Of a DNA stretch of 64,000 bases, positions 1 to 64,000 are shown in pieces. Where the stretch lies: the NCBI GenBank assembly GCA_951406725.2, contig OX597823.1:35774001-35838000 (forward strand), read 5' to 3'. This DNA comes from Octopus vulgaris (Eukaryota). Position 1 is the first letter of the stretch, and each line of letters opens with the position of its first letter. The translations under genes were made by a program, and so were the position numbers. The notes under the pieces are model-generated. The model ran no database searches. It saw nothing but the letters and a program-made list of their open reading frames with translations, and had not been told where the DNA came from.

Positions 1-2104
1 GTGCTTGATGATGTCATTAATGTCATTAATGTAAATGATGAAAAGAAGTGGGCCCAGCACAGTGCCTTGCGGAACGCCACTACTGACTTTGGCTGGGCTT
101 GATTTTACCCCTTCAACTACAACATGTTGAGATCTGTCTGTCAGGAAACACTTAATCCATTTCAGTAACTTTCCAGAGACACCAATGTTGGATAGTTTTT
201 TCAATAGGATCTTGTGATCGACCCTGTCGAAGGCCTTACTGAAATCAAGGTAGATGACATCGGTGTTGGAGCCCTCTCCCAAAGCTCTCAAAATGTCCTC
301 AAAGTGATGCAGGAGCTGCGTTAGGCAGTCTCTTCCATTACGGAACCCATGTTGGTTGGAGATCAGCCGTCTGTTGCTTTCCAGAAATTGGGTTATTCGA
401 GATCTCACCACCCTCTCAAATACCTTGATGATATGAGAGGTGAGTGAGATCGGACGGTAATTCACTGCAAGGGACTTGTTTCCCTTTTTGAAAACTGGGA
501 CAACAGACTGGGACAGAAGGTTTTTGGGAATATAGCCAGCATCCAGTGAGTTTCTCCACAGATTAGCAAGGGGAGATGCAAGTTGGTGTCGACACACCTT
601 CAGGACACAAGCAGGGAACCTATCGGGGCCTACTGCTGAATTGTGTTTTATTTCGTTTATCGCCGCTAAGACATCAGGGGCACTAAACGTTATGTCCGAT
701 ATAGTGTGTTGGGGGTTGACATCACTGATACAGCCCAGATCGGCCATATCAGGATTGCTGAAAACAGAGCAGTATTGTTTCTGCAGTATCTCGGCCATGG
801 ATTTGGCATTATCTTGGAGAGTGCCAGTTTCGTCAATTAGAGGGCCTACAGTGGAGACAGTGACCCTGCGTTTCCTCGCAAATGAAAAGAACACTTTGGG
901 GTTGAGTTTGATTTTTTCAATGGCCCACTTCTCCTCAGCTGATCTTTGGTTATTGATGAGGGACTTCATGCATTGTTGGAGGTTATATTTTTTGGATTCA
1001 AGCAGTGCGATAGCCGTCGAATGTGTGTGTTGCTGTTGGCAGTACTTTAGTTTGTTAATTTTTTTTGTTTGTTCTTTTTATTTTTCTGATAATGGTTTTT
1101 CTGTTTTGGGGGATTCTGCACTTTTTGTTCACAGGTCTTGGTGGGGAGTGTTTTGCACATATGTCTGTGACGGTGTCTACAAAGATCTGCCAAGATGTTT
1201 TATGGTTGGTGGAGATGTGTGTATGTGTAAAGGACCAGTCAACATTTGATAGCTCGTTCCTGATTGCATCCCAGTTGGCTTTATGGAGATCCATGTTGTC
1301 AAATGGGTGGGCTGGAGGAAGGTCACTAGGATTAGCTTTCGGCTGGTGGAATTTCAAGTTACAGAGAACCATGTCATGGTCTGAAAGAAGGGTTTTTTCC
1401 ACTGTAACGTTATGTATAGTGTTAGTGTGGTTACTAAACACTAGGTCCAAAATGTTCTGATGTCTTGTTGGTGCAAGGACAAGTTGGGACAAGAAAAACT
1501 CATTCGTAAAGTCGAAAAGTGACTCTGCTGCTTCTTTGTCAGCGGTTGAGGCGGGAGTGCTTGGTTTCAAACAGTTTGTAGTCCAGTCAACACAGGGTAG
1601 ATTGAAGTCTCCCATCATGAGTATGTTGCTAGAATGGCACTGTTGAATAAAGCACTTAATGCTGTTGAGGCATTCTTTAAAGCACAGTATGGGTGTTTGG
1701 GGCGGCCTATAGAGCCCAATTACTGTCAGGTCATTGGCTTTGTTGTGCACGGTGACTGATTCACAGTAGCCGTTGGAGAATATACTATTTCCATCTGCCG
1801 TAAATGAATCATGCAGGAAAATAGCAGTTCCACCCTTCCTCCTGCCGATACGATCCGCGCGGATGGTTGTGAAATTCTTCACTCTCACTTCGGCTTCCAA
1901 GTGGGAGTTGTCAAGGTGGGTCTCAGTGAGAATGAAGAAAGGGATGTGGTGTGAATGGTTACCAACCCAGTCTTCAATGAATTGGACCTTCCATTTTTGT
2001 GCATTGATGGAAGGGCTGACACCTTGTGCATTGAGTAGGAATGTGGAGGTTAGTGTAGTGGCTGGTTTTGACTGTTGCAGGGGGCTTGGATTTTTTTGTG
2101 TGTG
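1..2104 (-). pseudogene. LINE ORF2 (APE + reverse transcriptase) with a one-base frameshift in an A-run near 1058-1066
   Basis: The frame is open from 2104 to 1055. The reading continues in another frame (INKLKYCQQQ...NPKVFFSFARK...) to position 1. Confidence 0.88.
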
Positions 2105-2650
2105 TTAGTGGCAGCAATGTGGGGAATTGGTGCACTGGGGTAATAGCATAGGATGGTGTTGAGTGATGGCTAGAATGTTTTTGTGTATCTCTTTTGCCAT
2201 GTTCAACATGGCTAAAAAAGAATTTTCCTGCTTAGGGAGCAGTTTTTGGCTGGAGGTGTGGTTGCACTGTTGGATACGGTTGTAGTTTCCACTTTTGTTG
2301 TTGTTGTTTTTGTGTCTTCCTGAAAAGACTGGACCAGCATTACTGCAGCATGGTGTGTTTCTATTTTTATTGTTATTCAGGTTTGTGTGTTGGCTTGAGG
2401 CTCCGTTTTTGTTTGTGCGTCGGGTCCCTGGAAGATGAGTGAAGGGACAGTCACTCAGTAGACATGTTCTCTCACGTTGGGAATACAGGCAGATTTTGGG
2501 ACTCCGAGTTGTGTGTGTTTTGAATTTCGATTTACTATTTGGTGGTGTTGATGTTATTGTGGGATGCGTGCTTTGGCCTTGGCCGGTAGTGCGTCTAGTG
2601 CCGGGTAGATGCGTGAAGATGCAGTCACTATTTGTGCAGAGTCTCGTGTG
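2105..2650 (-). CDS. LINE ORF1 C-terminal part with CCCH-type zinc fingers
   Basis: Contains CTNSDCIFTHLPGTRR and CLYSQRERTCLLSDCPFTHLPGTRR (C-x8-C-x4-C-x3-H). The track ORF upstream of about 2650 is CA-rich and probably not part of the protein. Confidence 0.7.
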   Translation of the reverse strand, partial: HTRLCTNSDCIFTHLPGTRRTTGQGQSTHPTITSTPPNSKSKFKTHTTRSPKICLYSQRERTCLLSDCPFTHLPGTRRTNKNGASSQHTNLNNNKNRNTPCCSNAGPVFSGRHKNNNNKSGNYNRIQQCNHTSSQKLLPKQENSFLAMLNMAKEIHKNILAITQHHPMLLPQCTNSPHCCH

Positions 2651-3179
2651 TGCTTGTGTTTGTGTGCGTTTGTGTCTGTATATCTGTGTGTGTGCGTGTA
2701 CGTGAGTAGCTTTGTGTGCGTTTCTCTGTATATTAAAATATGTTGTATTAAAATATTGAAGATGGCTTTTTGAAAAATAAATATTTCTTCCATGAATCGC
2801 TATGAATCTGTTAAATTTCAAGCTTTTGCTGCCATTCTCCTATCACATCTGAATGATTATGTCTTCATCACATCTGAATGAAAAGCCAAAGATATTTATA
2901 AAATATAATTCAGCATAAAATGACAGTTATATTTTTTCTCTTTCAGTAGCTCTTCAATAAAACTCCCAAATTTTAGCACCACTCATTTTCTTTCGAACTC
3001 TCTACTCTCAATACCAGTGTGTTCCAAATAAATACTGTAACTTTCTAATATCATTTTCCAAGATCTTCAAAGATAAAACTGTCATAAATGATATTCCTAG
3101 ATTTGCTGACTTTCATCATTTGAGTTTACTTGTAGAAGAGTGTACTTTTAAACAGCGCTACCTTTTTGCACTTTTGTTC

Positions 3180-3433
<254 letters not shown>

Positions 3434-3439
<6 letters not shown>

Positions 3440-3603
3440 CGAAGACAGGTGTATAAACAACAAACACTTGTATTAGTTTAACGCTCGAGAAGATGAAAAA
3501 ATATTTTACGGTTCGGGCCTACCCTCTTCAACAGAAAGGAACACGAGGAAATATACAGAGAGAGAATAAAAAATCTTTTGGAGCTAGCGGTCTATCACGG
3601 CGG

Positions 3604-3606
<3 letters not shown>
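3434..3606 (-). mobile_element. Short PLE-type terminal fragment with a degenerate hammerhead, between (TA)n tracts
   Basis: The minus strand at about 3505-3535 reads CTGTTGA-agagggtaggccc-GAACCGTA, a mutated CTGANGA...GAAACGTH motif. Confidence 0.45.
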
Positions 3607-3643
<37 letters not shown>

Positions 3644-3779
3644 AGAGTTATTCGTATCTAGAAGACCCAAAAAGTGGCAGATATCTCTAAGTAAGTGCTG
3701 TGGACAGACCGTAGTTAAGCTCTTGGTTCGGTAGTGATACGTGTGAGGAGTCTAATGTGGGTCTTGTATTACCATTTAT

Positions 3780-4300
3780 TCGGAACATGTACTAAATGTC
3801 ATAAAATTCACGATTGAATAAATGTCAAGGTGAAGAAAGTGAACGCCCAAGAAAATTCTGAAGGCACAATTCCATTTTTCGTACAAGAATGATTTATTTT
3901 ACAATTTTCAAACGAACGCTGAATCAAGTATATAGAAAGGAAAATGCTGTTGTTATGGATGTTAATTTAAAGTATTTGCTGAAGGATGTATGTAGCAAGA
4001 TATAAATTAATTTGATATTACTCTATATTTTTCAACAGTTCAACGTTAAAGACTATAGAATAGATATTAACTAACGCAGTAAAATGGTTGTGCGACGTTG
4101 ATAGTGATGAAGAAGCATAGAAGGAATACAAGGACTGTTAAAAAAAGACATTGCTTTGAAAGAGTGTTAGAAAGAGTGGAATAACATTCCTATAATTATA
4201 TTGAAAGAACCGCTGAGGCTTTCTACTTCGCCAAGTTACCGAATTTGTTATAATAACCAGAATAATATTTTCTTTTCAAATATATTTGCAAGTATTGTGA
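3780..4300 (+). mobile_element. Highly decayed Tc1/mariner transposase remnant
   Basis: Scattered residues only: ERPRK (GRPRK-like), IFQQFN (FQQDN-like) and a C-terminal EWNNIP. Many stops. Confidence 0.35.
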
Positions 4301-4845
4301 GTGGTGTTAAATAAGCCAAATTTTCATGTTGGTAGTCCTCGAAAGTGAAAGTTGCTGTTCGATTAAAGTCGAGGCCGTAAGTAAACTTTCAATATCGGCG
4401 CGTTTCACTGTTGGTGGGGGAAGTTATATATATAAACTAAGACACACACACATACGTTAACGTAGACCTGAAGCCCATCTTTGTCGCTTTGTGTGTGTAT
4501 CTGTCTTTAGATGTGTGTGCGTGTATCAGTCGTCACAAAAATGCTTATATACTGACAGACACATATACTGTCAAACACATATACTTGTCAGTCATCGGCT
4601 TAACGTAGGTAACGAACGCACGAACACACTCATATAGAAAATGTGACGTTATTGCCATTGTGGTGGTGATATAAAATGTCGTTTACGAAAGGTTACTAAA
4701 AGAAAAATGATAATGTTAAACTTTTGTAATGCAAATATTTGAATGAAAATATAGTTTAGTTGGTAGCCAAAAGTTTACTGTACCTTTTGACACCCCATAC
4801 GCCAAAATCAGCAACTCGGTTTTGGAATGCATAAGGATCATACAC

Positions 4846-4890
<45 letters not shown>

Positions 4891-5439
4891 AACTCTCTTT
4901 TATATATATATATACACGGGTATGTGAGAACATATTTATATTTACACATGCATGTACTTATTATTAATATCTTGCTTGTGTCACGAATATTTATATTTAT
5001 GTGTGTGTGCGTGCGTGCATGCATGTATGTATGTATGTATTCCTGAATTCGCGTATTTATGCGTTTACATGCGTAGACTAACGTCTCTATATGTGAATAT
5101 GTGCGCTTCAGTGTGTGTATGCGTGTGTATTGGTTAGTGTGTAGGTAGCAAGACAGATATATAACGATTGCTAAAGTATCGGTGAATTGAATCTATTTTT
5201 AATACTGTTGCCAATAAATCATGTTTTCCACAAAATATATGCTAACTCATATTTGATTATTGTCTTGAAACATTATCCTATTTTCTGCAATGCCAAGGAG
5301 ATAAACAAGACTTATACCACGGAGTTAAACTGACATTTTGTTTGAGGAAGTTCTCTACTTTTACCAATGTATACAGTATTAGCTAAATTATTCTAATTAT
5401 GCTTTCGTGTAAGGAACCTAAGTTCCCTCGCTAGAATTC

Positions 5440-6100
5440 AAATAAGAGGAAAGTTTTACATGTTTTTACTACTCCATAATAGATAGTATTTTATTTGTAA
5501 AGTTCGTTTTAAGCCTTTTGTTTCATTGTTTTGTAAAACCCTTAATCTTTCTAGATCGTCGACATTTGCTAAGATAGTAGCATCAATAATTATTGGCATA
5601 AATATGAATTTACAATCTAGGTAGATAAATTGTACATTCTGAAGGTCCAACAGTGTTCTCTTTCTCACTAATTTTGACAGAAATGTTCACATCTGCACAG
5701 CATCGAGTTTCTTTAACTATACGTAATTCTTTCTTTTTTTGTCACAAACGATCATATTAGGCCTTCTACATTTGAATTTTTGACAGAAATATCTCATTAA
5801 TATTCCTTATATTGAAACATAACATTTTTAATAGTTTTAGCAACAACATCATGCCGCGTTAGAAGTTAATATCTTAATCACATTTTGTGGAAGCCATTGA
5901 TCGACATGTAAATATCGTCCACAAAAATATGACACAATCGTCGTTTTTAGTTGCACTTGAGGTGTTTAGTGGCTTCATTCCATCGTTTCTTTATTAGGTA
6001 TGTTATAGCTGTTTACTGCTCTTGGGTTGCAAAAGCATAATTTTCGAGATGTAATAGTCACGATATGTTATACAAAATTCAAATTTTATATCTCTGAATA
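5440..6100 (-). mobile_element. Decayed R4/Dong-like C-terminus (zinc finger plus restriction-like endonuclease)
   Basis: Minus-strand fragments RHDVVAKTI, RPNMIVCDKK and QNVQFIYLDCKFIFMPIIIDA occur in the order expected for REL-type elements. Confidence 0.55.
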
Positions 6101-6364
6101 GCAGAAGAGTTGTCTATAAATGTTTGTCAATATAGGATTTCATTATATGGTCAGCACTTCTGTGAAACTATTGTAAGATGCTTTAAATACGTAATTCAAA
6201 ACTTTTAAACTGTCATACACATTATATATTTATACTTATACATATTTACACATATTTTTATACATATATATTTTTAATACAACAATTATTTTTCACATGT
6301 GCATATCTTTTTGAGGAGTTTTATAATATTGATTTCCTGATATTAATAATAATATATTATTAAT

Positions 6365-6506
<142 letters not shown>

Positions 6507-7100
6507 GTAAACGAATAGGTACGCTTTGCAATAGTGTGGAGTAAAAAATGCAGCTTTCGAAATTGGTAACCAAGAATCGATATTTTGTTGCGAATTAGGG
6601 TTAACAGACAAGTGTATAAAGAACTTTGCGGTTAAATATTCTTTTTAAGCTCCGCTACGCAATTGAACATTTTAAAAATCGCTATTTTTGATCGAATTTT
6701 GAATTTCAAGGGTTGTAAGAAGTGACGAATACAAATTTCTAGATAACAGCATGCGAAACAGTAAATATAGTATCCTTAAGAGGTGGCATACGCCGTTTCA
6801 ATACAATTGACTAATATCTTGAAGTTCCGCATTAGATATAAAGAGAATGGGGTGGGAACTTCTCTCCAGTGCCGCTGCAACAGTCGTTGCGTGTGGACGT
6901 ACGTCGTACGTGTGTGAAGTTTTCTGCTTTGTACCTTGACTTTAGGCAATTGTATTAAAATTAATGATCGTGTTAAATTTAGTGTTGTTTACGTTTAACG
7001 CGTCATGATATTGAATGCCCAATATTTGTTACAAGAACGTACTAAAACGTGTTTTATTTGAACGAGAAAAAGAAAAGAATGTAGTTAAGAAAGATCCTTC

Positions 7101-7630
7101 AATTAAACAAATTGTCAAGATTTTAGCAGAAACGTAATTCTTCTTTAGCAAAAGGCATCCATCCCTTGTGTTACGATTGAGTCAGTTAAACGGAAAATCT
7201 CAAACTTTTATCTAAAGTACCAAGCATTACTAAAATCTATGAAAAATAGAAAAAACGTTCTATCGTTTCAAACAAAGTGTAATGTGTTTAAAAACAATGC
7301 AACAAAAAATGTATTTGATATTTCCTGTTGCAAGTGCAACTCCTTTAAAAAAACTGCAGTTGTACTAGAGTCAAAAATGTACCACAGAGTGAACAATATC
7401 AGCGGACAAATCGAAAAATGATCATGTGCAGAATAGATCAAGCAGTATCTAAACAGAACATTCAGAGGTTGATTAGAAAGAATCGGCCAGATCACAACGG
7501 CTCTTCTACGTCAGCAAAGAAAAGTTTAAGCTTTTCAGTTTAACTGACTCATTTGTAACACAAGAGATTGATACCTTTTACCAAGGAAGAATTATCTTTT
7601 CTGCAACAATCTTGACAAATTTGTTTAATT
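7101..7630. repeat. Inverted repeat pair of about 108 bp (7101-7208 / 7521-7630), MITE-like
   Basis: aattaaacaaattgtcaagatt...gagtcagttaaac...aaacttt is the reverse complement of aaagttt...gtttaactgactc...aatcttgacaaatttgtttaatt, with scattered mismatches. Confidence 0.8.
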
Positions 7631-8056
7631 TATTTTAATGTGTGTGTAATCTGGACTTCATATAACACATATTTTCGGTGACATAGTATTAAAAATAATA
7701 AAGAAAACAAAGTGGAAAAGTCTATTTATTTCGCATACTTTTGAAATTTCAAGTGCTTTGCGTAGTCTGAAGAAATAAACTTCAGATCTTGAGATTTTAA
7801 CACTCTTATTTGCAAAGAATTTTGCAAGAGACAATCAATCCGTAACAATGAATATAAGAAATAAAATGAGGAACGACAAATTGATTTTTCGCTCATTATT
7901 CAAAATTTCAAGTGGGCGTCTGAGCTTGAAGATGTAAATTTAAGAACTTCATATTTTAGCACAGTTGTTTTTAAAGGATTTCGCAATAAAAGTTATATAT
8001 TCTTGAAAACATATTTCGAAAATCTGTGTAAAAAGTACATTTTTCGCTCCACCAAA

Positions 8057-8084
8057 TGTCCATTGTCAATTTCATTTTATGAAT

Positions 8085-8173
<89 letters not shown>

Positions 8174-9099
8174 GGGGGGCGTGCGTGCGTAAATAGGTAT
8201 TTACTGCCTAAGCTGAATTGTGTCTGCGTAAGTGTATATGCACGTAAGTAACGTGTTATCAAATCAAATCAATTTGTTTATATATATGTTAGTATGCAAT
8301 TTTTGAAAGTCAGTCATTATTATTATATGAAACAGTAATATAATTAGTAAAGTAATCATATTTATACTTTGGTGTACGTAATTGTTAGAAAAGATAACTA
8401 AAATATAAATAAAATAAACATAAAAATATAATAAAATAAAATAAAAATGAATTAATAAAAAGGTTAATCATTATATTGTATTAAATAAATGAACTTTTTA
8501 ATAATTATATTCATATGCGTATATTGATCTAAGAAACAGTTAACTTTTATAGATATTGATTCGTAATATATTCTACATACCATTATATATTTATTTGTGT
8601 GTGAGAGAGAATACATATATATATACGTGCTTACGTTACACGCATTTGAGATTAAGTGTTTCATGTCATTAAAATTAGTGTTTTCGATAGATTTACAATA
8701 TTGCCATTTAAATGGCAATAATGCAAGTCTGTCGATAACACTAATTTTGATGACGTAATGTACTTAATATACATACGTACTAATCTCAAATACGTATAAT
8801 GTAAGCACGTATATATACATGTATTCTCCTCTCTCACATATACAAATAAATATATAATGGTATAATGGTATATAATTGTTTTCACATAATTTCATACATC
8901 AGAATAGAAATATAATTACTTTACTAATTATATTACTGTTTCATATAATAATAATTATGATTGACTTTTATGATTGACTTTTTCAAGAATTGTATACAAA
9001 CATATATTTAACAAACTGATTTGACTTGATAACACTTACCAACATGCATACACACTTACACACACATAAATCAACTTAGGCAATAAACATTTATCTACG

Positions 9100-9156
<57 letters not shown>

Positions 9157-9186
9157 ATACATAAACTGAAATAGACAGTGGACATT
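8057..9186. repeat. Imperfect palindrome of about 1.1 kb, centred at 8709/8710 with no spacer
   Basis: The centre is attgccattt|aaatggcaat. The arms match outward, including (TG)n against (CA)n. The left arm carries about 200 extra bases at roughly 8365-8570. Confidence 0.88.
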
Positions 9187-9545
9187 CATACCTGTAAACG
9201 CATATATAAATATATAAAAATTAGATAATCTTTTAGTTACAGGCATTTTTACTTACGTACACATAAATCTACTTAGGCGGTATCTATATACGCACACACA
9301 CACATACACATACACGCATACACATGCACATTCATGCGTAAACTGAAATAAACGGTGAAAATTCATACTTATAAACGCATATATAAATAAACTGATTTGA
9401 TTCGATAACCTCATACTAACACACATACAAACATACGCATAAATAAATTAACTTAGGCAGTAAGCATCCGTATATACACAAAAGCGCACACACATACACA
9501 CGTGAACATACACTCACACACAAACTAAAATGGACTATAGACTTC
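9010..9545 (+). repeat. Three diverged tandem units of about 175 bp
   Basis: Recurring acttaggc...(CA)n...aaactgaaata(g/a)ac.gtg motif. Confidence 0.7.
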
Positions 9546-9654
9546 CATGTTTTGTAAAAAATGTATCTTATTTATTATTATCAATGTATTATTATTTCAT
9601 TATTCATTATTGATCCTTATTTTCATCCTTTATTTTTATTTTTATTCTCATTTG

Positions 9655-9697
<43 letters not shown>

Positions 9698-10649
9698 ATT
9701 TAAATGAATATTAATGCACATGCACTCATACACACACACACATAATAAACACGCTTTCGTCTACTTAATCTGTTGGAGCATCTCAACGGATCAATATGTA
9801 GACTCTGTAATATCCTTATCCTTTGCCCTGAAGATATTTCATTCATGATCTTCAAAAAGCAAAGTTCTATTATTATATATGTTTTGTAATTTGTATTGGG
9901 TGTGAATTAAAATAACTGTAGGCGATTTTAAATAATTAATTTATCTATTTATCTCCATTAAATCTCTCCATTTCATTACTTGATATATATCTCCATTTTC
10001 TTACTTGATATATATATCTCCCTTGTACCTTTCTCTATGTCCCTTTGATTTCCTCTCTTTTTCGTTCTTCCCCTAATTTTACAATCTCTCTGCCTTCTAT
10101 CTCTCTCGTTTCCTTCTGCATGACCGGTGTTTGACTAAGCATGACCTTTCTTTCTTGGCTCGACTTCCGGCCGCGAAGCATCTCCTATATTCCTGTATCC
10201 TGACTTCTATCTCTGATATTCATCTCTTCTGATCCTGTCTCAAGGCTTTCACTCTACACATGCCACCCCAACTTGATTCGTTTTTATTGGTCGAAAGACG
10301 CCTGTTGTTATTTTCTTGTTTATATTTGTAATTGTGTAGCATTTTCTCCGGTTTTTTTGTCTTTGTTATTGTACACATTCGCTTGCTTTCTCCAAAAGAA
10401 AATGTTCTTAGCTTACATTTTTGGCCCAGCCAGATTTGAACCGTCTCAAGTGTAATCAGCAGAAACTGTAAGAATGATCTGGAAACTTGACTGATATGAG
10501 AAGGCTGCAAATGACCCGCCCTTAATTTTTCTTGTCCGTTTTTTTGTTTTTTGTTTTGTTTTTCCCGCCCGTCTTTGTTTCGTCTATCTGTCCGGATGTT
10601 TTGTTGTCGTTTGTTGCGTTCTTGTTTCATTTTGGGGATTAATATATAT

Positions 10650-12125
10650 ATATATAAAATAATATGTACAATTACTCAATAGTCAAGATAAAACTCTGAG
10701 TGGAAATCCACAACACCATCTCTTCAGTTATCTGGCCATCTGAAAAAACGCTATGAAAAAATACCGTTATATAAAGGGAAATTACTGTGTTATAATTCTG
10801 CTACTTATATAAAATAAGATTAAAATTTCATAGTAAAACACGGCTAGTCATACGCTCACATGTGCGCTCGCGGACCCACGTGCGTACTTATACGTCACTA
10901 TGAAAACGTACACATCTTCACTCGCATTTTTCGCCAAATATATACGCATATATATACAAACTCATACACACACACATACGTACCGTAAAAGTTCATACAT
11001 ACGTCTATATACGCACAAGCACAAGAAAAACCATGGTTAAAGGTAACAGAAAAAAACATAAGGAAGTATACAAAGCATAAAAACCATGTTCATATACGGA
11101 CATGCCCTTATGCACTCATACACACACACGCCCATATATGTACATACCCGCACATATACGAAAAATGAATATACATAAGCCCCACCCCCCCAAAAAAACC
11201 TAAAAAATGGAAAAATACTAAGTAAAAACGTCTATATATATATGCATTCTTATGCCCGCACACACGCACACATCTAAAACTGCCCACTCATACATATTCA
11301 CACACGTGTACAAATAAATTTATATACACGTCTATATAGGCACAGGAAAAAATGCAGGATAGAAAAGTACAGAAAAAAATTAATATGTGTGAAAAAAATA
11401 TGAAATAATAAAAGGTATAATGAGATAAAAAACTTTTTGGGACATAATATAGAAAGCAAGTTCTATCTGTTTTCTTTAGGGGACCAAAAACGTAACAAAA
11501 ATTTCGTCACATGTGGGCATGATCCGAAAAGTTCTGTCCTTGAGTTTAGACATGTAGTAGGGTCTAATCTGCTTTTCCAGATAAGCCATCTCTCCATGTC
11601 GCATAGACCGCACTTTCCGTTGCCGTTGGTGTAGGGCTTACATTTGGCCAAAATCTTCCAATGGATGTTATAATCGACACCTTTATCTTTTAAAGACCAA
11701 ATATGATTAGATAATTTTGTCGCTTTTCTTTTGTTCCAGTGCCTAAAACTCAAGGTGTGGTTATTGAACCTGGCCTGGAAATTACCCTCTGTAAGACCCA
11801 CGTATTTCTTCGTCGAAACGGTGTCTTTAGTGGTTATAGAGTTCACGGTAGCTTCATAGATGATGGTCTCGGACATGCAGGCTCCATTTAGCGGGCACAA
11901 TTTTTTATTCCTGCATGAACAGCTGTTTTCTTGTTGTGGTTTTTGTATGTTATGTGTGATTATATTTTTTTAATTGGTAGTTGAACTAAAACTAATTTTT
12001 AAATTGCGTTTATTGAAGAGTTTCCTATAAGTATGGTTAACTGGAAAATGTCTATCTATCAGTGTTAAGAAATATTTACCTATATTGAAGGTCACCTCGG
12101 GTGAGTAAGGGGGTGTAAACCAGAC
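10650..12125 (-). mobile_element. Penelope-like element, 5'-truncated (GIY-YIG plus long 3' region ending at (TA)n)
   Basis: Reads FTPPYS...NIGKYFL...CSCRNKKLCPLNGAC...IIYEA...YVGLTEGNFQARFNNH...CGLC..E...LNSRTE...CPH. Confidence 0.9.
11463..12120 (-). CDS. PLE C-terminal linker plus GIY-YIG endonuclease (5'-truncated)
   Basis: ORF 11463..11900 extends upstream without ATG. IIY...YVG motif, catalytic R and E, and the CCHH-type residues are present. Confidence 0.85.
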
Positions 12126-12294
12126 GTCAGCGATACATAATCTGACTGTTACCTAACACTTCGTCGAACCTCCACCGTGCGAAACTGATTAGTAACATCG
12201 GCCGTGGATATTTATGTGTGTGTATATGTGTATGTAGGTAAGTATATATATATATATGTATGCGTATACATATAGGTTTGTATGTATATTTATA

Positions 12295-12342
<48 letters not shown>

Positions 12343-13116
12343 TGTATGGATAGATATGTGTGTATTTATATATTTATGTGTACATTGCTATATACGTGTA
12401 TGTATACATATATATGTATATGTGTGTGTGTGTGTGTTTGTGTGTATTTGTATATATGTGTGTGTATGTAGAGAGTGAGCGAGATTGAGAGAGAGAAAGA
12501 AAGAGAAATGTGTGTGTATATACATATTATTTATTATATGTAGAGAAATAAATATGTGAACCAGCATGATCTTCCCAACCTCCCCTTCCAAACCAAAAAT
12601 ACACATACAACACACTTCTATCAACAAACATTTTTATCAAAAGATATTATCTTACACCTAATTAACACCACCACCCCAGATGCATACCTAAAACATATAG
12701 ATTGATTAAAAGAAAAAATTTGGAAAAACATCTAGTCATCAGATTTCTGACGAAAGGGCAACTATTCAAATGGCTTCACAAAACACTTCTTTAACACTCC
12801 ACCACCTCCCAACTCCACCCCAATCAATTATCTTGTGTTGATCATTTACCACTTTCTTTCAGCTATCATTCATCAACAGTTTTTCACTCCCACACTGATT
12901 AACGAACCTCAACCCAATGCCAAACACACCCAAATCTCATATATAGACTCACAAACCCCCAAATCCTCAGATCTGTTTGACAACGAATGCGAGGAAGTTT
13001 TCCAATGAAGTTAACAAGAAACTCATTTTAAAAATTTCTCCACACCCCAGTTAACGAAAAACTTACTAGATCTATGAACTAAAATTCATATTATCAAAAA
13101 ATAATGAAATAATATA

Positions 13117-13285
13117 GGCGCAGGAGTGGCTGTGTGGTAAGTAGCTTGCTTACCAACCACATGGTTCCGACCCACTGTGTGGCACCTTGGGAAAGTGTCT
13201 TCTACAATAGATTCGGGCCGACCAAAGCCTTGTGAGTAGATTTGGTTGACGGAAACTGAAAGAAGCCCGTCGTATATATATATAT
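13117..13285 (+). mobile_element. tRNA-derived SINE, 5' half
   Basis: ggcgcaggagtggctgtgtggtaag (A-box-like)...gacggaaactgaaagaagcccgtcg then (TA)n. Homologous to 16932-17048 and 52672-52819. Confidence 0.85.
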
Positions 13286-13289
13286 AGAT

Positions 13290-15316
13290 GTGAGAGAAGA
13301 TGTGAGTTTTGGCTCCGTGAATAGTAAAAAAGAACAAAAAGAAAAATTGTCAATTATGGCTCGCGAAATATTGTGTTCTTATCACTATAACGGTGAATTG
13401 AGAATTCTTGTTTGAAAATTCTTTTTGTAAATTCTAGTAGGCGTATCTCGCCAGACAAAGTGGAATTTTTTGGAACTGGAATACTTCAAGAGCAATTGGA
13501 TTACCTGTTTGGAGTATTATACAAAGGATTCCGTCTGTGCTATTTGTGAAGTTTTTCTTTTATTCTTCCCTTCTTCTATCTTTTCCTTTTTTCTTTCTAA
13601 ATTTTGGTTCATTCTTTTCATTACTTTAATTTCAGTTTCCTTTCCTCCTCTTTTATTTTGTTTTATTTTTATTCGGTTTAATTTTTTGGCAGACTGTCTT
13701 TTGAACTACTTTTGAACTGTTTTTAACATGGCAGAGAAGGAACTTAAAAAGAAAAACTCTGTCTTAGAGTGAGAAATTAACCCGCCTAAGCAGTGGTTAA
13801 AAGATATGGAGGAGAAGACGGTGGTGCTCAGAACTTATTCTAAAGTTCTTAATTCCATCACCGTCTTCCCAAAACAAGTTATAAAAAATGAACTTAAAGA
13901 CTATTTGTCCTCTTTAAAATATATATCCCGTGGTGTCAAACATGCAACCGTATGGTTGCTGTTTGACAACGGGGAAAAGGATCGCCAGTTTGCGAGTCAG
14001 CCTTTAGAAGGCAAGGAAATTCTGTTCCTCCCGTCATATTGCGGGAGGAGGTTAATAAGAGCCTGGGTATGTGGGTTATCCCCAGGCACCGAAGCGGATT
14101 GGATTGAAGATACCATCCGACTGGGACTAGGAGGTGGCGGGCCCAGGCTTTTAAATGTAAGGGTATTGCCGGAGGTCGATTGGGAAGGGTCAAAAGCGAT
14201 TTTGACCTGTGGACCCAATCGGCCGCAACAGATCTGTTTTTTCCAGATTTCTTGAAAATGGCTGGCTGCAGGTATCCGGTGATACTTGAGGGACATCCCC
14301 CCCAAGTGTCACTCGTGCCTGCAGCCAGGCCACATTAAAAGGAACTGCTCCCAGGACCATGGTAAGGTCCTGGAACAGTCACTAGATGCCACCTCCCCTA
14401 CCCGGTCAAAGGGAGAAGTGGATGTGGTCGAGGAGGCTTCAGCCTTCTCAACTCAAAAAGGATTAAAAAGGAAGAAGGCGGGCAACGATAGTTGCCCGCC
14501 GAAGGAACCTGAGGCTTCGGGAGGCGGAGGAGAGTTTCCGGACAAAGCGGAAGAGCTCCACTCTCCCGAAGTCAGGAAGAAAAGAAAATAAAGAAGAACG
14601 GGTCATCGCAGGGGGGGAGATGATGTGCCGTCTGCATGTCCCGAAGTTGTGCCACCTACGGTGGAAGAAACCACCCCCACCCTTAAAGATGATCAATTAA
14701 TTATCTTTTTCTATAAGAGCGGGGAGGTGGAAAAATAGTAGAAGAACATAAAGAGACAGTAGCTATTCCCTTCACACGGGATCCCGAATGGCCTCCGCAG
14801 ATAGCTGTGGAGGTCATAAGGTTTCCTTTGTGGGAAAGGCTTAAAGGATTTGGGGAGGAGTGTCGCATATGGCCGGGTGGCCCTTACACGACTTACATGT
14901 CCTACATGAGTGAGGCATGGGAAATGGCGGGATACAGGAAGTCAAGCGGCATTGAAGATAATGATGAATATATCGATTGATATATCGAAGAGTAGGAGGT
15001 GAAAGACCCTCGTTATAGGGTTTGAAACCTCATCTTATTGTATTATTTGTTGTGGTTTATAACCTCAATTGTGTGTTTAAAAAAAACATGTTAAGTAAGA
15101 GGTTTTAGTGGCTCCTTCTTGTAAGAGGTTTGAAACCCTCATATTGATTTTTTAAAAAAAAGAAAATATGTTTTCGAGAAAAATCCAATCGGCGGGTGTT
15201 GGGTTTCGTCTCTCATTTATTCGTTCTATTTCATTTTCATTCATTAATGTGTTTGTCCAGCCCGCAAAGCTACACACTCTTTGTACTGTCTATGATGACA
15301 AATTTTATGAAATAAA
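13290..15316 (+). mobile_element. ORF1-only retroelement, copy 1 (Tx1/L1-like gag with CCHC knuckle)
   Basis: T-rich leader, disrupted ORF 13728-14980 with YPVILEGHPPKCHSCLQPGHIKRNC, 3' UTR ending atgaaataaa. No ORF2. Confidence 0.75.
13728..14980 (+). pseudogene. ORF1/gag-like protein with zinc knuckle, stops and frameshifts
   Basis: MAEKELKKKNSVLE*EINPPKQWLKDMEEKTVV...; C-x2-C-x4-H-x4-C near 14306-14348. Confidence 0.75.
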
Positions 15317-15330
15317 GTAGCTTGCTTACC

Positions 15331-16931
15331 TTGCTTGACAGTAGAGTTAGCATGTCCATGCTACTTGGAAGTAACTTCTTTCGACGTGAAATACTGAACG
15401 TTTAAGGCTCGACTACAGGTAGGCGTTTGTTTTATTTTGGGGGGCCTAGTGGAATTTTTGTTGTTCTGTTAGTAATAATTTTTGTTGAGCAACAGTCTCC
15501 ACTCTGCTCCAGACATTTGCCTGCCTGTGGTCGTGCGAAATGACTCACTTTGCAGTGAGAATTGTGTTTTTGAGGAGGCGTATCCCCTCCGCAAAAATTT
15601 GTTGGCTGTGAAAATTGTCTTTACCATTTGTGGATGACCAGTTTGGATTAAGAAAAAGGTCGCCGTCAAATGGTTTTGTTGTTTCTGAGCTGGGTAGAAT
15701 TTTTGTGTGTTTTATTTTTATTACAGTATATTCTGCCCAGCTCTGAAGCATTTTCGCTTACTCTTGGCGGTGTTGTGATTGTGCTTGTTAACAAGCGAAG
15801 AACTTCAAGGTGAATATTTTCACTACAGTTATTTTGGAAAAAATTGGTGCTTGCAAGCTGTGCGTAGTTTTGAACCCGGAAACGTTGGAAGTACTTTACC
15901 AGGAGGATTATCAAGAGATTTGAAGGCTGCAAGTGAGCTGGGAGTACCGTGTAGCACAAAAATTGTATTTTCTGCCGTGGAGAATTGTACAATATTTATT
16001 TTTCTGAACTGCTGTCTTTTCATTCCTTTTGCTGAACAATTTTAGTTGGACTAGTATTTTATTTCTTCCAATTTTAGTTGAACTGTGTTTTTATTTTTAT
16101 TGTGTTCAAAGACTTTTTGTTGTTTTTGGTTGAGTGACTTTTTTCCTTGTTTGAACTATGTTTTGTCTACATGGCAGATAAAATGATAAAAAATAAGACC
16201 ACTGCTTTGGAGTGGGAGATTGTCCCACCTAAGCAGTAGTTAAAAGATATGGAGGAGAGGACGATGGTGGTTAGAACTTACACTAAAGTTCTTGATACCA
16301 TCACCGTTTTCCCAAAACAAACCATTGAAAAAGAACTAAAAGACTATTTGTCCCCTACAAAATATATATCCCGGGATGCCAGGCATGCAACGGTGTGGTT
16401 GCTGCTTGAGGAGGCTTGCATTTTGCAAGTCAGCCTTTGGAGGTAAAGGAACTTTTGCTCCTCCCGTCGTACTGCGGGAGGAAGGTGATAAGAGCCTGGG
16501 TATGTGGGCTACCACCGGGCATAGAGGTGGGTTGGATAGGAGTTACCGTCCGACGGGGCCTGGGGGATAGCGGGCTCAGGCTCTTAAATGTAAGAGTGAC
16601 GCCTGCGGTCAACTGGGAGGGTGCAAAGGCAACTCTGACCCAGTGGACCCCAGTGGCCGCAGGCAAAATGACCTTCCCTGACCTTTTTAGGATGGCTGGC
16701 TCCAGGTATCCAGTGATTCTTGAGGGTCGCCTCCGCCCAAGTGTCACTCGTACCGGGAGTTAGGCCATATCAAGAAGGACTGCTCCCGGGGCTGTGGCAA
16801 GGCTCCGGAGCAGGAAAAAGGGAAGGTGCCCTCCACTCTCCCATTGCAGGGAGAAACGGAGGAAGTCGTTTAGGTGTCGACCTCAACGAGAAGGAAGAGA
16901 AAGGTGAGTAACTTTATTTCGATGAAATAAA
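15331..16931 (+). mobile_element. ORF1-only retroelement, copy 2, flanked by the 14-bp direct repeat GTAGCTTGCTTACC
   Basis: The paralogous ORF starts at 16171 (MADKMIKNKTTALEWEIVPPKQ*LKDMEERT). Direct repeats are at 15317-15330 and 16932-16945. Confidence 0.78.
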
Positions 16932-17147
<216 letters not shown>

Positions 17148-17260
17148 TTTGCTGTTGAGTGAACTCGAAAGTCCCTTTCAAAAACAATTAAATCGAAAAC
17201 ATCTAGAATTTCAATCAAAAGAATTTGACCACATCCATACAACCATCTTTAATGAATGCA

Positions 17261-17512
17261 AAAGAATAAAAAACAAGACCTGGAAATACAATTATAATTT
17301 TTACTGAAGCAAGTTAAAACAACATCTGGTTTCTCAATTAAAAACTTTGACTACTACAAAAATTCGATCACACTCATACAAAATCCACACTTCTTACCCC
17401 CCATCCACATTGATGATTACAAAAGAATAAAGAAACAAGTCATGGAAATGCAATTATAATTTTTACTGAAGAAAGTCAAAAACAACATCTGGTTTTTCAA
17501 ATAAAATCCTTG
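17261..17512 (+). repeat. Direct repeat of about 90 bp (17261-17349 / 17422-17512)
   Basis: aaagaataaa...caattataatttttactgaag...aacaacatctggttt occurs twice. Confidence 0.8.
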
Positions 17513-17846
17513 CCCAATTCAAACACAAAAACTCTTTTTTCTTCCCCAGCCTAAAAGGTCACTGAGTGTTAAATAAACAAGTCTAACAATACTACACCTC
17601 TTTACCCACCCGCTTCCTTCTCAAACTTGTTTCTTCATTCTTCTCCCTTGCTTGGCAAACCCCACAATCTTTTATATAGGAAAGGGCCTAGAAATATAAC
17701 TTTGAACCACATTTTGATAAATCCAGTAACGGAAGAAAGTGCGGAAAGTGTAAATCAAATGTAATTAAAATATATATATATAATCATCCAACATTCTTAC
17801 AACCTTATTATCCTAAATATACAATAGCCATACATCACTTCAAAAA

Positions 17847-17895
<49 letters not shown>

Positions 17896-18075
17896 ATTTA
17901 CAATTTACAATATAATTGACATTTTTTGTCTTTTTTTCGGCATATTTGGCATTAGAATTTTTCTTTTGCCCTTATCTTGTAAATTATTTATAAATTTAAC
18001 CTTCAAAGGTATTTTTTGATATGCTGGCCATTGATAAAAAACTTTTCCCCAGGAAAAAATTTTATCCTACATTAG

Positions 18076-18116
<41 letters not shown>

Positions 18117-18120
<4 letters not shown>

Positions 18121-18652
18121 GCTCAGAGCTGCGGCCATGCTGATGCATCGCCGTTTTGCGCTACACTGTAATTACTTAGAGCCTCCTCTAATATGTAGCA
18201 CTTGGGGAAGAATGGAGTTTGATATAGCTACCCTCATTTGCACCTCTTGCGAGAGGTAGTTTCATCTGGGACTCTCGACAGAAAGAGGTCCAGCTTTGAT
18301 TTAAAAACCGCTACATCTACTTTGTGCAAGTTCCTCAGACTCTTTGAGAGAATATTAAAAAGCTGTGGGCCCTTGAAACCCAGGCTGTTGCAGTAGCTGG
18401 TCCTGAAGCGTGACGGCATAGCTGGGATCTTTGGCACTATGTAGTGTCGTCCCGTTCTAGCATTGGTGTAGCTTACAATGCCAACATTTGGCATAATTCC
18501 TTCCAGGATCTTCCAGATATATATTACTGCATACCTCTCCCATCTTCTCTCCAGGGAGTAGAGTCTTAGCTGTTTCAACCTTTCCCAGTAGCTGAGCTGT
18601 TGCAAAGAGACGATCTTCTTTGTGAATCTTCTCTGGATTGCTTCAAGGTCCG
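18117..18652 (-). mobile_element. CR1 LINE 3' fragment with 3' tail, between (TA)n tracts
   Basis: [18 protein letters not shown]...YIWKIL...[13 protein letters not shown]...FKSKLDLFL is a typical CR1 ORF2 C-terminus. Confidence 0.9.
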
Positions 18653-18667
18653 CTACATATGCATATA

Positions 18668-18782
<115 letters not shown>

Positions 18783-18868
18783 TTAGAGACAAAACCACTA
18801 TTTTGCAAATCAAACAAGGAAAGACTTAATCAATACATAAAAAAATTTAATATAAAGTAAATAAATCG

Positions 18869-18912
18869 CCACTACAATTGTTTCCTGTCTTCAAATGACA
18901 TTCATCAGGTGG
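18869..18912 (-). ncRNA. Minimal type-I hammerhead ribozyme
   Basis: ccac-CTGATGA-a-tgtc(atttgaa)gaca-g-GAAAC-aatt-GTA-gtgg. Core intact; stems I and II pair; stem III is the palindrome ACAATTGT. Confidence 0.85.
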
Positions 18913-20315
18913 ATTTCATATCTAAAAATATCAATATTTTAAAAAATAAATTTAAAATGGCTAAAACTATAAATAATATAAATTTATCAATGAAAAAATA
19001 TAAAAAATATATATTCTATATATAATCTATATATAATATAATCAAGAACTAAAATAACCTCTATAAACAATTGAATATAAAGAAACTTATTATTAAAGTT
19101 CTCATATTTAAAGATGAAGAATCTAATTTCAAAAAACAAAAAACAAAAAACAAAAAACAAAAATAAAAATAAACTATATATAAAACACATGCTCATACAC
19201 ATATATATAAGTATATATAAACATATCTAAATACATACACTAACTCACACGCCCATATATATCTCTATACATACACATAAACATCTAGGCAACGATAAAT
19301 TAATAAAATAGCCAAATACTTCAACACATTACTTATTCATACTCCCTCACACACACATACAACCCTCATTCATAAACACACTCACTCTGCATGACAACCA
19401 CACAACCAGCATCCGCATATACTCAACCACAACAATATAAACATTTCATTCTTAGCAAGAAACTACCAAATACCAAATACCACATATATACCACAACAAT
19501 ACATAAATACTTAAACCAAACACACACACACACATATCCAAATACCACATGCATGCAACAAACATACACAAATACGCAAACAAACACACTCGCACACATA
19601 TTCAAATACCACATGCATGCAACAAACATACACACACACATATCCAAATACCACATGCATGCAACAAACATACACAAATACGCAAACAAACACACACACA
19701 CACATTTACACATACATAAACACTCAAAAGAAAAACAACATTTCTACACATAAACAATGCACACCCACACACATTCACACACAATCACTCACATACAACC
19801 GCACTCCTACCGCCACTCCAACACAGATGAGTAACAAATTTAGCAGATACATACTCTCAGCCACTTACATACAGTAATATTCCCTACTCAGCAATATACT
19901 ATTAAAAAACCCCAACACCACTCTAAAACAAATTTATGAATGTGCATAATAACTTATATTGAGTTATTCTATTAATAAATCATTTAAAAACAGACCTATC
20001 TATTTATCAAAGTATGTCTAAATTATTGATAATTAATAACAAAGAAAATACGATAAATAGAACACTCCATAAGCAACAAGATTAACATAAGCAACAATAT
20101 TAACATAAGGAGAAAAAAATACATACTTCTATTCAATTTTAAAGTTATGAAGTGAATTTAAAGTCTAACCGTTATAACGTTTACAAAATTACGTTACCAT
20201 AGAAATAGAAATAGAACATATTTATAATAAATTCTCTACGCGTTATGAACGAACGTTATTTAAAAATTATGAATGGAATAGAATGGAATAAATGTTAATA
20301 ATCGTAATTAGACAG

Positions 20316-20590
20316 AATTTACTATATAATTCTTTAATAAAACAATCATGATAAACGAAACCCATATATACATATAATGATAAAACCTCCCTTTAACCAT
20401 ACACAATAACATACCTATATAGCAATCCCCTAATCTATACATTCACGTACAAATATACACACGTATAACACACACCCACAACATATACATATACCCACTC
20501 ACACATACATATACATACGTACAAAACTCGATATATACACCAATATATTCACACCCACATCCATATAGATAAATAAATATATATACATCC

Positions 20591-20626
<36 letters not shown>

Positions 20627-21235
20627 TCACATATCATCAAATACACATATATATAAAAATACACACATTCACAAAAAAATAAATAAATGAATATTTATTA
20701 TATGTATATATGAGTGTGTACACGCAAACGGGTGCAATCTCACGCACAATCAAACATGCATGTATACAAGTGCATACACAAGCACACACTTTTACATAGC
20801 GCTCATGCACTCCCGCATCTACACATGCACTTATACACGCGCACACGTGCACACAGACCCATGCACGTGCATATTCACGGACACCCTCCTAAACATCTAA
20901 ATATACGTATATATGGCTACAAACTATACCCAAATAAAATAAGACTACCATGATCAACATACCAAACTATAATACATGGGGACTAAATTTACTAAAAAAT
21001 TCTTTAATAAAACAATCATGATAAACGAAAATCATACATACAAATATAATGATAAAACCCCTTACCAAATACACAATACACACAAGTACACACACATATA
21101 TTTACACAAACCCATAAACATATACATATACACACTCACACATACATATACATACATACAATATTCGATACATACACCAATATATTCACTCCCACACCCA
21201 TATAGATTAATAAATAAATACATATACAAACATAA

Positions 21236-21267
<32 letters not shown>

Positions 21268-21633
21268 TATATATATACATTCACACATATCATCACATAC
21301 GCATATATATAAAATACACACTTTCAAAAAAGTAAATAAATAAATAAATATTTATTATATGTATATATGAGTATGTACACGCAGACGGGTGCAATCTCAC
21401 GCACATTCAAACATGCATGTATACAAGTGCATAAACAATCACACTCAATTACATAGCACTCATGCACTCCCGCATCTACACTTACACTTGTACACGCGCA
21501 CACATGCATACACACCCATACATACATATTCACGGACACCCTCCTAAATATCTATATAAACGTATATTGCTACAAACAATACTCAAAAATAAAACTGCCA
21601 TGATCACCATACCAAATATAATACAAGGGGATT
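20316..21633. repeat. Diverged tandem duplication of about 660 bp inside the PLE 3' region
   Basis: ttctttaataaaacaatcatgataaacgaaa and cgggtgcaatctcacgcaca recur about 650-670 bp apart. Confidence 0.85.
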
Positions 21634-22522
21634 GGAAACATTCACAATATATAGGGAACAACCATCCATAAACACCCCTAAACACCTAGTAGCTCCCATT
21701 CATCCAAATCAACCCATAACAAGTTATACCCAAATCCATAAATTAATATTATATTATAATAAATTAATAAATTAATGTAAATAAACAAATCTAAATGCTT
21801 ACATACACAAACAAACCTATATAGCAATACCCCACCCTATAAACTATTTCCCACTACCTCACATACAACTAAAACTAATATTCATACAAACCCATTCCGC
21901 ATATTATAAAACAACCACAACACTTATACACAATATAAAATACCAAATTCACATCTGCACATATACATATATACACATATACACATACACATACACATAC
22001 ACAAATACGTATATACACACTCACACAACTACATACAAATACATATATATACACAAATACACATATATACTCACATACTTATATACACATACATATGTAC
22101 ACACACCTATAATACACACTTATACATACATTATACATACTTATACATACTAAACATACATACAATACTCGATATATACACCACTAAATACACGCCCATA
22201 TCATCCATAAATAATATATATCCACATATATACATATAAAATATATATATGTATATATAAAAATAAATAAATAAATAAATAAATAAAATAAAATAAATCT
22301 AATATAAATAAAGTTTTAACTTACCAGACTCAATATTCCATAAACAGTTATATATTAATATACATTAATAATAAATTAATTAATACAAAGAAATACCAAT
22401 TAAATCCTAACTATAAATAAAACCTAAACTACATAACTAAAGAATTATAATGGTACTCTAAACATAAAATTAATATACTAAAGTAACCTTTAATAGGGAG
22501 CTATTAATGTTATTAAAAATAT

Positions 22523-23000
22523 TTATTTATCATGAAACTTATTATATAGGTAAAGTAACCTATGTCTGCATTTTATTTTGCGCTCTTCACCTGTATTAAG
22601 TAAATTATCATACTTATAAAACAAAATTTCCTTAAACTCATTAGAGCATAAATAACAAAAATTCGCTCCTATAGTATATGATTTAGTTTTACAAATTATT
22701 TCCCAAGATAAACTATAATTAATATTTTGTGATTTAAGTCTCCAAATGTACTTACTAAGTCCAGTGGAGTTGATTAAATTTTTATTTTTAAAAGAATTCA
22801 GATGTTGTGCGATTCTTAATTTTATTTTAGAGGAAGTAGACCCTATATAAACCGCTTTTGGGTAATTATTATTCTTAAAGTTATTATCATGTAATGTAAC
22901 TATACATTTATACACTACATCGTTAATATCACATTTATTATTTAATTTACATTTAGATTTATCTCTACAAGTACAATTAATATATGTCTTATCTTTATTA
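22523..23000 (-). CDS. PLE GIY-YIG endonuclease domain (5'-truncated)
   Basis: CTCRDKSKCKLNNKC...VVYKC...VYIGSTSSKIKLRIAQH...LSKYIW...CYLCSNE...LLN...CRH. Confidence 0.85.
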
Positions 23001-23093
23001 TTATTAGTATATATACATATAATAAATATTCATTTATTTATTTTTTTGTGAATGTGTGTATTTATATATATATGTGTATTTGATGATATGTGA

Positions 23094-23145
<52 letters not shown>

Positions 23146-24827
23146 ATGTATATATATTTATTTATTTATCTATATGGGTGTGGGTGTGAATATATTGGTG
23201 TATATATCGAGTTTTGTACGTATGTATATGTATGTGTGAGTGGGTATATGTATATGTTGTGGGTGTGTGTTATACGTGTGTGTATTTGTATGTGAATGTA
23301 TAGATTAGGGGATTGCTATATAGGTATGTTATTGTGTATGGTTAAAGGGAGGTTTTATCATTATATGTATATATGGGTTTCGTTTATCATGATTGTTTTA
23401 TTAAAGAATTTTATAGTAAATTCTGTCTAATTACGATTATTAACAATTATTCCATTCTATTCCATTCATAATTTTTAAATAACGTTCGTTCATAACGCAC
23501 AGAGAATTTATTATAAATATGTTCTATTTCTATTTCTATGGTAACGTAATTTTGTAAACGTTATAACGGTTAGACTTTAAATTCACTTCATAACTTTAAA
23601 ATTGAATAGAAGGTATGTATTTTTTTCTCCTTATGTTAATCTTGTTGCTTATGGAGTGTTCTATTTATCGTATTTTCTTTGTTATTAATTATCAATAATT
23701 TAGACATACTTTGATAAATAGATAGGTCTGTTTTTAAATGATTTATTAATAGAATAACTCAATATAAGTTATTATGCACATTCATAAATTTGTTTTAGAG
23801 TGGTGTTGGGGTTTTTTAATAGTATATTGCTGAGTAGGGAATATTACTGTATGTAAGTGGCTGAGAGTATGTATCTGCTAAATTTGTTACTCATTTGTGT
23901 TGGAGTGGCGGTAGGAGTGCGGTTGTATGTGAATGATTGTGTGTGAATGTGTGTGGGTGTGCATTGTTTATGTGTAGAAATGTTGTTTTTCTTTTGAGTG
24001 TTTATGTATGTGTAAATGTGTGTGTGTGTGTGTGTGTGTGTGTTTGTTTGCGTATTTGTGTATGTTTGTTGTATGCATGTGGTATTTGGATATGTGTGTG
24101 TGTAATGTTTGTTGCATGCATGTGGTATTTGAATATGTGTGCGAGTGTGTTTGCGTATTTGTGTATGTTTGTTGCATGCATGTGGTATTTGGATATGTGT
24201 GTGTGTGTGTTTGGTTTAAGTATTTATGTATTGTTGTGGTATATATGTGGTATTTGGTATTTGGTAGTTTCTTGCTAAGAATGAAATGTTTATATTGTTG
24301 TGGTTGAGTATATGCGGATGCTGGTTGTGTGGTTGTCATGCAGAGTGAGTGTGTTTATGAATGAGGGTTGTATGTGTGTGTGAGGGAGTATGAATAAGTA
24401 ATGTGTTGAAGTATTTGGCTATTTTATTAATTTATCGTTGCCTAGATGTTTGTGTATATGTATAGAGATATATATGGGCGTGTGAGTTAGTGTATGTATT
24501 TAGATATGTTTATATATACTTATATATATGTGTATGAGCATGTGTGTATATATAGTTTATTTTTATTTTTGTTTTTTGTTTTTTGTTTTTTGTTTTTTGA
24601 AATTAGATTCTTCATCTTTAAATATGAGAACTTTAATAATAGGTTTCTTTATATTCAATTGTTTATAGAGGTTATTTTAGTTCTTGATTATATTATATAT
24701 AGATTATATATAGATTATATATAGATTATATATTTTTTATATTTTTTCATTGATAAATATATATTATTTATAGTTTTAGCCATTTTAAATTTATTTTTTA
24801 AAATATTGCTATTTTTAGATATGAAAT

Positions 24828-24871
24828 CCACCTGATGAATGTCATTTGAAGACAGGAAACAATTGTAGTGG
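24828..24871 (+). ncRNA. Minimal type-I hammerhead ribozyme (inverted twin of 18869-18912)
   Basis: ccacCTGATGAatgtcatttgaagacagGAAACaattGTAgtgg. Confidence 0.85.
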
Positions 24872-25049
24872 CGATTTATTTACTTTATATTAAAAAATTT
24901 TTTATGTATTGATTAAGTCTTTCCTTGTTTGATTTGCAAAATAGTGGTTTTGTCTCTAATTAATATTATATAATATTTTACTATAAAATTGGATTCAATC
25001 CTAAATCTGATTTTTCCCTGTAAATTTGGATTTATTCCCTAATATTTAT

Positions 25050-25106
<57 letters not shown>

Positions 25107-25331
25107 GTCTTTGACTATTTTCTCTTTTCCACTAGGCCGCTGGTAGCGATAAATTTCTATTGAATTTTTTGCTACCCTAAATTGACTAATTGATAATTTT
25201 CTGAGATTGAATCGGCAGTTTATATTTACTTCTGATAAGTTGGCGCGAATGCGCTAGTCTTGAAAATTTTAAGACAGATATTCCGGAGGCATTGATACAG
25301 ACGCCTCGTGTATATTTGTCTCCCACACGTT

Positions 25332-25428
25332 TTTTACTGATGAAGTGTGACCTATGGTAGATTAGCTTAATTTAATTTAATTAAGCTGGTTTATCATTAA
25401 AAACACAGAAACGATGCATCGTCTAAAA
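25332..25428 (+). ncRNA. Type-I hammerhead ribozyme with extended stem II
   Basis: tttta-CTGATGA-a-gtgt...acac-a-GAAAC-gatgcatc-GTC-taaaa. Stem II holds the hairpin ttagcttaatt/aattaagctgg, and stem III is the palindrome ACGATGCATCGT. Confidence 0.85.
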
Positions 25429-25616
25429 GATGAATTAGGGTAAAAGTTTTTAAATTTTGTCCTAATTTCCGAATTACTACTACTTGGCGGTATGAGTTCT
25501 GGCTGCTCTCTCTAGTGGACGAATTCCTAAATTTGTTATATATATATACATATATATATAACTGATATTGAAGAGCTGTGGGTGTCTGAAGCCCAGGCTA
25601 TCACAATATCTTGTCC

Positions 25617-26427
<811 letters not shown>

Positions 26428-27849
26428 TAAAAGTAGGACATGTGGACATATCCATGTATATAAAATCCGCTTAATTTTCTTCTTTGTGTTCATTTCTTTC
26501 TAACACCCCAATAATCTGGGACCCTATCGCAATAAATTCAGTCGTTCAGCTGTCTAATGGTTTTTCCTCCTTTTTGTTTCACTTTTTATCATTATTATTA
26601 TTTTTCTCCTTGCTCTTCTCTTTTACTCCCTCAAACAGAGGTTGAACACGGATTCTGTCACGCATAATCATGAATGATTCAGAGCTTTATGTTGCTCACA
26701 CATCTCAATATATCTTTATAAATGGCTTTTCACGTAGAGAAGAATGGAATCGAGAAAGTAACACAATCAGGAAGAAATAATAGCAACTAAATTATCTACT
26801 ATTTTTACATGGCTATTGTACAAGAACGTGCAATGAAGGGAGAATAATAACAATAAATTTCAAACCGAAAAGGAAAGCGGTACCAAAACAAAATTACAAT
26901 AAAAATACACTATATAAAGAAACAAAATGTAAGCTCACTGCCCTGACAACAAAAATTCCATCTAAATATAAGCAATAAGAACATTAACAGTGATGATTAT
27001 GATAATGCTGATGATTAATGTATGGTGGTCGTCATAATGATGGTGACGATGATGGCGGTGTGATGATGATGATAATGCCAGTTCAGTTCCACATATTATC
27101 ATCAATGAAGTATTTATTTCTTAAGCAATGAGCTATTTAGCTCCAACAAGAATATAAACATACGGAAGATTTCGAAAAACATGACGGCCTCTAAGACTGA
27201 AAGCTTAGGAATATTGATTTATTGAATTCTGATAAAACTAGTAACAAGTGATTGAAAGAAATTTGATCATTTTTTTTTCTGTTCAGGAGAGACGAACGCC
27301 AGAATAGAAGCCAGCAAGACTTGAACTCAGAAAATAAGAGGATGATATTCAACATTTCAAGGCATTCGACGCTCTACTGATGCTGCCAACCTACCATTAG
27401 GATGTGCTGCTGTCTGGTGTTTGTCTTTTCTACAGCTACCACAGTTACAGCTGTTCCTCAGAGCTCGCCTCTTCTCATTCCATATATTGTATCCACCACC
27501 TACCAGGGGTTTCGCCCTAGCCACTAAATCCGTTCCTTCTTCCATAAAACGTCGTCTCGCTGGAATTCTTTTTTCTGCAGCCATCAATTTGGGATTTTTA
27601 GAGAGAGTCATTAATTGTTCGTTCCCGCTGGCCTCGGATTGGGTGCTATTAAGGCATCCCTATTCTTTAGATCGATCCATAAAATATCAAAAAATAAAAG
27701 ACATCGCTTACTAATCTACAAACATTTTCATCACGAAATATTTCTAATATATTACGACGAATCGAAAACATTATATTAATTAAATTTTAATTTTAAAAAG
27801 CAAAAATTAGGTACAACTAAATATATCATATAGTTTTTATATGTTTCGT

Positions 27850-30070
27850 TTTACTTTGAATAACTGCCCCTTGAGTGACCGAGATGCGGGAGCGGAGAAT
27901 CAATTAGATATAGATATTCAAGGTCATACAGATCTGGAATCGGAAATAGGACTCTATAAAGGAATACAGAGGAGACTGGAAGCGGCTGTGAGTACAGGCA
28001 ATGCTGTAAAACATTTGGTACCCAAGTGGAATTGAAGATCCATCAGCGCAAGAAGTGTTTGAAGAAATCGAAGCAAATCATCTCAGGCATCAAACCACAG
28101 TGGATTGATAAATGCTTCAGCTGAAACTCCTTCAGAAATTCTTTAGATCATGATGCCTCTTCGCCAGATGACACAACAATAAAAAACAAAGGTTTTGTGC
28201 CCAACTGCAAATGAGAAGACCACTTACAAAACTTTCATAGGATAGGCATATACATGAAACCGAAAGTGAGATCAACTGTTCCCAAAGCGAGATCAACCGT
28301 TTCACAGGAAAAACGTGGATAACCTCGTGAAGAAGGGGCAATGAGAGTATCAGGAGGTGACGGAGCCCCATAAACAGCGTACAAGTAGTGAATTCAATTA
28401 CGATATCAGCTACCACTTTTGGCGTTAAAGCGAACTGGTCGATGACTGGTGTAAGTAGAAGTATACTTACCAAAGGAAGCTGATTGGCCAGTTCAGACTA
28501 ATTTCATCCCTGAATGTAGATGGCAAGATTAACATGGGTGTACTTGCTAAGACTGTAGCGACTTCAATATGCGGTCCTCGACATAAAAGTTTACAACGGA
28601 CTGGCATCGTTTAAAAACTGGAATTGCTGTAGGTTGCACTATATCGGTCATCTGGTTCGCGCTTGTTATGGAAATGCTACTTAGATCAGTAGACTGCTCA
28701 GAAGAAGTAGCTACAGTGAGATCACCTAAGAAGGCATTCACTGACGTCATAACAATACTCATAAGAGACCAAAAGGCTACGAAAACAGTTCTGGATAGAC
28801 TGTATTAATTACTCGCTCAATCAAGAATGCGATTTAATGTGAATAAGTCATGCAGTCTGACTTTTGCCAAAGGCTAGCAGAAGCAAATGTAGTTCAAAAT
28901 AGCAGAAGAAAACATGCCAACGTTTAAAGACACACCTGTAAAAAAACTTAGGGCGATGGTGCGCTAACTCGTTGTCTAATAAGAGTAGAAGCATTGAGAT
29001 CATTGCACAAACCGCGAACGGGAATTGGTTGCGATTCATTTGAACCATTTTCAATGATGACAAGCGGGACCACAGAGCAGTTGTTTGAGGCTATGTTAAA
29101 GCGGAAGATGCAGAGAAAAGGGAACTGCATTTGACTCAATACCCTCAGCAAGGTCAGAAGACCAAGTGGGAAAAAAGGGTTATTGAAAGGAATGTAGGTG
29201 GAGATGAGATCTGGAGGTGGAGTACATAATGGCTGAGTTTCCTTCTTCAAACTATCATGTACTGCCATCCCCACGCAATCTGCTGAGGTGGGAATTAGCA
29301 AATGACAACATATGTAGATGCAAAACAGCTGGCACGCTAAACCATATTCTATCTAACTGTTCAATGGTATTGGAAAAGAATACATAGAGGCCCAATGAAG
29401 CCCTCAAACTTGTCTACAACGCTGCCAAAAAGCAAATGGAAGCAATCATTGGTGACAAGAATCCTCAGAAAGATGAATGTAAACGGCTTATCGCATTTGT
29501 TTGTCAAGGTTAAGATGTTTACCCAAAACAGAAAAAAAATTGTGAATGACGAGAACTGGAGCAGAATATGGGAAGAACAGGTAGGAAGCTGAATATGAGG
29601 AACGTAAGCTAATAAAAAGACTTTGTTGAATTTATTGTCCCACACGAAGACAATTTAAATGCAGCCTAAGTTAGGTAAGACGAGCGCTATGAGATGCTAC
29701 TGGAAGACTGGTTCGAGTGAAGTACATTTTCTTGTAGAAGTTGGATGGAGGGATTTTATTGGGACCAAACTGAGACGGTATCCAATATCGGTATCCAATA
29801 TCGGTGTCCAATATCGGTATCCAACATCGGCAAGTAAACGCCATCGTGAAGGAGATCCAGATGACAATTGAGAAGGCCAGTCATTTGATATGGCTGAAAA
29901 ATAATGACGAAACCCGGATGGAGAGGTGATGATCCCTAAATGAACTTGAGGCCGAATACTAGTCAGTCGGAACAGATGGTGGAGCCTCACATGAGAGAGT
30001 GGGGGTGGTGTGCTGTAAAGCCATCGAGAGGAAGGCCTCCAAACGGTGCGCATTTTCTCCTGATGATCCC
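27850..30070 (+). mobile_element. Decayed HERO-like non-LTR retrotransposon (RT plus REL endonuclease)
   Basis: FTTDWHRLKTGIAVGCTISVIWFALVMEML, KAFTDVIT (AFMDD-like), GTLNHILSNC, VEVGWRDF, EKASHLIWLK; 3' end ctgatgatcc. Confidence 0.75.
29776..29830 (+). repeat. 13-bp minisatellite (cggtatccaatat) x4
   Basis: Direct reading. Confidence 0.92.
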
Positions 30071-32036
30071 TAAAACCTTCAAATATCTAGTCTGCAGAAT
30101 TCTCGACTGACTACACTAGCACACTCAAGCTATTTCCAAGTCTTTCTCTTCTCAAATTTTCGACAATAATATATTTTTTCAAAAGCTGTATGATCTTCAG
30201 AAAGTTGACTAGTTTTATCGGTGCCCGTAGGCTGATTGAAAAACTGCAAATGTTCAATGTAAGTAGTAGCAGTTTGTCAAATCTGTCACCCAGACAGACA
30301 TGTCACCATTCTACAGCTTCTAGATACTTTATATCACATTAACAAAGACAAAGAAAACGGAGGTAGTATTTTTTATTCCCCTTTCATTTCAGAGAAAAAA
30401 TAGATTGGTAAACGAAATTTTCCAACAACTGGATGGTTAATAAGAACGCTGTACATTCGTCTGTTAAGTGGAACGTTTGAAGTTCTGCTACTACAAACAT
30501 TGAAATTTACCAAATTTTTTCCAGTCACCTTAGGGCCACAACAAAGACTATTGATTTCCTGAACAATATTCAACATTCTTCAGAAACTTTTGAAATGAAT
30601 TTTTGTGGTCGGTATTAGAGAATACACGAAGAAAATAAATTTATTATATTTAACTGCAGCTTTTTAGTCTGTTTAGAATATGTCAAACTTAAGTTATCAT
30701 TTTTATAGCTTTATGATATCATGAAGCCTTTTGAAACTACACCAATGAAGACGAGCCTCTTGTTGAAAATAGCAAAAAATCTGACATCACTCCCTACCGT
30801 TTTATATAAAGTAAGAAAAAAATATTAGATAATGCAGTCCTACCTACCATCCCCTAGAAGATGTAGTAGTCACGAGTGAGTGTCTTTGATCATATTCTTG
30901 TTCGATCATGTTTGACCTCTAGTGAAACATTAGCAAAAACAACAACCCTCAATAATAGGAGCAACAAGTGTAATAACAGCGTGATCTGTTTAACTAACGA
31001 GTGAAACATTTATGTAAAGAAACATTTCAGACAGTTTATTTGAATGCACGCAAATATTGTAGAGAACTGCCTTCTTGCTTAAATTAGCATCTGCAGGTAT
31101 CAATAAAAAAAATTCTACCATTCGACACTCCACTACAATTCCATACTGTTGAACTACATTCTATACTACTAATGTCGTGTGTTAAACCTCCTAATATTTA
31201 CTATATTTAAGAAAGTAAAAATATTACACAAGCATGTAGCAATAGCACAAAGTTTCCTCTTTTATGGTTTAGGACATATTTTACAATAAATAATGGCAAC
31301 AACAGCAGCCACACCTACATTAACTCTTGTAAAAACATAGAACAAAACTTCCGTCAGTTTATGGTGATAAAATTCGTCTATTTTCACTGCACCTAGAACA
31401 AGTGTTTGCCATCAAAGAGACATATTTAATTCTAGCCCTGTTTATTCTACTTTCCTCCTCATCTACAAACATTGTAGACGTTAGCCAGAATGTTATGCTT
31501 AATTTACAGGTGTTTGATGCTTGCAAATTTCATCATGTTGTCTATTTTCGTAACTCAGTAAAGTTTCATTGACAATGCTTTTTTCACCCAAGATCTTTTG
31601 CTTGGCTGCAAAATATAAGTTTGATATCCTTAATTAATGTTGGCGGTTTTCTTCTTTTTAATACATTTGTTAGTTTGTTTTTTATTATCATCTCATATCC
31701 TTTTCTTAACTCTTTTATATCTCAGTTACTTATTGTTTTGTTATCAATTTTTTTATTGCAGTTCATTTTATCAATTATTTTATCATCATTCTTTTTCATT
31801 CAAGTATCCATGTATATAAGGTTTTTGTCATTAACGCTACTGTCTTAGAGGTAAATTTTCTTAAGGTAATTTCGAGCAAAGAAAAGTTTTGCGTCTCAAA
31901 AGTTAATTTTTGTTTACTGTAACTGTAGAACAAGGTTTTGCGCCGTTCCGTTCCCGGATTAACTCCGTTACAGATACTCTTGTATCTTTAATCTGGTGAT
32001 GAGATTGTGGAGATTTGATTCATTACATCGCGTCTA

Positions 32037-32142
32037 TTCTATATTTTAGAGATATACACTATTTACATTGGACGGATAGGTGTCGTCTCTTTGTTTGTTG
32101 ATACAACAACGTTTCGGCTTATGTATTCACCAGCTTTCATCA
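32037..32142 (-). mobile_element. 3' fragment of the hammerhead-SINE family seen at 54705-56726
   Basis: ttctatattttagagat...tatttacattggacggata...ttgtttgttg...caacgtttcggct...ccagctttcatca aligns to 54703-54815. Confidence 0.75.
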
Positions 32143-32446
32143 AAAACAAATCCACAGAAGTATATTATTGACATTGAATTTATCGATGACGCTTTTGACT
32201 ATCGAAGACTGGTATATTTTGACTCAATCTCAGAACTTTAAAATATAAATATAGGATTTGACCCTCTTCATCATCCTTTAATATCTTGGAAACAGGAAAA
32301 ACATTATTAAACAATTAAACAAAACAGACCTGAAGGTCGGTTGTATTCAGTAGATAATATGGAATATCAATGAAATGGTAAGGCATTAAGTTCTGAAATA
32401 CTAAAGTGGAATTTGTAATTAATTTATTTGGTTTCACTGATATATA

Positions 32447-32867
32447 CAGGTCATCGTCGACATACGACCACAATTGGTTCCGACTGACTGGTTGTAAGTC
32501 GGCCTATAGGCCCATATAGCTTTGTTTTATACTTTTACATTCTTAAGGTACATTCTCAGTTAAAAGTCACACACAGCATTTTGTATTATAGCATTATACT
32601 GGCGTTAGTCAAAAATTTCAGTTTCAAGCAGTCGTCTTATAAATAAATACGTGGTTGCCTCGATGTATCCGAGACAGGATAGCCATCCAACACAGTAGCG
32701 ATCGATAATCAAACCTTCGAGAAGCGTTTTTTAGCTGACATGATGCGTAGACGGGTTAATATCTAAAGAATTAAGCCCATTAGATTTCAACTGGACTATT
32801 TACTATTGCTGCCGGGAGCTGGCGCGCTAATCGTCGTAAAGTCTATCGGTCGTAAGTCGACAACCTG
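32447..32867. mobile_element. Tigger/pogo-like MITE
   Basis: TA|CAGGTcatcGTCGACATACGACC ... GGTCGTAAGTCGACaACCTG|TA gives imperfect TIRs with a TA TSD. Confidence 0.75.
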
Positions 32868-35019
32868 TAATCATTATAGGTTATATTACTAAATTTCTGG
32901 CATAGTAAGTATATATTACAAACACAAACGCGTGCGCACGCGCACGCACACAAACATATATATCTTTGTATGCATGTATATTTACGTACCTATCAGCAGC
33001 TACATTTACTTATAGCAATGTAAGTGAAATTAAACATGCATTAATACAATACAAATACGTGTTTAACATATACATACGTGTGTAGGATGAGTTGAAGAGA
33101 AAAATTACTTAGAAAGCCTCACTGAGACATATGTAAGAGTGTAATAGACTGTAGGGCATTGTAATTTAAGCAAGATATGTGTTCAAGATTACTGTTATTG
33201 TAATTTTAGACTTTTAACTTTTGAGAGGATTCTATATTTACATGGTGAGTTCAGTTCAGTGTAGCGGTTAAGTAGGTTTGTTTAAGAAAAATTAATTTCG
33301 AAGAATTCATAGGTACATAGTTATGCTGATTGTATTATATAATATTGATATTTTATAAAAACTATCCATGTTTTGCGTATGTATGTGGTTGGGTGGGTGT
33401 GGTCGGGTGTAAACCAGTAATTTAGATGAGTCGTGAAGTGTAGGAAACTTCCTTACGCTGTTATAGCTCTTTACATAGTGAGTTCAAACACAATAAGATC
33501 ATGTTTACATTTCATCTTTCTAGAATCAATAAAGTATCAGTAAATTGGGACAATTTTTCTATACCTCATAATCGATTACACTATACTGAGGCGGGATCAT
33601 TGTGAACCAGTCACAGTAAAATATACACAATAACAAAAGAGCTGCTAATAGGATCATGCTTTACTATACATTAAATTGGCAGATTTATAAAACACTCCAT
33701 GTATCTCCAAGCAATCTCTCAAGCTCAGTTCATATGTTAGACGTATTTAGAAACTAGGACGCTAGACTGCGAAAAAAAACGGGAGTAACGAGAAGAAAAA
33801 CACGCGAAGAAGGTTGATGCAAAAAGTGGAACGAGAAGAAAGAAAAGAAAAGTAAGAAAATGAATTTCGTCCTCTTTGACTTTAGAAAGTCTGTGAAATA
33901 GCTACTCAATCCGGAGTGGGTTGAGGACGCCATATATGAATAATCACAAGCACTCACAATCAGCACTCACTTTCATATATTCGTATGTGAGCGTTAGCAA
34001 GTATCCCCTCTATACATTAATACATACCGTTGCTCACAATCAGATACGCGCGCGAACCCAGTATTTCACACGCGTATACAGACACACACACACACACACA
34101 CACACACAATATAGTACAAAACGCCAATTTCGGAGTAATAGTTTACTCGTAGAAGATTGATAATTAGCTGAATAACCAAACGGAATTATAATCATATCAG
34201 CTATCACAAAACCGAGAACTTACTACACACGCATTTATACTGGTTCAGAGTTGAGCTACTGCACAGACGCTTATACAAGTAAATACATTTTCACTATAAT
34301 TGCGATAACATAGATTGTAAATGAAAGCAATGATCTCACAGTGTCTCATATACGGAATGAGTTAATAGTTCTTTGTCTTAGATATACTGTGTTTCTGCCT
34401 GCTTGAATTCAACATTTTTCGCTCCAGCATGGCACAGTAGTTTGCCGCACTGAAATCTATTAGACACCCAGGGTATACCACATTTCCTTATCTATGTAAT
34501 GACTCAATCACTCTTTAAGCGATACGACACATTTCATTCCACAAAATAACATTTTATCGTGAGTGGCTGTTTTTATCTTTGTAAGTGTATTTATATGCTG
34601 TTGCTGTGGTCTCAATATTAATCTGTACGTGATATATCAAAGTATCTGTAAAGGTTTATGTTTGTTTACCATACCAATTTATATATGTTATATATCAACA
34701 CTAAAAGCTTTCGTAATTGAGTCTTTTAATAGTAACATTACGTTTAACTGAATTACAACAGATACTGTTTCTTCTAAGCCGACAGTCAAAACCATGGTAC
34801 ATTACATAAATGTCTCTGTAAAATAGATAGATAGCAAGGTTGCTTAGACAAAACGAAAATAAAAGCATTTGTTTGGGAAATTTGTCAAATTCTAATAGCT
34901 ACCAGTAACACAAAAGAAATAATGGATATTTGTTGTTCTGGATACTTTGTGTGTGTATGTATGCATGTATGTATGTATGTATGTATGTATGTCTGTATGT
35001 ATGTATGTATATCGTTTTT

Positions 35020-35286
35020 GTATTTTGTTTCCAAGATTCTTTATATGAATTAGTGTGTTGAAGCATATTTTATTGTATCCGGGGAGTCATTCTCTTTTAG
35101 AACCTTATTAATTTAGCACACTCACCGATTTCCATTCATTTACTTATTTACTTTTACTAATATTTTCGTTGCGACTTACAACCTTTTCAATAGTCTGACT
35201 CTGTCCATTAACGGAATTGCGTTCTTCTGTTTTTTTCTTTTGTACGTATGCACGTGTGCGTCAGTGTGCGTGCACATAGACATATG

Positions 35287-35318
<32 letters not shown>

Positions 35319-35336
35319 TGTATGTATGTATGTATG

Positions 35337-35369
<33 letters not shown>

Positions 35370-36265
35370 GTGTATGTATGCATGCGTGTATGCATGTGTG
35401 TATACATGTATGTGTTTATGCATATACATATGTATGAATGTGTCCACATTTCTATATATGTGTATGTGTGTATGTATGCGTATATATATATATGTATGTA
35501 TGTCTGACGTTTGTATTTATGTATTCTGCATATCCATGAGCTTGTGTGTTCATGTTTGTGTGCTTGTCTGTTTGAGTTTGTTTTCCTGTTTGTGTGTGTG
35601 TGTGTGTGTATGTTTGTGAGTACCTCTGTCTCCTTGTATGGGGATATTTGGAGTTTGTGTGCTATGTGTATTCAGATTTCATCTTCAAGAAAGGGGTTAT
35701 CCTGGTAGGATTACCGTAGCAGACGGTGCCTCTTCTTTGAAGTATTTGAGTGTAAAATATTGCTTGTGTATGCGGGGAGAGAAGGTTTTATCCTTAATGT
35801 TTAGGATGTTATCTGTTGATTGTATAATGTCTAGTTTTTCTGTAATACAGAGTTCACAATTAGTACCCCGCCTCTGTACTTTTTGGCTTAAGCAATAATT
35901 TTCCATTCTACACGAGGGTTCCTAATTTATCTTCCGTCAATGTCCATATCATATTTCACAGAGATGCAGCATTTTTTTTCTCTGAAAGACACCAGGTTTT
36001 GCGTATACCTTTTCTTGAATGAGTTGCCCGTCATGTCGATATACGTCTTTGCTACTCCGTTGGGGTCCATGATCTTCGTCTTGTATACGAGTTCTTTTTC
36101 GAGACACTTGTTATTTAGAGGGCAGCGGTTTGGAGATCTAGAGTTGCATTGTCTTTCGGTGGTGTTTCTGATATGTTTGTATTTATTGTAATTGAGTATT
36201 ATTGACTCTATATTGAAGAGGCAACTATAGCTACAAGTAGATATTTTACATCCATAGATCAAGAA
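35020..36265 (-). mobile_element. Decayed PLE (GIY-YIG fragment at 35697-36262 plus microsatellite-rich tail)
   Basis: YSCLFNI...CPLNNKCLEKELVYK...TYIDMTGNSFKKRY...CELCITEK...ILN. Confidence 0.8.
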
Positions 36266-36289
36266 TATTTTCTCAAAAAGTATTAGTTA

Positions 36290-38343
36290 CTAAGCAAAGA
36301 AGAGAAGGAACGTCTTTTTAGCACGGCTCATTAAACATAAATACGTAAAACATGGTTTATTTCAAAAGTAAAAGAAATTGTGCTCCCAAGGACTATCTAG
36401 AAAAGATGACACTGCTACACAGGTATACAGAGAGTTTCTTTCTGTGTACATTCAGTATTAGTATTCAACAATAGAGACACTCAGAAGAAAATTAAATAAT
36501 TTTTGACAATCCAGTAACACCAGCTCCTAAACCAACTAGAGCAGTAAGCATTGATGCAATTCAAATAGTCAAAGAACATATCAATCAATTTCCTGTAGTA
36601 GTGTCTCATTATTGCCGATCTACATCATCTCGAAAATATTTTTGACTCATTTCATAGTGATCCAAAAATGAATTAGCTCTATATATCAAACATGGCTTCT
36701 AGGTGCTTACAACCTGCTAAAGAGTGGAAATAACAGATTTTCACGACATGATTTAATTTGGAATTCTACACTCCAGGGAAGAATATTTGCGGTAAATGCT
36801 CGGCATTCAAAGTTCTTGGGACATTTGGGAGAATGTCCAATGAGGATCAACAACTAAAATAAAATCATTATACTGAAAGGATAACTTTTAGGTTGCAGAG
36901 ACATATTGATATGAATAACAATGATTCATCAGTTCTACTTATCAGCTTTGCTTTAGAGAATGTATTTTCGCTCCTTCGTACCAATGTTGGCTTTGCTTAT
37001 CATAAGAGATGACTCAACACTTATAATCTCACAGCTAATGTTGAGCAAACTAGAAAAGGATATAATGCAATTTGGATAGAGTCTACTGCAGGTAGAAGTG
37101 CAAATGATTTAGTCAGCGGTGTTATCCATATTCTTAAGCAAATCTTAATAGCCAATTCAATGGCAAGCTCACTAATTCTTTGGCCTGATTCTTTTGTAGC
37201 ACATAATCGCAACAAAATTTTATCTTATGCATTTCAACACTTATTAGAGAGCAGTACCCAGCTCACAAACATAACATACAGATAGTGTGGACCTGGGTAT
37301 TCAAATATACAGGACATTGACAATTTATACTCTTGCATTGAAAACATCTGAAGAGCCTGGAATACATTCACCTGCATCTCTTGTGCGTCTGTTAAACAAC
37401 TCTCACCAGCTAATGTGTCGATTTATATATTTAATGTCTGAGCGTGGTTTTTATGATTACAAAACTTGCAGTGATAGTGGAAATTACCCTGGAGTGGGAT
37501 ATTTTAGTGTTAAGGTCACATATGAAGCGTCTAATCTTTATAGCCTAGCAATTAGGAAATCGCTAATCCTAGAAGCTGCAAAATCAGTTATCAATGTATT
37601 AAAGAAAATGTCATAGAGAAATGAGAAGATCAAACCACTAACACCTCAAAAAATCTTGCAATGCTGCGCCACAATCACGAAGGAGAAAGCATAATATTTG
37701 AACTCATTGCTCAAGCATATGGATGGTGAGGATTACACCTTATTGATCTCTATTGTTACAAAAACACTGGCCGAATCAGGAAGATAGGAAAATAAAACAT
37801 CACCAAATAATCCACTTTACACTTTCTTGCTTTAACATGTAGTCAAATATTGTAAATATTCACTTGATTTAAGCTTAGCTGTAGCATATAATGTTATCGA
37901 AATGTTTCAATATTATTAATTGTAGTGTCAGTAGTGTGAAAATTAGTTAAATGTCAGATGCCAGTTCGGAAAATTGTGGTAATTATATCAATAGTTAGTC
38001 CAAAGTAGTTTGTTGTTCAATATTGAGATTTTGTTAATGAACCATCCAGTTAGCCCTATTTGACTCTGGTTTCACAATCAGTTCACTGATAAATCAGAAT
38101 AACTGGCTTTAGTTATTTTACAAATTGCGCAATGTTTACATAACATGCATATTTTTGGTATACTAATTATACATATTTTTGTATACTAATTATACATATG
38201 AAACCTATAAGCACATTCCGGGTTATTGAGAGAATTCCAGTAAGCAATGGAAGGAAGAATATTAGAACTCATTTTTAATACTTAATTTTCTCAAAATGTC
38301 GGAATCTCCAGTTCACCTATTTTGATACTAAGGTAACGATATG
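36290..38343 (+). mobile_element. Decayed DNA transposon, Sola1-like transposase
   Basis: VKEHINQFPVVVSHYCR, FNLEFYTPGKNICGKC, FALENVF...LNTYNLT, WIESTAGRSAND, ILWPDSFVAHNRN, GYSNIQDIDNLYSCIE. Confidence 0.62.
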
Positions 38344-38839
38344 CACTCATAGAAAGACAAGTATGTTAAACATATGCAAACAAGAAAAAGGCAACGAGAG
38401 AAAAGTAACTTGTAGAGTTAAACGAGTGCAATTTAGGATGTTAAAAAATTATAAATATATTATACGAAATTGCTCAGTGAGATCGGTGTCCCTTGGAAGG
38501 TTTGCAGGTTTAAAATACTAATTTTATTTTAAAATATGATTTTATAAAGACCTAAACTTCTAGCTATAGCGTACAAAACAAAGTGAATATGAAGCACAAA
38601 AATAAAATAATATAAAATGGGGGAAAAAATAGAACTTGCAAGACCTTCAAAAATCCACAATGATATCAAAATAATGATATTAAAAAATTCTGGACATCAG
38701 CTTAAAATTTACGTATATAAGGCATTTGGGAAAAACTACGGACGAAATGTTGTATCGCGCAGTAGAAAAGGAATCGTTTAAAACAATGAAAGAGGGCGAT
38801 AGTTTGTAGTAAAAACCAATGTTTTTACAAAAAAGGTGG

Positions 38840-39780
38840 GGGCAGCGCATGATAAAAATAGGGTATATGGTAAAGTCCAAATTGGCTATTCATATAGAAT
38901 CCTCTGGCAGCGTATAAGATACATACAAGCACGTCTGCAAAAACCTTGGAGTTCCGTCTTGCGGTTTAATGCATACTTATCCCTGTATGATCCGTTCTTG
39001 TATGAGGTAGCATTCTCCAGTTTGGACCAATAACATTTAAATGGGGAAGATCCTACTTCTTTTAACTGCCATATGTGTTTGGCTAATCTCATTGCTGACC
39101 TCTTTTCTGGGTGCTTGAAAAACTTCCTGTGCAATTTTCTGTGGACCTGTGTATTGTTTGTATGTATTGCTGTTACCCAGCTGAACCTTCATCCTATATA
39201 CAATGTCTTTAATTACGCGATGTCCATCTAAAGAACAGTTATTCGGGTCTTTACATTTACGTTTTGGATCAGAATGGTTGTATTATATTGGTTTATAAAA
39301 GAGACGAAGTTTTGCAATAAGAATAGCTAACTTTTAATGTTCTTCTATTGAAATTCTACGATGTTTATGACTGGCTGGAAAATGTCTAGAATCTAGATTT
39401 AAAAATGCTCTGCCTACATTGTTTCTAACAGTAGTGTTAAAAGTTGGATTGTATCACAAAACCTTTCTTGTTCTGGTTCTACGGGTCCTACTATGATTAC
39501 TTCCCTCATCAATATAGTGGATCTTCTCTGAGAACTCATTATTTCGTAGAGTATAATGCAGAGAAGCATCGCGAAAGGCTGCCTCATCTGATGACAATGA
39601 TGAAATGTGTTTTCCTATATTGCTTACCGTATTTCTAAGAATAATGGGTAAATGATTAGACCCTTTATCAACGTAGAATAGCCTTTCATTAAGCTTACGA
39701 AAGGGTTTAATTCTATCTGATCCTGAATCTACTAAATCTAGATTAATGTCTAAAAAGTTAACACAATTTATTGTACTTCG
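38840..39780 (-). mobile_element. Decayed PLE (RT thumb plus GIY-YIG)
   Basis: VNFLDINLDL...KPFRK...YVDKGSNH...ISSLSSDE...NPTF..TVRNNVGRAFLNL...HFP...LAKHIWQLKE...LNRKTELQGFCR. Confidence 0.8.
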
Positions 39781-39788
39781 TGTTTAAA

Positions 39789-39867
39789 GCTCCGATGAAG
39801 GTATAGGGTTATACTCAAGCACTCAATTATTAATACATTTCACCTTATAGCAGAAACAGCTATAAGG
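39789..39867 (+). ncRNA. Degenerate hammerhead, inverted at the 5' truncation of the PLE
   Basis: cCGATGA-a-ggtatagggt...accttatagc-a-GAAAC-agct-ATA-agg, with two substitutions relative to consensus. Confidence 0.5.
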
Positions 39868-40339
39868 TAATGAAGTTCATAACATAATCATTTATTCCTT
39901 TGTCATCCCAATTTCTTATTACTGCTCTGTACTTGACTGAGGTTTTTTACTGAAACATACGTTAACATCTTCTAAGCCATAAATAAATGCTTCATTTGTT
40001 AGGGATTATTTCATATGATTTTACTGTAGAAGAAGGTAAGATTTTAAAGAAGAAAAATCCCATTATAAACACAGATAACGACATAACGTTGTGAAGGGTG
40101 ATGACTTTGAATAAGACATAATGTCGAAACAACGTCCTTTAAAAAATAATATTGTACAGAAAGAGACTGTCAGTTTATAGTACAGATAAGAATACTTTTT
40201 GTGAAATAAAGTTGAAAATTATCGTTGAGAATTGTAACATAAAAAATAAAAGTAGGAAAAGTTAGAGTTGTAGAAAAAATAAAAGAAAGTAACATCAAAA
40301 AGAATGACATAGCGAACAATATACCATAGAGAAGAATAA

Positions 40340-40502
40340 TATCCTTTTCTACTCTAGGCACAAGGCCCGAAATTGGGGGGAGGGGCCAGTCGATCAGATC
40401 GACCCCAGTACACAACTGGTACTTAATTTATCGACCCCGAAAGGATGAAAGGCAAATTCGACCTCGGCGGAATTTGAACTCAGAACGTAAAGATAGACGA
40501 AG
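40340..40502 (-). mobile_element. SINE fragment with B-box and Meta-domain-like core
   Basis: Minus strand gagttcaaattccgccgaggtcgaatttgcctttcatcctttcggggtcgataaattaagtaccag. Confidence 0.7.
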
Positions 40503-40774
40503 AGAATAGTATCGTACAGGAAAGATACGTAGAAGTCGAAGTATCTTAGGACTAATACAATTTCGATGGTTCAAGCAACAAATTTCATTCCCCCACCCCT
40601 TAAAAATTTCAGTTACGTCTTTGAATAAAAAATAATGATGGATTAAGAAATAAATGGTTTTTCAAATATCGTAAAAGAAAATATATATAAATAACTTTAC
40701 AAGATATAAAAATGTCTAAGGATACGCAAAACATTTTCTAATACATATGATTTTATGATTGCTCTGTGCATGTG

Positions 40775-40809
<35 letters not shown>

Positions 40810-43499
40810 AATTTTTATATATATAAACAAATCCAATATATTATGAGTACAGCGAAAGAAATATTTCTTCTAAAGATATTCAGATAAGACATAAATACAT
40901 TTATTGCAGTGATATAAAAAGAAAGATATTGATATAGATATTTAGATATAAAAGTATACATGCTTAAAAACGACTACGATGGGTATAAAATATATAGAGA
41001 AAACAATCTGATTTTCAGTCTCAAAGTATATAAATAGATGCATAAAACACTATATAGAGAAATGAGAAGCATAATTATATTAAGCAAAAGAATACATACC
41101 GCAAATTTTTCCAAATATATCTCACCATTCCTTTTATCTTATATACTTCTTAACGAAAGACAAGAATATATAAGTTTTTGTGGGGTTTTTTTGTGAATAG
41201 TAAGAATTCATTAATACGTTCGGTTGGCACTTAGCTTCAATCACTTGAAAGTAATAATATTCAGCGAAATATTTCTTCTGAATAATACGCTACGTTTCCC
41301 TTAGGAGGCCCAGTATTTGTTCCACGGCTAATTAAAACAAAATAAATTAAATTGACTGCCTAAATACACAACAAAACATATCCTGCGACATATAACTCAC
41401 TGCACGCAGTAGCATTCATGTAGCCTATCTGTCCTCTAATGAGGTAGAAACATATAATGAACTATATAAAGATAAAGTAATTAACATTACAAAAAGTTCA
41501 TTAAGTTAACGTCCTCTGAAGCAATAATTATTGATATTGTGCTCAATTTTCTCAATTTACCCTAATGAATTGATAATTGGATGGATGGATGGATGGATAG
41601 ATGGATGGATGGATGGATGGATGGAAGGATGGAAGATGGGTGGGAGTAGTGACCGAATAGAAATACTAACAAATGTTGTTGATAAGTGACACTGTTAGAA
41701 GACAATGCTTATATTATTCAAGATGAATATAAGCAACGTTGAATAAGAATCTATATATTTCACCGCATCTTCCCTTTTTATGCTGCTAAAATGGATTTAC
41801 TAAATGCCCCGTTGCTTCTTTCTGTTGTTCTTTTATCTACCTACATTAAACTTGCATCGATATATCTCATATATAATAAGAAGGGATTTTGTCTGGCCCT
41901 GACTCATATCATCTCTAATTGTTAATAGGGACGATTATTAACAGTGTCCTTCTCTCAGCATTTAGAGTCTCTTTTCATAACGACATCATCGTATGATTGC
42001 CACTGTTACAGTCAAAATCATTGCACAAAATTTCCCTTCGAAGACTAATGTTGTTGGAAAGTTAAGTGAAAGCTAGCAGTTTTGATATCAATAAAGTTTA
42101 CGATCCTTATTTGCTATAAGAACCTTCTAACTGCTTCCTGTCAACCGCTCCGACTCCCCACTCCGCCACTCATATTATTATCAACTATAGTCTACATGAA
42201 TTAGGTTATATTCTTTTGTGCATTAATTACTACTCGATGGCTTCTATGTCACTGCATACACACACTTTCTCTCTAAGACTCTCAAAACATTTCACTGAAT
42301 ATTTACAGATTGTATAAAGTTTGAAAGCATTAACATTAGGTATGCTTACCTTGTTTCAACATTTTCAAGTAACTTTCAGTCAGCACGACACATATCTCAA
42401 AAATATTAATACCCACTAATAAAATCCATCACAGTTATGCAAATAAAATTTTAACACTCCCAAAGAACGTTAGATATTATTTTCTTTGATAACCTCTTAT
42501 AGCAGTCACAAAGTACATACTTTATCGGCCTTATTAATTTACCTCTCGAAATTAGGAAATACATCTACTTCAAACAGTTACTGGCATTTAAACAAACAGC
42601 AATTTATTCTACTATTGGACACACATCATTACGTATTCGAGAACATTTTATAATTCTTGCAAAGTCGATGGCAAAATGGTTATCATCACCGAAAAACCAT
42701 AAAAATGTATTCAAAATATCCTCAACCGTTCTTCAGTTTGGTTTAAAATCGATTTTTGCATTTCGGAAACAAGAAAGAAATTTGTCTTATGATGACTTTT
42801 AGTTATACCAACTGTCGTCATACAATAACAGAACCATATTCACTGAATAGTTCATTCTTTTTGTGCACAAGAATTATTTTAATTACTATATTACCCACCA
42901 ATATGATTATAAGAGGTGGATGATTATGACAATATAATGAGAGGCATACACACAGATACACACACACACACACACACACAACACAAACACAAATGTATAC
43001 ATGTGAGTTTATGTGTATTTGTTGCTTTTGTTGTTGTGGTTGTTTATATACATGTGGTGTGTATGGAGTGTTATACTTTTGGTAAACATCTACATGAATT
43101 TCATCATTGGTGGGACATATTTTTCAATTGTTGCCCATCTATTTCACTTATACCATCATGTCATTCAGATGGAGACCACCACTGATGACTGGATAATCAG
43201 TCGAATTACCAACCACTTGAAATCAATGAAAATTCGTGGGCTGTAGTCCTAACCAAGCATTTAACTTAACGGTACTCTTCTAACTCTGAATATAAACAAC
43301 AATATGAACTCTCCAATAAGTAGACATAGCTAACTAAACTTGATGGTTGGTTCATTAGCAAGCAGATTCTTCGCGAGCTTTGGCTCTGAGTAAGACGGAC
43401 CCTGTTAAGATTACTTAGTGTATATATCATTACATACGTAATTACAATACTTCAATTACCTAAGATTATCTAAGTAATCAGTAAACAAAACTTCCTTCT

Positions 43500-43930
43500 G
43501 GGGAGTACTTAAAATCTAAAGACATCAATCAAGGTAGATATCTTCAGAAGGCTTATTGGATCATCGGTTTTTTAATCCAATTATTAAAACAACGGACGTA
43601 TTTCAGTCATATCTTCAGTTACGTACATTCTGTTCAACCCATAACATGAGGAGTGATCAATGTACGGTGAAACTGGGAGACTGTGTGACTTTGGTATATA
43701 CAACAAAATAACAACTGTCTACTAATGCGGCTGTAATGAATGTGAATAACTAATATAAGAATATCCTTGGTATATACATTGGAATGACAACAGTCTACCA
43801 GTGTGAATTTAACAAAGGGTTCGGTTCGAAATTCTGAGAGAGTTAACGAATAAGACAAACACTTGAAGACGGCGTGTTCTACAGCCCAAACCTTGTGACT
43901 TTGACAACCGATATAAGAACAGTAATCCAA
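43500..43930 (+). mobile_element. Very decayed GIY-YIG/PLE remnant
   Basis: ...GCNECE...YIGMTT; degenerate tTGAAGA-cggc...gcc-cAAAC near 43863-43891. A 37-bp copy of the YIGMTT segment recurs at 44323-44359. Confidence 0.35.
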
Positions 43931-45904
43931 ATATATCAGTGTATGATAATATAATCATTCATTTATTTATTTACATACTAAGTATGTATGTGCGTATGTA
44001 TATATCCATGTATGTATGTATGTATGTATGTATGTATGTATGTATGTATGTATGTATGTATGTATGTATGTATGTATGTATGTATGGTTGTATGTATGTA
44101 TCTGTGTGTGTGTGTGCGCGCGCTTGTATGTATTTTTAATTATTTGAAGTCTTCCAAGGAAGAAAGAGTTGGTTTCTACCATAGATAAAAGCTCCATAAC
44201 TGGAATATAGATAAGAAAAACAATGTCACATTTTGAACTAGAGAAATGTCTTGCATATTTTTATGTTCCCTTTACAGATTGAATTTGCAATGTGTGTGTT
44301 AGCTGGTTGATTCCTTTTTTTTAGAATATCCTTGCTATATACATTGGAATGACAACAGTTTTGCCAGACTCTCACATAGGTATTTACTCACAAAACCAAG
44401 CACACCAATTATTTTTAGTATAATTGTGAATTTATTTATAAATATGTATTCATCTATAAACGTGAATTTATTTTGGGTATAGAAGCTAATGGTTTCAAAT
44501 TAGCTGTCCATAGTTATTCTCCTTTTCTTTGATTTTCGAAGAGACATTAACATCAGCAGGACAGTTAGCCTCTATGACGATACTTATGTATGTACATGTG
44601 TACATATTTATGTATGTTCGTACGTATGTATACATGTGTACGCATTTATGTGTCTATGTACGAACGTGCGTATTATATAGGTATGTACATATTTACGTAT
44701 GTTCCTGCGAACGTGTACGTACGTGTGTGTGTGCATGTGTATGTATAACTTAGTTTTAAATTCCCCGTCACACAAATTCTTCCTCACTTCATCACTTTGT
44801 CAAATGACGCTATCGTTTCGCTATTTAATTTACGTGAAGTAGTCTCCTTATGTCATTTGTTGGTTCGTTCTCACCTTCTAAATATACCTAGAATTTATTT
44901 TTAAACTAACATGCTACAAATACTTTTTTCAATTGAGATACAATATTTTTCAATTGTGTTCTTCAGCTTTAAAATATTTGTCTTCAATTATCCATCTCTT
45001 GATAAAGGCAGTGCTTTTTTGATAAAGCAAAATAAATCTGTAATAAATATTTTCTATACGAAAATATTTCATTTTGTTCGTCTTGAACATTGAATAGTGT
45101 TCACTTTTTGACTTGTTGAATCTGGAGGAAGGGCCAATGCCTATGACTTTTACAGGCGCGCTGAAACTAGTGAGGTTGCTGTCGTTAACGTACTATTTAT
45201 AGATTTGTAGGACAACACCCGCAGGAAAGACATAATCAGGGAGAAATTTCCAGAGGGATGATATTCTGGGAAGGATTGGACATAGTGGTTAGTGTGGAGC
45301 CCGGGTATTAATTACATCAAGAACAACAAAGAGGAGAAAGATGAATGGATCAGGAATATCAAAATGGTTGCAGTAAGAAACCAGGGGCTGGAGAAGTGTC
45401 CATTGGTGACTGAATATCAAATAAATGGTCTTTCTCTAGATGCAGTTCAGGATTACAGAGGACGTAGCAGCGGCACTGTATTTGATGTAAGAGCCATACA
45501 CTAGTGTGCACCTCACTTGAGATTTGCTGATTGTAAGCGACTGTTGGCAGCTGAAATATTTTCTGGCCTTGAAGAGAAGGACTGGTATTTGGAACAAGGT
45601 TCTAGCTGTGCTAAAGAAGTACTTTTGAATGGAGAGATCCTCAGTGATAGTGTGGCCTAGCATTTGGAGCAACTGTGAGGACTATGAGGACTAAATGTTG
45701 TTTATGTTTAATGGGGCTGTGCGACGGCATTGTTGTCTTGACATGAGAAACGCCTGAGATTTTTGTCAAGTATCGGGGGAAAAAGTGTACTGAATACCAT
45801 GACAGAGATTAATAATATATTTTCTTTCGATTGAAACTCTAAATTCTCTTGCTACTCTAAATTTTGCCTATAGGTAAAATTATAACAGGAAATTCATGAG
45901 GTTT

Positions 45905-47080
45905 GGACATTTATATGTAGTTATCTAGTTTAGTGTATGGTGGGGGGGGATAAAGTATCATAACGTGAGTAGAAAAAAAGAGAAAAATGGGAAAAGAAAG
46001 AAAGAAAATAGAAAGAAAATTAAAAGAAAAATAAGAATGAAAGGAAGAAAAATAGAAAAAAGATGATGTAAGGAAAGGGGGATAAAAGAAAGGAGAATGA
46101 AACAAAGAAAAGGAAAAATAGAAAAAAGAAAAAAGACGAAAAAGAAAAGAAAATTAGAAAAATATAAAAGAAAGACGTAAATGAAAACGAAAAATGTAAA
46201 AGAGAATAAGATAAAGGAAGAAGTAACAGGTAGAAGAGAAAAAAGTTTTTCCTTTTTTATACTGTTTTTTCCTGGGGGTTTTTTCCTGTTTCTGTCATAA
46301 TCCTTACAACTTTTATGAACTCTTTAAATATCTTTACATTCTCATAAATCTCATTATTTTTCATTTTTTTTCAGTAACTCTTTCCTTATTATTTTTTCCG
46401 ATATTTTTTCCTATTAATTTCGTTTATTTACATTCCCTCAAATATTCCTAATTTTTTCCATTTTCTTCCATTTTATCCATTTCGTCTTCATTTTAATTTT
46501 ATTTTCTTCCAAATCTATACCCTTGTTGCTATGATTTCCTTTCGTTACATTTTGTTTTTCCAGTAATTCTCAATACTTTATTTACACCTCTCTCGATCTT
46601 CATTTAACTCTTAATTTTTTTCCCAGTTTTCAATATTTTGTTTACCACATCTCTAGTTTGTCCTCCTCTCTAAGTACCTCTGCTGCTATCCATGTTATTA
46701 TATACAATTCACGTATTCATTCATTGCTTCTAATAGCTCATCATGTACTATTTCTCAATTGATTTTTTTTTTCTTTTATTGAATTCGATTTTATTCTTCA
46801 AACACGGCAATACCTATCCTATTTTCTTTTTACTCTCTTCTTACTCATTCTTTCTTCCTTTTCTCTTTTTCTCCTTTTGCTTTTCCTACTTTTGCCTGTT
46901 CCTTCTTTCTTTATTTTTTCTTTTTCTTTTTTCTTTCTATTTTTTAATTTTTCTTTCACTTTCTTTTTCTTCTTTCGTTCTTCCTTTCTGTTTTTTTTCT
47001 TTCCATCTTCACCCTTTGTCATATTTTCTTCCCATCACCATACCCTATGACTAAAAACCTATATATAACTGTACTAACCC
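45905..47080. repeat. Old inverted repeat: purine-rich arm versus pyrimidine-rich arm
   Basis: tatatgtagttatctagtttagtgtatggtggggg (45911-45948) roughly mirrors cccatcaccataccctatgactaaaaacctatatata (47031-47067). The inner arms are low-complexity. Confidence 0.5.
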
Positions 47081-47089
47081 CATCAATTT

Positions 47090-47429
47090 CCAGTCATAAC
47101 TGGCCTGAAGATCCGCTGCACCAACAGATGAAACTCAGAGTAGTAAGAGACTAACTCTAAAGATGCTTTTCTGAACTCGGCACTCAGATACGGTATCTTA
47201 TTGTTAGTTGGGTGGCTGAATTTCCCTCGTAGTACATCTCCAGTGTTAGAAGCTGTGCAAAGGCAAGTGTGAAGGTAGAACACCTACAAAAATCAGCATT
47301 GCTTGGAACTGCAAGAATTCTTCGCAGGGTTCTTGAAGCATGACCAGCAAACAAGTGTCACCTTAGTCAGCCGGTAGTCGACAGCTGACACTTTCCATCA
47401 TACCCAGCAAAATAAGCTGTGAAGTTTTC

Positions 47430-47432
<3 letters not shown>
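47090..47432 (+). mobile_element. R4/Dong-like 3' fragment ending in (TAA)n
   Basis: VKVEHLQKSALLGTARILRRVLEA*, then a short UTR and (TAA)n. Confidence 0.75.
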
Positions 47433-47496
<64 letters not shown>

Positions 47497-47497
<1 letters not shown>

Positions 47498-48045
47498 TGC
47501 AGTACCAGACAGTCGCTCTCATGGCTTTTGATCTTAACTGACTGGAAGTGCTGTCATATACATTGTTTTGTCTTGGTATAAAAGATGGGCTACAGCAAAT
47601 ATTCTGTTCAATACCACAGATTTGCTTGTCATTTGTTTGTCCTTAACCAATTGAACATGTCCCTTGGTGGCTGACGATATGTGCATCTCTGATCACGTGC
47701 AGAGGTAGTGGGGGAGCATCATAACTATGTGTTGAGAGGAATTCTTTGGGGTTTGCATACTTCGCCTCCGGAAACATGAGTGTTTCGTTCAGCACCTTTA
47801 AGGAACTTTTATTCAAGGACATTTTGAATGGGATGGGCTACTCGACCTGAAGAAAATTCTAACTGGGCCTCACCTGCAAGGTCGTGCACTGTTTCTTTTC
47901 ATATGAGATCAACATGTCGCACACATGTGGTTGTGATTCATGTGCCTGGTGTACCCTTATCAGATGGGTAGTTACGATGCGTATGCTGAGCTTCGTATAT
48001 TTTACCCCAGTGTCACTTTGATGACATGCACTGTTCTCTCACTCA
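47497..48045 (+). mobile_element. Non-coding ~550-bp repeat bounded by (TAA)n on both sides
   Basis: Higher-GC block with sharp (AAT)n boundaries and no convincing ORF. Confidence 0.55.
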
Positions 48046-48081
48046 ATAATAATAATAACAATAATAATAATAATAATAATA

Positions 48082-48125
<44 letters not shown>

Positions 48126-48144
48126 AATAATAATAATAATAAGT

Positions 48145-50040
48145 TTTAATGGACCTTGAAGTTGCTGGATATCTTCAATGGATTTCGAAATCACTGGATA
48201 TCTTCAAACTTTCTCCTGTGATTTAAGACTTCCTGAAGCATATGTCAGTGTGGAATGCGAATCTCCAGTTATAGGACTCTAATGGCGTACTCACCACAAA
48301 CAATATTAACAATATTAATATCAGCTGCGACATTTTCCAAGGTGACTCTCTCTAATTTTTTGCATCGCCCTAATACTCCTTACAAGTGAACTTAACAGAA
48401 CATGGTATGGGTTTAAAATTAACAAGAAAATAAGTTATTTATTTTATACGGATGACTTAAAACTATATGGCAAAGACGATAATGAGCTTGACGGACTATT
48501 ACACACTGTGAAAGCATTCAGTGATGACATCGGGATGGAATTTGGTCTTGATAAGAGAAAGGGAAATTGAAAACCTCACATTCAATAGTGTTGGATGTTG
48601 ACACAGTTATAAAAGAACTTGAGCAGGAACAAACTTACAAATCCCTCGGAATAAATTAGGGCTCAGGCATTCAGCATGAAGGAGCTAAAAATTCCTTAGC
48701 AGATCCAGTTGTTATTTACAGTTTCAATGTGTTGAACTGAAATATGAGCGAAATAAAGGAGATTGACAGGTAAAACCGTAAACTTCTGACTTGCAATATG
48801 ATGCACAACCCAAAGGTAAACACGGATCGCCTTTACCTTCCGTGATCCAGTTTGAAACCTCTTACACAACTACCACAATTGGACTGGAAAATATCTTGAA
48901 ACATCTAAAGACTGGATGCTAAAACTCGTTGAAAACCACGTGATACGTAAGAAGTTTCATTCTGTTATGAAGGAAAACAAAATATTTGCTAGAGAGTTCG
49001 TGCATAATACCCAGGTTGAACAGAATGATGTAAGTGCAGCAACAGTAGTTGCAAAGAAATCAATAGTAAATCAATAGTAAAGCAAAATGCGTTTGAACAA
49101 TTGGCTGATAGGTAGGAACGAAATCCTCTGCATGGTAAATATGTGGCCCGTAGCAAACAAGCTGAAGTAGACCAGAAGTACATTCCTCAATGGCTACGAA
49201 GCTCAGAACCAAAAGTAGAGAGCGAAGGCTTTATCTTGGCTACTCAACATCGGAGCTTATTGACTCGGAACTAACAAGCCAATGTGATGAAAAATGGAGT
49301 AGAGCCGATACTGCAACGATGGGATTGAAACAGAGACCTAATCTCTGGGCGTAAGGTTTTAGTACCTATGGAGTATAAATCAAGACATAATAGAGTTGGC
49401 CAATATCTACATTGGAAAATATGTCGGCTTTATAAAATGAAAACTACTGAGGGAGAAAATGTAATGATTCTTTGGGATTTTGCAATATGTTCAGACCGAA
49501 CCACCAAAGCTGATAAACCAGATACAGTTGTGAAAGACCAAAACAATACAATCTGTTTAGTGATTGACATGAGCATACCCTGTGATGATACTATCTCGAT
49601 AAAAGAATTTGATACGCTCAGAAAATATAAAGACTTACTAATCGAAATGTAGCATCACAAGATGTTTACAATACTAGTGATTGTAGAAACCCTTGGAATG
49701 AGCAAAGAGGGAACTGAAAATTATTTGAGGATGATCCCTGGCTTACCATCCATGCAGGAAGTGCAAAAGATTGTCTTAACTGGTACATCACACATACTAA
49801 GAAGAGCTTTGTCGCTGTGAATTTTCTTTCCTTTTTCACCCTTTACCTACATTGTTTACTTTTTCATTTTTCTTTTTTTCCTTTTTCCCTCTATCTTTCT
49901 TCACTATTTTCTCTATCAGATGACTTTGTAAATGAACAACCTGGTGTGCTTATTTTAATGGTCTGCTAATGTATACAGACTTTCTCTGCGCTAGATGTCA
50001 TGAAGACACTCGGCAAGAAAAGGAAACAGGATTGAAAGAA
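48145..50040 (+). mobile_element. Decayed R4/Dong non-LTR element (RT to REL), in (TAA)n
   Basis: IFQGDSL, LFYTDDLKLY, FSDDIGMEFGLDK, LHGKY, EGFILATQ, RHNRVGQYLHW, ILWDF...KPDTVV. Ends in (TAA)n at 50040-50126. Confidence 0.9.
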
Positions 50041-50129
<89 letters not shown>

Positions 50130-50809
50130 ATAAGTTTTAAGCATTTATATTTAGAATACTGTGGAGTATAAATCAAGACATGGTAGAGTTGGCCAATATC
50201 TACACTGGAAAATATGTCGTATTTATAAAATGAAAACTGCTTACAAATAGATGAACAAGTTTCAAGCATTTTTATTTAGAATATTTTCATTAATATTTTG
50301 ATAGATATTTACAGTAGAAATATTTTCTAAATTCCCTTTCCTGAATAATCTAGTGTCGTCAATTGTGTTAAAAATTTATATTTTTACCAAGCTTACTTCT
50401 TGTTAAATCATGTTCAGAACCAATAAATAGAATGTTCAAATTACACCCGAAGATATCGGGGAAATGTGTTTGATCTTATACAATAGAAAATATATTCATT
50501 AAAGATTTCAGTAATTTTTTTTAATTCTCCTATTATATTTCAAAAAGAATCGGAGATGAAAGCTATATTTCAAATGTGATAATCAACAAGTTACAAAACT
50601 GCCCTTTGTAAACAAACCTAGAAAATGATATTATATTAGATACAACATTAAAGCAGTATGACACTTATAGAAATGCTTCAAATAATTCTAGGAAAAAATT
50701 TTTGAAGTAGAGTTACGGGAAATATTATGTCGAGAGCGTGCATGATTGAGACCTATAAATATAGAATTTAGTCTCAACACCTCAACATAACATTCATTAT
50801 GCTTGAAGT

Positions 50810-51790
50810 AGTGGCATGGATACACGGGTATTTAGTATATGCATCAGTGACCATTAAATAATTATGCCCCATAAAGATGATGGCATGACCTTACATGCAA
50901 ACGAGACCAACGCTTTTCAGGCATTATCCATGGATGAATTGCTGGTTTAGGTGGTGCCTTTCTTTGTTCACAGCAAGAAGTGCAGCAGCGGCAAAGATCC
51001 ATGATTTCCGATTCAATGTTTGGCCAATATACTGCCATCCGCGCCAATTGCTTCATCCGTTGCATACCGAGATGACGTGTGTGTAACAGAGTCAAGACGT
51101 GAAGGCCCACCTTCTCGTGTGAAATGCATTACTTGTGCCAAAACTGGATCTTTAGAAGATTCCTTTCTGACTAAAGTTGAATCTGTAGGCTGGAATTGTA
51201 AACTAATCACTTCAATCGCACACACAACGTCGGTATCATCCATGTCTTCGTCCCCATCAAAGATGGAGTCCTCTCCAACAGGAAGGCGGCTAATAACATG
51301 TGCATTCTGATGAAGGTTGCTTTTTCGATACTTGACGTTTTTTACCTGTAGATTTAAAACATTTAATCTTTTGTACCTGTGTAAGAATAGAACCGTAGAC
51401 GGTTTCTTTAGCAACTTTAACCGCATCCTCTGTCTCAATAGCTACCTCGATTGCTCGATTGAATGTAAGTTCATCGGTGATGATTTTGAAAAGCGCTTTT
51501 AGCACAGCTTTGTTGTTGACTAAGCAAATGAAACGTGTACGCAACGCTTCGTCTAGGGGATCCTTGATTAACGTAAAATCACAGGTAGCAGCAGCCTGGT
51601 GAATACAAGTAGCTAATTCTTGAATCGATTAGTTTGCACTTTATGTCACTCCAGAAGCGAAATCTCTCACGAACAACAAATCGTTTCGCATCAAATTGCC
51701 GCTTCATGTAGTCGGAGATTTGGTCCATCGTAAGATCAGTGATTGTTTTGTGCAGCCATTGATGTCTCTTGGCGGTGTTTCTAAATTGGG
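50810..51790 (-). mobile_element. Internally deleted Ty3/Gypsy remnant (gag fused to RNase H end and integrase zinc finger)
   Basis: TCDFTLIKDPLDEALRTRFIC...LTFNRAIEVA; VKYRKSNLHQNA..SRLP; DPVL; LHTRHLGMQRMKQLARMAVYWP...C..C...HPW...WSRLHV. Confidence 0.85.
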
Positions 51791-52225
51791 TAGAAGGAAA
51801 TGGGACTGATGTTTGTCGGATCTACTTATAATTGCAAGACTGAACCTGTTTAGAACGTGTGACGCTGTCTTTGTTGGTGTATTTCGCTAAGTATATGTCT
51901 GTGGAATGCACAACTATATGCACACCAATTTAGAGAACAGTTAAATATAGATCATAAAACCAACACATTCATGATATGTATATGTATATATTTGTATAGA
52001 CACAATCTAATACTTATTTTTATACCAAGCTGTTTAAAACAACTTAACATTAAACGGAAGAATTATTCAAAACTTTTGCTAGAGTACATATTTACCAAAT
52101 TTTACAAAGAAAAGCTATATAACCTCAAAATTTCGGTTTCTTTCAAGGCTTTCAGAGTAACAACTCAGAATATAAAGTGTAATTCTCAGTTTAACGCTGA
52201 ATGAAAGAAAAAGGAAGTGAAAAAG

Positions 52226-52264
52226 TCTTTGACGTTTCGAGTATAAAGCTTTTCTTCAGAGAAC
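52226..52264 (-). ncRNA. Minimal hammerhead-like motif, stems partly decayed
   Basis: ttct-CTGAAGA-aaagctttatactc-GAAAC-GTC-aaaga. Confidence 0.5.
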
Positions 52265-52441
52265 TGGTTAGAAGGAAGAAGTGTAGAAGAAGCGAAGTAA
52301 AACAAGAATAATGAATGTTATTTAGCGAAAAGTCAAGCATAGCTGTAGTAAAGTGACTGGAAGTTACTGTGTAGCAACGAAATTTGATCTGTAAGTAATT
52401 GTGTGTAAATTATGTGTAGTTTAACTTAGTGAATTATGAAT

Positions 52442-52471
<30 letters not shown>

Positions 52472-52474
<3 letters not shown>

Positions 52475-52819
52475 TTTATTCTTTTACTTGTTTCAGTCAT
52501 TTGACTACGCCCATGCAGAGCACCGCCTAAAAAGGTTTTTTAGTCAAATAAATCGACCCCAGGTCTTTTTCTTTGTGAGCCTAGTACTTATTCTTTCGGG
52601 CTCTATTGCCGAACCCCTAAGTTACGGGGACGTAAACACACCAACATCAAGCGTCATATGTATACATGTATATACGACAGGCTTCTTTTAGTTTCCGTCT
52701 ACGAAATCCACTCGCAAGATTTTGGTCGGCTCGAGGATTAAGTAGAAGACACTTGCCCAGGGTGACACGCAGTAGGACTGAACCCAGCAAGCTTCTTACC
52801 ACACAATCACTCCTCTGCC
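52472..52819 (-). mobile_element. Full-length tRNA-derived SINE with CR1-like tail
   Basis: Head as at 13117, internal TA tract, body, then tail ggcggtgctctgcatgggcgtagtcaaatgactgaaac and AAAGAAT-type repeats. Confidence 0.85.
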
Positions 52820-54776
52820 TATATGCAAATACATACACACACAAATACATACACACACATATATGTATTTATAATGATTGCCACTTCTTTACAGAAGAAG
52901 GCCATCTCTTCAATTAATACATACTGTCATGAGATCTTATATGACTAGTAAGTCCTGCTCTTGACAAACAAACTCTACTGCAGACCTTACAAATATTTTT
53001 TTAGGCAGAAAAGTGGCTGGGATTGTGCTTGTTTCGAGATAGATTTCTAATTGTTGGAGCTTCAAATGCTTTACACCTACTGTAGATCATTTGTTTCCAA
53101 ACCGATTGATCTTGCGTCATCTGCTCTCAGTCTTCAACTTTCACATTAAGAGCCTTAAGAGACTTAAGGTATCTTTTGACCGAATCCATAAAACGTGTCT
53201 CGGGCGTTTGCAACGTAAAACAATTGCTTTGGCAACCTGTCAACCTGCATGCTAGCAAGGTGGCCAACCCACCGTTTCTAATTGCGTATGAGGATCACTT
53301 CAATACTGGATGTGTTAGGTTGCTAAAGAACAACGGTGTCTGGTGTTAAAGACTTCCATTTGATGTCTAGTATCCTCCTTAGGCAAGTCTGATAGAATCT
53401 TTCTAAAGCCTTGCTATGGTGCTGATATGTCATCCAGGTCTCAGAAGAGTACAGGAGGAGCGTTAAAATGCAAGATTCATAGATACTAAGCTTGGTTTTG
53501 AAGGTGATACCTCTATCAGACCACACATGATTTTATAGCCTTCCAAATACTTTCCTGGCGTTTTTCAATTCTCAAGTTTATTTCAGAATCAAGGGATCCA
53601 TCTCTAGAGAGTGATGCCAAGGTACATGAACGAGTCAACCACATCTAATCTTGGACCCTGGACGAAGATGTTAGGTTCCACATAGGATTGGCCTGGTGGT
53701 TGAGAGAATATGATCTTTGTTTTCTTTAGACTGATGGTAAGTCCAAAAGTAATACTAGCCCCAGAGAAGGGAACAAACATAGCCTGCATTTCCTCCTCGG
53801 TGTGAGCAACGAGAACTACATCATCAGTATAAATGAGCTCTCGAACAAGGCCATGGAATGTCTTCGACTTTGCATTAAAGCGTTTAACATCAAATACCTT
53901 ACCTGTGGTTCTGAAGCAAATATAGATACTGATATCACAGTCTTGGAAAGTGTGTAAGATAGTTACAGCAAAATATAGGGCGAAAGTGTTGGAGCAGCAA
54001 TATCACCTTGTTTAACTCCGTAATGGATGAAAATTGGTTCCGATAATCACCCATTGAAGTTAAGACGAGCTTTCATATCACTATAAAGTTGCTTAAGCAG
54101 GTTGACAAATTGAGATAGACATCCAAGTTTACCAAGAATGGTCTAGTGATCGGTCCTATTAACAGTCGTAAAGAGCCATGCGATGTTCGATGCATTTCTC
54201 CTGGAGTTGACGAGCAGAAAAATCAGGTCCATTGTGCCACGACTTGATTTAAAACCACACTGACTCTCCGGGATGACAGAGGGGCATATCTACATCATTA
54301 GCCGATTGAGTAAAAGTTTTGCAGAAACTTTACCGACTATTTCAAGCAGGCTTGTACTTCTGTAATTACCACACTCGTATTTGGATCCTTTTCCTTTGAA
54401 CAATGAAATTAAAATGGGGAACAGGAGCACCCAACCAGATGTATGATATTAGATGTGGATCTCTACAGCAAGCCTATTACCTCAGTGAATGAGAATTTCA
54501 ACAGGAATACCGTCAAGACCTGATGCCTTCACAGCATTTAATTCTTTGATTGTCTTTTTGATCTCATCTATAGTTGGATGTTCCATCATCTCATGAATGA
54601 GATCCTTTTGAAGCAGATTACTGATGACATTTTAATCAATAACTGAAGGTACCACAAATGAAGACTTAGGACCAAACACTTGTCCTATGAAGTGATATAT
54701 TGTTCTATATTTAAGAGATGAGGAATTATGTACATTATTTATATTTGACGGATATTTGTCCTCATCTTGTTTGTTA

Positions 54777-54820
54777 ACACAGCGTTTCAGCTTATTTTCC
54801 TTCCAGCCTTCATCAGGTGT
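54777..54820 (-). ncRNA. Minimal hammerhead, left arm (cleavage triplet mutated to GCT)
   Basis: acac-CTGATGA-aggctggaaggaaaataagct-GAAAC-GCT-gtgt. Confidence 0.65.
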
Positions 54821-54945
54821 CTTGGGGAAATTTCGAACCAAGGTATTTTTCGATGTTGTTGTTGTTGTTGTTGTTGTTATTCAGGTCACTGCCTGGACTC
54901 GAACTTGGAATCTTGGATTTTTAACCACTACGCCATATGGCCTAC

Positions 54946-55019
54946 GGGCATATGGTGTATTAGTTAAGATCGCGGGATACTAACCTCAAGATTCCGAGTT
55001 CGATTCCAGGCAGTGACCT
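54946..55019 (+). promoter_or_regulatory. tRNA-like Pol III internal promoter (A and B boxes); inverted twin at 54882-54942
   Basis: A box tggtgtattag (twin: TGGCGTAGTGG), B box GAGTTCGATTCC; length about 74 nt. Confidence 0.75.
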
Positions 55020-55027
55020 GAATAATG

Positions 55028-55070
<43 letters not shown>

Positions 55071-55098
55071 TAACAACAACAACAACAACAACAACAAC

Positions 55099-55167
<69 letters not shown>

Positions 55168-55168
<1 letters not shown>

Positions 55169-56503
55169 CTATAAACAAGATAATAGGTATTAACACTTTA
55201 GCTGTCCCAGTTATAAGTTACAGCTACAATATCCTTAACTGGACACTAAATGAACTGACCAAAATAGATAGGAAAACAAGAAAAATAGTGACAGGATCTA
55301 GGATGCATCACCCAAAATCTGACATAGAAAGACTATATATGCAACGTATAGAAGGTGGTAGAGGCCTTATACAGCTGGAAAACTACTATAAAATAACCAC
55401 CATAGGACTGCAAAAATATCTACTTCAGAAGGAAGGAAAACTGATACAAATAGCGGCAAAATACGAGCAAAACAAAAAACTGTTCTCAGTATTTAAGGAA
55501 GCTGATAAATACAAACAAGAAATCATACCACCTAATAAATATGAAGAAGAAGAAGAAGAAGAAGATGAAGAAACAACAAAAGCTATAAAACAAATGAAAT
55601 CCAAACTAAAACTAGAACAGCAAAGTACCATGATAAAACGATGGCAAGAAAAGCCTCTTCATGGTAAATACTGAACTAAGCTAAATTCAAAAGAAATAGA
55701 CAAAGAAAAATCCCAGCAATGGTTGAGAAGCTCAGGACTCAAAGTAGAGACAGAGGGATTTTTAATTGCAGCACAAGACCAAAGCCTCCCCACCAGAAAT
55801 TACCAAAAACATGTAATGAAAAGAAACATAACAAGTAACTACAGAATATGTGGAGATGGACAAGAAACAATAAATCATATTATCTCTGGCTGCCCAGTCC
55901 TGGCTAAGAAAGAATATATTCACAGACATGACAGAGTTGGAACCTACATACTCTGGAAGCTATGCCAATATTATGGAATAACAACAGAAAAAAGATGGTA
56001 TAGGCACACACCAGAAATGGTCACAGGAAACGAGAAAGCAACCATACTCTGGGATATGCCGATACACACAGATAGAGAAATTAAGGCCAACAGACCAGAT
56101 ATAGTTGTCAGAGATCATGAAGAAAAAAATGCTTTCTAATTGATGTATCAATACCGGCAGATGACAACGTGTCTCTAAAAGAAATGGAGAAACTTTCAAA
56201 ATACAAAGACCTGGAAATAGAGGTAACCCAGAATGTGGAATCTAAAAACAGAAACAATCCCTATCATAATAGGTGCATTAGGCATGATAAAAAAATATTC
56301 AGACAAATACATAACAAAAACACCAGGACTTACAAACACATATAACATACAGAAAATTGCACTACTAGGCACTGCACACATCCTACGCAGAACACTTTCC
56401 ATACAATAACCATCAGAGCATCACAACAAATCACAGCACATACCCAAGGCACACAGAGCTGCGCTCGGTAGTGAAGTGAAAGCACGCTATAAAAATAAAA
56501 CTA

Positions 56504-56506
<3 letters not shown>
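55168..56506 (+). mobile_element. 5'-truncated R4/Dong element inserted in the (AAT)n linker of the SINE
   Basis: INTLAVPVISYS, HPKSDIERLY...GGRGL, LHGKY, ETEGFLIAAQDQ, ETINHIISGC...RHDRVG, NRPDIVV, KYKDL, IQKIALLGTAHILR. (AAT)n on both sides. Confidence 0.93.
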
Positions 56507-56591
<85 letters not shown>

Positions 56592-56639
56592 TCGAAAAAT
56601 ACCTTGGGAATGAGATCCCAGATTCGAAATTTCCCGAAG

Positions 56640-56683
56640 ACACCTGATGAAGGCTGGAGGGTATATCAGCCGAAATGTTGTGT
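56640..56683 (+). ncRNA. Minimal hammerhead, right arm
   Basis: acac-CTGATGA-a-ggctg(gagggtatat)cagcc-GAAAt-GTT-gtgt. Confidence 0.72.
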
Positions 56684-59002
56684 TAACAACAAACATGGTG
56701 AGGACAAATATCCGTCAAATGTAAATAAGTGATATATTGTTTTCAGGTCTTTACTGTTATACGCTTTGTGGATTTTTTCAGAAATATCCGACTACCATTT
56801 GTTTTTCATTTCTCGTATCTTTCTTTGGAGTGATGATTTTATGCTTTTGAGAGACTGCAGTAAAGGATTTTTATCCTCAACTGGGGCACCGAGGTATTTT
56901 TGATGCATCTTATTTCTATTTTTCAAGAAGTTTATTGATCTGTAGATCGTTTTCATCAAACCAGTCCCGATGTTTTCTGTTTTGAGACCAAGAACCTCAA
57001 CTCCAACATTGTAAATAGTAGTCTTAAACTGAGCCTAAGTTCCATAAAATTCTACTTCTTTTTGCCTGCACCTTTGAGTCCCTTAATTTCAACACATCAA
57101 TACGTTCAGGGACTTTTATTCCTCCAGATCTTAATCTACGCATGACGCGGAGTTTCAATTTACCGTGTATGAATATATGGTCAGATCCACATTCGGCACC
57201 TCGCATGACTCGGACAGTGCAAACATCAGGAAGGTCTCGTTTCCTGGTGATGAGATAATCAAGAATATGCCCATGTTTGGATCTTGGGTGCGTCCAGGTT
57301 GCTTTATGGATATCCTTCTGATGAAAAACAGTGTTGTAGATGATGAAATCAAGTTCAGTGCAGAGCTGAAGAAGACGGAGACATTAGTGCTCATTTTGCC
57401 CAAACCATGTCTCCCTAGTGCATCCCAGGTCTCATAATCGCATCCAACACGGGCATTGAAATCGGCAAGAAGGAAGATCTTATCTGCATTTGGAATCGAC
57501 ACCATAACCAATCTAAGATCTTCACAGAAAACCATAATAGATTCACTGCTGCTATCAAGTGTAATAAATAACAGTCATAAAACGATTGTATGATAGAGGA
57601 GCTCGAAGTTACTCAATCCTATCACTGAAACCAATAGGTTGTTCTATTTTGTGGGTTAACTCAGTACGAATGGCAAAGCCAACACTCCCTATTCGTTTTT
57701 CACCCCTTGTTTACCCTTCCAAAAGAAAGTGTATCCAACACCTGTTTTTGTCAATTGATCTTCATTACTCAACCGAGTCTCAGAGAGTCTCAACGTTATA
57801 CCGAGCCAACTCCTTGGCTATTATGCCAGTTCGCTGTTCAGGGCTACTTGACCCTTCATGATCAAGAAGTGTCTTGACATTCCATACCCATAATCTATAT
57901 GTCTTGCTTGCGTGTGTTCTCTTTGTATTCCTCTTGATGTATTGAACAGCCGTCAGCTGAAGGTTGCTGACCAGCTTGATGGTAGAACGGGCATTTGTTT
58001 GGGTTACCTTTTCTAGACCTTTCCCAGATTTCTGAGTGAGCAGTGCTACTCTAGAGAGGGCTGCTCAGACGCTCTCGACCTCACCGAGGTATGTTGCTGT
58101 TCTTTCAACAATGCAGTGATGTTAGATGGGCCCTGAGCCGCCCACATGCAGATTCGTGGCTACGCGCTCCCAGCCCGTTAAGCCTGCACATGTCGCCACT
58201 ATTCCCTCGCCGTGGGACTTGAAGAGATATCTGTACATTTAAATACTAATGCCATACGCTTGTACGACACCCACTTCTTCCCCAAAATCTGATATCCAGT
58301 GACAAACCAAGGCAAGATGACTGGGTGATTATGGAGGTCGCATTTTTTATTATCCCGGAGTTTAACTTCTCCAGTGGTTTTATATCAGAGTGTCCTTCTC
58401 CCAGTCTTTGCCCAACCAAAGGCTAACTGCAAGACAGCAGTGAAGGATTTGAATTCGGAGTTACCTTCTCCTAGACAAATTGCCTTACCCACGGCTTTAT
58501 TAAACCTAAGAGCTCCATCTACATCCACAAATATACACAAATCAAATAAAATAAAATAAATAAAATGTACATATATGTATATAGTTGGCTGAATTGTGGA
58601 TGTGTGTACCAGGTGCATGTTTAGTGTGGTGAACTGTGGGTGAGTATTGGGTGTGTGTGTGTATATATATTTACATTTTTAATTTTTGGTTGTATGTGTG
58701 TATATTACGTGTAAGTGTTTTTTCTTCATCTTTGAGGGAACTGATATTTTATGTGTGCGTGTGTGTGTGTATAAATTGTTATAAACCCAAAGAAGTGTAG
58801 GAATAGAAAAAACGAAGTTGAAAATGCACAATGAATATATTATAGTTAAGTAGAATTTAATCACGTTTTAAAATATAGGAATACATTTAACCGGTTTCAC
58901 ATTAGATTTTCAAAAGTGTATAGTGTGTGAAACTGTGTTGCGAATTGTCTTATTTTGCCATTATAAAGATATGCTCCTTACGAGATCAGCGACGCGCTTA
59001 CT

Positions 59003-59057
59003 AAAAAGGACTCTGGCGCGTTCTTTTTCATTCAAAAAGGACTCTGGCGCGTTCTTT
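59003..59057 (+). repeat. 24-bp direct repeat aaaaaggactctggcgcgttcttt, 31-bp period
   Basis: Direct reading. Confidence 0.9.
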
Positions 59058-59089
59058 CTTTCAAGTAGTGTCTGTTTTAATTCAATGAG

Positions 59090-60450
59090 TCTTTTATTCT
59101 GAACATCCAGTTCTGGAACTTCGTCAGGGAATTGTTTTAGCTAAAAGGCTATTACTCTTAGTCCGTACCCGTGTGGGATGGCAGTATAAAGATTTACTAC
59201 ATAATAATTATGATATCTCTGTTAACTTTTTCGGGAGATGGCTAAATCAGTTCGGTTATCCTTAAGAAACTTAGTGTAAATGTTAAGAGAGGTTCTACCA
59301 TTATGTCAAGGAAGTTACTAAGTCTGTGGGTTTTACAGGCTGGGCCTACCACAATTGGTTTTAATTCGGAAAGGGTACGATTAATATCTTTCACAAAGGT
59401 AGATTGATTAATGATGTCTTTGTAAATATCATTAATTGTTTTATTTTTGTGGATTTGGGAAATTCCGTAGAAGAAACGGGTTTCGGCTTTAAAATTGGTT
59501 AGATAATTAATTTCTTTACTAGTTAAACTTTTTCCTGATGGCTTATGACTGTGTTAATTTTAGACATCGTTTTTGTTAGTTGGAAGTTATTTACTATTTT
59601 ATAGTGGGTGGTGTCATGAAGTAGAGTTAATGCAGAATTTTTGTATTATTCCATATTCATAATAACTACAACACTTCCCTTATCAGCTTCTTTTATAACT
59701 ATGTCAATATTATTTTTTAAGTCATATATACATTTCCATTCTTTTCGACTAGTGTTGGACGTCGGTTTAGGACGTGGAAATTCACTGTAAGGGAAGGCGG
59801 ATGCAAACTCACGAAATTTGTGTGATGCTTTGATTCCCACTTTTTTTGGGGTTGTAATTGCTTTTGTTTTGTGCAGTGGACTGATCAGTGTTATCTTTAT
59901 CGAAAAGTTCGTCTGCTAATCTTGATTTTCTACAAAAAATTGAAATATCATTTCGTATTTCACTGAGGATAGGATGCTGTGGTTTCGGGGTAAATTTTAG
60001 ACCTTTTGAAATGATTTGTTCTTCTGGGAATTTTAAGCTGTAAAGATTTATCATTTTAGGTTTCATATATTTATCATGTACCATTGGATGTCTTCTGGGT
60101 TTAAAAAATGGTTTGTGATTTTTGTTCTTTTGATTGTGTTCCGAGGTTATATACTCCGTTTCTATCCAGTTTTCCGGAATAATTGTAATCCTTTGAATGC
60201 TTAAATAAATGTTTCTCTTGTCATATTTGCAGTTTCTTTGTGTATATTGGGATATCTGGTTTTGAATGTTGTTCTATCTTGGTGGAGAGGGGTTTAGTGG
60301 GCTTATTTTATTGTATGGAAAACTTGGAATTTGTGTTGTTTCTTGTAAATCTTTGGTGAGTACAAGTCTTCATTTTCGATGTTTATTTTGTCGTTTGTAA
60401 ATATAACTGGTGTGTTTTAATTTTTTTAGAAGTGGATTAGCATTGTTTTC
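59090..60450 (-). mobile_element. Decayed PLE, N-terminal region and RT start
   Basis: ISKGLKFTPKP, LKNNIDIVIKEADKGSVVVIMN, FYGISQIHK, LKPIVVGPAC, VVNLYTAIPH. Confidence 0.85.
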
Positions 60451-60832
60451 TGTTTGAAACCCCTTTCCCAAAGTCGAAGTGATGTCGATTCTTCATCTAC
60501 ACATTGTTCTCTCTAGAGTTTATCTGTACTTTCAAACACAATACCGTTACTTAACTATAAATACTTAACTATAAATACCGATAAAATTATCATATTACCC
60601 GATTGAAATAAAGAATAGTGGTCGATTCGATCGACTAAAATTCCATGGAGAAGCTGTATCAGTATGGCTGCAGTCTTGTCAGTGAAGCCTTTAAAAGAAT
60701 AAAACAATGAATATTGGAAATATTCGATATTCGATAAAAGAATAATGGCTAATGTTTGGTGTAAGTATTCCAGACCTTGTGGTCTTGGATAGAATGACCT
60801 TTGAATATCGAGATTGATCTGGGGCTAAACTG

Positions 60833-60857
60833 CATCATTATCATCATCATTATCATC

Positions 60858-60891
<34 letters not shown>

Positions 60892-60948
60892 ATATCATCT
60901 TCATCATATTCATCTTCAACAGAAGCATCAGCATCAGCAGCAACAACA
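60833..60948. repeat. (CAT)n/(CAG)n imperfect microsatellite
   Basis: Direct reading. Confidence 0.9.
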
Positions 60949-61124
60949 AACATAAATTTAAATTTTATTTCTAATAGACTAAAGCAATAAAGACAGATCG
61001 AGACGGCAAATGATTAAAGAATTGTCGCAGAAATAATGTGATACGCCATTCAGAGAAATGAGTTTTGCCGACATTTTATTCTAAAACTGAAAATATTTCT
61101 GAAAATACATCTTGTGGAGGTGGG

Positions 61125-61226
61125 GTGGAATGTCTTCTACTATAGCGTTGGGACCACTCCCCACATATTTATATATATGCTTCAGCATGGCCATAGTTGA
61201 ATGACAGAAACAAGAAAAAGATAAAA
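61125..61226 (+). mobile_element. Decayed SINE pieces including the CR1-like tail (a similar remnant lies near 60620-60705)
   Basis: tgtcttctactatagc... and cagcatggccatagttgaatgacagaaacaagaaaaag. Confidence 0.55.
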
Positions 61227-62559
61227 TATTATAAACTACAGAGGAAAGTAACTTCAGAGCAACTGAATTCCAGAAAAAAACCCTTCTTAAACCACTTTTA
61301 TTTTTAAGCGAAATTTTATAAATAGGATCTGAAGCATAACGAGAAGCTAATTAACCAATAAAATTGAAGACAGAATGTAAATGACATTGTTAGAGGAATT
61401 GTATATAAATAACCTTCATGAGTGCGGAAAATAACTTAGTTAAATTGTCAAATAGCAGCAATGTTAAAATTACTTCCAAATGTAGTTAGGCAGAAATGAT
61501 TAAATTTAGACAAAAATTGATTTGTGCAACTGAGATAAAAAATCGTTTTAACAGTAAATTTAGAGCGTGTTCCTAGAATGATGCACAGTTGCGAAGCAAC
61601 GTGACAATAACTATAACAAAGGCAGCGTCTGGAGAAATAACATCGTTAATAAATAAATAGTAATATGCACGTTTAGATACAAATATATAAACGGTACAAT
61701 ACACACATGTATATATGTGTTCAACGTTGATTTATAACGAGCAAATCAGAAAGAAATACTCAGTACATAATGTAGAGTATACACTTTATTTTAACTAAAT
61801 GTTGTTACGTTTCGTAAGTTTCATCCCTCTGTGTTCTTCTAATGTGAACTCTTGGATGTTTATGTTCGTTGGTGTGGATGTGAACTATTATTGCCGTCTG
61901 TTTATTGGTTTAATTTTGCATTTGTTCATTGGTTAATGCTTTTTTGCACTCTACATTAGTTGTTTTTGTTGCCTAATGCTTACTTTCGTTAAAAATATCC
62001 AAAATAGACAAAACTCCACGAGTAAAAGCATTTATTTAGTGCCCTATTTAACTTGAACGCAGCAACATATGTGGCAAGACATATATCCTAGGACTAACCA
62101 ACAAACACTTCCTAACAGAACGTAAATATCACAACCTATTCAACAAACACAGCACAAAAGTTAGTTAGGCTGCACAAAATTAAACACACATTACAATTAT
62201 TGAAAAACAATAGACTAAGGAATATGCGACATATTCATGCAAACTAATGCAAGTTCACAAGATCAAAAACATGACTTAGAAGTATATTTAGATCTTCCTG
62301 TGGAGCAGAATCTAAATGTTCTTATATCTACGGATTTTACCGTATCTATTTAGACATCGCTATATCTTAGTATAAGCCTTTACTAGTGTATCTGGGGAAA
62401 CCAGACTTGACATATCTGTTAATTCCTAGTTCAGGATGTTGAATTTTGAGCTGAGTTGTTTTCTAGGTTTTTTAATTTCTCGATGTTATTCCCTGCGTTC
62501 ATATCTACAAGATTATTGTGAACATACTAGAAGTCTATTTTATGTTGTCTTGATAACAC

Positions 62560-62601
<42 letters not shown>

Positions 62602-64000
62602 CGTGTGTGCGTGTGTGTAGTGTCTAGATTCTAGAAGTTGTTCATCAGTTGTTCTTCATCAAAGACAGATTGTCCCTGAGAATGCCTTCGCGCTCGCTTA
62701 TAACTAACTATTATTGAATGCAAGGGTTCATATAATACCGGTTATATTAGATGAATGATAAAGAACCGTGGGTATATGAAAACATTGTAGATGTCATGTC
62801 AAGCTTGATCTTTGTTTGATCCATGCAGTACCATCAGAGAAATGGATTGTGAAGAAACATATTTCAGCATCAGCGCCGACAGCTGCTCACTGCTTAGGTA
62901 TTTCTGTATTTTTTCTGCCAGCAAGAAAAAAATAAATGCTTAACAAAGGAATCAATAAATTTGAATATTATTCAGGTATTTTGAGGGTTTGTATTGGCGC
63001 GAGTACACACACTTATAAGAGATTTTCGATTAAAACACTTTCATTCTATATCTGGTACTGATGAACTATGTTGACATTAAAGATAATAGAAAAATGAAAA
63101 TAAAATCTGTAAAAGCAATTAATTTGCAAATATGTCATTCCACTTTATAACTGATATGAAAGGAGCGGATTTGCCTTGCAGTGAATTAACGTTCGTTTCC
63201 TTTTATGTTCTCTTTTTTCAGTATTGCAGTTTACGTTCAATATGAATGTTGCTTTAGGGGAAGTATGCGGCAGAACAAGTGTTGCGCTGGACAAAGGAAC
63301 TTGGAAGTTTTTATTCACATTCTGAAGTCAGAACCTGATCTTCACCTATGCTTTTCATCCTACTGCGGGCAACTTCCTTCATCCCACAGAAATTTCTAAC
63401 GAGTCATTGTTCTTATGGCTTCAGCTATCTTATGGAAAATTCTCAAGATTTAAAATTTACAATTTAAATACATTCACCCAGTTTAGAAAAGCAAGTACAA
63501 TTATCTTGTTTCATTTTTTTCTGTACATATTCAGCAATAAATTAGTCACCTGTTACTGAAAGATAATTGAATTTCTATTCTTCAAGATTAGCAAAAGTTA
63601 TTGCTTGTTTCAATATATTTTTCTTAGTCGTTTTCTTTGAGACATTAACTCGAGAAAAGAACATCGACTATAGAGATTGTTAGAGTAATTATTCGTTATT
63701 GTCAGCGTAGTTTATAATATTTGCTTTATTTTTTATTCATTTATTCTTTGTTGTTTCAGATGTTGAATTGTTAAATCTTAACCGTAATTCATCTAACATT
63801 AAATAATTTAGATTGTCAAACTTTAGAAATTAAGTCACTCTGTCAGCTACGAAAAATGACTTTAATCACATGCGAGACCACAATTTGTAGGTAGTCGATA
63901 CAGCTGACTCTTCCATACTTATTTCATTTTATTGATGCCGATGAAAAACCAGAAAGATCAATCCTAATATTGAGTTTATTGCCTTATTTTACAGCAGACA

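Follow-up and report, generated by a model that had tools for sequence, protein, structure and literature searches.

ORF1-only retroelements stacked at a fixed base in the head of a SINE of Octopus vulgaris

Two decayed elements in one stretch of contig OX597823.1

The window, the whole stretch of 64,000 nt of Octopus vulgaris DNA analysed here, contains two adjacent elements lying among fragments of an abundant SINE whose head appears tRNA-like. The features of this region are as follows.

13117..13285, +, target SINE in a separate, partial copy that comprises the head, the unoccupied site (13141-13153) and the body up to an internal microsatellite, with a short deletion in the B-box-like stretch and the second half missing
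13286..13293, +, abnormal left junction of copy 1, a putative deletion
13294..15316, +, copy 1, an ORF1-only element, delimited by sequence comparison with its family
13728..14980, +, ORF1 of copy 1, interrupted by a stop and frameshifts
14307..14348, +, intact CCHC knuckle of copy 1 (PF00098 match and motif)
15267..15273, +, tail motif AAGCTAC, reverse-complementary to nt 1-7 of the target
15287..15300, +, 4-bp hairpin of the tail, also present in the autonomous partner and showing compensatory changes between families
15317..15329, +, target site at the internal junction of copies 1 and 2
15330..16931, +, copy 2, from a second ORF1-only family with relatives of ~2.3 kb; ~700 nt deleted at ~16912
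16171..16912, +, ORF1 remnant of copy 2, with a stop at 16237, frameshifts and a degenerate knuckle
16932..17145, +, right target site (16932-16944) and the rest of the host SINE, with ~24 nt deleted after 16952 and the second half missing

Comparison with the genome confirms that both elements are dead, decayed members of genome-wide ORF1-only families. The first-pass annotation, made from the letters of the window, had described two diverged ORF1-type elements without a reverse transcriptase (RT), each with its own Trp-to-stop change, and this description stands: the two ORF1 cores share 75% DNA identity, no ORF2 match was found in 13100-17100, and the frame of copy 1 (ATG at 13728) has a Trp-to-TGA change at 13770, while that of copy 2 (ATG at 16171) has a Trp-to-TAG change at 16237, with additional frameshifts in both. 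The knuckle was likewise rightly called intact in copy 1 (C-x2-C-x4-H-x4-C, 14307-14348; PF00098, E 5.6e-4, its 20.3 bits just missing the cut-off of 20.8) and degenerate in copy 2 (16742-16783), where the second Cys is replaced by Tyr. Both copies had been said to end in ATGAAATAAA followed at once by a 14-mer of the SINE. Across the whole window, this combination starts at 15307 and 16922 and nowhere else, and the 14-mer itself starts only at 13141, 15317, and 16932.

No target duplication is present on the left side of copy 1, as had been noted, and the copy also lacks the first ~47 nt of its own family. The SINE found 5' of it is a separate, partial copy that breaks at its internal microsatellite. 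A deletion is the likely cause of this junction and would have taken the host SINE head, the left duplication and the missing ~47 nt of the element. We also considered a template switch to a whole SINE RNA; as the SINE breaks at the microsatellite and not at its 3' end, and as a deletion is simpler, we prefer the latter. Copy 1 is otherwise 92% identical to one natural full-length copy of a family of ~2.07 kb. A deletion at ~16912 has cost copy 2 ~700 nt of its 3' part and left it just the final ~12-19 nt of the tail; of five relatives that were fetched, two reach the SINE site after 2.3-2.5 kb and lack ORF2, and the other three do not close within the DNA fetched. The SINE does resume after copy 2, from 16945 on, though ~24 nt are missing, including the B-box-like stretch. 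Identity to the nearest relative is 97% for copy 1 and 92% for copy 2, in figures that compare different regions, and copy 1 looks younger, which fits its insertion at the left junction of copy 2.

A fixed insertion point in the SINE

The flanks of related copies show that the insertion point is one fixed base, before nt 25 of the SINE. Using the last 318 nt of copy 1 as query, we obtained 1,306 candidates in the 2.8-Gb genome, of which 40 were scored and 30 fetched. All 30 of these best-ranked family-1 3' ends, the window being one of them, lead into the site or one of its variants, after which comes the SINE body in 28 and another element in two. The exact 22-nt 3' end occurs 102 times in the genome; among the first 30 in contig order, an unranked set that overlaps the best-ranked one, 29 lie at the site, 27 of them matching the 13-mer within 2 edits and two with a shifted or foreign continuation, while L225 has only GTAG. 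The tabulation of 3' flanks that the first-pass annotation had proposed thus finds them not to be random. At the other end, 27/30 family-1 copies follow a SINE head and the site, one follows the tail of another element, and the remaining two are an internal duplication and the window itself. For copy-2-type elements, the 5' end comes after the SINE head and site in 23/30, after an element tail in six (window included), and after neither in one. The 3' ends of the autonomous element described below are at the site in 30/30 cases, two of them judged by eye. Both this element and family 1 exceed the level of target specificity for the Tx1 clade, more than 20% of flanks being one sequence, that is set out in the part of PMC4494074 consulted.

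An exact 3' junction lacking poly(A), together with a left 14-mer whose final bases are indeed element-derived, could also be expected if the SINE body were part of the element, through a shared tail or 3' transduction, the flank being carried and not targeted. Divergence between copies refutes this reading, to which we give next to no probability. At loci with both junctions, the median p-distance among 27 autonomous copies is 0.005 in the last 200 nt and 0.067 in the next 120 nt of SINE, the two being uncorrelated (r = -0.10); the corresponding values for element and SINE flank are 0.015 and 0.067 in 34 young ORF1-only copies, and 0.060 and 0.121 in 16 family-1 copies. SINE flanks ~10 times more diverged than the young elements indicate independent targets. 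In addition, the 5'-truncated copies L005, L023, L208, L254, and L256 still come after a SINE head, and exact empty sites in the genome outnumber exact occupied right junctions by 61,591 to 574 (28,401 to 209 for the TAAC variant), so that ~1% of exact SINE sites are occupied.

The first-pass annotation had left the target as a SINE or a tRNA, and the SINE half of this claim is the one that holds. The SINE head does resemble a tRNA at relaxed ARAGORN thresholds (a call in 3/17 at 90% and 11/17 at 80%, the identity being unstable at 80%), which would suit a tRNA gene as the true target and the SINE as a look-alike; there was no call at the default ARAGORN setting or in Rfam, the search of which returned microsatellite noise only. 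However, 149/151 right flanks continue into the SINE body, so tRNA genes are not the target in the sampled junctions, and the element ends follow changes of SINE subfamily. We therefore regard a tRNA-gene target as very improbable, and targeting of the SINE itself as the reading to retain. Insertion of the SINE into its own head was seen in 0 cases, a weak test as the loci had been chosen for elements. Names for octopus SINE families, such as OR1, are given in PMC4824008, in the part consulted.

Structure of the junctions

The 14-mer had been read as a target site duplication, which is true of part of its length. Private site variants occur on both sides in L148, L171, L193, and L208, indicating a true duplication of the target, and in 5'-truncated copies 7-13 bases of the target remain on the left. 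The left copy usually owes its last bases to the element: among 12 full-length TAAC-family copies sitting in non-TAAC sites, 11 keep CTAAC at the left junction, so the 5' end of the element carries the second half of the site. The 14-mer is thus made up of two parts, a duplication of 7-13 nt and bases of the element 5' end that look like the target. The 3' end, AAATAAA, in turn resembles the sequence that precedes the site. The element RNA may start inside the site, by analogy with R2 (PMC6795142, in the part consulted).

Two further observations concern the 5' ends. In the first 20 nt after the site, the autonomous element (L121) and the copy-2 family (L064) share a short 5'-terminal motif despite their distant ORF1. 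A further family at the same site (L079, L180, L232, and L284) has a distinct 5' end, CCCATGA, and measures 380-960 nt where it closes.

ORF1-only families under selection

Beyond the decayed copies of the window, the genome contains young ORF1-only families of near-identical 2.0-2.3-kb copies with an intact ORF1 of 412-416 aa and both junctions. Such repeated full-length copies, with ORF1 and without ORF2, are what characterizes an ORF1-encoding non-autonomous LINE. It could be argued that these copies are deletion products of an autonomous LINE and not lineages that move, since internal deletions are common (copy 2 of the window and the L167 fusion are examples) and the genome search scored 150 of 11,216 ORF1 candidates. 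This seems improbable to us given the near-identity and intactness of the copies and the absence of ORF2 at 20/20 ORF1-only loci; at 40 further loci ORF2 was met in four, three of which are separate stacked autonomous elements and the fourth the L167 fusion. In addition, the families have diverged to saturation at silent sites while under purifying selection. Five of them, represented by one natural copy each, are 61-71% identical in amino acids over ~175 codons, and their 10 pairs give dS of 1.1-2.7 and dN/dS of 0.07-0.19, ratios that are rough with dS near saturation. This codon comparison shows purifying selection acting on the ORF1 of the five families, and we retain the reading of ORF1-only lineages. 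The L167 locus itself joins a passenger ORF1 to the ORF2 of the autonomous element without a target junction, a chimera seen in one case.

Homologues of the ORF1 were found in cephalopods only, including one at 74% identity in Octopus sinensis. Contigs of four runs, three of them guessed to be RNA, cover 30/30 bins of a young stack, and show neither ends nor transcription. An integrase-like frame lies inside a copy-2-family element (L062:2638-3282), and the O. sinensis protein P0183 fuses such parts.

A candidate autonomous helper

An autonomous partner was reached through a zf-RVT fragment with a similar tail, which led to 145 scored matches. Twenty of these matches were retrieved whole: 16 represent a 5.45-kb family, here called the helper, that occupies the same SINE site, and four a related family (61% identical in the compared region) that has no SINE site. 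The helper encodes an ORF1 of 467 aa and an ORF2 of 1133 aa with PF03372, PF00078, and PF13966 (endonuclease, RT, and zinc domains), and thus combines the features of the L1/Tx1 group: an APE endonuclease, an RT, a C-terminal zinc motif and no LTRs. Its ORF2 matches human L1 ORF2 at E 8e-67 versus 6e-20 for R2, in a labelled comparison made up of PDB entries for L1, R2, and an L1 loop chimera. A CCHC-knuckle ORF1 is a feature of the Tx1 clade. The CCHC motif is present in all lineages, the helper ORF1 scoring 20.7 bits against the Pfam knuckle (cut-off 20.8), and the system probably belongs to the Tx1 clade.

The first-pass annotation had predicted a partner with endonuclease and RT that has the same ORF1 and 3' end. 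The helper agrees with this in its tail, 85% identical to that of the passengers over the last 54 nt, and in its target; its ORF1 departs from it, with 23-28% amino acid identity to the five ORF1-only families. These families therefore do not descend recently from the helper lineage, and some autonomous element nearer to them may have escaped the sampling. In a sixth ORF1-only family, ORF1 identity is 40% to the helper and 24-28% to the other five, which suggests a second ORF1-only origin. Intact helpers, like intact passengers, are ~99% identical, so both are still young in the genome.

A related L1/Tx1-group family with intact frames lies outside the SINE site at L135-L138 (three within 250 kb on C29, one on C10). 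Homologues of ORF2 at ~30% were also seen in the fish Coilia grayii (P0101, P0102, P0163, and P0164), whose neighbouring gene numbers suggest a tandem array.

Tail signals and succession of SINE subfamilies

The tail of every family closes with a 4-bp hairpin and AAATAAA and lacks poly(A). Sequence comparison across families indicates that the hairpin is conserved and covarying: 95.8% of cells are paired, with 14 two-sided changes, in 24 of 30 tail-cluster representatives (six were dropped as truncated, rearranged or redundant). Controls slid along the alignment give 8-54%, and 0/500 shuffles reach the observed value, a significance that kinship among the sequences can inflate.

A second tail signal, a motif complementary to the initial bases of the site, varies with the target. 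Over 148 junctions, whose copies are not independent, GT sites carry AGCTAC in 75 tails, AGCTTC in one and neither in 52, while GA sites carry AGCTAC in one, AGCTTC in 11 and neither in eight. The switch is seen both in the helper tail, 81 nt from the end, and in passenger tails, at 44-50 nt. The exact motif is missing in 60/148, and hence is not obligatory. The older GA-TTCC subfamily of the SINE has 3,811 exact empty sites, and at 20 loci its sites are occupied by families that are older and further decayed and whose left junctions match. Of 61 young elements, 42 are in TAAC sites, compared with 46% of exact empty sites (p 3e-4), an excess that could reflect either a change in enzyme preference or timing and chromatin. 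We also looked at GT-TTCC as an escape variant, as it was found in nine of an initial 100 empty sites and in 0 of an initial 100 occupied ones; genome-wide, however, it accounts for 795 of 61,591, and the idea was dropped because the first 100 sites are unrepresentative.

Stacks and arrays

Among 117 ends not chosen for stacking, 11 adjoin another element, against ~2% expected (p 2.5e-5; the expectation comes from exact-match counts, and the sets overlap). Five arrays, picked for looking stacked, were followed and contain 9, at least 7, at least 5, 4, and 3 elements, the longest covering 17 kb in one SINE. Near-identical neighbours within an array (C5_3/C5_5, C5_4/C5_6, and C1_1/C1_2 differ by 1-2 nt) and array-specific junction variants could mean that stacks come mainly from tandem duplication or the copying of whole arrays. 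On balance we think this unlikely as the main source, given that arrays, the window included, mix families whose ORF1 are 25-70% identical, that nearest relatives can lie on other contigs (C5_1 and C10_5 to C1_4, with 4 mismatches), and that near-identical copies have different neighbours. Repeated targeted insertion is thus the preferred source of the stacks, and the neighbours at 1-2 mismatches indicate an additional part for local tandem duplication or assembly error. The units that have diverged least are on the head side in two arrays, and have their nearest relatives on other contigs; the age order over 36 junction rows, by best-hit identity, is mixed and depends on sampling. Template jumping was considered as well, as GTAGCTT+TGCTAAC is found in 9/17 internal and 4/54 head junctions. 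It was dropped since this variant belongs to particular arrays, in one of them at the head junction too, so that the counts are not independent.

Discussion

The proposal for the elements of the window was that they are non-autonomous and ORF1-only, insert site-specifically into a SINE head and stack at a target that insertion regenerates; each of these properties extends to the genome as a whole. That the observation as a whole is real is well supported. The dead ORF1-only non-LTR copies at this fixed SINE base were likely inserted by the APE and RT of an autonomous L1/Tx1-group LINE that shares their site and tail. The endonuclease cleavage, the RNA ends, and the trans-mobilization of passengers are steps that we infer from sequence. 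The APE of the helper would nick the bottom strand at TAA/GTAG, and its ORF2 protein would bind the tail hairpin of the passenger in trans and prime reverse transcription there, probably aided by a few read-through target bases. The 5' end of the RNA, which would begin inside the target (..TGCT[A/T]AC), could anneal to the top-strand overhang, while the passenger's own ORF1 protein may package its RNA in cis. Insertion would separate the promoter-like halves of the SINE. As the element resembles, at its 3' end, the bases that precede the site and, at its 5' end, the second half of the site, we propose that each insertion leaves two usable sites, which would let arrays grow, mostly from the head side. 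A bolder version, in which the system finds its site by RNA-DNA pairing through the 7-nt tail motif, co-changing with SINE subfamilies in helper and passengers, and acts as a self-renewing SINE parasite that forms HeT-A-like arrays and prefers occupied sites, is possible but doubtful.

Several known systems share parts of this behaviour. In the consulted part of PMC4494074, Xenopus Tx1 targets Tx1D, and crocodilian Tx1-Mar and SINEU-3 target Mariner-N4_AMi, with tandem SINEU-3 insertions that sandwich the target site duplication. As in Tx1 and Tx1-Mar, an L1-group LINE here targets another mobile element, with a non-autonomous passenger on the same target. Unlike Tx1-Mar and SINEU-3, the octopus target is one base of a SINE head, the passengers encode ORF1, and mixed arrays reach up to nine elements. 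HAL1, HeT-A, and Ag-Sponge are named ORF1-encoding non-autonomous LINEs from the L1, Jockey, and CR1 clades, respectively, and no SINE-specific insertion is described for them in the consulted parts of PMC5786205 and PMC5753468. The octopus passengers resemble them in having ORF1 only, no RT, and need of an autonomous partner, here a predicted one, and differ in that at least two ORF1-only origins appear to share one site. HeT-A forms head-to-tail telomeric arrays. HAL1 in the strict sense, a mammalian L1 minus ORF2, does not fit the octopus elements, whose ORF1 is of the knuckle type with homologues only in cephalopods.

R2 has one ORF and a restriction-like endonuclease, unlike the octopus helper, whose ORF2 is an APE-RT far closer to L1. 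According to the consulted part of PMC6795142, the R2 RNA carries upstream and downstream 28S target bases, and their annealing sets the exact junctions. The octopus junctions similarly suggest RNA ends that anneal to the target. Dewa, for its part, targets tRNA arrays. Keno, Kibi, and Koshi are target-specific Tx1-clade elements in multicopy sequences (PMC4494074, in the part consulted). All four use host RNA genes or microsatellites, whereas the octopus target is a SINE with successive subfamilies. The consulted parts of two papers on octopus repeats (PMC13282606, PMC8967140) treat L1-Tx1 as a class only, and their supplements may hold these families. No description of a SINE-head-targeting ORF1-only system was found among the papers searched. 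A 1995 study, to go by its title, reportedly concerns a site-specific retroelement and bovine Alu-like sequences.

Three known habits, the targeting of a mobile element, ORF1-only passengers and target-pairing RNA ends, come together here in one young system. The target itself has evolved, each SINE subfamily having its own element families, which makes the retargeting of a LINE readable from one genome. A selected ORF1 that is only ~25% identical to that of the helper bears on why ORF1-only elements keep ORF1 at all. With a compact LINE, a 13-nt site and a small tail signal, the system is directly testable.

Other features of the window

Other LINE remnants with endonuclease and RT frames lie at 1-2104 (-), 18234-18782 (-), and 54005-54592 (-), and have no relation to the SINE site. 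The window also contains long nested inverted repeats at 19185-20677 and 23061-24545, with arms of 410-552 nt at 94-98% identity and ~2.4 kb apart at the centre, which may represent a foldback element or an inverted duplication.
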